A stretch of 64,000 bases of DNA from Candidatus Heimdallarchaeota archaeon (GTDB lineage: Archaea; Asgardarchaeota; Heimdallarchaeia; Heimdallarchaeales; Heimdallarchaeaceae). Shown here in pieces: positions 1 through 64,000 of this stretch. The position numbers and the translations under genes are program-made. The stretch lies in assembly GCA_018238545.1 (NCBI GenBank), contig JABCTC010000008.1:1-64000 (forward strand). Direction: 5' to 3'. Numbering within the stretch: position 1 is the first letter of the stretch; the number at the start of each line of letters is the position of its first letter. Below the pieces are notes generated by a model. The model had not been told where the DNA came from. It saw only the letters and a list, made by a program, of their open reading frames with translations, and did no database searches.

Positions 1-972
1 CATTAACAATTTTATGGGTAATCTTCCTTTCTTTTTTCTTTTAAATGGTAATGGAACAACTTTTGCTACTGGGAGACCTTTAACTAACTGAGGGACACTC
101 TGCATGAAGTGGTCAAAGAGTGTGAAAACAATTATCAACCTGACAGCTGAAAAGAGTTTTCGGGAAGGCTTCCCAAGAGTTTTTGCTAGTTGTTCTGCTA
201 GTGTTTTGAGACTTTTCCAACGAGAAAGTTGAGGGCTGTTGGTCCACGAAGTGAGAAAGGGGACAACGACAGCTTGTTCGTTCTTCAATAGTTTAAGTTT
301 GGCTAGAAAGGCTTGTTGCCTCTTAGTCACTTGGGGAGTAGTAGCAAAAGCATTGTTGTAAAAGAACAGTGCGTCATCTATCGCTTGTACTATCTCTTGT
401 TGTGTTGTAGAGGTAAGGAGAGAGTTGTAATGAAAGTTATTAGAGGTATACGTTTTGTTTTCTCTCTTTCTCCAATATCCATCTGCTTGTTGTCTAGCGC
501 TGGTTAAGAGATTGATAACGTACCTTCTTTTCAGTTTCCAATAGTTCCCTAAACTGCTTTCAGTATACGGTGATCTCCCAAAAATCATCCATTCTACAAG
601 TTGTTGAGGATTTTTCAAGAGAAAGTTTAGTAAAGCCTGTACTTTCTGTTCCTTCTCTCTTTTTCCTTTGATTGCTATATGCAACCAATGGAAAGCACTT
701 TCTGCAATATTAGGACTCTTCCCCACTTCTTTACATAATTGACGGGTGAAGAACCCTTCCTTAGGATTGGATTTGTATAATGTTTCTGCTTTCTTTACAA
801 TTTGTGGAGAAAGGAGGAGCAGTTGTTGTTCTTCTAGCTTTCTTATCCTTCGGTTGATTTCTTCTCGTTGGTGCTGGTCTACACATTTTAGGGCAACCTG
901 ATAGCTTCGCATCACCGTCTTTGAGTGAGGGTTGACAGCTACTTGTACTTTCTTTGTTGCTTGTGAGACCAT
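1..972 (-). CDS. N-terminal 324 aa of a large TnpB-like protein (partial; not in ORF track)
   Basis: Hand translation from ATG 972 (or GTG 981): MVSQATKKVQVAVNPHSKTVMRSYQVALK...VVPLPFKRKKKGRLPIKLLM, open to base 1; directly downstream of IS607 tnpA; no RuvC motif in the visible part. Confidence 0.7.
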   Translation of the reverse strand, partial: MVSQATKKVQVAVNPHSKTVMRSYQVALKCVDQHQREEINRRIRKLEEQQLLLLSPQIVKKAETLYKSNPKEGFFTRQLCKEVGKSPNIAESAFHWLHIAIKGKREKEQKVQALLNFLLKNPQQLVEWMIFGRSPYTESSLGNYWKLKRRYVINLLTSARQQADGYWRKRENKTYTSNNFHYNSLLTSTTQQEIVQAIDDALFFYNNAFATTPQVTKRQQAFLAKLKLLKNEQAVVVPFLTSWTNSPQLSRWKSLKTLAEQLAKTLGKPSRKLFSAVRLIIVFTLFDHFMQSVPQLVKGLPVAKVVPLPFKRKKKGRLPIKLLM

Positions 973-1020
973 CGTCTTCACCTACTTATCCACAGAATGG
1001 TATATAAACGCGAAGAAAAG

Positions 1021-1611
1021 TCAGTTAGGAGGAGCTTTCCCTCTCCTTTGTCTATGTAATCTTCCCGCAAAGGAGGTTATCAAGGCGATCATATCTCCTA
1101 CCAATCGTTCCTCCTTCGAAGTACTTTGTTGATTATGCATAACTACGATGCTTGTTGAAAATGCTTGACAGTAGTGACTGATTACTTTTGTTCCAAACCT
1201 TGCCAGTCTATCTTCATAGGTACAGATAACGGCAAAAGGGCTAGTTGTTGCCACTTCATTCAATAGTCTCTGTAACCCTTTTCGTTGTTCGTTCATCCCT
1301 GAAGCAATATCAGCAAATATTTTCTCCATCTTCCACCCTTTCTGTTTGGCAAACTTTTGCAGTTTTTCTTTCTGGTTCTGTAATTCTTTTCGTTGCTTCG
1401 CTGCACTTACTCTCGCATATCCAAGCACTATTCTCTTTTGTTTCCTCCCCCTTCTCTCTTTTTCTCCTTTCATCGCTTGCACAAGTTTATATCTTCTATG
1501 TCCTCCCCTTGTTCTTCGCTCTGGTAAGTACTTCTCTTCCTTTTCCCATCGTCTTAACGTACTAGCTGACACTCCTTGTAACTTTGCTGCTATCCCTATT
1601 CTCACTAACAT
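1021..1611 (-). CDS. tnpA: IS607-family serine recombinase TnpA (MerR-like HTH + resolvase domain)
   Basis: GVSASTLRRWEKE..RTRGGHRRY HTH; GYARVS catalytic Ser; DIASG; YEDRLARFG; ITSFAGRLH. Confidence 0.95.
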   Translation of the reverse strand: MLVRIGIAAKLQGVSASTLRRWEKEEKYLPERRTRGGHRRYKLVQAMKGEKERRGRKQKRIVLGYARVSAAKQRKELQNQKEKLQKFAKQKGWKMEKIFADIASGMNEQRKGLQRLLNEVATTSPFAVICTYEDRLARFGTKVISHYCQAFSTSIVVMHNQQSTSKEERLVGDMIALITSFAGRLHRQRRGKAPPN

Positions 1612-1868
1612 ATACTCTCTTTATTATTTTTGCTCAAAATTATTCCCCTCCTTCCCCCTCATAACAAGATTGGGTAAGATTTTACTCATCAGTTGACTAC
1701 GGTTAATGGGATTGGTATCCTTAGAATTTTGTAAGGTTAACAAAAAAGATGGCATCCCTCTTCCCCTTACTGTATTCGAGAGATTTCTGCATCGAAATGA
1801 ATGAAACTAGTTAGTAAAGCCTTGAAATTCTGTTGTTTTGAGAGAAGATTTAAATTAAACTGGTATCG

Positions 1869-3407
1869 ATGAGAAAAAATTCTCTACTTTTAGAGATATT
1901 AAAGGTGAAATATTTGTCAAATAAAGAAGTAGTTTTAGATGAACATGATATTGAAGAAACTAATTTAGAATCTAAAAGATCAAGTAGAAAAAACGCTTGG
2001 CTGTGGTATAGCTATGACATGGCTGATACTTTCTTTTCGCAATCTGTAATAAGTTTAGCATTTACGCCATTTGTTTTATTAATGGGTGTTTCAATGGAAT
2101 GGGATTACCCAAAAGTATTCATTGTAATGTCTATTTTTATGGCAGGCTCAAATCTTTTGATTGCTTTAATGGGTCCAATCCTTGGTGCTATCTCTGACAA
2201 AGCAGGGAAAAGAAAATCTGCAGTACTTATCTCAGCAGGCATAATGGTAACTGCAACAGCATTAATCACAGTTTGGGTGAACTTCTGGTGGACATGCTTT
2301 TTGTTTGTTATAGCAAATTTCTGTTATCAAGCTGGTCGAATGTTTTATGACGCTCAAATTCCATTCATTACTGAAACAGAATCAAGAGGTTTTATGCAAG
2401 CTATAGGTGGGGCACTCGCTGCATTTGGATCAATAATTGCAATAGCTGTAAGTATAATTGTGGCCCTTCCTAGTTTGTTTGGGCCACATACTTCAGTGAG
2501 CACGGGTATCTGGGAAGTAGCAACTAACAAACTTGGTCCTATAACAGTAGAAGTTATAAACGGAAATATATGGATGCGACCGATTGATTTTGGTGGACTA
2601 AGATACTTATTTGTAATCTCATCTGTCATCATAATTTTGATTAGTATTCCTTACCTATTCCATAAAGAGGTAGAAAATCCACCTAAGGAATCTATATCAC
2701 CAAAGGAATATGTGAAATCATCACTAGTTTCCTTCAAAACATCACTTAAAGAAATTGTCTCTGACAAAAATTCTTGGTTGTTCTTCTTAGCTTGGTTCTT
2801 CATCACAGATGCAGCTAATACAACTATTCTTTACATGGTACCTGTAGTTTCAACGGTAGGTGGAGCAGCACTTACAGGAATGACAAATTACATAATTTTG
2901 GCAGGAATAATTTTCTCTGTATTCTTTGGTATCATAGTTGGAAGACTTATGAATAGGCTAGGACCTAAAAATCTGTTTATGGCTGTTGGTGGTTCATGGT
3001 TTATTGCATTGACTATCTTTATTCTAAGTGGACTGCAGATAGGGTCAGTAACTATTCCTGTTGGGTTAATATGGCTTGGTGCGATATTTATAGGTGTAGG
3101 CTTTGGTGGAATTTGGATAGTGGGGAGACAATTTATCATGGTTCTTGCTCCTCCATCAAAGTTGGCGCAATACGGTGGATTTCAAAAAATAGCCGGAAGA
3201 GTGAGTGCAATAGTATCTCCACTATTATTTGGTTTAATGATTTATGTATCACAATCGTTAGGTTTAGCCAATGCAATGCGCGTAGCTCTAGGCAGTTTAC
3301 TATTTCTCTTCACAGTAGGAGTTGTTATTGCTTCCTTTATTGTAGATCCTCATAAAAGATACTTGCAAGGAGAAAGAGCCCCCTATAAAGGGATCTATGA
3401 TAAATAG
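1869..3407 (+). CDS. MFS transporter (UMF1/Atg22-like)
   Basis: ~12 hydrophobic segments; WYSYDMA, GAISDKAGKRK and GRLMNRLGPK MFS loop motifs. Confidence 0.85.
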   Translation: MRKNSLLLEILKVKYLSNKEVVLDEHDIEETNLESKRSSRKNAWLWYSYDMADTFFSQSVISLAFTPFVLLMGVSMEWDYPKVFIVMSIFMAGSNLLIALMGPILGAISDKAGKRKSAVLISAGIMVTATALITVWVNFWWTCFLFVIANFCYQAGRMFYDAQIPFITETESRGFMQAIGGALAAFGSIIAIAVSIIVALPSLFGPHTSVSTGIWEVATNKLGPITVEVINGNIWMRPIDFGGLRYLFVISSVIIILISIPYLFHKEVENPPKESISPKEYVKSSLVSFKTSLKEIVSDKNSWLFFLAWFFITDAANTTILYMVPVVSTVGGAALTGMTNYIILAGIIFSVFFGIIVGRLMNRLGPKNLFMAVGGSWFIALTIFILSGLQIGSVTIPVGLIWLGAIFIGVGFGGIWIVGRQFIMVLAPPSKLAQYGGFQKIAGRVSAIVSPLLFGLMIYVSQSLGLANAMRVALGSLLFLFTVGVVIASFIVDPHKRYLQGERAPYKGIYDK

Positions 3408-3428
3408 ATTCAAAATTATATACAAAGC

Positions 3429-3461
3429 GGTGGAAAATTAATTCTACCCGTCTTTTTTTTT
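3429..3461 (+). terminator. Putative hairpin plus T-tract terminator after the MFS gene
   Basis: GGTGGAA-N6-TTCTACC stem followed by T9, between convergent genes. Confidence 0.45.
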
Positions 3462-3498
3462 CAAAAATGAATAAGTGTTTAATTAGACACTTCTCCAA

Positions 3499-4347
3499 TT
3501 ACTCTATCTTCTTTGGTAGTTCATTTTCTTTTAGTGTTTTTTTATGTAGATAAATAATTGCTCTAAAACTTTTTCTAACAAAACTCAAGGATTTCTGATA
3601 ATTTCTTCTTAATTCTAGAAGCTCTTCAAAAATAGGATTTCTATAATTATTTTGATTAAAAAACGAAACAGCATCCTCTGTACTAGCAGGTTTCAGTGTA
3701 TAACTAAAATAGCATGTTTGCAAACTCCATTTGATTGCTTCCATTGCGTATTTGGTGGCATCAAAATGAAGCGGATATGTTAACAAAGCACCTGTACAAA
3801 GAACAATGTTCATCCATCTGCTCTTTCTTATCTGATGTCTAGTAACTTCTGATAGACTTGCTTTACTAAGTAAATTTTCTCCCCACAGTGTTTTTGCTGA
3901 TTTTATGACACTTGCCCAAACAACATCAGTGGGTGCGAATATTTTACATAAAAACAAATTTAGGTTAAAGACACTAGAAAACTTTGCATCAAGAAAATCT
4001 TTTTTGTAACATACAAAGTGTGAGATATACATTCCTGTCATATCTTCAGCAAGTTTGTAAACTGCATCTACAATGGACGCATTTCTCTTTCTAAAAGTGT
4101 GCTTATATTCCAACTCGTTTAATTCTTTACCAATTTTGTTTTTAACCTTCTTTGCAGTGTCATCATTTATCACAAAAATCATATCAACATCCGATAAATC
4201 TTGCTGATATTCGCCTCTGATAGTACTCCCAAAAATAATTACGCTTAACAAGTCTATTTTGTTCTTCAAGAATAAACCTATTGACTCTCCGATATAATTT
4301 CTAGCTTTTGGAGTTAAATTGTTAAGTAAATCAACGCGGTTTTCCAT
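3499..4347 (-). CDS. Pol-beta-like nucleotidyltransferase domain protein
   Basis: IIFGSTIRG...SDVDMIF (hGS..DxD) motif plus helical C-terminal domain. Confidence 0.75.
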   Translation of the reverse strand: MENRVDLLNNLTPKARNYIGESIGLFLKNKIDLLSVIIFGSTIRGEYQQDLSDVDMIFVINDDTAKKVKNKIGKELNELEYKHTFRKRNASIVDAVYKLAEDMTGMYISHFVCYKKDFLDAKFSSVFNLNLFLCKIFAPTDVVWASVIKSAKTLWGENLLSKASLSEVTRHQIRKSRWMNIVLCTGALLTYPLHFDATKYAMEAIKWSLQTCYFSYTLKPASTEDAVSFFNQNNYRNPIFEELLELRRNYQKSLSFVRKSFRAIIYLHKKTLKENELPKKIE

Positions 4348-4399
4348 TACTAATAACTCTCAGTAGATCGTGTTTTGTACAATTTCTCTAAGGATAATT

Positions 4400-4783
4400 T
4401 TATACTACAATAAATAACAGTGATGTCATCATTAATAGTACAGCAATGATAAGAAGAATCTCGCTTGCTAATGTTCGCTTCTTGATGTCTGGTTTTAACT
4501 CTTTTTGACTTTCCCAGAATTTATCGATGTCTTTCCGATTTTTAATCATCCCATTTACTAAAGGCTCAATTTGTATCCCCAAACTCAATAATAGCATAAT
4601 AATTGCAGTTGAGGCAATAATCGCATATGTTAAAAACCCTATATTGTTCTCTCTTAAACCAATAGCTCCTGTAAAATCTAACGTAGTGATAATTACCCAG
4701 AATAGTAGGATGAAAATAGAAATCCTTAACCTTTCATTCGTTAGTCTTACTTCGTTTTGCATAATTTTTGATACCATTAGCAA
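4400..4783 (-). CDS. Hypothetical 3-TM membrane protein
   Basis: Three hydrophobic helices; abuts the upstream mutase gene. Confidence 0.55.
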   Translation of the reverse strand: MLMVSKIMQNEVRLTNERLRISIFILLFWVIITTLDFTGAIGLRENNIGFLTYAIIASTAIIMLLLSLGIQIEPLVNGMIKNRKDIDKFWESQKELKPDIKKRTLASEILLIIAVLLMMTSLLFIVV

Positions 4784-6217
4784 TCACTTTTTCATAATAA
4801 TATCTTCAAGTTCTTTAACGATTTGCTCTACCCATTTGAATCTTTCCGTTGTTGGTGATTCGTAGTATATCCTAATTTTTGGTTCTGTTCCTGATTTTCT
4901 TATTAATATCCATGTGCCATCGGTCAAATCATATCTAAGACCATCTATAGTTAACTCTTTTCCTTCCTGATTTTTCATTCTCTCAATTAGCTTCTCTTTA
5001 CACTCTTCAAATATTGTTAAAACATCTTCAGAATCGATCATGTAAGCTTTTCTCTCAGCAATGTGATTTGGAACGTCCCTCATGATATCAGAAACAGTGG
5101 TTTTGCGTGATGTAATCACTTTCAACAATTTCACCATGGCAAATAATCCATCTATCCAGAAACCCCAGGAAGGAAATATTGGTTTCCAAGGTTCAGCAGC
5201 GAAGATTACTTTTTCGTTTTTCTCTGTTAGTTCAGTTATTTTACCGTGAAGTTCCCCTAGATTTGTTCTAATTGTTGTCGCACCGATTTTGTCGACAGTC
5301 TTATCGATAGTCGTTGAAGAATCTATACTTACAATAATATTCCCAGGTCCTTCTTCCTCTATAGCAAATGTTGCTAATAGGGCGTTCATCCTCGAGAGTT
5401 CAACAAACTCACCAGATTCATCAATAACTGCAATTCTATCCCCATCTCCATCGAAAGCCACTCCCATAGTCTTGTTTTCTCTGCATAATTCTAACAATAT
5501 TCCTAGATTGGCGGGGCTAGGTTCAGCCAAACGACCTGGAAAATGTCCATCAATGTGTGAATTAATTGTCGTGACTTGGAAACCAAGTTTAGAAAGAATC
5601 TTAGGAGCTAAATCAGCCATAGGTCCATTAGCACAATCTAGAATGACTTTTTTGCCATCTCCATGAAACTCTACTTCTTTTATAATTCGTTTACTATATG
5701 TTTCATTAGCATCTGTTATTTTGCTCTGTGGTAGAATTTTATCCCAACTTACATAGTTGAATAATTTGTTTTTAATTGATCTTTTTTCCAATTCACTTTC
5801 TATTTTTTCTTGTTCCTCTTGGATAAATTCTCTCCCATTTCTTAATACCTTAATTCCATTGTCTTGTGGAGGGTTGTGTGATGCAGTAATATATATGGCA
5901 ATAGAGTGTTTTTCATCACAAGTTAAATTCGCAATTACAGGAAAAGTGCATAATCCTACTGAATATGCCTTTCCTCCAGCTAGTGAAATTGCAGAGCAAG
6001 CACTTTGACTTAAAGCTTCTGAAGAAGTCCTGGCATCATGTGCAACCAAAATCCCTTCACCATTGTATTGATCAACAAGTACTTGACTTAAACCAATAAC
6101 AAGTTCAGCTGTTACCTTTACGCCGTAAGGACCTCTAATACCAGCTGTACCAAAAAGCTTCATCCTCTTATTCATTAATTCTAGGGTCTCATCGCGTAAT
6201 ATAACTTTTTTCATCAA
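4784..6217 (-). CDS. Phosphohexomutase (phosphomannomutase/phosphoglucosamine mutase family)
   Basis: FGTAGIRG, TASHNP phosphoserine loop, FDGDGDR, RKSGTEPKIRIY. Confidence 0.9.
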   Translation of the reverse strand: MMKKVILRDETLELMNKRMKLFGTAGIRGPYGVKVTAELVIGLSQVLVDQYNGEGILVAHDARTSSEALSQSACSAISLAGGKAYSVGLCTFPVIANLTCDEKHSIAIYITASHNPPQDNGIKVLRNGREFIQEEQEKIESELEKRSIKNKLFNYVSWDKILPQSKITDANETYSKRIIKEVEFHGDGKKVILDCANGPMADLAPKILSKLGFQVTTINSHIDGHFPGRLAEPSPANLGILLELCRENKTMGVAFDGDGDRIAVIDESGEFVELSRMNALLATFAIEEEGPGNIIVSIDSSTTIDKTVDKIGATTIRTNLGELHGKITELTEKNEKVIFAAEPWKPIFPSWGFWIDGLFAMVKLLKVITSRKTTVSDIMRDVPNHIAERKAYMIDSEDVLTIFEECKEKLIERMKNQEGKELTIDGLRYDLTDGTWILIRKSGTEPKIRIYYESPTTERFKWVEQIVKELEDIIMKK

Positions 6218-6255
6218 CGAAGTATTCTAGTAAATTTTTCAGAAATAAACCAAGT

Positions 6256-6888
6256 TCAAATGAAATCTGTTAGTGATTTCTGCTCGCTTAGTTTGGATTT
6301 TATTGTTGATTTTTTCCCATTAGCTTTGTTATAAACTTCAACTATCTTTTGAAAGTGAGAACTATACTCTTCTATTTTATTGTAATTCCTAAGAATATAC
6401 GCTGGATGAAATGTAGCAAAGACTGAATGCCCTTCTTCCAGCGTTAAAGTACTTCCCGCAGTTTTCGTTACTTTTGCTGCTGGAAAAAAGAATTTCAACG
6501 ATATGCCACCCAGAGTGACAATTAGCTTGGGGTTCAAGATTTTTAACTGTTTAAACAACCACCTATCCCCACAAAACCTCAGTTCAGATTCCTTGGGTGT
6601 TCTATTATCTCTGTTTTCATTTGTTGGACGACATTTTACAACATTGAGAATACTCACATCTTTTCGTGAAAAACCAATACTATCTAACATTTTATCCAGT
6701 AACTTCCCCGATCTTCCAACAAAAGGCACTCCGTCCCTATCTTCATAGAACCCCGGTGCTTCTCCAATAAAACACAAGCTATTCTTAGGACCATATGCCC
6801 CTGGAACAACTTGAATCCTATTTTCTTTAAGATGGCAAGCCTCACATTTTTTAATCTCGTAGGTTAGCTCTGCAAGTTTCTCATCCAT
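6256..6888 (-). CDS. udg: Family-4 uracil-DNA glycosylase with C-terminal PIP box
   Basis: CEAC, GEAPG, PFVGRSG, VKCRP, FHPAY; C-terminal QKSLTDFI. Confidence 0.92.
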   Translation of the reverse strand: MDEKLAELTYEIKKCEACHLKENRIQVVPGAYGPKNSLCFIGEAPGFYEDRDGVPFVGRSGKLLDKMLDSIGFSRKDVSILNVVKCRPTNENRDNRTPKESELRFCGDRWLFKQLKILNPKLIVTLGGISLKFFFPAAKVTKTAGSTLTLEEGHSVFATFHPAYILRNYNKIEEYSSHFQKIVEVYNKANGKKSTIKSKLSEQKSLTDFI

Positions 6889-6953
6889 AAGATATATTCT
6901 CCTTTAATTACAACTAAAAAATAGCATTTATTAAGATATTCCCGATTAGTATT

Positions 6954-8294
6954 TTGATAAGAGTGAAAGATACAATAATTGAAGCTGATTATTTAATTAC
7001 AAGCAACCCTTCAAATTCCGTTTTGAAGGATGCAGCAATCTTAGTAGTAGATGGTGAGATTGTAGCTGTAGGCACTAAGAAGGAAATTCACAAAGATTAT
7101 TCTGCAACATCAATTATTTCTGGTGAAAACAAGATTCTTATGCCGGGATTAGTTAACACACATTCTCATAGCGTTCAAACTTTACTAAGAGGCAAAGCAG
7201 ATGATTTAGCTTTACTTGATTGGTTGGAAGAAGTCGTTATTCCTGGTGAATCAGATTTTACAGCTGATGACGTGCATACTTCTTCTTTGCTTGGTTTCGC
7301 TGAAATGATTCGAACAGGAACTACAACCGCAAACGACATGTTATCTTCTAGTAATGCAGAATCAGGGATAAATAGTGCAATTGAAACAGGTATTAGAACT
7401 AGAATAGGGCAAATGCTAATGGATGTTAACCCATCCTCACCAACTGACCGCATAGAAAGTGCAGATGAAATAATTGAAACTATAAATCAACAAATTACAA
7501 ATTTTCATTATACGCATAATGAGAGGATTAAGTATACACTAAATGCTAGGTTCTTGCTTTCTTGTTCTCCAGAGTTGATGAAAGGCATTGTTGAAACACA
7601 ACATCGATATGATGATTTAATGATTCACACACATGCTTCAGAATCACAAGCTGAATGTAAAGAAGTAGAAAAATATTACAAAACCTCTTACATCAGAGCA
7701 CTGAATGATGTGGGGGCTTTGGGTTCCGAAACAATTATTGCACATGGTATTTGGCTAGACGAGGAAGAGTACACCATAATGAAAGAAACGGATACAAGGC
7801 TTACGCATAACCCATCAAGTAATTGTAAACTAGCTTCAGGGATTTGTGACGTAAAGAAACATTTGAATCTTGGAATAATTGTAGGGCTAGGAACTGACGG
7901 TGCTCCGTGTAACAATAATCTTGACATGTTCAGAGAAATGCGTTTAGCAACCTTTCTACAGAAAGTGAAGCATTTGGATGAAAGATTGCTTCCAGCGAAA
8001 CAAGTATTGAGAATGGGTACAATAGATGGGGCAAGAGCTTTAAATTGGGACAAAGAGATTGGCTCTATTGAAAAAGGGAAAAGGGCTGATGTTATTCAAA
8101 TAGATATTGATGTTATCGATGCTATCCCAATTTATGATCCTATATCACATGTGGTATACTCTGCATCTGGTAAAGATGTGAGTATGACTATGATAGATGG
8201 AAAAATTATTTACCAAAATAACAAATTCAACACTTTTAACTTTGAAAGCTTAAAGAACAAAGCCAATCAATACAAAGAAAAGTGGTCTCATTAA
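6954..8294 (+). CDS. Amidohydrolase (MTA/SAH deaminase-like)
   Basis: PGLVNTHSH, HTHASE, HNPSSNCKLASG, LGTDG. Confidence 0.85.
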   Translation: MIRVKDTIIEADYLITSNPSNSVLKDAAILVVDGEIVAVGTKKEIHKDYSATSIISGENKILMPGLVNTHSHSVQTLLRGKADDLALLDWLEEVVIPGESDFTADDVHTSSLLGFAEMIRTGTTTANDMLSSSNAESGINSAIETGIRTRIGQMLMDVNPSSPTDRIESADEIIETINQQITNFHYTHNERIKYTLNARFLLSCSPELMKGIVETQHRYDDLMIHTHASESQAECKEVEKYYKTSYIRALNDVGALGSETIIAHGIWLDEEEYTIMKETDTRLTHNPSSNCKLASGICDVKKHLNLGIIVGLGTDGAPCNNNLDMFREMRLATFLQKVKHLDERLLPAKQVLRMGTIDGARALNWDKEIGSIEKGKRADVIQIDIDVIDAIPIYDPISHVVYSASGKDVSMTMIDGKIIYQNNKFNTFNFESLKNKANQYKEKWSH

Positions 8295-8295
8295 A

Positions 8296-9360
8296 ATGAA
8301 GGAAATTTACATTTCAATACCGGGAAGAGTTTGTCTTTTTGGTGAAGATGTAGACTATATGGGTCTAGAAGTTATCACTTTAGCAATTGATAATAGAATA
8401 AATGTATCAGGAAAAATAACAAATGACAATACTATTCGCATAAATTTAACAGATTTAGAAAAAGAGATAGAATTTGAAAATAAGAACCAGTCAATAAAAT
8501 CAAAGAAAGATTATGTTTTTTCTGCGTTTAACATGTATCAAAAATGTTTGCCTAAATCATTTGGAGCAAAAATAGAGGTTAAATCGAGTTTATCAATGGG
8601 GAAGGGACTTTCTTCTTCATCAGCTTTTTGTGCAGCATTAGTAGCATTTTTTGACAAAGCCGCAGGAGTAAATTCTTCTGATAAAGAACTTGCGAAACAA
8701 GCTTATTTTGCAGAGGTGATAAATCTGGACCAGGCTGGGGGGATGATGGATCATTTTGCAAGTGTATTGGGGGACATCATTTATCTTGAATGCAGAGGTC
8801 AATATAACTTCGAAAGATTGAATGTTAAATTAGATGGATTAATTATAGGAGATACTTTGAAGCAGAAGGAAACAATTCAAACTCTGATGGTTAGAAAGAA
8901 AGAGATAAATGAAGGAATAAATTGGATGAAAAAGATAGACCAAAATTTCAATCTACTAAATTATCCGATCGGAATAGTTAAGGAAGAATACCAAGAAAAG
9001 GAAAGTGTTGGATTAAGGAGACTACTTGGGATTATAGGAATCAGAGATGTAGTAAGAGCAGGTTATGATTTACTGAAAAATAATGGGGGAAACAAGAACC
9101 GATTTGCAGAACTACTGAACCAACATCATCATATCCAACAGGAATATCTAGAAAATGTTACAACTAGAATGCAGGAACTGATACTTTACGCTAATGATGC
9201 TGGTGCTCTGGGGTGCAAATTGATGGGGAGTGGAAATGGTGGGTCATTTTTAGCATATGCTCCAAATAGTGAAGAAGAAGTTATGAAAATAATTAATGAA
9301 CATGGCGGAGCAGCTTATTTGGTGCAACAAGATAGAGGGCTAGAAATCTCAACCAAGTAA
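8296..9360 (+). CDS. GHMP kinase (galactokinase-like)
   Basis: PGRVCLFGEDVDY, GKGLSSSSA, GCKLMGSGNGG. Confidence 0.85.
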   Translation: MKEIYISIPGRVCLFGEDVDYMGLEVITLAIDNRINVSGKITNDNTIRINLTDLEKEIEFENKNQSIKSKKDYVFSAFNMYQKCLPKSFGAKIEVKSSLSMGKGLSSSSAFCAALVAFFDKAAGVNSSDKELAKQAYFAEVINLDQAGGMMDHFASVLGDIIYLECRGQYNFERLNVKLDGLIIGDTLKQKETIQTLMVRKKEINEGINWMKKIDQNFNLLNYPIGIVKEEYQEKESVGLRRLLGIIGIRDVVRAGYDLLKNNGGNKNRFAELLNQHHHIQQEYLENVTTRMQELILYANDAGALGCKLMGSGNGGSFLAYAPNSEEEVMKIINEHGGAAYLVQQDRGLEISTK

Positions 9361-9434
9361 CTAAATTAAGTTTAGTAGGCAAAAAACTGAAAAAGAACCC
9401 CTCAATCTTTAGAGAAAAGAAGAGTTAGTTTAGA

Positions 9435-9839
9435 ATGAACGATGATTGTCTTTTCTGTAAAATTGTGAGAGGAGAAATCCCCAACAATACTCTGTATGAG
9501 GACGATGAAATCCTTGTTTTCCTTGATATTTATCCCATTGCAAGAGGACACACACTTTTCATACCAAAAAAACACATAACTGACATGTATGAACTAAAAG
9601 AGGAAAATATGGTATTTATGATGAAACTACCTAAAATAGTAAGAAAATTAAAAGAAGTTACAGGTGCAACAGGAATAAATATCATACAAAGCAACGGTGA
9701 AGATGCGGGGCAGGTAATCTTTCACATACACTTTCATCTAATTCCGCGATATCCTGATGATGGAGTGATAGAATTCCCATCAAGGATAGAGTTTGATGAA
9801 GAGCTAGCAAATGATCTAATGACTAGATTTGCAGAATAA
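9435..9839 (+). CDS. HIT family hydrolase
   Basis: DCLFCKI; HIHFHLIPR histidine triad. Confidence 0.92.
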   Translation: MNDDCLFCKIVRGEIPNNTLYEDDEILVFLDIYPIARGHTLFIPKKHITDMYELKEENMVFMMKLPKIVRKLKEVTGATGINIIQSNGEDAGQVIFHIHFHLIPRYPDDGVIEFPSRIEFDEELANDLMTRFAE

Positions 9840-9911
9840 CCAGACTTACAGAAAAATAGAGCAGAAAACTTAATAAAAATATACTAATATAAGGATGAAA
9901 AGGGGAAAATA

Positions 9912-10475
9912 ATGACAGAAGAACAGGGCAAGAAATATATCTTCAAGATTGTTTTACTTGGAGATCCGGGGGTAGGAAAAAGCTCCCTTATCACAAGATT
10001 TGTACATAATAGATTTCAATCTTCATATTTAATGACAATTGGTGTCGATATCCTAAGTAAACAACTTTTTGTAGGAAATGATGAAGTTCTATTTCTTATA
10101 AGTGATATTGGGGGACAAGAAAGATTTGCTTCAGTCAGAGAGAAATTCTATCGTGGTTCGAGAGGTTGCTTTCTAGTATTTGATTTGACAAGAGAAAATA
10201 CATTAGCTTCAGTAAAAGCATGGAAGAAGGGTCTAAATGCAGTTGAAGAAGACGTAATTTATTTCTTGATTGGAAACAAAGCAGATTTGAAAGAACAAGT
10301 ATCAGTTTCAGACGAAAGCATACATGCAATAATCGAGGAATTAAATTTACCAAAAGAGACATTTTTTATAACTTCAGCTAAAACTGGAGAGAAAGTCGAG
10401 GAAGCCTTTGTTACTTTTTCAAAGGAATTGATGAAAGCAGTTGAGAAAAAAAGGGTCGAAGTAGGTTTAGATTAA
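9912..10475 (+). CDS. Rab-like small GTPase
   Basis: FKIVLLGDPGVGKS, TIGVD, DIGGQERF, FYRG, GNKAD, TSAK; no C-terminal Cys. Confidence 0.92.
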   Translation: MTEEQGKKYIFKIVLLGDPGVGKSSLITRFVHNRFQSSYLMTIGVDILSKQLFVGNDEVLFLISDIGGQERFASVREKFYRGSRGCFLVFDLTRENTLASVKAWKKGLNAVEEDVIYFLIGNKADLKEQVSVSDESIHAIIEELNLPKETFFITSAKTGEKVEEAFVTFSKELMKAVEKKRVEVGLD

Positions 10476-10544
10476 ACAGTATAAGCCTGACATCTTTTTC
10501 TTTTTGATAACTTATCGTTAATTTAAAATAACTAAGAAGAAATT

Positions 10545-10622
10545 TGGCGAGGCAGCCGGGATTTGAACCCGGGTCCATGGAGTGACAGTCCACGATCATC
10601 GGCCGAACTAAACTACTGCCCC
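10545..10622 (-). tRNA. tRNA-Asp(GTC)
   Basis: Cloverleaf GGGGCAG/CTGCCTC, anticodon loop CT-GTC-AC, GTTCAAATC, encoded CCA. Confidence 0.93.
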
Positions 10623-10741
10623 GCGGTTATTTCTTCTCTCTTTACAACTTTTTTTAAATATGTCGGTTATTACTATAATATTGGGTATTTTCATGACTAT
10701 GTATTCAATTCGATATATTTTTATTTATACTCTTTTCATAC

Positions 10742-11401
10742 ATGTTAATGAAAAGAACCCAACTGTTTCTAGTGATTCTCCTTTCATTAGTTATGGTACA
10801 ATACGTACCATTTGATAGTTTAGCAGCTATTCCAGTTGTTGAAGATGGCGATATACTCTCTTTTAGTTATACACTAACCGCAGATGCTAATGTTGTGGAA
10901 ACCTATACCGAAGCTGTTCCTCGACGAATTCGCATTATAAGCGCATCTTTTACGCCTCCTGGTCTTTTTAATGCTCTTGTAGGTATGTCTCTTGGCTCAA
11001 TTAAAGATGTAGTTGTTCCTCCAGAGGAAGGCTTTCTTCCTACAGACGATAAATATCCCCACTTGACTGGTTTGACATTATACTACACCAACCTCAAAGT
11101 CTTAGAAATAAATCTTGAACATTATACTGACCTTCCTACAAGTGGGACTGAACCTGGTTCTTTTGGATTCTATGCAATTAGGGTGGGTTTGGGACTTGTT
11201 GGAGCAGCTGCTTTTGTAGGATTAGTATATGGAGGTTACCGAGTCTATCCTAAGGTTTTCGGAAAGAAATGTATAGTATGCAAGACTCTTGCAATTGGTA
11301 CATGCACAAAATGCGGAAGAAGATTCTGTGAAAGGTGTTATTCTAATGGTTGTCCTTACTGCAAAGCCAGAACACTTCAAAGGTTTAAATCCTCCTCTTA
11401 A
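10742..11401 (+). CDS. Signal peptide + FKBP-like domain + TM + C-terminal Cys8 zinc finger (paralog 1)
   Basis: GDILSFSYTL..PGLFNALVGM..KDVVVPPEEGF..HLTGLTL resembles SlyD-type FKBP; TM; CIVC-x7-CTKC-x4-CERC-x4-CPYC. Confidence 0.75.
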   Translation: MLMKRTQLFLVILLSLVMVQYVPFDSLAAIPVVEDGDILSFSYTLTADANVVETYTEAVPRRIRIISASFTPPGLFNALVGMSLGSIKDVVVPPEEGFLPTDDKYPHLTGLTLYYTNLKVLEINLEHYTDLPTSGTEPGSFGFYAIRVGLGLVGAAAFVGLVYGGYRVYPKVFGKKCIVCKTLAIGTCTKCGRRFCERCYSNGCPYCKARTLQRFKSSS

Positions 11402-11448
11402 TATCCCTCTCCGAAATTCTTTTAAGTTTCTATAAGTCATTTATCATA

Positions 11449-12054
11449 ATGGTTTCCCATAAAAAACTAGTAAGATTCTTCATAGTACTAGTTACATTAT
11501 TAATTCAAGTTTCAGCTCTATCCGTAGCATATGATGATATTCACGGAGTAGAGCTGAACGATGTAATTGATATTTCCTTTGATCGTTATATAAATGGTGA
11601 TGCAACAACAGGTTACCCTGATGATGATCCCTTTCAGTTAACTGTGAATCCAGCTTACATCAATGTGATATTTGTCAATGAAATAATTGGCATGAAAGTT
11701 GGTGAAGTTAAACCAAGCATTAAGTGGACAGTGGATGAAGGTGATGGGCAATTCAATGAATATGAATATGTTGACACAAAAATTGTTAAATTAGTTAAAG
11801 ATGCTACTCCTTCAACTAGTCCTATTGGTCAGATAATTCTGACTATTTTTGAAGTTGTTCTCGTAATCGGAGTGGTAGTTGGTGCTATCTTCTTGTATGT
11901 CAAAGTCATTCATCCTCGTTTTCTAAGTAAGAAATGTTTGACATGTGGAAACCAAGCTACTTCCAAATGTTCTAAATGCGGACGATTCATTTGCTCAGAA
12001 TGTATGATTAAAGGCTGTCCTAGCTGTGGAAGCCGGAAATATATCCATTTGTAA
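11449..12054 (+). CDS. Signal peptide + degenerate FKBP-like domain + TM + Cys8 zinc finger (paralog 2)
   Basis: DVIDISFDRYING..FVNEIIGMKVGEVK; TM; CLTC-x7-CSKC-x4-CSEC-x4-CPSC. Confidence 0.72.
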   Translation: MVSHKKLVRFFIVLVTLLIQVSALSVAYDDIHGVELNDVIDISFDRYINGDATTGYPDDDPFQLTVNPAYINVIFVNEIIGMKVGEVKPSIKWTVDEGDGQFNEYEYVDTKIVKLVKDATPSTSPIGQIILTIFEVVLVIGVVVGAIFLYVKVIHPRFLSKKCLTCGNQATSKCSKCGRFICSECMIKGCPSCGSRKYIHL

Positions 12055-12121
12055 TTTCTTCAAATTAATCGAAGAATTTTTTAATTTCATCTAACTCTTT
12101 GGTTCACCACCATAAGTAAGT

Positions 12122-12204
12122 GCCAGGATAGCCAAGCGGTACGGCGGGGGTCTCGAAAACCTCTGGCATTAGCCTCCGGGGTTCAAATCCCCGTCCTGGC
12201 TCCA
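12122..12204 (+). tRNA. tRNA-Ser(CGA)
   Basis: GCCAGGA/TCCTGGC stem, loop CT-CGA-AA, long variable arm, encoded CCA. Confidence 0.92.
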
Positions 12205-12311
12205 TTTTGAGATGTAGCTGTTTCTTCTTAGCTATCTATTTTATTTTGCTACTATTATTTCATTAAGTTTTTATTTGTTTGAGTTTTCTTTCGTTTATAG
12301 GTTTGAGAATT

Positions 12312-13748
12312 ATGGTTTCTCCAAAGTTTCGTGTTAGAAGTATTTATGATGTTTCCATTATCAAATTGATTCTGGATAATCTTGATTATGAACTTATTCA
12401 ACCAAATATTGAACAAAAAAAACTATTCAACGCAAAAGATAAGATGTTCTCTTATGACATCGAAATCATCGATATATTAGATGGGTATGGTGTTTCGATT
12501 GAGGGCGAAGAAGAATATGTGTCGTCTATAACGTCTCTTCTTCTAGAGAAGATACCCAATTCGATAAGTCTTCAGCATCCTGTGCAGTTACATGCTGTAT
12601 ACAATGGCAAAGTTGTTCACGTGAATCACGAGAAAAATCTATCCGTTGTTGATATTGGAGAAAATATTAATACTATTATGTTTGGTTCAGATTTTCATAG
12701 AGGACAGAAAATAGTTGTTCAAATAAAGCAATTGAACATTTTTGATGATCAACTTCCAGTTTGCTCTACTATAATTCATTTCCCTGGACAGACAGTAATT
12801 CTTGAAAGAGATGCAAACTTTGTAAGAGTTTCGAGGAAGCTTCCTAAAATAGATAGAGATAAATTATTTGAGTTAGGCAAGAAATTACGCCCCATAGATC
12901 ATGGGTTAATTATGAGAACTAGTGCAAGTGCTTCATCCTCTGAAGCTATTCAAGCTGATATTGACCATCTCGTACAGGGGGCAGAAGAACTTGACCTCCT
13001 TATATCTGGTTCATCCTATGGTCCAGGTATATTACAACCAGGCCAAACTGTTGCTCATACACTTTTTCCAAAAGATGCAAAAGACACACTTACTAGCATC
13101 AGAAATGAGGTTATTCCAACAATCCCCCTATATCATTGGTTTATGTCTTATTCCCCAGAACTTAAAATCACTACAACATTTGCAGAAAAAGTATCCTCAG
13201 AGATAGACGGAGAAAAGCTCTCGCAAATTTTGAAACAAATAATATTAGAAAAAGATTTTTCAGATAATACTCTTATTCGACTACAGGAATATAGGTTGAC
13301 TTCTCCTCCACAAGAGAGAGTATTGGGTCAGTTGAATATCAAGAATGATATTTTAACAATAAAAAGAAGCTTCCGATCTTCCCGCGGAGTTCATTATGGG
13401 TTAAGTTCTGATATACAACAAGGTGACACTTCAATTGTCATTACAAGGGAAGGAAGTTGGACAATACACTCGAAAATATCGCGTGATGGAAAGATTATTG
13501 GTGAGCTTGTAAAAGTAGTAACACCTATAGAGCTTTTCGAGGGTAGTCGTATACGATTCATTGATTTAGGTCTAACTATTATCAAGCAGAATAATGATAT
13601 AGAAATTAAAGACGAGGGATTAGTGCGTAATCTATCTGAGCAAGGTATAATCTCTCCAACTTTCAAAGAGAAGATATATTCATTATTTGAAGAATGTCAA
13701 AAACAAATGGAAGATGGAACTGAGCAAATCTTAATCCTTTCTGAATAA
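12312..13748 (+). CDS. FAU-1-like AU-rich RNA-binding ribonuclease (RNase E/G-like + DUF402)
   Basis: N-terminal FRVRSIY, S1-like region, GLIMRTSA, C-terminal RFIDLG; ~480 aa; ATG 12312 preferred. Confidence 0.7.
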   Translation: MVSPKFRVRSIYDVSIIKLILDNLDYELIQPNIEQKKLFNAKDKMFSYDIEIIDILDGYGVSIEGEEEYVSSITSLLLEKIPNSISLQHPVQLHAVYNGKVVHVNHEKNLSVVDIGENINTIMFGSDFHRGQKIVVQIKQLNIFDDQLPVCSTIIHFPGQTVILERDANFVRVSRKLPKIDRDKLFELGKKLRPIDHGLIMRTSASASSSEAIQADIDHLVQGAEELDLLISGSSYGPGILQPGQTVAHTLFPKDAKDTLTSIRNEVIPTIPLYHWFMSYSPELKITTTFAEKVSSEIDGEKLSQILKQIILEKDFSDNTLIRLQEYRLTSPPQERVLGQLNIKNDILTIKRSFRSSRGVHYGLSSDIQQGDTSIVITREGSWTIHSKISRDGKIIGELVKVVTPIELFEGSRIRFIDLGLTIIKQNNDIEIKDEGLVRNLSEQGIISPTFKEKIYSLFEECQKQMEDGTEQILILSE

Positions 13749-13754
13749 ACTCTT

Positions 13755-14678
13755 TTGGAGATTAACTTGAAAGAACACTTAACCGCAGTTAAATGGGATC
13801 CCGCTATCCCTCCTTACTCTTTCCTTTTTGTAAGGGATTTTGAGAATGCTCCTGATATAATTTATAAGAAAGCTATTGATCTTAATCAATCATTCAATCT
13901 TAAGATCAGAAGCGATAAAATTTGTATAGGACATTCAATCGATAAAAACAACTACTACATTTGTTCTAATGTTACAGATGAGAAATATGTTCGATGTTAT
14001 AATTGTGAACAGAAAGATTTTCAAAAGTGTTTTATTCTTTGTGATGCAAGTAAACCTTTTGGAAATTGTTCAAATAACCTTGCAGCATATGAATACTGTA
14101 AAACACATCTGTCGTCTGTTTATCTTGCATTGATTGCAAATGAAGTGAAGGTTGGTGTTTCTTTCTCACCACTCAAACGATGGATAAATCAAGGTGCAGA
14201 TGTAGCCGTTGAAATTTTTAGAGCTAAAAATGGTTTTGATGCTAGAATACTTGAAAAGGAAATATCAAAATCGTTTAGCATTTCACAATCGATCAGGAAG
14301 ACACACAAAGCGAAGAAACTTAACTTTGATTTGAATAAATCACTTCCAGAGTTTCACGAGTTAAAGGATAAAGTCATAGACTTTCTAGATAAATATAATT
14401 ATGTTTCACAAGAATCTGACCTATTATACAAGGAACAACACCTTTCCTCCTATTATGGTAATATTTCCAAACTACCAACCACTCCAATAATTAATGATGT
14501 AGAAAAAACAAATCAGATTGTTGGGACAGTTGTCGGTGTAAAAGGAAAACTGCTCGTTACTCAAGTAAATAGCAGTTATTATGTAACAAATCTTTCTAAA
14601 ATTGTTGGACGAATCATTGAATTCTCAGACAAACCATTTAAACTTAAGGGTCAGAAATCCTTATCTGATTACTTTTAG
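13755..14678 (+). CDS. DUF2797-family protein with C-terminal PIP box
   Basis: Cys-rich region, VYLA..VKVGVS..RWINQGA, GVKGKLL; ends QKSLSDYF. Confidence 0.75.
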   Translation: MEINLKEHLTAVKWDPAIPPYSFLFVRDFENAPDIIYKKAIDLNQSFNLKIRSDKICIGHSIDKNNYYICSNVTDEKYVRCYNCEQKDFQKCFILCDASKPFGNCSNNLAAYEYCKTHLSSVYLALIANEVKVGVSFSPLKRWINQGADVAVEIFRAKNGFDARILEKEISKSFSISQSIRKTHKAKKLNFDLNKSLPEFHELKDKVIDFLDKYNYVSQESDLLYKEQHLSSYYGNISKLPTTPIINDVEKTNQIVGTVVGVKGKLLVTQVNSSYYVTNLSKIVGRIIEFSDKPFKLKGQKSLSDYF

Positions 14679-14751
14679 CTGACCTGCATGAGCAATGAGT
14701 AAGTGTAGAATAGTTTAAATTATAATGGTAAAATTGATTAACTGATAATGC

Positions 14752-14988
14752 ATGAGTGACTTCAAAAATCGTAATATAGAGTGTGTTATGGCTATTCTGA
14801 AGGAAAAAAGCCCAGCGACAACCAAAGAATTACTAGCTCTTACTGATAAATTCCCTGATTTATGCATTGGCTGTACTTCTGGTGGAGATGTTATCATGGC
14901 TGGTAAAGAATTAGTTGAACAAGGATTTGTTGAACGAAATTGGACTTCTAAAGGATACCTTTGGAAGTTAATTAATGATGCAGCATAG
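14752..14988 (+). CDS. Small winged-helix-like protein with CxxC
   Basis: ATTKEL helix, LCIGC, ELVEQGFVER..GYLW wing. Confidence 0.55.
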   Translation: MSDFKNRNIECVMAILKEKSPATTKELLALTDKFPDLCIGCTSGGDVIMAGKELVEQGFVERNWTSKGYLWKLINDAA

Positions 14989-15007
14989 ATTTGGATAAGG
15001 TGTTAAT

Positions 15008-16273
15008 ATGGTAGTTTGGTCTAAGATAAGAAGAGATTTCCCCGTGTTAAATCAGCTTTACGAAGGTAAAAACTTGATTTATTTTGATTCAGCTTGTATG
15101 GCACTCAAACCTGTTCAGGTTTGGAAGGCTATGGAATATTACTACAAATATTTAGGAGCATGTGGAGGTGCTGGTAGATCGACACACAGCTTGGGTCAAG
15201 AAACCAGTATGCTGACTGAGGAAGCAAGAGTCAATATTGCAAGTTTCATTAATGCAGCCTCTCCTAATGAAATAATTTGGACACGTAATGCTACTGAAGG
15301 TTTAAACATTGTAGCCGCTACCATGCCTCTGAAAAAAGAAGAAAATGTTGTGACAACGACATTAGAACATCACAGTGGTATGCTTCCGTTCTATAAGAGA
15401 TGTCAAGAAAGTGGAAGCGAAATGAGATTAGTCCAAGCTTGTAAAGATGGTACATTCGATCCTGCTGATTTTGAAAAACAAATCGATGATAATACTAAGA
15501 TTGTCTCGTTTGTTCACACATCCAATTTGACTGGAACTATAACACCCTTAGAAGAAGTAGTTGAAATAGCTCATGATCACGGTGCTCTAGTAGTCTCCGA
15601 TGAAGCTCAATATGCTCCTCATAGCAAGCTAGATGTCAGAAAGATTGATGTTGATTTCAGCGTTTTAAGCATCCACAAAGCTTGTGGTCCTACTGGAATT
15701 GGTGTTCTATATGGCAAATATGACCTCCTTGAAGACTTGGATATGTTCCTAGTTGGTGGAGATGTAATCGAAGATGTAATTTATGAAGATGGAAAAATCA
15801 TTCCCAAGTATCTTCCACCACCACATAAATTTGAAGCAGGATTGCAGAATTATGGTGGAATGATGGGTGCAGGTGCGGCTGTAGAATATTTGCAAAAAAT
15901 AGGTATGGATACAATTCATAGACGAGAACAAGCTTTTTCCCGAAAACTTTTAGAAGGAATTCTTGAGCTTGAAAAATTCGAAGTGATTGGACCTTTGGAT
16001 TATAAACAAAGAGCAGCTCTTGTTTCGTTTAGACCAAAATCTGGAAGTATAAACCATAATGATATTACTGAATACTTCAATGAAATGGTTCCAAATCATA
16101 AGATACTAATGAGGTCTGGAAACTTGTGTGTTCACCCTTTCCAATATCAAATAGGGTTGAATCCTGGTAAAGGTGAAGGTGTAGTTCGAGCCTCACTTTA
16201 TATCTACAATACCATGAATGAAATTGAGATATTTTTAACTGAACTAGAAAATTTTGCTAAATTCATAGATTAG
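15008..16273 (+). CDS. sufS: Cysteine desulfurase, SufS family
   Basis: IRRDFPVL, YFDSA, EHH, HKACGPTGIG, KFEAG, RSGNLC. Confidence 0.88.
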   Translation: MVVWSKIRRDFPVLNQLYEGKNLIYFDSACMALKPVQVWKAMEYYYKYLGACGGAGRSTHSLGQETSMLTEEARVNIASFINAASPNEIIWTRNATEGLNIVAATMPLKKEENVVTTTLEHHSGMLPFYKRCQESGSEMRLVQACKDGTFDPADFEKQIDDNTKIVSFVHTSNLTGTITPLEEVVEIAHDHGALVVSDEAQYAPHSKLDVRKIDVDFSVLSIHKACGPTGIGVLYGKYDLLEDLDMFLVGGDVIEDVIYEDGKIIPKYLPPPHKFEAGLQNYGGMMGAGAAVEYLQKIGMDTIHRREQAFSRKLLEGILELEKFEVIGPLDYKQRAALVSFRPKSGSINHNDITEYFNEMVPNHKILMRSGNLCVHPFQYQIGLNPGKGEGVVRASLYIYNTMNEIEIFLTELENFAKFID

Positions 16274-16396
16274 TTTAATGAAAGCACGCATAGAAACTTT
16301 CATTTTACCAATCATTTTCTGATTTTTATTCTAATCTACCGAAAGCATTAAAAAATAAACATTCTGTGATGATACTGGACAGAATTTTTCACAGAG

Positions 16397-16681
16397 GTGT
16401 TTAGAGTGAGTGATGAGACCCTCGAGCAGGTAAACGAAGCAATTCAATTGTTGGAAAGAATAAGCGAGGATACAACCGTACCCCGAAATATAAGAAGAGC
16501 TGCAACAAACTCTCTTGAAATCATGAGGGAACCTGATCCCGAATTGAGTTTAGCAGTAAAAGCAAATAATGCAATAGAAATACTAGATGAAATATCCCAA
16601 GACCCTAACTGTCCTGCCCATGCAAGGACGATGTTGTTACAGATAATAACTCTTCTAGAGATAACAGATTATGATTACTAA
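16397..16681 (+). CDS. UPF0147 family protein
   Basis: DTTVPRNIRRAA..LDEISQDPNCPAHART. Confidence 0.88.
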   Translation: MFRVSDETLEQVNEAIQLLERISEDTTVPRNIRRAATNSLEIMREPDPELSLAVKANNAIEILDEISQDPNCPAHARTMLLQIITLLEITDYDY

Positions 16682-16730
16682 CCTCAAGTGTTAGTCGATT
16701 GTGACAATTCCATCTATTGCTCTCTTTTTT

Positions 16731-17984
16731 TTAATTATTTACTTCCTTTTCAGGTTTGTAATCATTCTTGATTGTTGTTCCAGGTGCAACTACTGAATTG
16801 GTTGCTATTTTTCTTCCAGCAAAGATGAGTGTGTTTACCCCTATATCACAATTATCCCCAATTATGGCTCCAAGTTTTAAAAGACCTGTATTGATTTTCT
16901 TACCATTAATATTCATGGAAACTTCTTTCATGCCCGTTTCTGTAATGACGGTCATAACCCCTGAGGATATGCAAGTATTTTGACCTATTACACTATCCCC
17001 AACATAACACAATCGGAAAACTTTAGCGCCATTAAATAGGACAGAATTTTTTATCTCACTTCCAAATCCAATAAGGGCCCCCTTACCTATTGAACAATGG
17101 TCTCTGATTAATACATTGTTACCAATATATGTGTTAGCACCAATATATAATGGTCCATTAAGAACAGATCCAGAACTTATTTCCACATTCTCTTCGATTA
17201 TTACTACGTTTTTTAGTTCCACATTAGAGGCTATTGACACGTCTTTGGCTATTCGTGATTCTTTCAGATTTGATAATAATAACGCATTTGCTTCAATAAT
17301 ATTCCATGGTTTTCCAATATCAACCCATTCTTTTTCCCATATCGCTGCAGATACTTTATCTCCCTTCTCTATCCTCGCATTTATCGCTTTACTCAAAGAT
17401 TGTTGTGATCTAATTTCATCAAATAAGTCAGTTCTAATAATAAAACAACCAGCATCGACATATTTACTCTCTGAGGTTTGATCAATTTTCTTTATACCAG
17501 CTTTTTTTACTAATCCCATAGAATCTATCTCAACAATACCAAAGTCCCCAGTATCTCCACGTAAAGTTAAGGTCATTGTCATATCAGCTTGTGTATTTTC
17601 AAAAGCATTCAATGCTCGTTGCATCAAACCTTTTTCTGGAACAATATCACCAAAAAGCAATAGAAATTCTGAATCATTTTTAACAAATTCTTCAGAAGCT
17701 AATAGTGCTGATTCAATTCCTTCCTTCTCACCTTGGTCTGCATATTGAATGTTAACATTGAAGGCTGTCCCTTTTTTGAAATATTCCTTGATTTGTTCTC
17801 CTTTATACCCAATAACAATAATGATGTCTGTTAAACCCATGTCCCGTAATTCTTCAATCAAATATTGCAAAATAGGCTTACCTAACAAAGTAATCATGGG
17901 TTTAGGTCTAGTTTCAGTTAATGGATACAAATCTAAACCCTTGCCGCCAGCTAAAATTACTGTTTTCATTCTATTCCTAGACAT
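16731..17984 (-). CDS. glmU: Bifunctional sugar-1-phosphate nucleotidyltransferase/acetyltransferase (archaeal GlmU-like)
   Basis: VILAGGKG..PLTETRPKPM; hexapeptide-repeat C-terminus; downstream of glmS. Confidence 0.85.
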   Translation of the reverse strand: MSRNRMKTVILAGGKGLDLYPLTETRPKPMITLLGKPILQYLIEELRDMGLTDIIIVIGYKGEQIKEYFKKGTAFNVNIQYADQGEKEGIESALLASEEFVKNDSEFLLLFGDIVPEKGLMQRALNAFENTQADMTMTLTLRGDTGDFGIVEIDSMGLVKKAGIKKIDQTSESKYVDAGCFIIRTDLFDEIRSQQSLSKAINARIEKGDKVSAAIWEKEWVDIGKPWNIIEANALLLSNLKESRIAKDVSIASNVELKNVVIIEENVEISSGSVLNGPLYIGANTYIGNNVLIRDHCSIGKGALIGFGSEIKNSVLFNGAKVFRLCYVGDSVIGQNTCISSGVMTVITETGMKEVSMNINGKKINTGLLKLGAIIGDNCDIGVNTLIFAGRKIATNSVVAPGTTIKNDYKPEKEVNN

Positions 17985-18031
17985 TATCTCATCACCATAT
18001 ATCTCTTTTTTCCTAAACTTTATTTTCTACA

Positions 18032-19858
18032 TTACAAAACTGTCACAGATTTCGAAAGATTTTTGGGAAAATCTGGATTATGACCTCTTTTCATTGCTGT
18101 ATAGTATGCTAGTAGTTGCATTGGTATCACATATGGTATTGTTGTTATCATTTCTGAGTATCCTTTTGGTATCTCCATTTTCCACTTCACCAGTTCACAT
18201 ATATCTTTGTCCCCTTCCTCTATTACTCCAATTGTTGTTGCTCCTCTCGCTTTCATTTCCATTATACTTCCAATCATCCTCTTATGCGTTTGATCTTTTG
18301 GTGCTATGAAAACTACTGGATAGTCATCTTCAATGAGGGCAATTGGTCCATGTTTTGATTCTCCTGCAGGATACGCTTCGCTATGAATGTAAGCTATTTC
18401 TTTCATCTTCAAAGCCCCCTCTTTTGCTGTTTGCAGGTTTACCCCTTTTCCTAAGTAAAAGCTGCTGTTCTTTTCAGCAAACCATGAAGCTATTCGGTTA
18501 GTACGTGCTTCATTACGTACTATTGATTGTTTCACAATTGTGGGTATTTTATTATAGAGTTTTCGCGCTTCATTGTATTCATTGTTCCCTAGCTCTCCTG
18601 AAATCCTACCAATTTCAAGACCGATATCCCACATGGAAAGTGTCTGTGCAGTATAAGTTTTAGTTGCTGCTACTCCAATCTCCGGTCCTGCATAAAGATA
18701 CAACACTTCATCAGAATGACGAGTGATTGAGCTTCCAATAACATTAACAGCTGAAAGCACCTTTGCTCCTAGTTTTTTGGCATCCTTTATTGCCATTATT
18801 GTATCCATTGTTTCTCCACTTTGACTTACTGGAAGAATTACCGTATCTTCATCAATCAAGGGACTAATGGAATCATATTCAGAGGCAATAATCGAACTAC
18901 AAGCCTTTTTTGCATACTTGCGAATAAGATTTTCTCCTGTTAATGTGGAATAATGAGCTGTTCCAGCGGCTAAAAGAAAAATCTTCTTCGCATCATAAAC
19001 CTTTTCTGCTATTTTATGTAGGGACGGTTGTTTTATCCGAATATAATCTGCTAATGAACTAGATTGTTCGTGAATCTCTTTGAGCATGAAGTGAGGAAAA
19101 CCACCTTTCTGTGCCATTTCTGGTTTCCAGGAAACAATATATGGTCTTCGTTCAACCTTTTTCATATTTGTAAAGTTAATTATTTCATAACCATCATGTG
19201 ATAGAGTAACAAATTCATCATCATGTAGTAGAACAACTTGTCGTGTGTGAGAAAGAAAAGCTGGGATATCCGAAGCACAGAACATTCTATCTGAATTTAT
19301 ACCGATAACAAGTGGACTGTCTCTTTTTGCACAATAAATTTTATCTGGATCCAAACTAGAAAGAACACAAATTGCAAATGTCCCCTCTATTTTCCTAATT
19401 GTATGGATAATGGCATCTTTAAGTTCCATCTGATCTTTCTGTATATACTGTTCAATCATATGAGGGATAATTTCAGTATCTGTCTCTGATCGAAAAACAT
19501 GTCCTTGGATAACTAATTCCTCTTTTAGTGACTGAAAATTCTCTATGATCCCATTATGAATTACAGCAATTTCATTTTTACAATCTGTATGGGGATGAGA
19601 GTTTTCCTTACTAGGGGGACCATGTGTTGCCCATCGTGTGTGTCCTATAGCAATTTTTCCGTGTAAATCATCCAATTGTATTTTATCGATAACTTCAGTG
19701 ATTTTTCCTTCTTCTTTTGATACAATAACTTGATTATTATCTATAGTTGCGATACCAACGCTGTCATACCCTCGATATTCAAGTTTTTTTAAGGAATCAA
19801 TAATATTCTTACCGATTTTATTTGTGTCTCGCTGTACTATTCCTACTATCCCACACAT
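18032..19858 (-). CDS. glmS: Glutamine-fructose-6-phosphate aminotransferase
   Basis: MCGIVG, GHTRWATHG, SQSGET, ESKHGP, PKNLSKSVTV. Confidence 0.97.
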   Translation of the reverse strand: MCGIVGIVQRDTNKIGKNIIDSLKKLEYRGYDSVGIATIDNNQVIVSKEEGKITEVIDKIQLDDLHGKIAIGHTRWATHGPPSKENSHPHTDCKNEIAVIHNGIIENFQSLKEELVIQGHVFRSETDTEIIPHMIEQYIQKDQMELKDAIIHTIRKIEGTFAICVLSSLDPDKIYCAKRDSPLVIGINSDRMFCASDIPAFLSHTRQVVLLHDDEFVTLSHDGYEIINFTNMKKVERRPYIVSWKPEMAQKGGFPHFMLKEIHEQSSSLADYIRIKQPSLHKIAEKVYDAKKIFLLAAGTAHYSTLTGENLIRKYAKKACSSIIASEYDSISPLIDEDTVILPVSQSGETMDTIMAIKDAKKLGAKVLSAVNVIGSSITRHSDEVLYLYAGPEIGVAATKTYTAQTLSMWDIGLEIGRISGELGNNEYNEARKLYNKIPTIVKQSIVRNEARTNRIASWFAEKNSSFYLGKGVNLQTAKEGALKMKEIAYIHSEAYPAGESKHGPIALIEDDYPVVFIAPKDQTHKRMIGSIMEMKARGATTIGVIEEGDKDICELVKWKMEIPKGYSEMITTIPYVIPMQLLAYYTAMKRGHNPDFPKNLSKSVTVL

Positions 19859-19912
19859 ATGTAACCCTGATCTATTTGTTTTTCGAGAAGACCGACGAAT
19901 CTTTTCACTGAA

Positions 19913-19933
19913 TTTTACTCTATTTTAGTAAAA
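19913..19933. promoter_or_regulatory. Palindrome TTTTACT-N7-AGTAAAA upstream of glmS, candidate TrmB operator
   Basis: Perfect 7-bp arms just downstream (minus strand) of a TTTAAA box at ~19945-19950. Confidence 0.45.
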
Positions 19934-19980
19934 ACATTTATCCTTTTAAATATTCTGATTAGCTTTTTGCTTTTAGGTTT

Positions 19981-21120
19981 TTAAAGAACCTCTCTTTCAA
20001 TGTCCTCTAGCAAGCTATATTTAATTTTTAGTGATTGTTTTATTTTATCTATACTTGGCGTAATTGAAGGATCTATCTCGTGGAGAATGCCTAAATAGAT
20101 ACTGATGAAATCCACAAGAAATGTTGAACTAAGCTGTTTTGCTAGTTTTGATTTTCCTTGAGGCAATATCTCTAGAACTTTCTCAGACTTCTTAGAAGCT
20201 AACTTTTTCACTTCTTCAAACCTTGTTGTTATATTCTTTGGTTCCTCTTTATCATGCAAGAAGATGAACGCGATATCATTTAACGAAGCATTCGGGTTAT
20301 CAAAAATAACAACCCCATTGTGATTTTGTTCAGGGAGAGTCTCTGATATTGCGATTACCTTGCTATTTTCATTCAACTGTGTTTTAGCTCTATAGGAAAT
20401 TGGAGCATATATACCATACCCAATAAAAAGAGGAATGGAATTGAATATACCATATGAAATTTCTTTTGCAATATTTTCCTTAATAGGTGATTCTTGAGAA
20501 TATTCAATAGCTAATTTTTTCAAGACTTTTACAACTTCTTCAAACTGTTGTTCAACGCCTCCAATTAAATCCAAAATCTCAAAGATTGTTATAATGGCAG
20601 TATACATTAAGGGAAAAGCTGTTCTTGGCGGAATTCCTGATCGAATTTTAACATGTGGAGTGCCTATTTGTGTTGCGAATTTTTCTAGTAATCCTGCTGA
20701 AGAAATAGAAACAATCATTGATTTTCTTTTAAGAGCTTCATGATATCTAGAAAGCGTTTCTTCTGTATTTCCTGAATAACTTATACAAATTACTAAGGAT
20801 TCACTGTCAATAAACTTGGGTAGATAATAACCTCTATTGACTATAACTGGAATACTTAGTTCATTTTCGAATAAACTAACAAAATAATCCCCAGCGATGG
20901 CTGAGCCTCCCATACCACAAATAATAACGTTTTTTGGTTGTTTATATTCCAAAGATAGATTGTTCCACGCAACTTTGGAAGGAATTTGTAACTTTTTACT
21001 CTTGTCTCTAGCTTCTTTAACGAGTTCTCCCCATTTTGACATTGATCCTAATTGATCTGATTTGTCAATTTTTGCAAGTAACTCTCTATCATCTAAATTT
21101 ATCATTTTATTCACTTTCAA
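19981..21120 (-). CDS. Bifunctional phosphoglucose/phosphomannose isomerase
   Basis: GMGGSAIAGD, SYSGNTEET, NENSK, PEQNHN. Confidence 0.92.
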   Translation of the reverse strand: MKVNKMINLDDRELLAKIDKSDQLGSMSKWGELVKEARDKSKKLQIPSKVAWNNLSLEYKQPKNVIICGMGGSAIAGDYFVSLFENELSIPVIVNRGYYLPKFIDSESLVICISYSGNTEETLSRYHEALKRKSMIVSISSAGLLEKFATQIGTPHVKIRSGIPPRTAFPLMYTAIITIFEILDLIGGVEQQFEEVVKVLKKLAIEYSQESPIKENIAKEISYGIFNSIPLFIGYGIYAPISYRAKTQLNENSKVIAISETLPEQNHNGVVIFDNPNASLNDIAFIFLHDKEEPKNITTRFEEVKKLASKKSEKVLEILPQGKSKLAKQLSSTFLVDFISIYLGILHEIDPSITPSIDKIKQSLKIKYSLLEDIEREVL

Positions 21121-21153
21121 ATAATTCTGATTTTCAATTTTACTAACTATCTC

Positions 21154-21948
21154 TCAACTCTTACCCCATAGATATTCAAAGTTATTTGAGAAAATTTCTA
21201 TTATGCCTGAATTTGAGGAGAAATGAGGACGGTAAACATATTTTTCCTGTTTAACGGGAGAAACCCATATAACAAAAACAACTTGTTCGTTATCTACAAG
21301 AGTACCGCGAGCAAGAACTGTTTCATTTGCGATTTCCTTAACCTTAGCTCCAATCTCACGTAATTTCTTAGCATATAATTTTGAAGTTTCATCATCTACA
21401 TTCATTAGAATTCGAACTGTAACATCCCTTGATATGGCCTTATTCAAAGCTTCTTCGACATGTTCAAACCAGTAGAATACATTAGTAAAAATGCAAATTT
21501 CTTTCTTAGATTTATTTATTAAATCTATTGTTTTTACTTGCATCTCCCCAAGAGAGGAGTAAGCTTCTATTAACTCATCAGGTTTAATGATTAATTGAGA
21601 TTGATAGATTGGATCATTTAGAAGAGTAAGAATGTGATCAGAAATATTAGTCATTTTGTTAAGCTCATCGTTGAATTCTGATTCTTTGAATACGAGAAAA
21701 TTTTTCAATCCTTCCTCTAAGTTAAGAATTTCAAACCTTTTAGGACGACCTGCAATTGTTCTAACAAGACCCTTCTTCTGCAAACTCTCGATTGTATCAT
21801 AAATACGAGGAGTAGGGATATCCGTTTGTTTATGAATTTCTTCGGCGGTGGAAGCTGAAAGAGCAATAAGTGTTTTGAGAGTTTTAACTTCATACTGTGT
21901 TAAACCAAGGGATTTTAAATTCAAATCAATTTCATCAAGTTCAGACAT
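21154..21948 (-). CDS. TrmB-family transcriptional regulator
   Basis: LGLTQYE..IPTPRIYDTIESLQKKGLV..GRPKRF plus effector domain. Confidence 0.9.
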   Translation of the reverse strand: MSELDEIDLNLKSLGLTQYEVKTLKTLIALSASTAEEIHKQTDIPTPRIYDTIESLQKKGLVRTIAGRPKRFEILNLEEGLKNFLVFKESEFNDELNKMTNISDHILTLLNDPIYQSQLIIKPDELIEAYSSLGEMQVKTIDLINKSKKEICIFTNVFYWFEHVEEALNKAISRDVTVRILMNVDDETSKLYAKKLREIGAKVKEIANETVLARGTLVDNEQVVFVIWVSPVKQEKYVYRPHFSSNSGIIEIFSNNFEYLWGKS

Positions 21949-22079
21949 AAGTTATGCTCCAAGTAGCATGATATGAAGATAAATATTTAAATTACTCGTA
22001 AAGGAAGGAAAATTAGGTAAAATTCATTAACCAAAAACTTAAATTAAAAAAAGTTACGAAAAGAAATAACCAAAAACCC

Positions 22080-22158
22080 GGGGCAGTGATCTAGCTTGGC
22101 CAATGATGCCACTCTTACACAGTGGATGTCGCAGGTTCAAATCCTGCCTGCCCCACCA
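22080..22158 (+). tRNA. tRNA-Val(TAC)
   Basis: GGGGCAG/CTGCCCC, loop CT-TAC-AC, encoded CCA. Confidence 0.93.
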
Positions 22159-22240
22159 CTTCTACAAAGGGTTTTAACACCTCTCTCTTTGTGGTTTTTA
22201 ATTCGGAAAGATTTTTGAAAGCTGTTTTGGAATTTAAGCA

Positions 22241-23128
22241 ATGACAAATTCTTCTTTTCCTACTGATATTCCTCTTTTCTTACAACAAGAAGAAATCTTT
22301 ACTCTCTATATTTTAAATAACGACATAATCTTATGTGGAGAATTTCATGTTCGTGATAAATACTCATCAAGACCCTTCGAATTACTCCATCAAATGGCGT
22401 CGATTCCTAGCTATATATCTTCTTTTCCTTCTATTTTATTCCACCATTTCAACAATAATCCCTTCCCTAAATCCCTCCATTCTTATAATTGTTTAATTAG
22501 CGTTGATCTTTCAAAGGAATATGGGTCGTATGTATTCTGTTTGGAAGCTGATCTCGGAATTCAAAAAACCCCCTCACCTACTGTTAGGTTATATAATTTG
22601 GTTTTTCAGGGACAATCCTTGAATATAGAGGTCTCCTTAACACCCTTTGATGCTTTTCTGACATTTTCAAACTTATGCGTTAATTGCATTTGGGAAGGTT
22701 TTTATTCAATTTTAAGACGAACTGGTTACTTAGAATATAACCGTTCTGCAATTTCTGTTGATAGTTCCTATTCTGGGAACAAAATCATACACGAATTCTG
22801 TTTAGATTATCTCGATTTCCTAGAACAATCTATTTTGGAAAACAAATTAACTCCGTTTGATATATTTCGAAACAGTGGTTTTGGTGCAATTATATTACTC
22901 TCTAATATGTCACAAGTGAAAACTTTCATTCATGAAGCTCTCGATGCTTTGCTAGATGTTCCTGATGTTCCTTCAAATATCCATTTGATTTACTACTCAC
23001 TGTACAACATTTTGCAAAACACCAGCTTATGGATCTATCCAATTGTTAAAGAATTTTCGGAGAAAAATAGGAAGATACTTGCTAAATTAAGAACAAAAAT
23101 AGTAAACCAATATATGCCCTCTTTGTAA
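22241..23128 (+). CDS. Orphan hypothetical protein inside tRNA-Val islet
   Basis: 295-aa ORF with pyrimidine-rich coding strand; no recognised motif. Confidence 0.6.
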   Translation: MTNSSFPTDIPLFLQQEEIFTLYILNNDIILCGEFHVRDKYSSRPFELLHQMASIPSYISSFPSILFHHFNNNPFPKSLHSYNCLISVDLSKEYGSYVFCLEADLGIQKTPSPTVRLYNLVFQGQSLNIEVSLTPFDAFLTFSNLCVNCIWEGFYSILRRTGYLEYNRSAISVDSSYSGNKIIHEFCLDYLDFLEQSILENKLTPFDIFRNSGFGAIILLSNMSQVKTFIHEALDALLDVPDVPSNIHLIYYSLYNILQNTSLWIYPIVKEFSEKNRKILAKLRTKIVNQYMPSL

Positions 23129-23254
23129 CGACTTTGTTAAATATACAATGGTTTTCTAAGGTTAATATATTTGGTAGTATAATCTACTTAGACAAGCTGG
23201 TATCTTAACATGATATTGAACGTAACTTACTAGAATACATGAATTGCTTAAAGA

Positions 23255-23278
23255 TTCAAATCCGCCCTGCCCCACCAC
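23255..23278 (+). repeat. Direct repeat of tRNA-Val 3' end (att-like)
   Basis: TTCAAATCCGCCCTGCCCCACCAC vs TTCAAATCCTGCCTGCCCCACCAC at 22136-22159, 22/24 identical. Confidence 0.85.
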
Positions 23279-23360
23279 AATTATTTCTTACATCCTTCCT
23301 CTGAGCTATAAAATCTCGTTTACAAGTGTTTTTAAGACTAAACGTTAAATCTTTTTTAGA

Positions 23361-24185
23361 TTGAAATTCTTTGACAAATTTTACAAGAAGGCTATTTTTT
23401 CTCTACTTCTAGTGATAATTATTAGTAGCCTAATACAGACACTTGTTCCATTTTTTGTTTCGTTATCTGCACCTACAGTTGCTGAAGATTCTGGCTCCGT
23501 GAAGGTTTCTACTTATAATATTCAAAATGGTTTAGACACATATACAATTGATTTACTTGCAGAACTTGCAGCAGATATCTTGGCTTTACAAGAAGTATAT
23601 GAGATATTTTATCATGGTTCTGAAATTAATATGAGTCAATTAGCTTCTTCGCTCTCGTATCCCTATTATGCTTCTCCAACAAACTATAATCAAAGATTAT
23701 ATGGACTTGTTATTCTTTCTAAATTTGAAATCATTAAATCATCCTTTGTTGAATTATCTGGACCTTCTTATACTACTCCGAGAGGGCTTCTTATAGCTGA
23801 TATTAATAAAAACAATACAACCGTTAGAGTTATCACAACACATCTTGATTTGCCTTGGTTGTGTCTTACAAGATTTAGTCAAGCTAAAACATTATTAGCT
23901 CAGATTAATGATAGTATTCCTGTGGTCGTTCTTGGAGATTTCAATACACCTAATTCTATTTTTGATTTGACTTATTGGAGGTTGTTCACTAATCTACATG
24001 ATACTTGGATTGTCTCTGGTAATCCTCCATTCACTGGTAAAACTTGGCCAGTTGAGTTTTCTCTTCTGCGTGTTGATTATATATTTGTAAATGATTATTG
24101 CACAACCGTTCGCGAGTCTGCTGAACTTATAACAGATGTACAGTCATCTGATCATCGAGGACTTTCTGTAAGACTACTTATATAA
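23361..24185 (+). CDS. Endonuclease/exonuclease/phosphatase (EEP) family protein with N-terminal anchor
   Basis: TYNI, LALQEV, THL, GDFN, RVDYIF, SDHR. Confidence 0.88.
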   Translation: MKFFDKFYKKAIFSLLLVIIISSLIQTLVPFFVSLSAPTVAEDSGSVKVSTYNIQNGLDTYTIDLLAELAADILALQEVYEIFYHGSEINMSQLASSLSYPYYASPTNYNQRLYGLVILSKFEIIKSSFVELSGPSYTTPRGLLIADINKNNTTVRVITTHLDLPWLCLTRFSQAKTLLAQINDSIPVVVLGDFNTPNSIFDLTYWRLFTNLHDTWIVSGNPPFTGKTWPVEFSLLRVDYIFVNDYCTTVRESAELITDVQSSDHRGLSVRLLI

Positions 24186-24248
24186 TTCTTAATTCTTATC
24201 TAGAGCCTCTTTGATCTCTTTCCAAATAGTATATTTTACGAAAGCTTG

Positions 24249-25367
24249 TTACCTACAGGTAGCTTGGATTTCTTTACCTGACAATGTTTTGAGCTTAGAC
24301 ATTGAATTTGTTGTTAAACAAGCGTGTACTGGAATAATAAAAATGATATCTCCAATATTTATCTTCTGAAAGAAATTATTGTTATTTGTTTTTATGGTTC
24401 CATGTTCTTGACTGATAGCAGAAACATATGTATCTTTTACTTTTGAAAATTCATTCTCCAATGATTGAGAGATGTAACCGTATATTGTTCTCCCATCTTT
24501 ATCCACTATAAAATCCTTTGAGAGGTGTATGGCTCCTCCATCGACCAAGATTTCTTTACGTTCATCATATTTTGCTATGACTGGACAAGCTAATCTGATT
24601 GCTATTTCTTCTTCTGTGCACGAACCAATTTGCACTTGTTTTAGGTCATAAAAAACAAAATTTCCTGGTCTAATTTCATCAACAAGAGAGAAATCATCTG
24701 CAACACTAGAAGTGGGAGTATCTCCAACTGAAATTTGTAGATTATTATATCCTTCTAGTTTAAATTCTTCCTGTAATTGAACCATCTTATTTATGGTATC
24801 CCCATGAACAGCTATAATTTCTGCTCTATTTCTTGCTTTGTAAGAATGTCCTGCATGAGTTAAAATGCCAGTTAAGTGCATATTTATTGCATTGTGAATG
24901 TGTGTTGCTATCTGGATTACTTTATAGGTTTCATTCCATTCTATTCCATCTCTATGGTACCCTGTATCGATATTAATCCAAACTTTTACAGAGTGTTTGA
25001 GTTTTTCTTCGAGAGATCTAACAGTTTCAACTGATTCTACCAATAGATTTAGTTGAATCTTCTTTGCCAATTCATTTATTTTGTCTATTTCTAGAAGATT
25101 GACAGGAAAAGCTATTGTGATATCAGTCCATCCAGCTTTAGCAAAACATTCGGCCATACGCACTGATGAAACAGTAATGCAGTTAACACCTAAAACTCTC
25201 AGCCATTCACCTATTTCTGCTGATTGATGTGTTTTAAAATGAGGACGAAATCTTATTCCATTTTTTTCTGCCTTGTTTTTGATTTTGTTAATATTTTTGA
25301 GAACTATATTTTTACTTACTATAAGTGTAGGTTCAATTATATTCATTTGACTCACCGAACCATTCAT
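24249..25367 (-). CDS. PLP-dependent D-serine dehydratase/D-threonine aldolase family
   Basis: RPHFKTHQS, HAGHSY, GDTPT, EIRPGNFVFYD, SQEHG, PVHAC. Confidence 0.85.
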   Translation of the reverse strand: MNGSVSQMNIIEPTLIVSKNIVLKNINKIKNKAEKNGIRFRPHFKTHQSAEIGEWLRVLGVNCITVSSVRMAECFAKAGWTDITIAFPVNLLEIDKINELAKKIQLNLLVESVETVRSLEEKLKHSVKVWINIDTGYHRDGIEWNETYKVIQIATHIHNAINMHLTGILTHAGHSYKARNRAEIIAVHGDTINKMVQLQEEFKLEGYNNLQISVGDTPTSSVADDFSLVDEIRPGNFVFYDLKQVQIGSCTEEEIAIRLACPVIAKYDERKEILVDGGAIHLSKDFIVDKDGRTIYGYISQSLENEFSKVKDTYVSAISQEHGTIKTNNNNFFQKINIGDIIFIIPVHACLTTNSMSKLKTLSGKEIQATCR

Positions 25368-25373
25368 GATGCA

Positions 25374-26150
25374 TTATAGTTCTACAACTCTTTTTGGTAC
25401 TTGAGCTCCTATTTTTGCTCTCCCTAGATATTTACCTAATTCAGGTATTAATCCATCAGCTCTAGTCCCTTTTTTACAAACTAGTCTATATTCTAACAAC
25501 CCCATCCTTTCAAATTCGTCTATATCCTCCATATGTTTACTCTGGATAAGAGCTTGTTTGATTGATCTTCTTGTTGTTCCACATATAATTAGAGCTTCTT
25601 TGTTTGCTTTATATGGCTCCAAAAACCACCTTAACGATTCATCCTCAATCTTTACCCATAATTTTGATCCAAGCACTTTTTTATCAATGATTTCGAACCT
25701 TAGAGGTAAGTTTTCAACAATTCCAAAAGCTCTAATTGTGTTAACGAGAGATGACTTCTTTCCTCCAGCTAATTGATTTCTCATTTCAAATAAGGGGTAT
25801 AATGCATCAATTTTTTGTGTTGAAGTTACAATCCCAGCGTCAACAAATAGACCAAACTTCACATTCCCTACATCTCTGAAACGTCCATAGATAATATCTC
25901 CAATCTGAAGTTCTCCAATACTTCTTTCAGTCGAACCATATTTTTCAATTATGAAATTCTTTGCAATATTCTCATCTTCCCCCTCTAGAGTTATTTCTGC
26001 ATATCGATCTTTTGTAAAAGTTACTTCCACTATTTTTACATCTAGATCTTTTAATTCTTCATTTAGGATGTAAGTTAGAGCTTTGGCTGAGCTATGTTTT
26101 GCTACGTTGTATGTTTTCTCTAAAACTGTTATTTTCAACATGATTTTCAC
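25374..26150 (-). CDS. DUF2110-like protein
   Basis: GEDENIAKNFI, GNVKFGLFVD, RMGLLEY..CKKGTRADGLI; next to trm56. Confidence 0.7.
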   Translation of the reverse strand: MKIMLKITVLEKTYNVAKHSSAKALTYILNEELKDLDVKIVEVTFTKDRYAEITLEGEDENIAKNFIIEKYGSTERSIGELQIGDIIYGRFRDVGNVKFGLFVDAGIVTSTQKIDALYPLFEMRNQLAGGKKSSLVNTIRAFGIVENLPLRFEIIDKKVLGSKLWVKIEDESLRWFLEPYKANKEALIICGTTRRSIKQALIQSKHMEDIDEFERMGLLEYRLVCKKGTRADGLIPELGKYLGRAKIGAQVPKRVVEL

Positions 26151-26686
26151 TCTTTATTCTTTTGTTTTGTACTTTTTCCCTTTTCCATTGGAATAATCTC
26201 AACATTTGCATTCAAGTGTTTCTCTTTTCTAGCTTTACCAGCCGTTATTCGATCTAAGAAAACAGCTAATGCTGCTACTTCACTATGTGGTTGGTGACCA
26301 ATAGCTATATTGTAGTCTACTAACTGGTATACGGCACTTGGAACTTTAGTTCCACCTACAATAACTAAGAGATTTTCGTTTAATTTTTGTTTCAGCTCAA
26401 CTATTTTGTCTTCGAGTTCAATACCAAACATAGTTAGATGAACAATAGTGCCTCCTTCTTGTTTCCATTTCTTTATGCAAGATATCTCATTTTCTACATG
26501 ATTTATGTGGAAATTACCTCCCCATTCTTCTGTTATTCTATCGACACTTTCCTCAAGAGAACCATCATGGTTACCCGTATAGATTAACTGTTTTGCGCCA
26601 AATGCTCTAGCAGTTAATGCAATGTGAGTAGACATACGTTTGTCACGCGCAAGTCTATGGAACAATCTGAGAATAACTAAGGTCAT
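26147..26686 (-). CDS. trm56: tRNA C56 2'-O-methyltransferase aTrm56
   Basis: RDKRMSTHIALTARAFGA, VHLTMFG, QPHSEVAALAVFLDR. Confidence 0.93.
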   Translation of the reverse strand: MTLVILRLFHRLARDKRMSTHIALTARAFGAKQLIYTGNHDGSLEESVDRITEEWGGNFHINHVENEISCIKKWKQEGGTIVHLTMFGIELEDKIVELKQKLNENLLVIVGGTKVPSAVYQLVDYNIAIGHQPHSEVAALAVFLDRITAGKARKEKHLNANVEIIPMEKGKSTKQKNKE

Positions 26687-26879
26687 GTGTTCTATTCGAA
26701 AAAAGAACACTTAAGGTTGATGATTTTGTTGTGAATCTCTTTTTTGTCGATTTTATTTCTTAACCTAAGCAAATTAATATCTCTCCATTTTGCGGTATTT
26801 GGCTATCTAACGCGCGAGTATACCATATAAACGCTTTTATATATTCTTTGAGATTAGAAAATATTGAGAAAAATAAAGG

Positions 26880-28082
26880 GTGTTGAAACTGTCAAAAGAG
26901 AGGTCTGAACCTGATCAAAACGACCCAGCTTACTTAATTTCTTATGCTAATCATCTTGAGAGACAAGCGCGTCAACTAGAGACTGAAAAGCAGATGGTGG
27001 AGAGTGAAAGACTACGTCTTCAGAGAGAGGTCAACAATTTAAAAGTTGAACTCGAAAGACTAAGATCTCCCCCCTTGTTTATGGGTTACATAGTTGAAGT
27101 CCTTGACAATAAGACAGCTGTTGTTCGAAGTACTACTGGTCCTAATCTAGTTGTTACCATATCACGTCATGTTGAAATCAAAGATTTGAAACCTGATACA
27201 AGAGTTGCTCTCAATCAAAGAACATTTGCTATAGTAAATGCTTTACCTCCGACTCAAGATCCTATGGTTCAGAAGATGGAATTGATTGAGCGACCAACTG
27301 AAACGTTTAAAGATATAGGTGGTCTCGCCCCACAAATTCAAGAATTGAAGGAAACAGTTGAACTGCCTTTATTGAAACCAGAGTTATTTGAAAAGATAGG
27401 TATCGATCCCCCTAAAGGTGTACTTTTGCAAGGTTTACCCGGAACAGGTAAAACTTTACTTGCTAAAGCGGTTGCTAATGAAACCCAAGCAGTTTTCATC
27501 AGATTAATAGGTAGCGAGCTAGTTCAGAAATTTATCGGAGAAGGAGCAAGACTTGTAAGAGAAATTTTTGAGTTTGCTCGAGAAAACGCACCTAGTATTC
27601 TTTTTATTGATGAACTAGATGCTATTGGAAGTCGTAGATTAGATTTAGCTACAAGTGGTGATAGAGAAGTACAAAGAACTTTGATGCAATTGCTCTCTGA
27701 ATTAGATGGTTTTAATCCAAGAGGAGATGTGAAGGTAATCGCAGCTACTAACAGGATAGATATTTTAGATCCTGCAATGCTTCGACCAGGAAGATTCGAT
27801 AGAATCATTGAAGTTCCCATACCAAATGCTGAAAGTCGACTTGCTATCTTCAAAATACACGTTGCCGAAATGAATCTAAAGGGCGATGTTGATTTTGATT
27901 ACTTAATCCAAATGACTGAAGGAGTAAGTGGTGCTGCCATTAAAAACATCTGTACAGAAGCAGGTATGTTCGCAATTCGCTCGGAAAGAGATCACGTAAT
28001 TAATGATGATTTCACAGATTCTATAAAGAAAATAACTGGAGAAAAAGAATCAACAGCAAAACAAACTACCGGTTTTATTTAG
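26880..28082 (+). CDS. pan: Proteasome-activating nucleotidase
   Basis: Coiled coil, OB fold, [21 protein letters not shown]. Confidence 0.96.
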
Positions 28083-28099
28083 TCCCCTTTTTTCCTTTT

Positions 28100-28630
28100 T
28101 CAAATGTTTTTCATCATTATTTTTTCAACAAATTTTTTTTGTCTGAAAAACCCTCTCACAACATAGGAATCTTCTCCAAATTTACTAATGAAATTCTTCA
28201 GTACTTCATCAAAAGTACATTCTCTGATACCACAAACTAGATTATCAGAATAAGAAACAACTATTTCTTCAATAGTTTTTGGAATATAGTCATCTGGTGG
28301 TAATCCTAGTTTTGTTGCCTCAGTTTCAGTTATTCCAGTTCCTATGTGTTTCTTAACAATCAATATAAGTCGTTGGTCAAGTTTTTCACTTTCTAGTATT
28401 TTTACACCTTCAATTGCATGAAAAATTGAGTGATCCTTTGAACGTCCAATATCGTGTAACATAGCAGCAGCAATTACCAGTTCTGTATTTATCTCATCAA
28501 TTTGCGCACAAAATCTTTCTGCTATTTTTGTAACAATAAGACAATGATCAATGACTTGAGATGGTATATTATGCTTTTTAAGAATTATTAAGCATTTTTC
28601 TTTTGTAGGTATTTTGTGCGTTTTCATCAT
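28100..28630 (-). CDS. HDIG-domain metal-dependent phosphohydrolase
   Basis: LHDIGR, HIGTGI, PKTIEEIVVSYSDNL. Confidence 0.85.
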   Translation of the reverse strand: MMKTHKIPTKEKCLIILKKHNIPSQVIDHCLIVTKIAERFCAQIDEINTELVIAAAMLHDIGRSKDHSIFHAIEGVKILESEKLDQRLILIVKKHIGTGITETEATKLGLPPDDYIPKTIEEIVVSYSDNLVCGIRECTFDEVLKNFISKFGEDSYVVRGFFRQKKFVEKIMMKNI

Positions 28631-28737
28631 TCAATACTCATTTGGGTCACACTTTATTATCTTTTACTTAAGAATTATCAAAAAACACTGAAACAAAAGT
28701 TTTTTAAGAAAAATTAAGAGAGACATCTCGACGGAAA

Positions 28738-28950
28738 ATGCCAAGTGAAATAACTAAAGAGAAACTTGAAGAGATTGTTCAATTAACCATTGATCAGGGT
28801 GGAGAGCTCCGAACAAAGAGAAGCAAGGATAAAATTAAGCTCAAATTTAGAACAAAAAAACGACTTTATACTATTAAACTACCCCTAAAAGAAGCTGAGG
28901 CTTTAATTGCTGAGTTATCATCCAAACTAACTGTTGTGTCTTTTTCATAA
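28738..28950 (+). CDS. rpl38e: Ribosomal protein eL38
   Basis: MPSEI..KIKLKFRTKKRLYTIK. Confidence 0.8.
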   Translation: MPSEITKEKLEEIVQLTIDQGGELRTKRSKDKIKLKFRTKKRLYTIKLPLKEAEALIAELSSKLTVVSFS

Positions 28951-28969
28951 AAGTAAAAGATAAAGAAAC

Positions 28970-29494
28970 TCATTCTTCATCTTGCTTCTTTTTAAGTACA
29001 ACAATATCACCCAGGGTTTGAAAAGCCGACCCTTTTTTCTGATCTTTTGGACTATAGGATGCAACACTTTCTGTAATTTTAATGTTGAAAAATTTCTCTA
29101 ATTTCGCAATTATCACATCTGGAGGTCTCATTTTCCCTGTTTCAATGCTTTGCAACTCTTGGATAGAAATCTTGGTTTGAATAGACACATCTTTCTGTGT
29201 CATTCCCTTCTTCTGTCTGGCTAACCTTATACGTTCATCGTAATCTGGAGCGAGTTCTTTAGAATCGACTTCTGGACGACCTCTATATGGTCTTGAAGGT
29301 TGTCTGACTGAGATATTACTTTGCAAAGATGAGGTTGTTTTTGTCCCTCTGAAACCTGTTTTCTTTGGTTTAGGTTTTGTGACTAGTTTTCCGTGCTTGG
29401 CACAAGAAGGACAAACCAATAGAACAGCACCTTCTATTTCAATGGTTATGGGTTTTGAAAAAATCTCATTACCGCACATTTCACATGTTACCAA
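28970..29494 (-). CDS. Multiprotein bridging factor aMBF1
   Basis: CEMCG..VCPSC zinc ribbon, HTH, TLGD. Confidence 0.92.
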   Translation of the reverse strand: MVTCEMCGNEIFSKPITIEIEGAVLLVCPSCAKHGKLVTKPKPKKTGFRGTKTTSSLQSNISVRQPSRPYRGRPEVDSKELAPDYDERIRLARQKKGMTQKDVSIQTKISIQELQSIETGKMRPPDVIIAKLEKFFNIKITESVASYSPKDQKKGSAFQTLGDIVVLKKKQDEE

Positions 29495-29626
29495 ATATGT
29501 TCACCACTTTATTCGGGTTTTGTTTTATAAAACAAGTTAAATTCAAAAACATTTTTCTATTAGCGTAAAAAGAAAACAATATTAACTTCAAATATTGTTT
29601 TTTAAATAACGTATAGGTGAATTATC

Positions 29627-29971
29627 ATGGACTTCTGCCCAAATTGTGGTAAAATATTACATACTGAGAAGGATAAGAAAAATAAAACAATCTTAATTTG
29701 CTTAAGATGTGGTTTTAAGCGCAATTTAGAAATAGATGAACAAGTAACATTTACTGAAGAAGTAGAACATAATTTAATAAGAGAAATGACCACCGTTATG
29801 AATGAAAGTGAAGTTGATTCCACTAAACCCATAAAAGAAATGTATTGTCCTAAATGTGAAACAAAACAGAATGTGAGTTTTTGGCAGATACAAACAAGGA
29901 GTGCTGATGAATCCCCAACTAGATTTTTCAGATGCATTACATGTGGAGAAACTTGGCGAGAATACGATTAA
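29627..29971 (+). CDS. tfs: Transcription factor S
   Basis: Two Zn ribbons; QTRSADESPTRFFRC. Confidence 0.95.
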   Translation: MDFCPNCGKILHTEKDKKNKTILICLRCGFKRNLEIDEQVTFTEEVEHNLIREMTTVMNESEVDSTKPIKEMYCPKCETKQNVSFWQIQTRSADESPTRFFRCITCGETWREYD

Positions 29972-29985
29972 AGGAAGGCGTAAAT

Positions 29986-30348
29986 ATGAGTAACAATGAT
30001 TCCAGTTTCCAAGATTTCCCCTCTGAAAGAAAATATATACGGAAAAAACCATATTGTGAAATTAATCTTTCTGAATTATCTAAACCTGGAAAGTATCGAA
30101 TTGTAGGCACAGTTACTAATGTAACAAATGATACTTTCACCATTAATGATGGCTCTGATCAGATAGAGGCCATTTTTACTGTTCCGCAAAATTTAGAAGT
30201 TAAAGAAGGAATTCTGTTACGTTTATTTGGTTTCATGGAACTTGAACCAAAAAAACAAATAAAAGTGTCCATTGCCCAAGAACTGGGTGATATAGATGTG
30301 GACACTTACAGCCAAATAAAAGAATTAGAACAATCACTAACTAAGTAG
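29986..30348 (+). CDS. Single OB-fold protein, RPA3/RPA14-like
   Basis: RKKPY..RIVGTV..INDGSD..LRLFG..QELGDIDVDTY..IKELE pattern of archaeal RPA small subunit. Confidence 0.65.
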   Translation: MSNNDSSFQDFPSERKYIRKKPYCEINLSELSKPGKYRIVGTVTNVTNDTFTINDGSDQIEAIFTVPQNLEVKEGILLRLFGFMELEPKKQIKVSIAQELGDIDVDTYSQIKELEQSLTK

Positions 30349-30468
30349 GATTTAGAAACCGCATTGGGCGATTGTTTTATATATTAAAATACTAAATGAC
30401 TAAAAGAGGGTATTTCGTGACTACCACCACGAAATTGCTCATTATTAAAACATAAACGGGGTAGAATA

Positions 30469-31254
30469 ATGACCTTTGAAATGATATTAGAAGACGCAAA
30501 ATTAATGGCAAATATCTGTTCTATCATAAGTTCAATAGTTGCTGAGAGCAGTGTTAACATTGCAGAAGATGGTATTCGAATTAAAGCATTTGACGCAACT
30601 CGTATTTCAATGATTGATTTTTTCCTTAAAAAGGAAGCCTTCAAAAAATATGATGTCAAAGAAACTGCTATTTTAGGCTTGAGTTTAGAAACTCTCAATA
30701 CAATTTTAAAAACCGCTAGAGCAAATGAAAATTTGCGAATGGCCCTTGATGATAAAACCAAAAGATTCGTTATTGAGTTTATAGGTAAAAATCAACAAAG
30801 GAAATTTGCATTATCTTTAATTGATATCCCTGAAGAAGGAAACATCCCTGATTCAATTCATATTGACTTTGATACAAACTTTGAAGTAAAGGCCTCCTTT
30901 ATTCAACAGGTTCTCAAAGATGCAGAGATGGTTAGCGACTATCTGCGAATCAAGGCAAAAGAAGATGGTATTTATTTTGGAGCAGAAAGTGATACAAAAG
31001 AAATGGATACATTCATAGAACCCAAAAGTGAAGAAATGGAAACATCAGCTTTTCAAGTTGCAGGTGAATCAGAAGCTGTTTATTCATTAGACTTCCTATC
31101 AAATTTCTTAAAAGGTATAAGATCTTCAGATTATGTTAAATTATCCTACAATCAAGAACAACCAATAAGAATTGTTTATGAGCTGGAAGATAAGGGGCAC
31201 TTAATTTACTTTGTAGCACCAAGAATCGAAGAAAGTGAAGAGATAGAAGACTAA
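30469..31254 (+). CDS. pcn: PCNA sliding clamp
   Basis: AFDATRISMID, YSLDFL, YFVAPRIE. Confidence 0.95.
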   Translation: MTFEMILEDAKLMANICSIISSIVAESSVNIAEDGIRIKAFDATRISMIDFFLKKEAFKKYDVKETAILGLSLETLNTILKTARANENLRMALDDKTKRFVIEFIGKNQQRKFALSLIDIPEEGNIPDSIHIDFDTNFEVKASFIQQVLKDAEMVSDYLRIKAKEDGIYFGAESDTKEMDTFIEPKSEEMETSAFQVAGESEAVYSLDFLSNFLKGIRSSDYVKLSYNQEQPIRIVYELEDKGHLIYFVAPRIEESEEIED

Positions 31255-31318
31255 GATTAGACTTAAAGTGAGGGAGAATAAAGCCTTTTTCCATTCTTAA
31301 TAACCGTGGTGTGATAAA

Positions 31319-31891
31319 GTGTTTGAAAAAATTCAAGATAAATGGAAGGACGAACGTGGAAGTGAAAAACTAACTCCCATGGATGAGATATTTTACAGTG
31401 CTATGAGAGAACTTCTGAAGAAACATACCACAAAAACAAAAAAGGAAATCAACCCTCTCATTAAGAAGATTCTGGAAACCAGATTGGAAAGAATCAAATA
31501 TATAATCGATGACTTGATGAGAATACGAACTACAAAGTTAATTACAATGGTAATGAATAGAGAAAAAGTAACCGTTAATTTAGCAAGAGAAGAACAAGAT
31601 TTTTATGACAGATTTTCGCAAATCTATGAATTATACAGGAAAGAGGTATTTTCACCAAAAGATGTAGCATATGTTGACATTAACAAATTAATTGGGAAAG
31701 AAATTGAGGAAGAAGGAGAAGAAGAAATAGATTATGTTGCTATTAGATTTATTAAGAAAACCAAAGCTCAAATCCAGGGGTTAGATGGGAAGACCTATGG
31801 ACCGTTTGAACCTGAAGACGTTTGTTTAATACCTAAAGAAAACGCTATTGGTTTAGTTAGAAGAGAAATTGCTGAAAATATAGAAATGTGA
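31319..31891 (+). CDS. GINS subunit (Gins15/51 type)
   Basis: Helical A-domain then GLDGKTYGPFEPEDVCLIPKENA B-domain; follows PCNA. Confidence 0.85.
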   Translation: MFEKIQDKWKDERGSEKLTPMDEIFYSAMRELLKKHTTKTKKEINPLIKKILETRLERIKYIIDDLMRIRTTKLITMVMNREKVTVNLAREEQDFYDRFSQIYELYRKEVFSPKDVAYVDINKLIGKEIEEEGEEEIDYVAIRFIKKTKAQIQGLDGKTYGPFEPEDVCLIPKENAIGLVRREIAENIEM

Positions 31892-31906
31892 AAATGTGAA
31901 GTAATA

Positions 31907-32092
31907 TTAAGAAAGTACTTCTAAAACTTCCCCAAGGATTTTTGCTTTTCCACCTTTTGGTTCAGTTAGATTTGAACCGCAAACATTGCATTTTACTACT
32001 ATTTTTGCTGAATCAAATACAATTTGTTCATTATTGCAACTTTCACACTTAACTTTAAGGAATTTAGTGGTAGGTTGAGGTACTTTAGACAT
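31907..32092 (-). CDS. rps27e: Ribosomal protein eS27
   Basis: FLKVKCESCNNEQIVF..CNVCG..PKGGKA. Confidence 0.95.
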   Translation of the reverse strand: MSKVPQPTTKFLKVKCESCNNEQIVFDSAKIVVKCNVCGSNLTEPKGGKAKILGEVLEVLS

Positions 32093-32169
32093 AGTTGAAG
32101 CAAATAAAGTGAATTTAAATATTTATTGATAAAAGGGTAAAACAAATAATTCGAAAAATAAAAAGAAAA

Positions 32170-32254
32170 TGGTGCGGGGAGGGAGATTCGAACTCCCGAA
32201 CCACTAAGGAACAGATCTTGAGTCTGCCGCCGTTGGCCACTTGGCTATCCCCAC
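32170..32254 (-). tRNA. tRNA-Leu(CAA)
   Basis: Loop CT-CAA-GA, long variable arm, GTTCGAATC, encoded CCA. Confidence 0.93.
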
Positions 32255-32302
32255 AAATAAACTTCTCATTAAAGTGTTATTGGAAAAGTTTTTCACACTT
32301 AT

Positions 32303-33559
32303 TTAATCTTTTCTTTTTTTAGCTATTTGTAGTAGAATTGTTATGGATACTACAAGAAAGGCAATAACTGAGAATCGGTAATCAAATGAAACAATTTCTG
32401 TTTCAGAATCACATTTTACAAGAGTTGATTTCAGATTAGAATTTCCCCAAACATCGAATACAGATAAAGACACATTATATTCGCTGTCTGGATTTACAGT
32501 TAATTTATATTTGAAACTCCAAGAATTTTCTCCTGTAGCCTCGTGACTACCCCACTTTTCTAAAACAGAGTTTACATAGCAATAATAATCGAAATCAGAT
32601 CTATCAGAAACAACAAATATTATTTCAATTACTTCATCACTCTCTGTAAATAATATTATGTCTTGGATGTCAATTGTTGGACCCTCCAGATCTTCTTCCC
32701 ATAGATAATCTTGGTTATTTAATATAAAATCAGTAGCATTCAATGTCACTTCATATGGGAGGTTATTCATTACTTTTGGATGAGGATAGTTTTCAGTTGA
32801 TCCCGCTACAGAACTTGCATAATCTGCAAGTTCGGGGTAAATTTCGAATGTTTCATTATAACATTGCCTAATATCTGGTAGTGAATATTCATACATCTCT
32901 TCTAGACTCACAACGCCATTTCCTGAAGAATCTGCATTAATATCAGCCATTGTTTTAGCCCAAAAGTGGGATGAAATGCCACCAATAAATTCTGGTTCAC
33001 TTAACATCCACGTATCATTATCTTCAGAGGTATATAACAAAGCAAATTCATTTTTAGCTACACTACTCATTGCGAAACTACGATGAAAGAATAATTCAAC
33101 GAATTCACCGCTATAACATGTTTCCATTAAGAAAATTTTATTATCCGTACCAATTCGATTGAATAACAATTGAAACCAACTATTAAAATCTAAAACATCA
33201 CGACAGTAAGTATGACCATGAGCTGAAAGATAAATAAAGACTAAATCGTTTTCATCTACTTTCTCTTCAAGATAATTTAACTGCTCTAGGAAAATGTTTT
33301 TTGTCATATTTTCTTCACCTAGAAATATAGAAATGTTTCCCGCTGACCATCCTAAACTCAATAATGTGTCGTGCATTTCGATAGCTGAACACATGATAGT
33401 ACCATTTATTTCCTGTGGGAATTGATCAAAAAGAACAGCATAAACCTCAACAGGGTTATTAACTTCTTCTCCTGCAACGTCATGATAATTAGGAACAGAA
33501 AGAATAAACGTTAATGTAATAATAGTAAAAATTGCAAAGTGTATGAATTTCTTCCTCAT
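32303..33559 (-). CDS. Secreted, C-terminally anchored clan CD (caspase/legumain-like) cysteine peptidase
   Basis: Signal peptide; FIYLSAHG and FLMETCYSG His/Cys dyad; beta-rich domain; TM + KKRKD tail. Confidence 0.8.
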   Translation of the reverse strand: MRKKFIHFAIFTIITLTFILSVPNYHDVAGEEVNNPVEVYAVLFDQFPQEINGTIMCSAIEMHDTLLSLGWSAGNISIFLGEENMTKNIFLEQLNYLEEKVDENDLVFIYLSAHGHTYCRDVLDFNSWFQLLFNRIGTDNKIFLMETCYSGEFVELFFHRSFAMSSVAKNEFALLYTSEDNDTWMLSEPEFIGGISSHFWAKTMADINADSSGNGVVSLEEMYEYSLPDIRQCYNETFEIYPELADYASSVAGSTENYPHPKVMNNLPYEVTLNATDFILNNQDYLWEEDLEGPTIDIQDIILFTESDEVIEIIFVVSDRSDFDYYCYVNSVLEKWGSHEATGENSWSFKYKLTVNPDSEYNVSLSVFDVWGNSNLKSTLVKCDSETEIVSFDYRFSVIAFLVVSITILLQIAKKRKD

Positions 33560-33596
33560 TATTATATAAGGAGTTCAAACACTTATATTTCTTGAT

Positions 33597-34778
33597 TTAT
33601 AATCTTATTAGTGATAATTCGAGTTGTCTAACTGAAAGGAACTCACAACCATCTTTGGTAACTAAGACGTCTTCCTCGATACTACAATAACCATGGTTTT
33701 CAACATAGACATGGAGTTCTAAGGTGAAAGCTTGATTTTCCTCAACAAGCATGAGAGGTGAATTGCCATATTTCTCCCATTTAGGGCCTAAGAGGCAACC
33801 TGAATCATGGACATTTCTTCCTATTTGATGTCCTAGTGCATGCATGAATTCTTTATATCCTTCTTTTATTACTATATCTCTTGCTATTTTATCAACTTCC
33901 CACCCATATACTCCTGGTTTCAGTTTTTCTGCACTAGTAGTAATTGCTCTTATTACTGTTTCAAAAGCTCTTACAACCTCTTTGGGTGGCATAATCTCTC
34001 CTTCTCTTAATATATAATTCATTCTCTGAAGATCTGAGGCATACCCCTCGAAAAATACCCCATAATCAACATTTATGAGATCTCCTCTTTTGACTTTAAT
34101 ATCTGAAGAAGCTTTTCCATGTCCTATGGATGTTGTGGCACCAACATGGATTAATGGAGGATATGAAACAGTTACACCTTTTTCTTTTGTAAATTTCAGT
34201 AACATTTTTTCTATATCTTCCTCACTCATTTCAAGTTTAATAAACTCTGTAACTTTTTTATGCCCATTTTCACTTATTTCAACCGCTTTTTTTATCTTAT
34301 TGATTTCCAATTCTGTTTTTCTCCCTCTTAAAGCAGCGAGCAGTTTTTCAGAGGATACTAACCTTTCAAGGTAAGGTGTACCCTCTAGAAGCTTGTTTAG
34401 TCTTAACCACATTCCATGAGTTAAGCCATCTGCTGCTACATTATCTATTGAATAATTTATAGCTATAGAGCTGGGGTCTATTTCATCTAAGACTTTTATT
34501 AAATCGGTTTTAATGCTCTCATCGTAACCAATAATTGTATCATAAACACCTATTTTCTCTAAATTTGTAACATCATAACGACCACAAATAGCAATCTTTT
34601 TTCCAGATTTTGTTATCAAAAGAACTGTTTGCCAAGTCAACCATGAATCTTCCATAAGGAAATAAAGACTGGGATCATGTATCTCTGAAGTTTTTCTGAC
34701 ATAGGTTAACCAAATATCTATGTCGAGTTCGTTCAAAATGCTTATAGCCTGATCTGTTTTTTGTTTCACCAAGTTCAT
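33597..34778 (-). CDS. Xaa-Pro aminopeptidase (M24)
   Basis: VDYG..YASDLQR, HALGHQIGRNVHD, TLE, IEEDV. Confidence 0.9.
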   Translation of the reverse strand: MNLVKQKTDQAISILNELDIDIWLTYVRKTSEIHDPSLYFLMEDSWLTWQTVLLITKSGKKIAICGRYDVTNLEKIGVYDTIIGYDESIKTDLIKVLDEIDPSSIAINYSIDNVAADGLTHGMWLRLNKLLEGTPYLERLVSSEKLLAALRGRKTELEINKIKKAVEISENGHKKVTEFIKLEMSEEDIEKMLLKFTKEKGVTVSYPPLIHVGATTSIGHGKASSDIKVKRGDLINVDYGVFFEGYASDLQRMNYILREGEIMPPKEVVRAFETVIRAITTSAEKLKPGVYGWEVDKIARDIVIKEGYKEFMHALGHQIGRNVHDSGCLLGPKWEKYGNSPLMLVEENQAFTLELHVYVENHGYCSIEEDVLVTKDGCEFLSVRQLELSLIRL

Positions 34779-34967
34779 GATGACGTAAAATTATTTAGTT
34801 TATATTTGAATTTTGCTCAATTCTCAAGCATGTTGCTATACATGTGTTTATTTATATCCTAGGTAAATTCAAAAACGATTTACCCGAATAAGATAAAGTT
34901 AAAGAAGCTTTAAATACATAACATTATTGTCTGTTGTTATCACAAAATCTACTTAAGAGAGGCCATC

Positions 34968-35582
34968 ATGTCAAAAGACGAAACAAATGGAAAGGAGAAA
35001 GGAGACGACGTCAGTAACTCTAAAATGGCGTCAAAAGTTGATATCTCTGAAAGACAAAGGCAAACACTCATTGAAGTAGTGGATGATATAGCTGGGGAAG
35101 AAGTAAAGAAGGTAACTCTAGTCTTATTGAATGCAGATGAAGAAACTACAGATGAAGAGATTTCAGAAAAGCTGGACATGAGACTTAATCAAGTTAGAAA
35201 GTCATTATACAAATTGTATGATTTACAGCTAGCTACTTTTAGAAGAATAAGAGATAAATCAACTGGTTGGTTTGTTTATTTTTGGACTTTACATCCTGAG
35301 AGAATAGATGTCTTTGTAGAAAAAAAACAACTAGACGTTTTACAAAAACTCCATTCTCGCTTGATTTATGAAGAATCTAATATGTTCTTCACTTGTGATA
35401 ATCCCGATTGTCCTCGTGTAACATTCCAAGAAGCTATGGATAATAACTTTGAATGTGAAACATGTAAAGGACGATTGGAGGCCTTTGAGAATGTTCAGCT
35501 AATTAAGGTGTTAAAGGAAAAAATAGTTGAACTCGAAGCAATTAGAGAAAAAACACAAAAGATTATGAAAGGCGAGAAGTAA
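34968..35582 (+). CDS. tfe: Transcription factor E alpha
   Basis: TDEEIS..LNQVRKSLYKL, GWFVYFW, Zn ribbon. Confidence 0.92.
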   Translation: MSKDETNGKEKGDDVSNSKMASKVDISERQRQTLIEVVDDIAGEEVKKVTLVLLNADEETTDEEISEKLDMRLNQVRKSLYKLYDLQLATFRRIRDKSTGWFVYFWTLHPERIDVFVEKKQLDVLQKLHSRLIYEESNMFFTCDNPDCPRVTFQEAMDNNFECETCKGRLEAFENVQLIKVLKEKIVELEAIREKTQKIMKGEK

Positions 35583-36272
35583 AAATCTAATCTCTCCTAA
35601 CCAAGACGTTTTTTGAACAGATTCACTCTCTAATTCCCTTAATGCATCCTTAGCAACCCATTTTCCTGCTGTAGAATCTAACTGAGCTATTATTTTTGCA
35701 ACTTTTATAGCTTCTTTGTTGAGTTTCAGATTTCTTTTTCCAATCTGTCTCAGTGCCCAGTTAACAGCTTTTTTTACCATGGTTCTAGAGTCTGTAGAAC
35801 CCTTTTTAATCAGTGGAAAGAACTGAATAAAAGATTGATCTTCCGCTTTTTTGTCGCTTACAGCTAGCCTTGCTATCATCACATAACCTGCTCTTTTGAT
35901 GAACTCTTCTTCACTAACACTCCATTCAAAGGCTTTAGTGTAAGCAAATTCTGTTTTCTCGAAGAGATTCATTATAATTTGATCACAGATCTCCCAATAA
36001 TCAAAATCTATAACCCATTTTTCTAGTTGTTTTTCAGTTACTTGTTCGGGAACATCAATCATACTTGCTAAAATCATTGTTTCCCTATACCCCGTCTCCC
36101 ATAATTTGTGAGCTAATTCTCTATTTTTCTTTATCCTCTTTGCCATTTTTCTAAGTTCTGGTATCCTTATTCCAAAAGTTTTGTCAGGAGTTATACCAAA
36201 CCTTGCCATCCCCTCAATAGATTCAAGATTAGATTTAGATTTGAATTCTTGCATTATTTCATCAAACTGCAT
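35511..36272 (-). CDS. AlkD-like DNA alkylation repair protein (3' end probably frameshifted)
   Basis: GIRIPELRK, WEICD, VKKAVNWALRQIGKRN; likely start MQFDEIM at 36272. Confidence 0.85.
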   Translation of the reverse strand: MQFDEIMQEFKSKSNLESIEGMARFGITPDKTFGIRIPELRKMAKRIKKNRELAHKLWETGYRETMILASMIDVPEQVTEKQLEKWVIDFDYWEICDQIIMNLFEKTEFAYTKAFEWSVSEEEFIKRAGYVMIARLAVSDKKAEDQSFIQFFPLIKKGSTDSRTMVKKAVNWALRQIGKRNLKLNKEAIKVAKIIAQLDSTAGKWVAKDALRELESESVQKTSWLGEIRFLLLAFHNLLCFFSNCFEFNYFFL

Positions 36273-36413
36273 TGTATTCAAAATGAAAATAGCATTTAAC
36301 TTTAAAAATCTGTATAGTTCACAAACAATTCTTTTGCACAATAATTGTTCTTTCAGTAAAGTTTTATTATTCTAAAATTATTTTTTTATTAACTTGTATT
36401 AGGCGGAATTTTC

Positions 36414-36962
36414 ATGTTTCCAGAAGTAATAAAAACCCAAGAAGAAATAGAAGAAGCTGGTTTGGACAAATTAATCATAAAATTAGATCATATTGCATAT
36501 CGCGTGAAAAAGGGAGAGGGAGAAAAAGCAATGGCAGAACTAGCGAATCTTGTTCCTTATAAAGAATATAAAACATTCAAAGTTGCAACTATGAACGCTG
36601 TAACTAGTGCTATAAAGCTACATGACACTCTACCTGTTATCGTTGTAAGTGAAGGATTGTCAGAAGATTCAGTTGTTGAACAATATGTGAAGAAATTTGG
36701 TGGGAGAATCCATCATTTGGCATATCTTGTAAACAATATCGATAAAGTGGTTGAAATCCAAAGAAAAAGAGGTGTTAAATTTACTACAGATTCAATAATT
36801 GGTAGTGAAAAAGAAGGAATAAAACAGATTTTCACTTTACCCACGGATACTGCCAACCATATTATTGAGTACATTCAACGATTTGGTGACTTTGATGGCT
36901 TCTTCACTCCCACAAATATCGACGAGTTGATGAAATCAACTGAAAGGTTAGGTGAAGCTTAA
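36414..36962 (+). CDS. VOC-family metalloenzyme (HPPD C-terminal-like)
   Basis: LDHIAY, GGRIHHLAY, KQIFT, EYIQR. Confidence 0.75.
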   Translation: MFPEVIKTQEEIEEAGLDKLIIKLDHIAYRVKKGEGEKAMAELANLVPYKEYKTFKVATMNAVTSAIKLHDTLPVIVVSEGLSEDSVVEQYVKKFGGRIHHLAYLVNNIDKVVEIQRKRGVKFTTDSIIGSEKEGIKQIFTLPTDTANHIIEYIQRFGDFDGFFTPTNIDELMKSTERLGEA

Positions 36963-36968
36963 GGTATT

Positions 36969-37517
36969 GTGAAAAAAACTTATCTTTGTAAAATTTATTC
37001 GTACATCATGAAGAAGTTACTTGATAATGTTTCAGCAGGTCTTTATCCTAATCCTGTTTTGTTAGTGTCATCTGAATATCTAGGAGAGGAGTCAATAATT
37101 ACTTTATCTTGGGCTGGCAACAGCTGTTCTAATCCCCCTATTATGTCACTTGGAATAAGAAAGGAAAGACATTCTCACAATATAATTAAACAATCTATGG
37201 AATTTGTTATCAACATTCCAACAACCAGTATGCTTGATGAGGTTGAAATCTGTGGTACAAAATCTGGAAAAGACATAGATAAATGGATTAAATGCAATTT
37301 TACAAAAGGACAGAGCAAAGTAGTTAATGTGCCTCACATTGAAGAATGCCCCGTTAGTCTGGAATGCAAGGTAATTCAGATAATTGAATTAGGATCTCAC
37401 GATCTATTTCTAGGTAAGGTTGTTGCAATCCATATGGACGAGAAATGGAATTCTGAAAAATACCCTGATCTTTTAACATACATTAGAGGAATTTACAAGA
37501 AATGCGTTGAGTTGTAA
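36969..37517 (+). CDS. Flavin reductase family protein
   Basis: YPNPVLLVS, EFVINIP, ECPVSLEC, GSHDLFLG. Confidence 0.9.
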   Translation: MKKTYLCKIYSYIMKKLLDNVSAGLYPNPVLLVSSEYLGEESIITLSWAGNSCSNPPIMSLGIRKERHSHNIIKQSMEFVINIPTTSMLDEVEICGTKSGKDIDKWIKCNFTKGQSKVVNVPHIEECPVSLECKVIQIIELGSHDLFLGKVVAIHMDEKWNSEKYPDLLTYIRGIYKKCVEL

Positions 37518-37535
37518 GATTAGTTACCGGAAAAA

Positions 37536-37612
37536 TGGTGGCAGGACAGGGATTTGAACCCTGGATCCTTTACTCCCGAAGCAAAAATCTTACCAAGCTA
37601 GACCATCCTACC
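37536..37612 (-). tRNA. tRNA-Pro(CGG)
   Basis: GGTAGGA/TCCTGCC, loop TT-CGG-GA, encoded CCA. Confidence 0.9.
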
Positions 37613-37720
37613 TTTATTTTGTCTATATTGGATTTTTTTAATTAAAAAAATTCCGACACCACATAGTTCTGTCCAATCACCAAAGAAAAGTATAAATCTT
37701 TATTTTATTAGAAAAATATA

Positions 37721-38481
37721 ATGAAAGTTAGGGTCATTAGTACTTTTTCTTTTGCAAAATTAGAAAAGAAGGAAAAAGCAGTTTTTGTTGTTATAGACAC
37801 GTTTCGCGCAACTAGCTCTATTGTAACTTTGAAGAATTCAGGAGCGTCAAGTATCTATATCACGGATAATGGAGACAATGCTAAAAAATTGAAAGTTCTA
37901 CTCTTTCCAGATGCTCTTCTAATTGGAGAAAGCAAAGGAATTATGATTGAAGGGTTCGGCTATGGGAACACCCTTCAATTTTTTCGAGGAAAAATTTCAA
38001 AGGAAAAGAAATCATTTTCACATCTTCTAGTGGTGCTAAAGCCATTACTGGCTTGAAAGCTCAAAAAGATGTTTTTCTCGGTTCGCTTTTAAATCTTAAT
38101 TCAATAACAACAAAAGTAGCAGAAATTGCAAAAAAAGAAGAATGTGATATATTTATCATTCCTTCAGGAAGTGCCTGGGATGAAACAATGTACGTTATTG
38201 AGGATTGGTTAACTGGGATTTTAATAGCAAATAATCTATCTACACAATTTGGCTTCGTTGACATCTCAGAAGGTGGTTTTTACTCCAAAACAAAAGAGAT
38301 TACTGAGGGAGAATACGTTCTAAGTCATCTGTTGAAAAACTCTTCTAATGGTAAAGCACTAATGGAACTTGGTTTTGCAGATGATGTAGATTTTGCAGTC
38401 AAACTTAGTAAAATAAATTACGTTCCAAAAATAAAAGAATTTAGAGAAATGGATGGAATATCCTTTTGCGTGATTAGTTAA
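37721..38481 (+). pseudogene. comB: 2-phosphosulfolactate phosphatase (ComB-like), split by one frameshift at ~37970
   Basis: VVIDTFRATSSI, LIGE; restoring one base gives GNTPS..IIFTSSSGAKAI in frame with the second ORF (IEDW, GFADDVDFA). Confidence 0.8.
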
Positions 38482-38498
38482 CCACTTCTCTCTTCTCT

Positions 38499-39950
38499 CT
38501 AAACGTCTACGCTATCGAAGTTAACTTTTTTATCTCTCTTATCTGGATGGAACTTATCGATATATTCAGCTGGAATACGTTTTAGTACTCTGTAGGGGTC
38601 ATCAAAAACGCTCAAGAGTTCCCATCCAATGTCGAGTGATTCAAAAATGGATCTATCTTCGTGATAGTCTTGGTTAATAAATTTCTGTTCGAATAACACT
38701 GCAAATTCAAGAATCTTCTTATCGGTATCAGTAAGAGACTCATCTCCTACTACTGCAACAAGATCTCTTAAATCTCGACCTGTAGCATACAGTGCATAAA
38801 GTTGGTCAGCAACATATTTGTGATCGTCCCTTGTAGATCCTTTACCAATTGTATCTTTCATCAATCTAGAAAGAGATGGTAATGGATTAATGGGGGGATA
38901 AAGACCCTTACGATTTAGTCCTACATCTATAAACACTTGTCCCTCTGTAATGTATCCTGTTAAATCTGGAACGGGATGTGTAATGTCATAATTAGGAAGT
39001 GTCAGAATTGGCAATTGGGTGATTGAACCTTTCTTATTAAAAATTCTTCCTGCTCTTTCATATATTGTAGAAAAATCAGAATACATGTAACCAGGGTATC
39101 CTCTCCTACTTGGTACCTCACTTCTTGCTGCCGCAACTTCTCTAAGAGATTCTGCGTAAGCAGTAATATCTGTAAGAATAACTAGAACATGGTAGCCGAG
39201 TTCGTATGCTAAGTGTTCAGCAGTTGTTAGTGCCAATCTAGGTGTTAAAAGCCGTTCAATCGCTGGGTCGTTTGCTAAATTGAGAAACAATACTACTTTG
39301 TCCAATGCACCTGTTTCTTCAAAATCATCTCTAAAGAAACGCGCTTCATCTGCAGTGATTCCCATTGCTGAAAAGATAACTGCAAATTCTTCTTCAGTAC
39401 CAAGAACTTTGGCTTGACGAGCAATTTGAGCTGCAAGCATATTGTGAGGAAGACCACTCCCACTGAATAATGGCAGTTTTTGCCCTCTAACCAGTGTAAG
39501 AAGCGTATCAATTGTGCTGATACCTGTTTCAATAAATTCATTAGGATATTGTCTTGCTGAAGGATTTATAGGCGCTCCATTAACATCTAATATCTTCTCA
39601 GGGACTATGTCACCACCACCATCTATTGGAATACCTCTCCCATTGAAGACTCTCCCTAACATTTCTTTGCTTACACCTATTTGCATGGTCTCCCCTAAGA
39701 ATCTGCAAATTGTGTCTTTGGTCTCTAAACCCGCTGTTCCTTCAAAGCATTGAATAACAGCCAAATCCTTAGAAACATCTAACACTTGTCCTCTTCTTTT
39801 TTCTCCCGTAGTTGTTTGGATTTCAACCATCTCTCCATATGAAACACCACCCTTCCCTTTCAAATCAACAAACATTAGAGGTCCAGAAACTTCTGCTACT
39901 GTTTTGAATTCTCTTGCTTCGTATGACTCTTTTATTGTCATCATTATCAC
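38499..39950 (-). CDS. atpB: A/V-type ATP synthase subunit B
   Basis: [42 protein letters not shown]. Confidence 0.97.
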
Positions 39951-39954
39951 CTAT

Positions 39955-41742
39955 TTACTTGTCTTCCTCCATTCCAAATTGCTGAGGTGTTAAACCATCG
40001 ATTTCTTTCATCAGTTCATTTAAACTAGTTTCGATTTCGCTTCTGTCAACATACTTCATCCTAGCAATTTTGACTACTGCCTCATGATTGAAGATATCTG
40101 TAACTATCGCACCTTTCCCGTAGAGGTCTGATGCTTTTTCATAAAATCGAAGGATGGTTTTTAACATAAGGTATTGTTTTTCTAGACTACAGAAACTATC
40201 TATTTCATGGAATGCATTTTGTTGCAAGAAATCTTCCTTAATCATTTTTGCTGTTTCCAAAATTATTTTTTCACTTGGTGGTAAAGCATCAGGTCCTACT
40301 AAAGCAACAATGTCTTGAAGCTCCTTGTCCTTCTGTAATAGAGCTAATGCTTCAGCGCGTAGTTTTGGAAATTCACTATTTACATTTTCTATGTAATAGT
40401 CTTCTAATGCTGACCAATATAGAGTGTAACTTAATAAGTAGTCAATAGCTGGAAAATGTCTTCTGCTTGCAAGATCTTTTGATAAAGCCCAAAAGACTTT
40501 TACTATACGTAATGTATTCTGTGTTACTGGTTCACTGAAATCCCCACCAGGGGGACTAACTGCTCCTACAACAGTAATACTTGATTCCCTTGGGTTCGAA
40601 CCTAGAGTCAATACTCTTCCAGCTCTTTCATAATATTGAGCGATTCTTGAAGCAAGATAAGCTGGGAACGATTCTTCTCCAGGCATTTCCTCTAAACGAC
40701 CTGAAATTTCTCTCATAGCTTCGGCCCATCTCGAAGTGCTATCTGCCATCATTGCAACATCGTAACCCATATCACGGAAGAACTCAGCCAAAGTGATCCC
40801 AGTGTACACGCTTGCTTCACGAGCAGCAACTGGCATGTTCGAAGTATTTGCAATCAATACTGTTCGATCCATTAATGGACCACCTGTATATGGGTCTACA
40901 AGTTTTGGAAACTCCCTGAGAACATCAGTCATTTCATTACCTCTCTCTCCACAACCTACGTAAACAACAATTTTTGCATCAGACCATTTTGCAAGTTGAT
41001 GCTGACTAACTGTTTTTCCTGTTCCAAAACCACCTGGAATTGCACCTGTTCCGCCTTTTGCAATTGGAGCAAAAGTGTCGAAAATTCTTTGTCCAGTGAT
41101 TAAAGGAACATTTGAAGGCAATCTTGCATGAAATGGTCTAGGGTGTCTAACTGGCCATTCATGATAAAATTTCAAATCTATTTTATCCCCGCTAGGAGTT
41201 ACAATAGTTGCTGAAGTATCATCAATTGTATAATCTCCTCTCTTTGCTATAAACTCTAATTTTCCTTTTATATTTGGTGGGACTAAAAGCTTAAAGTCGA
41301 CTGTTGGAGTTTCAGGGATTTCACCTAAAATATCTCCTCCTGTAACTTTGTCTCCAACTTTTACTGAAGGTTCAAAATCCCACATTTTTTTATGATCTAA
41401 ACCAGGAATCTCGATACCTCTTGCAATAAAATCTCCCGATTTCTCTTTAATGACCGGCAAAGGTCTTTGAATCCCATCAAAAATCTGTCGAATAAGACCG
41501 GGTCCTAATTCAACTGACAACGGCGCATTAGTCAGATAAACAGGTTCTCCAGGCATTAAACCTTCAGTACTCTCATAAACTTGAACTGTAGCTAAGTCAC
41601 CCGTTAATCTGATGATTTCACCTACTAATTTCTCTTCACCTATTCTTGCTACATCGTAAAGTTTTGATCCTAACATATTAGAAGCTTGGACTACGGGTCC
41701 TGCGATTCTATCTATAATCCCAATTTGTTCAGAACTAGCCAT
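39955..41742 (-). CDS. atpA: A/V-type ATP synthase subunit A
   Basis: [24 protein letters not shown]; no intein. Confidence 0.97.
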
Positions 41743-41861
41743 GTTATGTTCCTACTATCCTTTTCCTACTCAACTATTAGCTTCCTTTTTTTAAGTTTTA
41801 TTACATCTCCTTATTTGCTTTGGAACGCTCTTAAATTAAAAACTAAAAGAAGAGAACAGAT

Positions 41862-43244
41862 TTAGCTTAATCTTTGTAATGCGTCCTGAACAAGTCTCAT
41901 ACCCTTAGTCATAATATCACTTGCATTTTTCTCAGTTTTAGCTTCAGCGAATACTCTGAAAATAGGTTCTGTTCCAGAAGGTCTAATTAATACCCAACCT
42001 TCATCATAGATGAGTTTCACTCCATCCATACTTATGATTTCAACATTTTCTGGGACGGTTGCAACAATGTGGTCCATTGCCCTCTTTTTTAATTCATTTG
42101 GGCAAGATAATTTGTTTTTCTTCTGAAAATATTCAGGTAATTCTAGTACCAAATCACTGAAAGTTTTTTCAGTTTCTGCCAATATATTTGCCATCAGAGC
42201 CGCGGCCATCGCACCATCTCGTACGCTTTGATGTAATCCATAAAACAACCCTCCATTCTCTTCTCCACCCAAAAGACTGTTCCTGGATATCATTTCTCTA
42301 CTTACAAAAATACAACCTACTGGGGTCCAGATTACCTTTCCTCCAATCGCATCAGCGATGTCAACAACTGCAGATGACGAGCTAACAGGTGTAACAAATT
42401 GTTTGTTTTCATGATTACTCATAAACCATTTTTCGAACAAAGCTATAGATTTATCTCCAAAGAAAATAGTGCCCTTTTCATCTCCAAATATTGCTCTATC
42501 TGCATCTCCATCATGTGCTACTGAGAAATTGCATTTGCTTTGCAAAGTGATTTTACTCATTTCAGTTAATCTTTCTGGGTTAGGTTCTGATCCTCTTCCT
42601 GGGAACCTTCCATCTAAGTTACCATTAACTGTAATTACTCTCACTCCAAGTTGTCGAAGTAATTCTGGAGTAATGACACTCCCCGCTCCGTTTCCAGTAT
42701 CAACTACAACAGACATCTTTTTCTTTTGTATGTTATCTATGTTTACTAATTGTATTATTTGATTAATGTATTCCTGTTTAAGATCCATTTTTGTGACTGA
42801 ACCATTTTCATCCCAAGGAGCAAAGGTAAATTGTTCTTTCTCAAAAATTTCTTCAACTTTAAGTTGTTTTCTTATATCAATTTCAATTCCATCATCGTCT
42901 ATGATTTTGAGACCGTTAAATTGAGGGGGGTTGTGACTTGCTGTAACCACTATTCCCATGTTTGTTTGTAAATGTTTTACTGCAAATTGAACCAAGGGAG
43001 TGGGAACCACACCTAAATCTATTACTTCTATCCCACTTGCAAGGAAACTAGAAATGACATTGTTTTTGATAAAAGGGCTACTAAGCCTGGAATCTGTTCC
43101 TATGATTACAGTTCCCTTATTTTTTAACATCGAAGCTATAGCAGAAGACATTTTTGATATAAATTCCGGTGTAATTAAATCACCAATAATGCCTCTTATC
43201 CCGTTGGTTCCAAAATATTTCATGTTCATTACATCACAGAACAA
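41862..43244 (-). CDS. glmM: Phosphoglucosamine mutase/phosphomannomutase
   Basis: FGTNGIRG, TASHNP, HDGDADR, GGEENGG, RPSGTEP. Confidence 0.88.
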   Translation of the reverse strand: MFCDVMNMKYFGTNGIRGIIGDLITPEFISKMSSAIASMLKNKGTVIIGTDSRLSSPFIKNNVISSFLASGIEVIDLGVVPTPLVQFAVKHLQTNMGIVVTASHNPPQFNGLKIIDDDGIEIDIRKQLKVEEIFEKEQFTFAPWDENGSVTKMDLKQEYINQIIQLVNIDNIQKKKMSVVVDTGNGAGSVITPELLRQLGVRVITVNGNLDGRFPGRGSEPNPERLTEMSKITLQSKCNFSVAHDGDADRAIFGDEKGTIFFGDKSIALFEKWFMSNHENKQFVTPVSSSSAVVDIADAIGGKVIWTPVGCIFVSREMISRNSLLGGEENGGLFYGLHQSVRDGAMAAALMANILAETEKTFSDLVLELPEYFQKKNKLSCPNELKKRAMDHIVATVPENVEIISMDGVKLIYDEGWVLIRPSGTEPIFRVFAEAKTEKNASDIMTKGMRLVQDALQRLS

Positions 43245-43365
43245 ATCTCATGTTATAACATTTTCTAAATTTCATTCTAATAAGAATCAAACAAGAAAAC
43301 ATAGAGATAGAACAAAATCTTTTAAAAACTACATTGTTGGAATATCTTAACGACACGAATTAAAG

Positions 43366-43686
43366 ATGGTCTTTACTATGAGCGTTGACTTTCTAAAAAC
43401 CATAAGAGAAACAGAAAGAGAGTGCGAACAAGATATCAAGAACGCCGAAACTACTAAACAAAATGCTTTAATGGAAGCAGAAAAGAAAACAGTTTTGAAA
43501 ATTCGAGATACCGAAATTCAAGCTAAAGAAGAAGCTACTAAAATTTTGTCTGGTGTAAAAGATAGAGTCGAAAAAGAATACGTCAAAATGCTTAATTTAT
43601 TCGAGGAAGAGCAAAATGAGTTAAAAGCTAAAGCAAAAATACAAGAGAAAAAAGCAATTGACTTTGTCTTAGAAGAAATAATGTAA
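43366..43686 (+). CDS. A/V-type ATP synthase peripheral stalk subunit H/G
   Basis: All-helical E/K/A-rich ~100 aa ending KAIDFVLE; precedes subunit F. Confidence 0.75.
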   Translation: MVFTMSVDFLKTIRETERECEQDIKNAETTKQNALMEAEKKTVLKIRDTEIQAKEEATKILSGVKDRVEKEYVKMLNLFEEEQNELKAKAKIQEKKAIDFVLEEIM

Positions 43687-43690
43687 AACA

Positions 43691-44035
43691 TTGACAGTGA
43701 TTCCAATGAGTACTCCTCAAAGAACAAAAATCGTAAGCGTAGGCGATGAAGAAACATCTATGGGCTTTAAATTAGCAGGAATATCAGAGGTTTATACTGA
43801 AGAACCTGAAAAATCTGGTTCTATCTTGCGTTCTCTTGCCGATGATCCTGAGATAGCTGTTCTTATTATCACTGAAGAAGTGGCAAAAGCGAATATTGAT
43901 GTTATAAGAAGAATACGCATTCATCCCTATCCTGTTATCGTTGAAGTTCCAGGTAAGAAAGCAAAATATGATAGTGCCGAGGATAAAGTTCGTGCATTAA
44001 TCAAAATGGCTTTAGGTATTGACATAGAAACGTAA
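43691..44035 (+). CDS. atpF: A/V-type ATP synthase subunit F
   Basis: VGDEETSMGFKLAGI, PVIVEVP, ALGID. Confidence 0.92.
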   Translation: MTVIPMSTPQRTKIVSVGDEETSMGFKLAGISEVYTEEPEKSGSILRSLADDPEIAVLIITEEVAKANIDVIRRIRIHPYPVIVEVPGKKAKYDSAEDKVRALIKMALGIDIET

Positions 44036-44079
44036 AAAACTATATACTTAGTTTTCTATATTAAAAAGAGGAAAAACCA

Positions 44080-44334
44080 ATGAATGACAAATTTGTTGGA
44101 GTGGTAATGATTATCAGCTCTTTAGGTGTGATGGTTTTTATGTTCATATGGACCATTATCCTTCCGATATTAGATGAACAGTTTCTGTTCAAAGCCTATA
44201 TGGCTATTGCGATTGTAATATTTAGTGCAATCTTTGTTTTAACAATGTTAACCGTATGGATTGGTTTAAATTTTCTAAAGAACCGAGCTCCTAAAGAAGA
44301 TCTCTCTGAACAAAAAATTGAAATTAAACAATAA
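44080..44334 (+). CDS. DPM2-like two-TM protein
   Basis: 84 aa; DxxVG..SL..WxIxLPxxDxQ..FLxKAY..AI pattern as recalled for eukaryotic DPM2. Confidence 0.65.
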   Translation: MNDKFVGVVMIISSLGVMVFMFIWTIILPILDEQFLFKAYMAIAIVIFSAIFVLTMLTVWIGLNFLKNRAPKEDLSEQKIEIKQ

Positions 44335-44346
44335 TGGTGAATATAT

Positions 44347-44724
44347 ATGATAGGTGGAAAAAGACCAATGTCACCTCGTGAAGCTAAAAGAATGCAAGCG
44401 AGAATGAGACAAATTGAATTGGAAGATGTAGAAGAAGTAATTATTCGCTTTGCAGACAAGGAAACGGTGATCTATACCCCTTCTGTTAGGAAAGCTTTTA
44501 TTCCTGGTATGATGGATTCTGACACGTGGCAAGTTGTAGGACCCGGCATTGACCGTCCTCGAGGTAGCGAATCTGGTGCGACTGCCGGTGTTAATATCAA
44601 TGAAGCAGATGTAGAGCTGGTTATGGCTCAAACAGGTGCATCAGAAGAGGCAGTTCGCAAAGTCCTAGAAGAAGAAAACGGCGATTTAGCTGGAGCCATT
44701 GTAAAACTAAAAATAAAGAAATAG
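44347..44724 (+). CDS. nac: Nascent polypeptide-associated complex protein
   Basis: VEEVIIR NAC domain; DVELVMAQTG..GDLAGAI UBA. Confidence 0.92.
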   Translation: MIGGKRPMSPREAKRMQARMRQIELEDVEEVIIRFADKETVIYTPSVRKAFIPGMMDSDTWQVVGPGIDRPRGSESGATAGVNINEADVELVMAQTGASEEAVRKVLEEENGDLAGAIVKLKIKK

Positions 44725-44726
44725 AT

Positions 44727-45212
44727 TTATTTCTTTTCCCCTATTCCCTTTCTTGTATCTACTGCAACACCAATATTCATCTGTAACATCAGCTTTCCAG
44801 GCATTTTTGCTATTCCGATTCCAATAAATTCGTCTTGGTGATTAACAATTAGTACTTCTTCCTTAGGGGATATTTTTTCATCGGCTTCTAAAACGTGTTT
44901 TGCAAAAACAGATTTGCTTTTTCTTATGAAAGATTCTATGTCTTCAATTATCTTTACTCTCAATCCTAGTTTGTTCTCATATAATTTTTCTCCACCCACA
45001 ATGGAAAGTATAAGAAAACCATCACGAACACGAAAAGAGCATAATCTATCACCGTTTAAATACACAATTTTTATCCTTTTTGTGCCCCTAGAACGTTCAA
45101 TCATTATATCTTTAGGAAACAATACATCGCCTGCCCCTCTTCCAAATTGAAAATCGGCTATCCCCTTTAGTTGCCTTATGTCATAAAGTGTTGGTTTCTC
45201 CAATCTAGGCAT
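44727..45212 (-). CDS. PUA-domain protein (TGT C2/PUA-like)
   Basis: IADFQFG, KSVFAKHV, EEVLIV, GVAVDTRKG. Confidence 0.82.
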   Translation of the reverse strand: MPRLEKPTLYDIRQLKGIADFQFGRGAGDVLFPKDIMIERSRGTKRIKIVYLNGDRLCSFRVRDGFLILSIVGGEKLYENKLGLRVKIIEDIESFIRKSKSVFAKHVLEADEKISPKEEVLIVNHQDEFIGIGIAKMPGKLMLQMNIGVAVDTRKGIGEKK

Positions 45213-45270
45213 GTTATGTAGACTGTTTGTATTAGTAATAAAAATTGTTATTGGCAAGAAATAGTTCTTT

Positions 45271-46134
45271 CTAATATTTATCAACAAAGATATCCGAACA
45301 TAAATGATACAATCTTGGTGAATATTTTTTAATTTGCCTAATCTCTTTTACTTCTATTTTGTATCCGGATTCATTTATGGCTTGTTTAACAATCTCTATT
45401 GGTTGTTCTAAATTATCTCGGGGCGCTAGACTGTGATAGTGTATCCACCCTTGATTTTCTATTGCTTCTAAGGCACATCGAAACTGATTGTAATCAATGT
45501 CAAAGTACCCCATTAACACTCTAGTTGCAAAGTTTTTCGGTGTACTAGTTCTATTATTTCCATAGATTGGAAAATATCTATTACTTACTTTGTTTACCGC
45601 AATATTTTGTTTTAGAAAATCAAACGCAATTTGATTCCATTCAATGCCGTAAACTCTAATAGACGGTCTATTCACAACAATAGGCAAGGATAAATTTCCA
45701 ATACAAGCAAACATATCACAAATGACTTCGTTATCATTCACTGCTTGAATTAAATGATTTCTTTCATTCTTATTTCCTGGAGAAAATGTGACCGATTCCA
45801 AATCTATTTTGAAAATAGTATTAAATTCTTTGTGGGAAGTTTTTGTCCTTTTTTCTCCAGCGACATGCGTAATAACTGGTTTTCGATAAGGTGAAATAGT
45901 GTCTAATTGCTCTACAACTATCTTAACTTGAGGATCAATTGAGATTAATTTCTCCCCTATCGTTCTTTTGTAGTCATCTATCTTTGGATTTAGATGTCTA
46001 ATAACTGCAATATCTCCTATAACAGCATACCCAGAAGGTAGCCTATCTAGTAAATCTTTGGGCATTTTCCTCTTTAGTGATTCTTGAAGTTTCTCTTTGA
46101 ATTTCATTAAACCTAAAGAATCTTTTAACACCAA
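45271..46134 (-). CDS. Trm5/Taw2-family tRNA-modifying SAM enzyme
   Basis: IGDIAV, FSPGNKNER, DMFACIG, RVLMGY. Confidence 0.85.
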   Translation of the reverse strand: MVLKDSLGLMKFKEKLQESLKRKMPKDLLDRLPSGYAVIGDIAVIRHLNPKIDDYKRTIGEKLISIDPQVKIVVEQLDTISPYRKPVITHVAGEKRTKTSHKEFNTIFKIDLESVTFSPGNKNERNHLIQAVNDNEVICDMFACIGNLSLPIVVNRPSIRVYGIEWNQIAFDFLKQNIAVNKVSNRYFPIYGNNRTSTPKNFATRVLMGYFDIDYNQFRCALEAIENQGWIHYHSLAPRDNLEQPIEIVKQAINESGYKIEVKEIRQIKKYSPRLYHLCSDIFVDKY

Positions 46135-46174
46135 TTTTTAATATTATCCTCTCTTTCATATTAATAGAAGAAGA

Positions 46175-46723
46175 ATGTTACTACAAGCAAAATTGAACCA
46201 AGACTTTGCATTAATAGTAGAAAAAGAAGGTAATTCTCTATACAGTCAAGGTTGGTATGGTCAATATACAAACAAGAATCACTTGAAATTAGATCCCTAT
46301 GAGACCGTGATTCTCCTAGAAAGAGGCAGAATTGAAGTAGTAGAATCAAATGATGATATCTTATCTCTCTCTGAAGTGGTAGCATTTTTCTCAAATAACA
46401 TCCCAAATTTTCTCGTTCATTATCTTCTCTATAAAGACTTGCGCGGAAGAGGCTATGTTATAAAACGCCATTCGAAGAACAATAAATACTTCGAACTCTA
46501 CGAAAGAGGTGCAACTCCTAAAAATGCAAAACATTTAGCATTGGTAGTTCCCATGGTTGAGGGTGTTTTGTTTGACATAGACAGCATTGATCAAATTGTC
46601 TCTGAATCAAAATCAATTAGTAAGCAATTGATTTTTGCAGTTATTGACAGTTTGGGGGATGTTTCTTATTACAGTGTAAGTGAGCTAGAATTCCCTGATC
46701 TTACTGAACAAAAGGAGATTTGA
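46175..46723 (+). CDS. endA: tRNA-splicing endonuclease subunit
   Basis: LDPYETVILLERG, YKDLRGRGY, LYERG, AVIDSLGDVSYY. Confidence 0.85.
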   Translation: MLLQAKLNQDFALIVEKEGNSLYSQGWYGQYTNKNHLKLDPYETVILLERGRIEVVESNDDILSLSEVVAFFSNNIPNFLVHYLLYKDLRGRGYVIKRHSKNNKYFELYERGATPKNAKHLALVVPMVEGVLFDIDSIDQIVSESKSISKQLIFAVIDSLGDVSYYSVSELEFPDLTEQKEI

Positions 46724-46727
46724 TGAA

Positions 46728-48548
46728 ATGAAATATACACCTGATACAAGCGTAATAATAAATGGTCAGTTTTTAAAATATCTTTCAACACAAAAAGACG
46801 TTGAAACAATCGTCCTTTCGCGCGTTGTTTTAGCTGAAATAGAAAATATGGCAAATCAAGCAAAAACAACAGGAATGGTAGCCTTAGAAGAATTACAATC
46901 TATGAGAGATTTCTGTGCAAAGAATGGTTTCAATATACTTATTGATGGTTTTAGGCCAACAAGTAATCAGATACGAGGGGCTCCATCAGGAGAATTAGAT
47001 GCACAAATTCGAGAGTTGGCACAAGAGCATCAATCTATGTTAGTTACTTCTGATAAAGTGATGGCAGAAATTGGGAAGGCTGAAGGGCTTGTTGTTGTAT
47101 ATCTTAAGCAAGCTACCAGAAGCATAGGTAAGAAGATTGAAGATTACTTTGATGAACAAACGATGTCAATCCATTTACGAGAGAAAAATCCCCCATTAGG
47201 AAAAAAGGGAAAACCTGGAGATTTTGAGCTAGTTAGCTTGTCTGATGAGGAGATTCTTACTCGAGAATATCTCGAAGAACTAGCTAAAGATGTTATAGAG
47301 AGAGCAACTAGAGAAGAAGACAGTTTCATAGAATCTGATAGATTTGGTACTTCTGTTATTCAACTAAGGAATACCAGAATTGTGATTATTCGTCCTCCTT
47401 TTAGTGATGCAATGGAAATAACAGCAGTAAGACCGATTCTAAAACTCACACTAGAAGATTATAAATTGGATTATAAATTACTCGAAAGAATTGAGAAAAA
47501 AGCTGAAGGGATCATTATTGCTGGACCTCCTGGCGCTGGGAAAAGCACATTTGCTACAGCGGTTGCTGAGTTTTATGCTGACAAAGGTAAGATTGTAAAA
47601 ACATTTGAGAATCCTAGAGATTTGCAAGTTGATAACAGGATAACACAAATGTCTGGTTTTGAAGGGGATATCTCTGCTTCTGCAGATTTGGTTCTTCTCA
47701 TGCGTCCTGATCATGTTATTTATGATGAATTAAGAAAAACAAAGGATTTTGAAACTTATTCAGATTTGCGTTTGGCAGGGATTGGTCTGTTGGGTGTAGT
47801 TCACGCAACACAAGCAATAGATGGTATTCAACGATTTATCAAACGAGTAGACTTGGGCATTATCCCTTCTATTGTTGACACCATTATTTTTATTGCAAAG
47901 GGAGATGTTGCAAAAATTTACACTCTTTTTATGACAGTTAAAGTTCCGACAGGAATGACCGAAAAGGATCTAAGCAGACCAGTGATTCTCGTAAAAGATT
48001 TCCTCACAAATAAACCAGAATATGAAATTTACACTTTTGGTGAGCAAATAGTTGTTTCTCCAATTAATAAATCTACAAGACGTTCAGCGAGTGGGAAATC
48101 CATCTCGTCTGTAACACCAGCAAGATTACAGAAGGTGCTGAAGAAATACTCTATTTATGATTTCAATTTTAAATTCGAACCTCCAAATTCATTATCCCTC
48201 TTCGTTTCAGACAAAGATAGACCACGCGTAATAGGAAAAAATGGAAAAAGGATTGAAGAAATAGAACAAAAACTTGGTTTATCAATAGATGTGAAAACCT
48301 TTGGGGAGAAACAAGAAAATGAAGAAGCGGAATATATCTTGGATGTTTATCCTACAAAGAGCAAGATGATAGTAGTGTTCCCCCCAACCTGTATTGGTGA
48401 GGATGTTTTGATTGCAATAAATGGTGAGGTTGTGTTTCAACTAACTGTAGGAAAATCTGGAGAAATCGGCATCGGAAAAGATACTGAAACAGGAAGAGCA
48501 TTATCGGATGCTCATAAAAAAGGAGCAACAATTAGTGCTATTTTATGA
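46728..48548 (+). CDS. PIN-domain ATPase with KH domain (PINA)
   Basis: PDTSVII PIN, GPPGAGKST, DELRK, VIGKNGKRI KH. Confidence 0.92.
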   Translation: MKYTPDTSVIINGQFLKYLSTQKDVETIVLSRVVLAEIENMANQAKTTGMVALEELQSMRDFCAKNGFNILIDGFRPTSNQIRGAPSGELDAQIRELAQEHQSMLVTSDKVMAEIGKAEGLVVVYLKQATRSIGKKIEDYFDEQTMSIHLREKNPPLGKKGKPGDFELVSLSDEEILTREYLEELAKDVIERATREEDSFIESDRFGTSVIQLRNTRIVIIRPPFSDAMEITAVRPILKLTLEDYKLDYKLLERIEKKAEGIIIAGPPGAGKSTFATAVAEFYADKGKIVKTFENPRDLQVDNRITQMSGFEGDISASADLVLLMRPDHVIYDELRKTKDFETYSDLRLAGIGLLGVVHATQAIDGIQRFIKRVDLGIIPSIVDTIIFIAKGDVAKIYTLFMTVKVPTGMTEKDLSRPVILVKDFLTNKPEYEIYTFGEQIVVSPINKSTRRSASGKSISSVTPARLQKVLKKYSIYDFNFKFEPPNSLSLFVSDKDRPRVIGKNGKRIEEIEQKLGLSIDVKTFGEKQENEEAEYILDVYPTKSKMIVVFPPTCIGEDVLIAINGEVVFQLTVGKSGEIGIGKDTETGRALSDAHKKGATISAIL

Positions 48549-49283
48549 TTCTTCCTTTTCAGATCTCGTGAAGACTACTTCAGAAGAAGTGGGGTGTCCA
48601 ATGATTATTCTATCAGAATCATCTGGAAATATTCCATTTTCAACTACTCCTGGGATTAATGTTATCTGTCTTTCCATTACGAACGGGTCATATGGTTCCT
48701 TGAAGTGAACATCACCAATTATATTACCATTATCAGAAACCACAGGACCAATCTTCCCTGTACCGTATCGCAGTTTAAATTCACCACCCAAATCAAAGAT
48801 GGGTTTAATTATGGTATTTATGGCTTGGGGAAGTACTTCAATTGGAACAGGAAAACTATTTAGTTCTCTGGGAAATTTAGAAAAATCTGCTATAACAATA
48901 AACTCTTGGGATGCTCGTGCCATAATTTTTTCCATTGTCAAAGCTCCACCTCCACCTTTTATAAGTACAAAATCCTCCGTGATTATATCTGCTCCATCCA
49001 CATAAATTTCCAATTCTGATTCTTCAATCAGTGACCCTGTTGGTAAACCTACTTTCGCTAATTCAATCTGACTTTCGAGTGATGAAGGAATGCAAAGAAT
49101 ATCTAACTCATCTTTTTCAACCAGTTCAGAAAGAGCTTGAATAAAGAACTTTACAGTGCTACCTGTGCCTATTCCAACTGTAAAGTCATCATAAATGAAC
49201 TCTTTAGCAGCTCTTACCGCTGCGTTTATCTTAGAATTATCAATATTCTCTGTCATTGCAATATCACTTATTCTAAATGACAT
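48543..49283 (-). CDS. rpiA: Ribose-5-phosphate isomerase A
   Basis: GIGTGST, DGAD, KGGGGALTMEK, PGVVENGIF. Confidence 0.95.
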   Translation of the reverse strand: MSFRISDIAMTENIDNSKINAAVRAAKEFIYDDFTVGIGTGSTVKFFIQALSELVEKDELDILCIPSSLESQIELAKVGLPTGSLIEESELEIYVDGADIITEDFVLIKGGGGALTMEKIMARASQEFIVIADFSKFPRELNSFPVPIEVLPQAINTIIKPIFDLGGEFKLRYGTGKIGPVVSDNGNIIGDVHFKEPYDPFVMERQITLIPGVVENGIFPDDSDRIIIGHPTSSEVVFTRSEKEES

Positions 49284-49300
49284 TAGAAAGAATTACTTGT

Positions 49301-49410
49301 AAAATCTTTTGTATTAAGAACGCACGTTATGAAACTTGGTCAAACTTGCCAGAGGCGGTCTAACCGTCGTTTAAGTGGGTCCCCTCACGTGCGATGAGGG
49401 GAAGAGGATC
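49301..49410 (-). ncRNA. Putative TnpB omegaRNA (3' part of scaffold plus flanking guide)
   Basis: CCCCTCA-TCGCACG-TGAGGGG hairpin whose loop is complementary to CGTGCG at the element terminus. Confidence 0.6.
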
Positions 49411-50119
49411 ATAGAGGAGGAAGGAGAGTACCAGGAAGGGAAGCAATGTTTTGGGCAGCATTACTATGTGTGTTAACCTTCTGCCCACACTTCTTACAGG
49501 GAGCAACATCATATTGGTTTCGACCACGAACTAGTGTTCCTCCACAGCCATAGTGCAGAGTGCTGGTGTGATAAGGAAGAACTGATTCTAATTGCACATC
49601 ATAGCCTAGCTCTTGAGAAGCTAACCTTACTGCTTTCTTGTAGATGAACAAACTGTCAGGCATGGTGTAAATAGCTTTTGCTAAAGCTCCTTTAGTACCA
49701 GTAGGGTCAACTGTGAGTTGCTCAACCTTCAATTTTTTACACTGTTTTTTCATCATAACAGCAGCAAGAAAGTGGGGAAGGAGACGAGTAAGTTCGCGAA
49801 GAAGTCTCGACCGTCGAGTATATAGCCTGTTGAGCTCACCTAGTAACTTACAACAACCATGAGCATCACCTGCTTTACGCTTGCTAAGCAACCCACGATG
49901 GAGTTCGGGGAGAACTTTATCACTAAGATGAGTATAGTTTTTAGCCAAGTGCAGCAAATCAGGAGGGAGAGAAAGAGGAATATTAAATGCTACCATGTGT
50001 TTCCCTAAACGGTTGATATCTATACCTAGAATAGCTTGTTTCCTTCCAGCTATCTGGGGGAGATAGGTGTGGAGAAGGGTAGAGGAGTGGAAACGAGCAA
50101 TTTTTCTTCTTTTTCTCAT
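49409..50119 (-). CDS. Truncated TnpB (RuvC + zinc finger only)
   Basis: ILGIDIN, KVEQL, PYHTSTLHYGC..CKKC, NTHSNAAQNIA. Confidence 0.8.
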   Translation of the reverse strand: MRKRRKIARFHSSTLLHTYLPQIAGRKQAILGIDINRLGKHMVAFNIPLSLPPDLLHLAKNYTHLSDKVLPELHRGLLSKRKAGDAHGCCKLLGELNRLYTRRSRLLRELTRLLPHFLAAVMMKKQCKKLKVEQLTVDPTGTKGALAKAIYTMPDSLFIYKKAVRLASQELGYDVQLESVLPYHTSTLHYGCGGTLVRGRNQYDVAPCKKCGQKVNTHSNAAQNIASLPGTLLPPL

Positions 50120-50181
50120 CTTCTTAGGATATTTGATGATACTCCTTACATTCTTGCTACCACCCCAATTCTTACTAATAT
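50095..50181 (-). pseudogene. tnpA 5' remnant
   Basis: Reads ILVRIGVVARM*GVSSNILRR*EKEEKLL vs MLVRIGIAAKLQGVSASTLRRWEKEEKYL. Confidence 0.85.
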
Positions 50182-50354
50182 GTTTTCTTTTCTCACTATT
50201 TGGTCAAAAGTATATCTCACCTCTCCTCCTACGGCAAGATTGGATAGGTTTTTGTTCTTCAGTAGATTAAGGTTGTTAATAAAAATAAAATAAAAATAGT
50301 TTGAGAGGTAGAATTTGTACCAACTCCTCTCGTTTTAGAATGGTAAAAGTGAAA

Positions 50355-51254
50355 CTATTGTTGTTCACTCATGAATTTTTTAAGACGATCTAATTCCTTC
50401 AACATTTCTTTGCGTAGTGCTGCAATCGAAGTGCTCTTTGCGAACAAATCTCCTTCTCCTCCTTCTGGAGTTGAAGATGGTGCAATTGCTGGTGCAGGTG
50501 GTTTAGGTGTTGGCATGCTAGGTGCTGGAATTGAGGGTGTCACTGTTCCAGACTTAGGTGCAGTTGGCATTGGTGGTGATGGAATTGCAGTTGGGGGTGG
50601 AATTTTTCCAATTGATGGTGGCATTGGTGGGCTTGGTGGAGCTGCAGCTGCTGAAGTTGGCATTGGTGGTGTTGGAGGAGCTCCAGCGTCTTTCTTTTTC
50701 TTTTTCTCCTTCTTAACCTTCTTTTCCTTAGCAGGTTTAGTTGGAGGAGCTGGAGGAGCAGTTGTTGGAACAGCGGCAGGAGTTTCTATTTTTTCTTCTC
50801 CCTTAATTTTACTGAGATAGTCTCCTTGCATTTTCTTTAGTTCTTGCTCTAATTGCGATACTTCTGCTTCTCTTGCAGTTTTCTCAATTTCATCTTCAAT
50901 CTTCTTTACATCTGATGTGTATCTTACAGATAATCTTGTGAATATGCTTTCACCAATTTCTTTCTTTTTGTGAGCATCTGACAATGCACGTTGCGCTCCT
51001 AAAAATTTAGCTTTTTCAATTTTTAAAATTGCAATCCTCTCTGCTGGTGGGATATCAGACGGTACAGGTCGATCTGTTTCCAAGTCCATATCTAGCAAAG
51101 TTGGTGAGTCTCTTTTCTTGTAAACTTTTGTTGAAATGGCTACTGCTATAGCAGATAAAATGAAAAATACTATTATCAAATATATAAGCATCTTAAGACC
51201 TGAATCGGTCATGCTAGCTGGGGGTAAATCTCTGAACCAATCTGTAATTGTCAT
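50355..51254 (-). CDS. Single-pass membrane protein with coiled coil, Lys run, Pro-rich region and C-terminal amphipathic helix
   Basis: TM near the N-terminus; KEKKVKKEKKKKK; repeated PPxPPMP; PTAP; SIAALRKEMLKELDRLKK. Confidence 0.75.
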   Translation of the reverse strand: MTITDWFRDLPPASMTDSGLKMLIYLIIVFFILSAIAVAISTKVYKKRDSPTLLDMDLETDRPVPSDIPPAERIAILKIEKAKFLGAQRALSDAHKKKEIGESIFTRLSVRYTSDVKKIEDEIEKTAREAEVSQLEQELKKMQGDYLSKIKGEEKIETPAAVPTTAPPAPPTKPAKEKKVKKEKKKKKDAGAPPTPPMPTSAAAAPPSPPMPPSIGKIPPPTAIPSPPMPTAPKSGTVTPSIPAPSMPTPKPPAPAIAPSSTPEGGEGDLFAKSTSIAALRKEMLKELDRLKKFMSEQQ

Positions 51255-51422
51255 ATCCTTGCCTCTTGAAATTTTAGTTAAATATAATCTTTTTATTTCT
51301 TTCTCTGTCTATTAAGTATGAAATTATGGTTAATAAACTCTATTACTGTTGCCATGGCATCTGTGCTTAATATAGCTGAATCGTGATGTAAAAATTGTAG
51401 AATAAAAGAAATTTCATTTTGA

Positions 51423-52076
51423 TTATTGTTCCTTTTTTGTTTCCAAAATTGCTTTTACTCTCTTAAGTCTGGAAAATGTTTCTCTTTCTTGTTCCTCAAG
51501 TGTACTAGCAATAAAAGTAGCAATTGCCTTTAATTTTGGAATAAGTATATAATTTAATGCGTTAACTCTCCTCTTTGTTTTGTTGATTTCAGTTGCTAAC
51601 TTTTCTAGTAATGTCATTTTTTCTGCAATAACCATCAATGTACGTAAGGATTTGCGAAAATGAACAATCGCTCTATCGAGTTGAGCACTCGAACTAGCTA
51701 ATCCGTAAAAGATGTCATTACTGTCTTTTTCTTCTTCTTCAACTATAAATCTGGGTGATTTTACTCCCATTATACTTACGGTTTGTGTTTTAATTTCTAA
51801 AACTGCTGGCGCATATTGTGCAAGATCCCGGATTTTATCTGGTCCTACAATCATTTCTGCTTTAGCTAACGATTGATATGCGATTAATAGTTCATCTTCA
51901 AATTTCTTTCTCGCAACACGTACTTCATCTTTGATGGCATATAATTCAATAACTAAAGCATCCATTTTTTCTTTGAGGAGATCATGCCCTTTTTGAGCTA
52001 AACGGGTTCTGGATCTTGTATTCAGTAGCTCCATTCTAGTTGCGCTAATTGTACCAAATTCAGGAGTTGCCATCAA
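51423..52076 (-). CDS. atpD: A/V-type ATP synthase subunit D
   Basis: TRMEL..AQKGHDLLKEK, TKRRVNALNYILIP, RLKRVK. Confidence 0.94.
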   Translation of the reverse strand: MMATPEFGTISATRMELLNTRSRTRLAQKGHDLLKEKMDALVIELYAIKDEVRVARKKFEDELLIAYQSLAKAEMIVGPDKIRDLAQYAPAVLEIKTQTVSIMGVKSPRFIVEEEEKDSNDIFYGLASSSAQLDRAIVHFRKSLRTLMVIAEKMTLLEKLATEINKTKRRVNALNYILIPKLKAIATFIASTLEEQERETFSRLKRVKAILETKKEQ

Positions 52077-52212
52077 AAAAAACAGAGTTAATTATATTAT
52101 ATAGTTTTTGATTAGTAGAAGACAGTTAACAATTGTCTTTCTTTGTGTTTAATGGAAAGACATTTTATCTGATACAATTTCTTTTATTAAAGCAGACAAG
52201 TGTGAAAAAGAA

Positions 52213-52818
52213 ATGGCAAATAGTGAAATCTTTGATAGAACAAAAGATTCTAATGAGCTGGTTTTCCCAGGAACTCGTTTAGCAGTAACAGAAGAGTTTA
52301 TTGCAGGACCTGGTACTTATTCAACAGAAGATTACATCTATTCTTCAGTTGCAGGGCTTGTTATAATAGATTTAGGAAAACATGAAATTACAGTTATGCC
52401 TAAAGCTAAAATGACCCCTGTTCCCAAAAACAATGCAATCGTTCTTGGCAAAGTGGTGAATGTTTCGCGTCAAGTAGTTACTGTATCAGTATTTTCAATT
52501 GAAAATCAAGAAATCTATCCAACATATACCATGGTTATACATATTTCAAGTATCTCTCGCGAATATTTAGAAACAATTGATGAAGCAATCTGTTCAGGCG
52601 ACATTGTACGTGCAAAAATTCTTGATTCAAAAACCATACCCCTTCAAGGATCCTTAATTAGTTCTCAACTTGGAGTCATACAATCTAATTGCTCAATATG
52701 CGGAGCAAAGTTAAATAAAATTGGAAGAAATAAGTTGAAATGTTCCAGATGTTCAAACATTGAAGGTAGAAAAACTGCAATTGATTTTGGCAGTGGGCAT
52801 TTGGGGTATAAACTCTAA
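52213..52818 (+). CDS. csl4: Exosome cap subunit Csl4
   Basis: VFPG..EEFIAGPGTY, GDIVRAK, LGVI..CSIC..CSRC..RK. Confidence 0.92.
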   Translation: MANSEIFDRTKDSNELVFPGTRLAVTEEFIAGPGTYSTEDYIYSSVAGLVIIDLGKHEITVMPKAKMTPVPKNNAIVLGKVVNVSRQVVTVSVFSIENQEIYPTYTMVIHISSISREYLETIDEAICSGDIVRAKILDSKTIPLQGSLISSQLGVIQSNCSICGAKLNKIGRNKLKCSRCSNIEGRKTAIDFGSGHLGYKL

Positions 52819-52836
52819 ATATTATTAAACACTCTC

Positions 52837-53535
52837 TTGGTGATTATCTTGACTAAAGCAACTACAAAAGATGTACACATAAGTCTTTCAAATAAAGATC
52901 ATCTCCAGTTCTTTATTGAGGTTTTGTCCAAAGCACTAGAACATGTAGAGTTTATCCTAAACTATAAACAAGGTGGAATAAAAGTTCGCCTTTTTGGAGA
53001 ACGAGAAACTGTGTTACAATCTGTCGAAATCGTAAAAACATTTGGAAAGATGATATCAAATTCTGTTACTCCAGATAATGATGGTTATTATGCTCATCAT
53101 TTACGAATCATTCAACAAATAAGTACAAAAATCATTTCTTTGGATAGTTTAAGTTCAGTTCTACAGTATTCTGGTGTACCGTCCTATCAAGAAGATAAAG
53201 AATTAATCACAAAAGCAGATATGAACCTAGTTCAAAAGGTTCTCGAAGAATTGTTTGACATTCTCCAAAACATACCTCTAGATGTTAGATCACAAACTAT
53301 GAAGAAAGTAGTTCTAACAGTTTCGTATTGCACAAATTATGAACCTGCCTTCATTATAAATCAAGGATTAGAATATGGTTTATTCAAGTATCAGAGAGAA
53401 ACGTTAGCCATAGCAGAACCTCCAGAAAAATGCATTGAGGATTTAATTGAAAAATTATCTTCTGAAAATGTAAAAGCTAAATATGAAGTTTTTAGGAAAA
53501 GTAGAAAATCTACTGATTTTCATCTCATCAGGTAA
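52837..53535 (+). CDS. Hypothetical protein (DUF2067-like by synteny)
   Basis: IKVRLFG; lies between csl4 and rpoL. Confidence 0.5.
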   Translation: MVIILTKATTKDVHISLSNKDHLQFFIEVLSKALEHVEFILNYKQGGIKVRLFGERETVLQSVEIVKTFGKMISNSVTPDNDGYYAHHLRIIQQISTKIISLDSLSSVLQYSGVPSYQEDKELITKADMNLVQKVLEELFDILQNIPLDVRSQTMKKVVLTVSYCTNYEPAFIINQGLEYGLFKYQRETLAIAEPPEKCIEDLIEKLSSENVKAKYEVFRKSRKSTDFHLIR

Positions 53536-53607
53536 ATAATAGTTTAAAACACAAGACTGATAAAATATATAAATTCGATAATAACAGAAACAGCTGAGGA
53601 AGAAAAA

Positions 53608-53892
53608 TTGCAAATCAAAATTATAAAAAATGAAGAAGGGTATCTTAAGCTTCAAATCACAGATACTGATCCACATACTTTATTCAACTTATTACGTGAG
53701 GAACTCTTAAAAGATGATAAAGTAGATTTTGCAGGATATTGGAGAGACGAATCTTTTTACGAATCACTCATATTCCAGCTCAGAATGAATAAGAAAACTT
53801 CTGATCCTATTCAAGCAATCAACGAAGCTCTCGAACGCATCGGTGTTCATACAAAGGAATTCATTGATTTGTGCAAAGCTAAAATTGAGTAA
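53608..53892 (+). CDS. rpoL: RNA polymerase subunit Rpo11 (L)
   Basis: HTLFNLLREELL..VDFAGY. Confidence 0.88.
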   Translation: MQIKIIKNEEGYLKLQITDTDPHTLFNLLREELLKDDKVDFAGYWRDESFYESLIFQLRMNKKTSDPIQAINEALERIGVHTKEFIDLCKAKIE

Positions 53893-53894
53893 AT

Positions 53895-54338
53895 GTGGTG
53901 GTCTTTTTGGACTCACCTAATAACCTTCCCTTAAATTTAAAGAACATCCTTTCTAATAGCAATTTTGCTAAATTTGGTGATTCACTGGTTAACTTTCTTT
54001 ATAATGTAGCTATATTTGAAGCAACCAAGAACCTTCAAGGTGTAAAAGTCTGGGATCAAAGCCTCGCAGAAGCATGTAGAAATTCTCCATTAAGAAGTTA
54101 CCTGGGAGGAAGAAAAAATGCAGGGGAGCTAGGAGATGCCGTAGAAGCTTTTCTTGGTTTTTTGTATATTAAAAACCCACTTGTGCTTCCTGAGATGATA
54201 ACAACACTTTCACGCTTTATTCGTAATAATAGTCATCTGTATCAGAAAAACGAAAAAAAACTCTGTTCAGCAGCATTTTCACATTTGATAAATTATTATT
54301 GCAAGAAAAATGATATCTTAGTTAATAAAACAATTTAA
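53895..54338 (+). CDS. Archaeal ribonuclease III-like protein
   Basis: AKFGDSLVNF, GDAVEA. Confidence 0.8.
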   Translation: MVVFLDSPNNLPLNLKNILSNSNFAKFGDSLVNFLYNVAIFEATKNLQGVKVWDQSLAEACRNSPLRSYLGGRKNAGELGDAVEAFLGFLYIKNPLVLPEMITTLSRFIRNNSHLYQKNEKKLCSAAFSHLINYYCKKNDILVNKTI

Positions 54339-54340
54339 CA

Positions 54341-54946
54341 TCATATCTTATAATTTTTGAAACTTTGACCAATCATATCAGCTAACCTAAGACATTCAGG
54401 AACCGAACTTGAATAGGTCGAAATCTCAATAATCTCTCTTACTTGTTCCGTATTGGTAAACCCTACCTGCTGGAAGAATTTTTTGTATTGTTTTCCAATC
54501 TGGTTCTTGAACAATATTTCTTCGATCGGTGGATTAGAGCTAAGAACATTGTATCTCTCATTCCAATTCTCTAAATTCGAAAGAGCAGTTTTTACGTCTT
54601 CTTCATTAGGAAGTGTAGATAAAATTGTAATAACAGGTATTTTTGTAATGTCAAACAACTTCCTCAAATCGATAATGTTAAACGCCGCTATAGTGGAACT
54701 ACCCAATATAATTGCTCTCAATTGTGTAACATATTTACTGGATGCAATCATCTCACTGATTTTTTCTGTAGCATCCCAACCATCAACCTCGACCATTGTC
54801 CTTAATATCCCTTCAACAAGATTATACCCTCTGACAATCACACCAAAAACAAATGCATTCTTTGATGTTTTTCTTTGAAAAGCTGCATCATCAACCCCAA
54901 TTGTTCTAATACAATCTTTCATTATTTTGTGATTGTTTCTATTCAT
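54341..54946 (-). CDS. DUF99 / endonuclease V-like protein
   Basis: IGVDDA, VDGWDAT, FNIID, PECLRLA. Confidence 0.85.
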   Translation of the reverse strand: MNRNNHKIMKDCIRTIGVDDAAFQRKTSKNAFVFGVIVRGYNLVEGILRTMVEVDGWDATEKISEMIASSKYVTQLRAIILGSSTIAAFNIIDLRKLFDITKIPVITILSTLPNEEDVKTALSNLENWNERYNVLSSNPPIEEILFKNQIGKQYKKFFQQVGFTNTEQVREIIEISTYSSSVPECLRLADMIGQSFKNYKI

Positions 54947-54991
54947 TAAGTAACTTTTTAAATATAAACTATAGAAAGATTACTGATTCTA

Positions 54992-55780
54992 ATGAGTAGA
55001 CGAAACCTTCCTGAACACGGCGCCTTAGTAATAGGTACTGTAAAACAGATCTTTGGTCATGGTGTATATGTTAACTTAGATGAGTATGAGGATTTACAAG
55101 CCTATTGTCATGTATCTGAAGTTAGTTCTACATGGGTTAGGAATATCAGAAACGTAATGCGAATTGGTAAAAAGGTTGTCGGGCGTGTTATGCGTGTTAA
55201 AGAGAATCAAATTGATATAAGCATCAAAAGGGTTTCTGATGGTTTGAAAAGAAAGAAAGTGGAAGAATGGAAGCACTATAAAACCGCTATCACACTTCTA
55301 GAAATGGGTGCAAAGCAAAGAAAAATAGATTTTGAAGTAGCTAGAAGTGAAGTTGAAGATGTTGCTTCAGAATATTATGGTAGCCTATATCAAGCATTGG
55401 AGGAATCTTTATTCAAAGGAGAAGTTGCTTTTACTGAAGCTGATATCTCTGAAGAATGGGCTTCTGTTCTAACTCAAATAGCAAAAAAGAATCTCACAAT
55501 CCCAAAAGTGAATATTACAAGAGACATTGAGATTATTTGCTGGGAAAGCAATGGCATTGTGTTAATCCGCGAAGCGTTGCAAAAAGCAAAAGATGCTAGA
55601 AAAGATGTTGAAGCTGAAGATGAAGAGTTAGATATGGGAGTTTATGTCAGAGGAGCACCCATCTACAGATTCGTGATTTCTGCCCGTGATTATGGATTAG
55701 CTGAAGCATTAGTATCTAAAGCAATTGAGACAGTTGAGCAAACCTTAGAAGGATACAAGGCCACAGTAAAGGTTCTTTAA
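54992..55780 (+). CDS. Translation initiation factor aIF2 alpha
   Basis: S1 domain HVSEVSSTWVRNIR, IDISIKRV, GAPIYR. Confidence 0.94.
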   Translation: MSRRNLPEHGALVIGTVKQIFGHGVYVNLDEYEDLQAYCHVSEVSSTWVRNIRNVMRIGKKVVGRVMRVKENQIDISIKRVSDGLKRKKVEEWKHYKTAITLLEMGAKQRKIDFEVARSEVEDVASEYYGSLYQALEESLFKGEVAFTEADISEEWASVLTQIAKKNLTIPKVNITRDIEIICWESNGIVLIREALQKAKDARKDVEAEDEELDMGVYVRGAPIYRFVISARDYGLAEALVSKAIETVEQTLEGYKATVKVL

Positions 55781-55799
55781 CCAAATGTGTTGAGATAGA

Positions 55800-55979
55800 A
55801 TGACTAAATCAATCTTCAAATGCATAGAATGTAGCAAATATACTTTACATACAGAAAAATGTCATTCTTGTGGAGGACGTGTTGTTTCACCTCGTCCCGC
55901 TAAATTTTCTATTGAAAAGGAAAAAAAATATTCTTCCTATAGAAGACAGTTGTTAAAAAACAATTTAAACACATCTTAA
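55800..55979 (+). CDS. nop10: H/ACA RNP protein Nop10 (59 aa; not in ORF track)
   Basis: MTKSIFKCIECSKYTL..KCHSCGG..PRPAKFS..YRR; directly after aIF2alpha. Confidence 0.9.
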   Translation: MTKSIFKCIECSKYTLHTEKCHSCGGRVVSPRPAKFSIEKEKKYSSYRRQLLKNNLNTS

Positions 55980-56576
55980 TATTGCTACTTCAATTACATG
56001 ATATCGTTTCTTGTGAAAATGATAGATTTTTGGTATTTCAAATTCTGCCTTTATCGTTTCATCTATGCTTTTATTATTTTTCAAGACAAATTTTCGCAAA
56101 AATTCAACGTTTTTTTCTTGAAATAAATGCAATGAATAACTGACTTTTGAGCTACATAAAGCTGCGTGCAAGAATTCTTGATCCTTTATAGTACCTTTTA
56201 CACCAAAGGGACTGTTCATTAAAACAGTATCAAAATTCATATTTATTTCTCTAACATCTTTTTCGATGAACTCAATTTCAAGCCCAATATTTTCAACATT
56301 TTCTTTTGCAATCTTTAGAGCAGCTGGATCAACCTCAATTGCATAAACTTTCTTAGCACCTAAGATTTTTGCTGCTATTGCGAACAATCCGGTTCCGCTA
56401 CAAAAATCCGCTACAATTTTATTTTTTATATCTCCCAGATGTAAAGCTCTCCACGTTATCATTGCAACCAATCTTGGAGGAGTTTGATATTGTTCTAGAT
56501 GAATTTTAGGTTCTTTGAAATTCACAAACTGTGTTAATTGAATTTCGAGATCTTTTTGTTTCATGTTGAGTTTCAC
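55965..56576 (-). CDS. METTL5-like RNA N6-adenine methyltransferase
   Basis: PKIHLEQYQTP, DFCSGTG, MNSPFG, YHFHKK. Confidence 0.88.
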   Translation of the reverse strand: MKLNMKQKDLEIQLTQFVNFKEPKIHLEQYQTPPRLVAMITWRALHLGDIKNKIVADFCSGTGLFAIAAKILGAKKVYAIEVDPAALKIAKENVENIGLEIEFIEKDVREINMNFDTVLMNSPFGVKGTIKDQEFLHAALCSSKVSYSLHLFQEKNVEFLRKFVLKNNKSIDETIKAEFEIPKIYHFHKKRYHVIEVAILRCV

Positions 56577-57331
56577 TTTTTGCTTTGTTGGTTTTGTTCT
56601 AAAATTGTTTTAAACATCCCAATTAGTGTATGTATTTCTTCTTTCGATGCGAAGCTTCTATTTACTATACTGCGAAATGCATGAATGATATTTGGTTTAC
56701 GATATTCTTCATAATCAATGTTATTTACCAATGATTCAAATAGTGTAAAAAGCATCTCTCTCTCTTTTGACACAGAAACAATAGCTAATTCTGAAGTGTC
56801 TACAACTTCATAGGTTCTTTTCCACACTTCATAAAGTATTATTGCTACAGCATGAGAAATGTTCAGAACCCTTTGTTCTCCTGGGACTGGAATGCTTACA
56901 AGATAATCACACAAACGCAATTCTTCATTAGATAGTCCTCGATCTTCTCTTCCAAAGACGATACCAATCTTACTGCTTAACAAAAACTTTTCATCTGTCC
57001 ATTCCCATGAAAAAGCAGGTTGGCGATAAACATTATATGTTTTACCTGCTTTTGCTGATGTTCCAATCAAAAACGAAAAACGATCTCTTACATCTTGAAA
57101 TTCAGAAAATACTTTTGCATTTTCCAAATAATGCTTAGAATGTCTTGCTCTGTTTCTGGCTTCCTCTGACAAATGATCTACTTGTGGGGAAATAAGGACC
57201 AGTTCAGTTGCATTGAAGTTGTTACAAACTCTTGCAATTGCCCCGATATTGCCTTCGACTTTTGGCTCAATTAAAATGATGCTGCAATTTACTCCTTTGA
57301 TTTCCTTATCCATCATATTCACCAAAATCAA
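56573..57331 (-). CDS. TrmJ-like SPOUT methyltransferase
   Basis: EPKVEGNIGAIAR, FGREDRGLSNEEL, LNISHAV. Confidence 0.9.
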   Translation of the reverse strand: MILVNMMDKEIKGVNCSIILIEPKVEGNIGAIARVCNNFNATELVLISPQVDHLSEEARNRARHSKHYLENAKVFSEFQDVRDRFSFLIGTSAKAGKTYNVYRQPAFSWEWTDEKFLLSSKIGIVFGREDRGLSNEELRLCDYLVSIPVPGEQRVLNISHAVAIILYEVWKRTYEVVDTSELAIVSVSKEREMLFTLFESLVNNIDYEEYRKPNIIHAFRSIVNRSFASKEEIHTLIGMFKTILEQNQQSKK

Positions 57332-57935
57332 ATCTAACTAAATATAGTTTTTCAAAAAACAGTTTCAATTCCTTAATTATTTCAAGATGAACTCCCTTCT
57401 CAGAGATCTCTTCAAAATTGTCTTCATCCCAAGCAATTGAGGAGAAAATGGTATAGAGTGACGTATTTACTTTAGAACTTTGAAGGTAAATAATCAAATC
57501 ATATATCTCTTCATAGCCTCTTTTTCCCCCGGTAAGCATTAATTTGTCAGCAATTGGGAGTTTTTTGGTTTCCGTATCTTCTGGAAGATATGGTGGATTC
57601 CAAATAATTACGTCTGGTGAGAGATACCGTATAGCATTCAGTTTATCCATACATATTACATCTATTTGGCTATCAACTTCATTTAACTTGCAATTTGACT
57701 GAATCATCTTAGTTGCAGTTAATGATATGTCTGATACGAGAAAACTAGCTTTTTCAAAATTTTTAGCAAGAAAAATCGAGATGATTCCAGAACCTCCTCC
57801 AATCTCATAAACTGATTTAATATTCTCGTTTAGATGCAAATTTCTAATAAGAAAAAATGTGTCCTCTGCGGGAAAGTATACTTCTTCTGGTATATCTAAC
57901 TCTAATTTGTATTCTGGGAAATTATATCTGACCAC
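57306..57935 (-). CDS. HemK2/PrmC-like release-factor glutamine methyltransferase
   Basis: VYFPAEDTF, EIGGGSG, WNPPYLP, FFEKL. Confidence 0.88.
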   Translation of the reverse strand: MVRYNFPEYKLELDIPEEVYFPAEDTFFLIRNLHLNENIKSVYEIGGGSGIISIFLAKNFEKASFLVSDISLTATKMIQSNCKLNEVDSQIDVICMDKLNAIRYLSPDVIIWNPPYLPEDTETKKLPIADKLMLTGGKRGYEEIYDLIIYLQSSKVNTSLYTIFSSIAWDEDNFEEISEKGVHLEIIKELKLFFEKLYLVRFDFGEYDG

Positions 57936-58786
57936 AGATCTTCGCCTATCTTCATTTTTAAATTATTATAGAGATAAATTAACTCTTCTAAGGAGAGAGT
58001 GAATATCCTTCGTTCATTATACTTATCGGGTTCTAAAGCAATTTTTATTTTTATATTTGATTGTTTCGCTTTTCTCTTTAATGTATTAGATAAAACGCTC
58101 CTAACAATTTTTTTCTTGTGAGAGAAGAGAAGCGTAACAAATTGACTGAAACCCGTTTCATCTTCAACTAGCTTTTCATTCTTCCTCTGGATGGTCACTA
58201 GTGAAGATTGGATTTTTGGTGCTGGTAAAAATGATGATGGTTTAATGGTCTTGAGGTATTTACACTTAGCTTTCAGATTTATCATGACAGATAGACGAGA
58301 GTAATCTCTAGATCCTGGCTTAGCAAAAAACCTTTGAGCAAACTCTTTTTGATACATGAGAATTGCTAAATCAAATTTGTGTCTTAGAAGCTTAAAAGTG
58401 ATTGGAGAGGATATTTGATAAGGTAAGTTTGAAATACATTTGGTGAATGTTGGAAAATCTATTTTTACGGCATCACCAGTAATAACCTCGAAATTCGATA
58501 CAGAATTATAAGTGTCCTCTAGAAATTTTGCTAATATTCGATCTGCTTCAATTACATACATTTTCTTAACTTTGTTAACTATGCAATGAGTTAAGCTACC
58601 CAATCCCCCCCCTATCTCCAAAATTGTGTCTTTAGAAGAAATATTGGATTGAGCCACTTGAAAATTAATAATATTGGAATTAACTAGAAAATTTTGACCT
58701 TTTTGTTGAGATGGTTTGATATTTAGATGGTTAAGACTATTGATAACGTACGATTTCAATTCGGATGAAGATTTCCAGCAATCCAT
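57902..58786 (-). CDS. rsmA: 16S rRNA dimethyltransferase KsgA/Dim1
   Basis: GQNFL, LEIGGGLG, SNLPYQISSP, QKEFA. Confidence 0.94.
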   Translation of the reverse strand: MDCWKSSSELKSYVINSLNHLNIKPSQQKGQNFLVNSNIINFQVAQSNISSKDTILEIGGGLGSLTHCIVNKVKKMYVIEADRILAKFLEDTYNSVSNFEVITGDAVKIDFPTFTKCISNLPYQISSPITFKLLRHKFDLAILMYQKEFAQRFFAKPGSRDYSRLSVMINLKAKCKYLKTIKPSSFLPAPKIQSSLVTIQRKNEKLVEDETGFSQFVTLLFSHKKKIVRSVLSNTLKRKAKQSNIKIKIALEPDKYNERRIFTLSLEELIYLYNNLKMKIGEDLWSDIISQNTN

Positions 58787-58805
58787 AGCTCAAACCATAT
58801 AGAGT

Positions 58806-59501
58806 CTATCTTCTTGGATTAGGTTCGGAACTAGCAGTAAACAATCGATGTTTCTGTTCTTCTTCTAATTCTTGCATGATCCTATTCGTTATCATCTTGC
58901 GAATATCGGATATTTTAACACGTTCTTCAATATCACTAAAAGAAAGATAAGGCAATCTTTTACGATCATCAATGATTTCCCACATTAGTTTCTTGCCAAT
59001 ACCTGGAATAAGTTGTAGAGAATGAATACGGTTAGTGATTGGTTGAGCTTTGTTAAAGAATGAGACAAAACGTTTTTCGTTCTTATTAATGATATTGAAA
59101 ACAGCTTCATCTAAAATTTGATGCCCAGTGTTTGTTAATTCATTTATAGAAATCCGTCGTCTAACCTTCTTTAAAGGACCACTCTCAACTCCTTTAGGAA
59201 CGCTGTATTCATCTAGTTGTTTGAAACCTCCTCGTCTTTCTGCTGTTATTTCAAGGATGCTAAACCAAGTTGTTCCAATGCCTTGTATTATCGGTTCTCT
59301 TTGTTTTGTTTGTCCAAAACCCTTGCCTTCTGGTAGATAATCTAAAACTATAATTTTGTTTTCAAGCTTTTTTGATTGTCTTACGTGAATTACAGGACCA
59401 ATAATGAATTCATCACTACTTCCAGCCTTATCTGGTCGCCTGTTTTTCTCAGGATTTCTTTCAGTTACCATAATACTCTCACCATAAATAAGTACAAACA
59501 C
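58806..59501 (-). CDS. DUF655 putative RNA-binding protein
   Basis: VLDYLPEG, RIHSLQLIPGIGKK; between rpoF and rsmA. Confidence 0.88.
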   Translation of the reverse strand: MFVLIYGESIMVTERNPEKNRRPDKAGSSDEFIIGPVIHVRQSKKLENKIIVLDYLPEGKGFGQTKQREPIIQGIGTTWFSILEITAERRGGFKQLDEYSVPKGVESGPLKKVRRRISINELTNTGHQILDEAVFNIINKNEKRFVSFFNKAQPITNRIHSLQLIPGIGKKLMWEIIDDRKRLPYLSFSDIEERVKISDIRKMITNRIMQELEEEQKHRLFTASSEPNPRR

Positions 59502-59546
59502 AAAAAAGGTTTTCCTATATATATTTAAAACAAAAAACCTGGCGTT

Positions 59547-59909
59547 CTACTTTTCCTTATTAAATTTAACAATATAGGGTCTTATCACTTCAAACATTTT
59601 ACTTATTTCTGAGTCTGTTAGCATTTTTGGCTCTTTCTGAAGAATATCTTTTAATTCTTCAGGGGATGGGGGTAGAATGTTTGCAATTGTAAATGCTGAA
59701 AGCTCAGATAAATCAAATTCCTTTAGAAGTTTTTCAAGAATTTCCCTAGATTCTTCTGGCTCTATCCGTGCATTTTGCATTGCGTGCTCATAAGCAACTC
59801 GTTGCCAATATGAGAGCTCAGATTCTTCACTCCTCTGTTGTAGAATTCTCATTGCTTCAGAAATGGTTAATGGTTTTTTATCTAGAACGTCTCTTGGCAT
59901 GAATATCAC
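59547..59909 (-). CDS. rpoF: RNA polymerase subunit Rpo4 (F)
   Basis: ELSYWQRVAYEH, IANILPPSPEEL. Confidence 0.88.
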   Translation of the reverse strand: MIFMPRDVLDKKPLTISEAMRILQQRSEESELSYWQRVAYEHAMQNARIEPEESREILEKLLKEFDLSELSAFTIANILPPSPEELKDILQKEPKMLTDSEISKMFEVIRPYIVKFNKEK

Positions 59910-59913
59910 TCTT

Positions 59914-60225
59914 TTATTCTGTTGTCTGGATAACAGAACGACTTAACCTTAAATGTTCTTTTCTTGCAGTGATTTGTTTAATTGCATGACCTTGTTTAAT
60001 GGCTACAACATAACCTTTACCTTGTTTTCTTAGAACTTTACCTGTTTTTCCATGAAATCGTCTATGTGGCATTCCTTTATGTTCTGCAGAATCTAATATT
60101 ATATCAACAACATCACCTTCGCTGAAATCATGTAATATATAATCTAATGAACGCATACCGCGTTCTCTTACTTTCTTTCGAAGAAGATGTCGAGTTCCAT
60201 GTCGGTAACCTCTGGATTTTCGCAT
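59914..60225 (-). CDS. rpl21e: Ribosomal protein eL21
   Basis: SRGYRHGTR, GMPHRRFHGKTG, EHL. Confidence 0.96.
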   Translation of the reverse strand: MRKSRGYRHGTRHLLRKKVRERGMRSLDYILHDFSEGDVVDIILDSAEHKGMPHRRFHGKTGKVLRKQGKGYVVAIKQGHAIKQITARKEHLRLSRSVIQTTE

Positions 60226-60377
60226 AATCAGACACCAATTATTCTATTATCTTATAAGTGAGCAAAATCCCTCTATACAACTTTTAATCTTTTCGTTATC
60301 CGTTTTAGTTCTATTCTATAGAAAATTAAGTGGTTCCTATTTTATTCTCTGTATTTGTAATAAGAGTTGATTAGGTT

Positions 60378-61709
60378 TTAATCTTCTTGAATGTAAGGAA
60401 TTTCATCGATTTCTATTACATCAAGTTCAGTACAAATGGCATCATTCATCACAATTTCTGAAATACTAGGCTTAGTTCTTCCTTTGTCTCCTGAAATTAA
60501 TTCTTTGACGTAACACCCTCCATCACATTTGACTACCATTTCTATTTCTGTTTCACCTTTTTTTATACACTTTACGGTATAAACTTTCTTTTTCCGTATT
60601 TTATCTGCACGTCTATGTGATACACGATTTGGTGTTCTTTGTTGTAGTACTTTGTTTTGAAGCTCTTTTTCTATCTTTTTCATATCTTCGCCAGTAATGG
60701 GATTAGAAAATTCCACAAGGGCTCTATACTTTTTAATAGCTTTTTCTGCACTACTCTTCACATGAACAACCTCTTTTCTTGATGACCATCGCAGATTTTG
60801 CACTTCAATCTTGTTTTTTGTATGGACATTTATTTTTTCTTCTAAATCTTTGAGATCCAAAGAGCGAATGTGAGGGTTTACAATTTCAAAAACGAAAGGT
60901 CTTCCTGTGCCAAGCATAAGCGCATCTATGTCCTCTCTACCACCGCCATGTAAAGTACCCTTGTCTGCTTTTGCTAATTGTATCGCTTCAACTTCTATTA
61001 ATTCTTCTACAGATTCTGGATATTTTTTTCCAGTGTTGTTACATTCTTTACAGCCTTTCCCCCTGCATTTTCTACAAGGCCATTTTGTCTGTGGTAGAAT
61101 TCTAAGAAATTTTTTGTATTTACCATAAATATACAAAGACGTAATTCTCATACTAATATCTTGAGTAAAAGGATTAACTTCAAAAACAATATTTGGTGAC
61201 TTAAAATCTGTTGTAACAGGAATTCTTCCTGAGATTTTTTTCCCAATATTCCTGTTAAACTCCTGTTTTAATAATTCTGTTTGTTTAACATCTACTTGAG
61301 CCTTTAATTCAACCTCTCTTTCTTGAATTGCTTTTGGGATAAAGGTTCCCATCAAAAATGTGTGAAACTCACACCCTTCAGATTGTAATATTACTAATTC
61401 AGCGAGGGCATCAATTGTTTCTAAAGAATCTTCACAAATATAACATCTCATTGTTTCTTCTGATTGTATCTCGTTTTTTAAGAGGAGTTTCTTGGCTAAA
61501 ACTGAACCTGAACGAGATAGACATTGCAAAATTGACAAATTTTCTTCTGAAAGGTCTGTAGAAAATTCCAATACAAGAAAATCTTTTATTGTCATTCCTC
61601 TGTTTAAATTAGTGGTTCCTGTTGCCAAATTAGAAAACTGTCTCCCCAAGCAATAATCACATAGAGGGTTATCCTTCAATAGTTTTAGCGCCTTTTCTTG
61701 TAATGTCAT
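60378..61709 (-). CDS. pus10: tRNA pseudouridine 54/55 synthase Pus10
   Basis: CDYCLGRQF, GREDIDALMLGTGRPF, QRTPNRVSHRRAD, YVKELISGD. Confidence 0.95.
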   Translation of the reverse strand: MTLQEKALKLLKDNPLCDYCLGRQFSNLATGTTNLNRGMTIKDFLVLEFSTDLSEENLSILQCLSRSGSVLAKKLLLKNEIQSEETMRCYICEDSLETIDALAELVILQSEGCEFHTFLMGTFIPKAIQEREVELKAQVDVKQTELLKQEFNRNIGKKISGRIPVTTDFKSPNIVFEVNPFTQDISMRITSLYIYGKYKKFLRILPQTKWPCRKCRGKGCKECNNTGKKYPESVEELIEVEAIQLAKADKGTLHGGGREDIDALMLGTGRPFVFEIVNPHIRSLDLKDLEEKINVHTKNKIEVQNLRWSSRKEVVHVKSSAEKAIKKYRALVEFSNPITGEDMKKIEKELQNKVLQQRTPNRVSHRRADKIRKKKVYTVKCIKKGETEIEMVVKCDGGCYVKELISGDKGRTKPSISEIVMNDAICTELDVIEIDEIPYIQED

Positions 61710-62275
61710 TTTTTCTTCATCTCTAAATTATAATTTGTTAATATAACTTGTTCATCTATATCCAATGGACCTAATGATACTTCTCCATATGTTTTGGGTA
61801 GGTTGATATTATCAAAACCAAATAAAAACACGTTTGCTTCACATATTTTTCTCTGATAATTATTACTAACCATCTCTGTTCTTATTAACTTCAAACAATT
61901 GTCTTTTGTGTGTTTTTCGAGTATCCATTCATAAGACCCTTCAAAAACATTCAAACCTGGTGTTAACTTTCCTGATTTAGCTGTGGGATCAATTATGTGG
62001 TTTATAGCTCTGAGTAGAAGATGAGCTGCTGAAAAATAACTTGGTCCTAAGTAACGTAAGTTTGCACCATTGAATGTTACAGTATATGGTTTTGATTTGT
62101 GAGTTGTACAATAATAGATATCAAGCGATTTGCGAAATTCATTTGAGAGAAAGAAAGCATCAGATATTGCTTTGATAAACATTCCTTCTGCCGTAATAGA
62201 ATCTTCTATAGAATAAAGAATTCCTTTTGTTAATGAAAAGGGTGGGGCGTTAAAAACGAAAAAATGAGAAGACAT
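61706..62275 (-). CDS. Divergent TrmY-like (DUF358) protein
   Basis: AFFLSNEFRK, TPGL, VSLGP; adjacent to pus10. Confidence 0.6.
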   Translation of the reverse strand: MSSHFFVFNAPPFSLTKGILYSIEDSITAEGMFIKAISDAFFLSNEFRKSLDIYYCTTHKSKPYTVTFNGANLRYLGPSYFSAAHLLLRAINHIIDPTAKSGKLTPGLNVFEGSYEWILEKHTKDNCLKLIRTEMVSNNYQRKICEANVFLFGFDNINLPKTYGEVSLGPLDIDEQVILTNYNLEMKKK

Positions 62276-62297
62276 TAAGAAATCACACAGGAGTATT

Positions 62298-63635
62298 TTA
62301 CATCAGACCTGGTGGTAATCCAGGGATTTGTAGTCCGCCTCTTCGTCCTTTTTTCATGCGCTTCACCAATGATGTAACTGTTTTGTGTTGATTAATCAAT
62401 TCTTTTACTTCTGCAGTAGTTCTACCACTACCTTGAGCAACACGTTGGATTCTTGAGCTACTAAGCTTGACTTTACCATCTAACTCATTGCCAGTCATTG
62501 ATGACATAATTACTTTAAATCTCTTCATATTGTCTTTTGAAAGATTTAGCATATCTTCATCAATATTGGCTCCAAGGCCTGGAACCATCGAGAGCATCTT
62601 CTTCATCGACCCCATAGAACTAAAACTATCAAGCATTTCCATCATTTGGCGATAAGAAATTTTTCCGCTTAACATACTCATTGCTTCATCTTTTGAAGGG
62701 AGAATTTCCAACTCTCTCACTTCTTTTAGAAGACCTTCTAAATCCCCTACACCAATTAATCTTCCAACAAAAGAAGTAGGATTGAATTCTTCGATAGAAT
62801 CAATGTCTTCTCCATCACATATGAACTTAATTGGAACTTTAGCTGCAGAAGCTGCAGAAAGACTGCCTCCTCCTTTAGCTGAACCATCCATTTTCGTTAC
62901 AATTACTGATCCTAATTTCGTTGTTTGAGCAAAAGCTAGTGCTTGGTCATAGGCTGCTTGACCAAGATTACCATCAATAACCAAAATTATTTCATCTGGT
63001 TTTATTTTGTTACCGATATCTTTCATCTCTTTAAGAAGAGACTTTTCTTCTTTATGACGACCAGCTGTATCTAGTATAATAACATTGTATTTCTCATTAA
63101 GGAATTTTTGAACACCATCAGAAGCGATTTTTACAGCATTTTTGTTTTCTGGATCCCCATAAACTGGAACCTCAATTGTATCACAAAGCTGTTTCAGTTG
63201 TTCATATGCTCCTGGTCTGAAGTTATCTGCAGTTACAACAGCTACTTTTTTACCTCGTTTTTTTATGTATTTTGCAAGTTTTGCTACTGTAGTAGTTTTA
63301 CCAGACCCTTGGATACCTACTAATTCAATTATTGTAGGTTTATCTGGATGTAGAATTAAAGGATAAAACTTTGAACCTAAAAATTTAGTAAGCTCTTCGT
63401 GAATGATTGAAAGAACACTATTCTTTCTTGATAATCCCTTTGCAAGTTCCTTGTCGAGTGATTTACGTTCAACTTCATTTACGACATTAGCAGCTAAATC
63501 AAATTGCACGTCTGCTTCTAATAATGCTTTCAACATAGCATTCTTTAGTTCGAGTATAACTTCTTTGTCGGGAGGACCTCCTCGAAGAATTTTAGATATA
63601 GCGTTATTTAGAGCTGATCCAAGTTTGCCTAACAT
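62298..63635 (-). CDS. srp54: Signal recognition particle protein SRP54
   Basis: GIQGSGKTT, DTAGRH, TKMDGSAKGGG, Met-rich M domain. Confidence 0.96.
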   Translation of the reverse strand: MLGKLGSALNNAISKILRGGPPDKEVILELKNAMLKALLEADVQFDLAANVVNEVERKSLDKELAKGLSRKNSVLSIIHEELTKFLGSKFYPLILHPDKPTIIELVGIQGSGKTTTVAKLAKYIKKRGKKVAVVTADNFRPGAYEQLKQLCDTIEVPVYGDPENKNAVKIASDGVQKFLNEKYNVIILDTAGRHKEEKSLLKEMKDIGNKIKPDEIILVIDGNLGQAAYDQALAFAQTTKLGSVIVTKMDGSAKGGGSLSAASAAKVPIKFICDGEDIDSIEEFNPTSFVGRLIGVGDLEGLLKEVRELEILPSKDEAMSMLSGKISYRQMMEMLDSFSSMGSMKKMLSMVPGLGANIDEDMLNLSKDNMKRFKVIMSSMTGNELDGKVKLSSSRIQRVAQGSGRTTAEVKELINQHKTVTSLVKRMKKGRRGGLQIPGLPPGLM

Positions 63636-63705
63636 AAATTATCAATGGAAAAAAAGAAAAGAGATTAAAGAAGATTCTGTTTAAAGGGAAAAGAAAAAGA
63701 AGAAC

Positions 63706-64000
63706 TTACAATTTAAGCTGATCTTCTTGTATTTGCACTGGCTCATTTGCTAATTTTGCCTTCTTATGAATGTCAATTTTGTTGACATAGTAGACTATTC
63801 CTTTAACTTCTGAAAGAGCGCCAATTATGACGTTTTTACCTTTAACATCCTGTTCAACGACTGTGTTGCTAATGTCTACTTCATCAATCGCAAAAACTGT
63901 GCCTTCAATACTAGATCTCTTTATTCTTCTAAGTTTGTGACCAAGGACATTCTTGTTTATGAAAACATCTGCTCCAACCAAGTTACCCTCAACAACCATT
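63706..64000 (-). CDS. C-terminal fragment of a beta-helix/bactofilin-like protein (partial)
   Basis: IEG..VDISN..VKGKNVIIG..SEV..VYY..IHKKAK repeats; runs off window. Confidence 0.5.
   Translation of the reverse strand, partial: MVVEGNLVGADVFINKNVLGHKLRRIKRSSIEGTVFAIDEVDISNTVVEQDVKGKNVIIGALSEVKGIVYYVNKIDIHKKAKLANEPVQIQEDQLKL

Follow-up and report, generated by a model that had tools for sequence, protein, structure and literature searches.

What is encoded behind the transposase gene at the very start of this archaeal contig, and what might its product do to DNA? The window, the 64,000-nucleotide stretch analysed here, opens with a minus-strand frame that runs from an ATG at 972 to position 1 without a stop over 324 codons (327 from an alternative GTG at 981); AGGTGA at 978..983 (minus strand), before the ATG, reads like a Shine-Dalgarno element and may act as one. 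The frame follows tnpA (1021..1611, minus strand), which encodes a 196-aa IS607 serine recombinase with a MerR-type HTH and a resolvase domain (NF033518, 174.5 bits; cut-off 110), and, as the original prediction had stated, it contains no RuvC-I motif. Base 1 of the window is also base 1 of contig C102, within a 3.63-Mb assembly; the gene runs off the contig end and is therefore absent from the ORF calls. Contig C63 overlaps window 1-126 at 125 of 126 nucleotides and completes an ORF of 635 aa from the ATG, a length shared by the intact copy on contig C106 (89% identical) and by other intact copies. The overlap of C63 with a second broken copy (C71) is just as good. We regard the C102-C63 join as likely, because an exchange of flanks between two copies, described below, is reciprocal, and the rest of the gene probably lies on C63 (L002:1-1151). 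The window holds the 5' half, codons 1-324 of 635 (1..972, minus strand), which is cut by the contig end and was completed from the overlap and the sister copies. The second WED segment, the RuvC residues D433/E532/H617, the HCCC zinc finger and the element's right end reside on another contig, probably C63. The RuvC-III His, the finger and the non-GG target all fall outside the 1-972 stretch.

The completed protein is an oversized TnpB of an IS607-type transposon in an Asgard (Heimdallarchaeaceae-type) host. Over its 635 aa it displays a WED strand, a helical REC region of ~275 aa, a WED domain, RuvC and a zinc finger, the WED-REC-WED-RuvC-zinc finger fold of TnpB (OMEGA). An AlphaFold model of the full-length C106 copy (pLDDT 87.5) places a strand at 19-29, helices at 33-305, a beta-rich block at 320-405 and an RNase H-type core at 429-626; the window stretch modelled alone reaches a pLDDT of 91.4. 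On the window's minus strand, AlphaFold puts the first WED strand (residues 19-29) at 886-918 and the enlarged, all-helical REC lobe (residues ~33-305, ~275 aa) at 58..876. Fold searches with the full model, including Foldseek, returned TnpB and Cas12 chains throughout, led by AsCas12f and ISFba1 TnpB (both Z 13.2, ~350 residues aligned, rmsd 5-6 A), with lower scores for Fanzor2 (Z 10.6) and for Cas12g and Cas12k (near 10). Taken alone, the window half is less telling: a Pfam search of its 324 codons matched no family, and the REC lobe by itself, compared with 48,161 chains, scored Z 6.1 at best and found common helical arrangements only, for which we do not call it a new fold. These observations are what might be said for a passenger gene unrelated to TnpB, a reading that deserves practically no credence and is refuted by the WED, RuvC and zinc finger found in TnpB order in the completed protein; the proposed leftward extension and translation thus led to RuvC and finger motifs. 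The expectation of a protein beyond 530 aa with an expanded helical REC-like region was likewise borne out (RuvC-I begins at residue 433), as was its premise that about 200 aa follow RuvC-I in the related element at 49.4-50.1 kb, where RuvC-I sits at residue 34 of a 236-aa ORF. TnpBs typically measure 300-450 aa in total (PMC10691335), and the protein scores 14.5 bits against the IS607_TnpB model, below its cut-off of 350.

Is the active site of such a protein intact? The catalytic positions are D433, E532 and H617, a D-E-H set instead of the canonical D-E-D, and in an alignment H617 falls on the RuvC-III Asp of CnCas12f1. Residues were counted over representatives of 50%-identity clusters: 105 of 105 have Asp at position 433; at position 532, 105 of 123 have Glu and 17 Asp (one or the other in 122); and at position 617, 115 of 121 have His, five Gln and one Asp. 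The RuvC-I motif reads D-I/V-N, E532 lies 56 residues before H588, and the HCCC finger (H588, C591, C607, C610) is conserved in the family as H/C588, C591, C607 and C610. D433, N435, E532 and H617 are kept down to a mean identity of ~22%. Judged from these alignments, H617 is a family trait and not decay; TldRs have decayed catalytic sites with varied losses (PMC10705468). Pairwise dN/dS values of 0.05-0.24, alike in REC, WED and RuvC (REC about 0.08-0.18), indicate purifying selection across all domains. The 1-972 frame is no chance ORF, because these ratios come with 123 homologous clusters, found by word search, and 78 GTDB loci, nearly all from Heimdallarchaeota.

A profile search extended the family to 279 representatives, some of 1,000-1,784 aa, and all named records are Asgard (Heimdall, Hodarchaeales, Hermod, Odin-labelled, Loki and Thor). 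Of 200 genomes sampled from the phylum, 33 have profile matches, as do 15 of 15 of the host genus, with none in two single-contig genomes of the host's family. No member was found on viral contigs, plasmids gave weak matches to ordinary TnpBs only, and a word search for family proteins above 1,456 aa returned none, which is weak evidence. Members only ~30% identical still lie behind an IS607 tnpA and have the same end motifs, and several giant members have a tnpA or a tnpA remnant nearby. Six giants (P0145, P0161, P0184, P0187, P0221 and P0267; L103 and L105-L109), of 1,014-1,784 aa, carry unrecognised N-terminal parts; some have tnpA and none has a CRISPR array. One sub-branch of giants has a D-D-H triad. 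In two deep members (L150:5410-10235 and L151:35-5611), a cargo gene for a DinG-like helicase or a HerA-like ATPase sits between tnpA and tnpB. Our tree is a quick version without outgroup, from which we claim neither a root nor an order of events. A literature search combining Asgard or Heimdall with TnpB or IS607 retrieved the 2023 survey at most, and no paper in the literature searched describes this Heimdall TnpB family.

What defines the element that carries this gene? The assembly contains about 25 full or deleted copies, and only two of them, in the window and on C71, have a stop-free full-length tnpA; the remaining ones lack tnpA, are internally deleted or are miniatures of ~400 bp. 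A full element would measure about 2.73 kb. In the window, the left end spans 1612..1703 (minus strand), with the host-derived target motif ACCGT at 1699-1703, which is the predicted TAM and holds the crossover core. The target 5'-RCYGT precedes the element at 24 of 25 left ends in the genome (15 ACCGT, seven ACTGT, two GCCGT and one ACCTT), and YGT is present at 27 of 27 matched right ends, beyond which conservation stops; the crossover core is within YGT. At three empty sites, namely a hydrolase-like gene in the relatives G016 and G002, a metal-ATPase gene in relatives and a paralogous site inside the same genome, the five target bases are host DNA kept once, with no target duplication. The layout is that of IS607, with tnpB behind tnpA and neither terminal inverted repeats nor a target duplication. 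A GG core dinucleotide, reported for most IS607 members (PMC13565253), is absent from the junctions, and we class the element as an IS607-type variant.

Insertion has split host genes. The last ~34 codons of an alpha/beta-hydrolase-like gene, named from its sequence only, lie at 1699..1804 (plus strand), and its 5' part adjoins the right end of the C106 copy; the rejoined frame is open. The flanks are swapped: the sequence to the left of the window copy matches up with that to the right of the C106 copy, and the C106 copy's own left side with the right flank on C63. Hydrolase-like and heavy-metal ATPase genes are both split in this manner, their halves located at different copies (window 1699-1804; C106 15.7-17.8 kb; C63 1-1.2 kb). 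The swap reflects recombination between copies or mis-assembly, and the evidence favours a real event, short of proving it, because the two copies share no identical run >65 nt within tnpB. A second, internally deleted copy of 954 bp occupies 49320..50273 (minus strand), with the target ACCTT at its left end (50269-50273), a tnpA stub and a RuvC-only ORF (49409-50119); the gene for a membrane-anchored proline-rich protein adjoins it (50355-51254, minus strand). Non-coding miniatures of ~400 bp, on C21, C43, C90 and about eight contig ends, possess both ends and the whole guide scaffold, and their interior, itself conserved, resembles neither tnpA nor tnpB.

The right end appears to encode a guide RNA. 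Within the last 83-90 nt of the element, a hairpin carries a loop complementary to the seven terminal bases. In the 33 sequences compared, 97% of the cells in this pseudoknot are paired and five of its seven pairs have changed on both sides; the whole 13-pair structure has 47 cells with two-sided changes against 14 in shuffles and at most three in slid controls, a count inflated by relatedness of the sequences. We base the scaffold structure on this covariation, because minimum-free-energy folding by itself outdoes shuffled sequences by a modest margin only (z -1.1 to -2.4). In the second copy, the guide-RNA (omegaRNA) scaffold maps to 49320..49403 (minus strand), with a central hairpin and another hairpin whose loop forms the pseudoknot with the last 7 nt, and the predicted guide to 49304-49319. 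Miniatures retain sequence from the first hairpin onward, a content which suggests that the scaffold's 5' limit is this hairpin, and the structured right end has a sharp scaffold/guide boundary. Rfam holds no family for this RNA. The ISFba1 scaffold has 187 nt (PMC11061315), and processed TnpB RNAs measure 79-466 nt (PMC10278001). The scaffold end, TGCGT, is a near-match to the target ACCGT, and a similar near-match separates self from target in an IS607 element of C. botulinum (10.1101/2023.11.20.567912). Near 1645 of C25 (and with C90), the same assembly contains an empty paralogous site with the full target motif and a 15/16 match to the occupied copy's guide. The original prediction had proposed looking for an omegaRNA or a CRISPR array past the stop; the guide-RNA region is there, and an array was not found at ~150 loci. 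The array scan covered 142 + 9 family loci with flanks of 1.5-9 kb, including members of 1,000-1,800 aa, and its only match (L047) is a tandem repeat without spacers. Assembly-wide, the sole signal resembling an array is a 20-mer that occurs four times, spaced 76-78 nt apart, near 36.3 kb of C26 and not near any examined element copy.

Part of the family has parted from the transposase. Sister-branch loci, ~40% identical and on a separate side of the unrooted tree, have no tnpA and are often neighbours of tRNA-Cys, -Asn or -Ser genes. One is found on C68 of this genome (L007:2591-3928), and L055, L059-L063, L065-L068, L070-L072, L074, L078, L082 and L084 are others, mostly beside such tRNA genes. 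Their scaffold is followed by a 16-nt stretch that is conserved from one genome to the next and similar to the tRNA gene's antisense strand, the match beginning directly after an RCCRY-like motif. Guide and the host's own tRNA gene agree at 7-13 of 16 positions in twelve loci and at 15 in one, and most solo guides have 3-6 mismatches to that copy. The best tRNA allele from other genomes agrees at 12-15 of 16, mobile-branch guides scoring 8-11 against the same set, a comparison that is biased (best of several) and not used as proof. As sequence matches, the sister-branch guides independently support the 16-nt guide and the TAM prediction. L062 and L072 have a common guide with a 14/16 match to a nearby non-tRNA site. 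On viral contigs, the TAM-plus-guide pattern for tRNA-Cys guides gave three matches, none in a tRNA gene; we took them as chance, and the two inspected are GC-rich coding-like DNA. All 13 solo guides tested are antisense, across three tRNA types, and could pair with the transcript. Conceivably, then, the D-E-H centre is active on another substrate, as a nickase or on single-stranded DNA or RNA, and Altae-Tran et al. have suggested altered specificity of rearranged sites (PMC10691335). We deem this improbable: counted as independent events, the 13 loci reduce to about three, a TAM-like motif immediately precedes the tRNA matches, as for double-stranded DNA targeting, and the guide of a mobile copy is random flank DNA.

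How might the mobile element operate? We lean towards an autonomous IS607-type transposon whose TnpB, with His as the third ligand, cleaves the site left empty by excision. TnpA would insert the element after 5'-RCYGT without target duplication, as seen at the junctions, and, by analogy with other IS607 elements, would release it as a circle of double-stranded DNA, with the empty site restored. Transcription of the right end would yield the ~85-nt pseudoknotted scaffold plus ~16 nt of flanking DNA as guide, an RNA whose structure shows in the covariation and whose expression and processing we presume. The 635-aa TnpB would bind this RNA, read the TAM (predicted ACYGT) and pair the guide with the empty site. 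Its RuvC centre would then cut, with D433/E532/H617 as metal ligands, and repair from the occupied copy would restore the element, the weakest step of all. On the guide-target duplex, the enlarged REC lobe probably acts as a clamp and provides contacts for which other TnpBs rely on a larger RNA, and deleted copies and 400-bp miniatures would use TnpA and TnpB in trans. Cutting with His is the least certain element of the scheme, and we rate it somewhat above even. His ligands occur in RNase H-fold centres, as in Cas9 RuvC (H983) and in the DEDH centre of Argonaute. DNA cutting is favoured because D-E-H is strictly conserved, the transposase link has lasted and rearranged clades are predicted to be active (PMC10691335). 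Against it stand the loss of TnpB activity upon mutation of any D-E-D residue (PMC10705468), the persistence of the C25 empty site (15/16) and the one solo locus that matches its own tRNA gene at 15/16; the accessible part of a 59-orthologue screen names an active RuvC-II-rearranged TnpB and no active RuvC-III-rearranged one (PMC10278001).

The same observations could be accommodated by a protein that binds DNA under RNA guidance without cutting it and keeps its RuvC pocket for guide-RNA processing or for structure. Such a protein might block re-use of the empty site, restrain TnpA or silence, and the solo branch might regulate or shield tRNA genes. A missing third acidic residue and the tolerance of near-perfect self targets would be natural for it; TldRs provide a precedent (PMC10705468), and some TnpBs process RNA without showing TAM-dependent cleavage (PMC10278001). 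We consider this a genuine contender of clearly lower probability, as it leaves the conservation of D433, N435, E532 and H617 down to ~22% mean identity unaccounted for. Moreover, the guide of a mobile element changes with each jump, which would make a repressor without fixed target, and most solo guides mismatch their own genome.

Does the size of the protein place it on a path from TnpB toward compact Cas12, or link it to Fanzor2, as originally proposed? Its compact-Cas12 size, the REC expansion and members of up to 1,784 aa might be taken that way. We now find such a lineage very unlikely, and largely refuted: no CRISPR array accompanies the family at ~150 loci, the model is no closer to Cas12k, Cas12m or Cas12g than to TnpB or Cas12f, and at least one giant member retains the single hairpin-plus-pseudoknot right end. 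Pro-Fanzors are cyanobacterial, with a DPG motif and a Glu six residues before the zinc finger (PMC10711439). The present family has D-I-N, not DPG, and its Glu is not shifted, lying 56 residues ahead of the finger; the fold score against Fanzor2 is also lower (Z 10.6 vs 13.2). It has no bearing on the origin of Fanzors.

In its broadest form, our proposal would be an undescribed Asgard-wide clade of active D-E-H RNA-guided nucleases, growing from ~600 to ~1,800 aa with one short transposon-end guide RNA and never CRISPR arrays, on IS607 elements with a non-GG target, one branch having been domesticated with fixed tRNA-gene guides as homing enzymes or guards of mobile-element integration sites. 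Taken as a whole this is tentative, and we hold it for rather doubtful; Asp-to-His TnpBs and archaeal rearranged branches are already published (PMC10691335). The family offers a direct test case for whether a RuvC-III His supports cutting in the TnpB/Cas12 fold, an activity predicted in 2023 for which we found no test in the literature searched. Scaffold, guide boundary and TAM (ACYGT) can be read from genomes. The family also indicates that Cas12-like growth of the REC lobe is possible without a CRISPR array and that IS607 target chemistry extends beyond GG. In this Asgard genome, element copies have left genes split and flanks swapped.

How do these elements compare with known systems? With the CboIStron TnpA/TnpB (10.1101/2023.11.20.567912) and ISFba1 TnpB (PDB 8iaz, PMC11061315) they have in common the serine tnpA-tnpB layout and the TnpB fold; these IS607 systems likewise lack inverted repeats and target duplication, have a pseudoknotted right-end RNA and, as here, a left-end target motif partly echoed by the scaffold's last bases. 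They differ in protein length (~390 aa there, 635 aa with D-E-H and an HCCC finger here), in target (a GG crossover and a preference for G-rich TAMs there, PMC13565253 and 10.1101/2023.11.20.567912; RCYGT here) and, for ISFba1, in scaffold size (187 nt against a predicted ~85 nt). Cas12f, Cas12k, Cas12m, Cas12g, Cas12p and TranC are alike in fold, domain order, size and growth by helical REC additions, whereas no CRISPR array or cas genes were found at our loci, the guide is a single transposon-end one, and sequence similarity is confined to the C-terminal RuvC/zinc region (E 1e-7 at best). Fanzor2 and pro-Fanzors (PMC10711439) share the IS607 TnpA partner and the TnpB fold; unlike pro-Fanzors, the family is archaeal, has no DPG, keeps the Glu in its canonical place and has a RuvC-III His. 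The aCas1-associated Asgard TnpBs (Cas1H-Asgard-1/-2, PMC10691335) are likewise large and Asgard-hosted, whereas the few deep loci examined showed no Cas1-like neighbour or downstream motif, with the proviso that Pfam may miss aCas1; in two deep loci, the large genes that separate tnpA from tnpB, considered for such a link, are DinG-like and HerA-like. TldRs (PMC10705468) also miss a canonical acidic residue, and our immobile sister branch with conserved guides resembles them, but TldRs have lost two or more triad residues and any transposase link, whereas here a single residue is changed, to His (rarely Gln), the finger is intact and the window's branch is mobile. The Heimdall family may already figure in the published tree, perhaps among the archaeal RIIIr-6 or Ser-6 branches (PMC10691335). 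Another RuvC-III-rearranged branch, RIIIr-4 (Altae-Tran et al. 2023, PMC10691335), has the same RuvC-III Asp-to-His change and is predicted active; its members have no zinc finger and some are RHH/MazE-linked, whereas the Heimdall proteins retain the finger, are far longer and are linked to IS607.

Follow-up and report, generated by a model that had tools for sequence, protein, structure and literature searches.

Which function is served by a proline-rich membrane protein that is encoded in a Heimdallarchaeaceae genome, and which partner may it recruit? The window (the whole stretch of DNA that was analysed, 64,000 nucleotides) contains a 299-residue reading frame in which the first-pass annotation had listed a transmembrane (TM) helix, a coiled coil, a lysine run, a proline-rich stretch with one PTAP motif and a terminal helix, and for which an undescribed membrane adaptor for ESCRT or actin had been proposed. 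Each of these features is present (Table 1), and the reading frame, which begins with ATG, lies exactly where it was first placed. In its general form this proposal is probably correct, as the protein appears to be a membrane-anchored cytoplasmic adaptor with a docking helix: the TM anchor, the cytoplasmic proline-rich arm and a conserved docking-type helix stand; PTAP, a conserved basic patch and a canonical WH2 motif do not. The main finding is the C-terminal helix, whose conservation is far beyond chance.

Table 1. Features of the 299-residue protein and their positions in the window
Feature	Residues	Window positions	Strand	Remark
Whole reading frame	1-299	50355..51254	-	crosses the membrane once; named "hypothetical" in every source
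TM helix	22-40	51135..51191	-	basic stop-transfer patch directly behind it; N-out, C-in
Steadiness-box/CdvA-like helical hairpin (putative)	76-115	50910..51029	-	from the alignment with the host Vps23 box
Coiled coil	116-152	50799..50909	-	continues the second hairpin helix
Disordered proline-rich linker	157-264	50463..50786	-	composition kept, sequence and length not
Lysine-rich run	173-188	50691..50738	-	lineage-restricted
PTAP	230-233	50556..50567	-	chance-level, not conserved
Conserved C-terminal amphipathic helix	271-295	50370..50444	-	pan-Asgard motif, probably portable

Topology, genomic setting and the helical hairpin

An orthologue of the protein is present in 35 of the 40 relatives, and the homologues are named hypothetical proteins of Heimdallarchaeaceae. 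A Pfam scan of the protein and of its tail gave no meaningful match, and a search of the ESM Atlas retrieved unnamed Asgard clusters only. In the AlphaFold model the TM helix is followed by two helices of high pLDDT (residues 70-96 and 102-152), by disorder (about 154-268) and by a terminal helix (269-298). The TM helix, which has a mean hydropathy of 3.0, is present in 109 of 110 homologues, and the segment after it is richer in lysine and arginine than the segment before it in 109/109, so that, by the positive-inside rule, everything past residue 41 is cytoplasmic.

The gene was not seen within an ESCRT locus; its neighbour is instead rpiA, and carriers of the TM helix together with the hairpin are often found beside rpiA (in Heimdall, Thor and several other lineages). 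Between the gene and rpiA a 236-residue TnpB/Cas12f-like fragment is inserted (window 49409-50119, minus strand; PF07282, E 5.9e-5), which is absent from the relatives' loci examined. Elsewhere in the window, an 84-residue protein with two TM helices (44080-44334, plus strand) matches DPM2 (PF07297, E 1.2e-6, above the cut-off) and adjoins genes for A-type ATPase subunits. An antisense reading frame (50371-50820, plus strand) is read as a shadow of the proline codons and was discarded. Two genes downstream of one Loki-type carrier lies an actin-related gene (L074:2983-4107, minus strand); none of the other loci retrieved showed it. In L. ossiferum the carrier gene (G136 C1, about 729370-730180, minus strand) adjoins that of adenylosuccinate synthetase.

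The helical motif that had been described as being of the CdvA/SHOCT type is real, and its best reading, from sequence comparison, is a putative steadiness-box-like hairpin. It aligns with the steadiness box of the host Vps23 over 40 columns without gaps (hhalign E 6.5e-4). When the homologues are scored with Pfam, CdvA is best (8.4e-5), followed by Vps23_core (0.028) and SHOCT (0.034), all below the Pfam cut-offs, and Pfam CdvA has no match in the 299-residue protein itself. The hairpin profile also finds the cytoplasmic domain of Asgard OST1 (PDB entry 8whn, E 4.4e-4). The isolated domain is predicted as a two-helix fold with a pLDDT of 92, and in fold searches the ESCRT-I headpiece chains, CdvA and 8whn lead weakly, with scores that are tied with those of unrelated hairpins (Foldseek E 0.28; VIA Z 9.3-9.7). 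In the accessible text of PMC10936438, CdvA hairpins and steadiness boxes are described as related and as being fused to many Asgard proteins. The hairpin suggests ESCRT membership, which it does not prove, because Asgard OST1, a protein outside ESCRT, has the hairpin too.

When compared with known steadiness-box proteins (the Vps23/TSG101 core, PF09454; CdvA, PF18822; the Asgard steadiness-box fusions, PMC10936438), the likeness consists of a hairpin in the register of the host Vps23 box that continues into a coiled coil. The differences are that the 299-residue protein is without a UEV domain, PRC barrel, Vps28-C domain or winged helix, has a TM anchor of its own, scores below the Pfam cut-offs and lies outside the ESCRT loci, and that its Loki/Odin-type orthologues have a plain coiled coil in place of the hairpin.

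The proline-rich arm and the conserved C-terminal helix

The reading frame that bears the linker is the most proline-rich of the host genome; TSG101 likewise has a proline-rich region. The proline runs of the linker are at most three residues long and PTAP occurs once. PTAP as a functional UEV ligand is rejected because it is at chance level and not conserved, though the host encodes a UEV-type partner: shuffling the proline-rich region produces a PTAP or PSAP in 31% of cases, 31 of the 77 more distant homologues have one (25 being expected from shuffles), and only 6 of the 31 rows carry it in register (PTAP in four, PSAP in two). The lysine patch fares no better as a conserved element, a run of at least three lysines or arginines being present in only 46 of 88 homologues, and the linker shows no enrichment of MIM2 core motifs (30 observed, 42 expected). 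The host has a second proline-rich protein of 287 residues at the end of an exosome gene run (G000 C94:28501-29364, minus strand), with an N-terminal coiled coil, a Pro/Glu/Thr linker and a short C-terminal amphipathic helix that is unmatched by the tail profile.

The tail behaves very differently from PTAP and the lysine run with respect to conservation across Asgard homologues. Of 83 family homologues, 82 have the same 22-residue stretch in the tail without a single change, and identity elsewhere in the protein falls to about 50%. The computation shows an amphipathic helix of five turns on which purifying selection is very strong. Its hydrophobic positions (277, 280, 284, 285, 288, 291, 294 and 295) are spaced 3-4-4 and make up a wide face, with conserved arginine and glutamate residues on its flanks. 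At E up to 0.001 the tail profile matches 324 of 399 Asgard genomes, most of which have one copy, and none of 401 Thermoproteota genomes, a sample that doubles as the false-positive control. It has no match in families f22-f25 nor in three further single genomes. Five genomes of family f25 (G291-G295) and G283 (75-83% complete) have no Snf7 match, a divergent actin and no tail motif.

Nearly all of the main carriers are proline-rich ahead of the helix, and their N-termini vary, being a TM helix with hairpin, several TM helices with hairpin, a soluble hairpin, or a plain coiled coil (the Loki, Hel and Odin types). Extra copies, often internal, are found in Ras/Roc GTPases and in Sec23/24-like, LRR and small cysteine-rich proteins, and tandem copies occur as doubles and triples (P0110, P0121). 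Since the helix is combined with varied N-termini, is grafted elsewhere and is repeated in tandem, it probably acts as a portable interaction module. Sequence searches of the PDB with the tail profiles were as unproductive as the Pfam scans, the OAR, GCN4 and PAM hits from these searches being due to chance. Grafted copies in Sec23/24-like, Ras/Roc, LRR and HEAT-like proteins come from Loki/Hel-type genomes (L320:2665-4320, L321:2366-4030, L324, L327, L326, L328, P0110, P0121), and in several of these proteins there is another short helix, which has Glu-Leu-Arg-Glu-Leu-Phe at its core. Tandem pairs of multi-TM versions of about 570 residues are found in G064, G070 and G073 of family f5 and at L065:5825-7534; these genomes also have a separate soluble hairpin version.

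Candidate partners of the tail helix

The best reading, held tentatively, is that of an ESCRT-linked adaptor whose tail may dock on a Vps4-type MIT domain. The TM helix anchors the protein, with the hairpin and the coiled coil following on the cytoplasmic side, and the disordered proline-rich arm of about 100 residues bears the tail helix, which could dock on a conserved hub at a distance from the membrane. The hairpin may pair with other steadiness-box hairpins, either of ESCRT-I/II-type subunits or of the protein itself, and the tail, in this view a MIM1-like ligand of extended form, may sit in the groove of the MIT domain, such that Vps4 would be recruited or tuned at the membrane independently of the ESCRT-III tails.

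The MIT domain owes its lead solely to the tool results for two distinct regions, the hairpin with its matches to the Vps23 and CdvA boxes and the tail, both of which point to ESCRT. The host encodes actin, Vps4 with an MIT domain, two ESCRT-III proteins and a UEV-Vps23-Vps28 fusion. Its ESCRT locus (G000 C21:31695-37677), which adjoins an E1-like gene, comprises the fusion (487 residues; 31695-33158, with UQ_con, Vps23_core and VPS28), two probable ESCRT-II genes, Vps4 (35122-36294, with the MIT domain within residues 1-90) and the two ESCRT-III genes; the PF05743 search of the host, which had no positive control, was blank, and the UEV-type protein was found by another route. Like MIM1, the tail stands at the C-terminus behind a flexible linker, and in its second half the residues follow the register of Asgard ESCRT-III tails (hydrophobic at 0, acidic at +3, hydrophobic at +4 and +7, basic at +8). 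The suggested MIM1-like character therefore stands in part. With a matrix that was built from 26 Asgard ESCRT-III tails and anchored on the pattern they have in common with the tail, the latter scores 9.6 bits and ranks 37th of 3605 host C-termini (top 1%), as compared with a leave-one-out median of about 22 for true ESCRT-III tails, which in turn score no more than 6.8 bits with the tail profile. The arginine of the eukaryotic MIM1 consensus at +3 is absent, the residue being glutamate in 22 of 23 rows and invariant even in the grafted copies; this is no objection to MIM1-likeness because Asgard ESCRT-III tails carry glutamate or aspartate there.

Binding of MIM1 to MIT has been modelled for Asgard proteins (PMC7240154), and thaumarchaeal CdvA, which joins the same hairpin to an MIT-binding MIM2 (PMC8970359), provides a precedent. 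The likeness to CdvA and to the ESCRT-III MIM1 tails (Vps2/24/46 class, Asgard form) is that of a C-terminal helix after a flexible linker, with the five-position register in common with the latter. The protein differs from ESCRT-III in having no Snf7 core, and its tail in having leucine at +1 (22 of 23 rows) where 20 of 26 ESCRT-III tails have glutamate, in its extra conserved N-terminal half and in being basic, portable and far more conserved. The MIT domain is also far less conserved (45% column identity, and 65-96% in the family) than the tail, and tail and MIT are both net basic (+2.1 and +6.3, respectively), which argues against this pairing.

It is somewhat unlikely that the tail is instead a short helix for self- or hetero-bundling (self-oligomerisation being the alternative that the first-pass annotation had itself named), like the tetramerisation helix of VASP, or docks on another conserved Asgard hub, such that it would cluster the adaptor and the GTPases, Sec23/24-like and LRR proteins with the motif would join the cluster. 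The wide hydrophobic face with its 3-4-4 spacing and Arg/Glu flanks and the internal and tandem copies are in agreement with bundling, as is the fact that the motif of neither named partner, MIT or actin, is fully matched. However, Pfam VASP_tetra (PF08776) misses the tail in 16 genomes (E up to 1), both carrier architectures already have an N-terminal coiled coil, and some 20 residues are short for an autonomous bundle.

Also unlikely is a membrane-tethered actin regulator, an anchor or elongation factor of the Ena/VASP or WASP kind, in which the tail would bind the hydrophobic cleft of Asgard actin in the manner of a WH2 helix, the WASP C region, the VASP FAB or arcadin-2, and the proline-rich arm would load profilin-actin. 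A variable targeting N-terminus, a proline-rich arm and a helix are the layout of eukaryotic actin factors. The conservation of actin tracks that of the tail better than the conservation of MIT does (84% column identity; 93-99% in the family), a basic tail suits acidic actin (-11), and the triple and double tail copies also favour this reading. The tail is found neither in the 401 Thermoproteota nor in families f22-f25, whose actins have diverged further; of these families, f24 has retained ESCRT-III. The host encodes two close actins (host actin at G000 C21:52126-53262) as well as gelsolins. Heimdall and Thor profilins show weak binding to polyproline (PMC8410842), and the C-terminal helix of arcadin-2, an archaeal precedent, binds the actin groove (PMC5173319).

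Several observations are not in agreement with actin binding. The canonical WH2-like tail that had been suggested is not borne out, as Pfam WH2 (PF02205) matches neither the 23 tails nor the locus (E up to 10) and the helix is predicted to run unbroken through Leu-Lys-Lys, with no glycine linker. The tail is without a match in the PDB, the proline runs are short, and the PF00235 search of the host, which was without a positive control, gave no profilin match. Three genomes that are 93-96% complete and have a conserved actin lack a tail match. The tail is not fused to gelsolin or profilin domains; the fusion search gave Ras/Roc, LRR and Sec23 partners and none from actin or ESCRT families. For Lokiactin, the proteins mentioned in the accessible co-immunoprecipitation text of PMC13716822 are limited to gelsolins, profilin, an ARF GTPase and BAR proteins. 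The likeness to Ena/VASP, WASP/WAVE and arcadin-2 consists of a targeting module, a proline-rich arm and a basic amphipathic C-terminal helix; unlike Ena/VASP and WASP/WAVE, the protein has no EVH1/WH1 match, no Pfam WH2 or VASP_tetra match, no acidic tryptophan tail and only short proline runs, and it has an integral membrane anchor. A CCDC53/WASH match on an Odin protein (E 0.012) was lost when a 48-sequence alignment of the N-terminal helix was used, and WAVE/WASH homology was rejected as unsupported.

An extracellular Pro/Thr stalk, or a low-complexity membrane protein of the ordinary sort that plays no part in signalling, is highly improbable: the Pro/Thr/Ala-rich linker of variable length and the uninformative automatic names would fit, but the positive-inside rule places the C-terminal part in the cytoplasm in 109/109 homologues, soluble orthologue-like carriers without a TM helix exist, and the tail is near-invariant.

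Significance for Asgard biology

Asgard archaea crawl using actin, and they encode ESCRT. The protein that carries the Asgard-wide tail motif appears to belong to a known kind, the steadiness-box adaptor. Neither the family nor the motif is described in the literature searched, although the family may have been listed earlier among the steadiness-box architectures of PMC10936438, outside its accessible text. Survery et al. go no further than to remark that proteins with polyproline are widespread among the genomes of Asgard archaea (PMC8410842). In the accessible text of recent work no formin- or Ena/VASP-type filament polymerase is named in Asgard archaea (PMC13716822), and in that of PMC10936438 no ESCRT-0 orthologue is named.

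If it were true, as seems doubtful, that the protein is a near-universal, Asgard-specific, membrane-tethered actin assembly factor with an ESCRT-I-like hairpin, a polyproline arm and an actin-binding helix, it would be an archaeal functional forerunner of the Ena/VASP- or WASP-type factors and a direct link between ESCRT and actin, and its portable motif would recruit GTPases and coat-like proteins. More generally, because of its membrane anchor, its portable docking helix of 20 residues and its Asgard-wide spread, this mostly single-copy gene, present in about 80% of the Asgard genomes and in none of the 401 Thermoproteota sampled, is a candidate for a missing membrane link, which may be of the filament polymerase or of the ESCRT-0 type.
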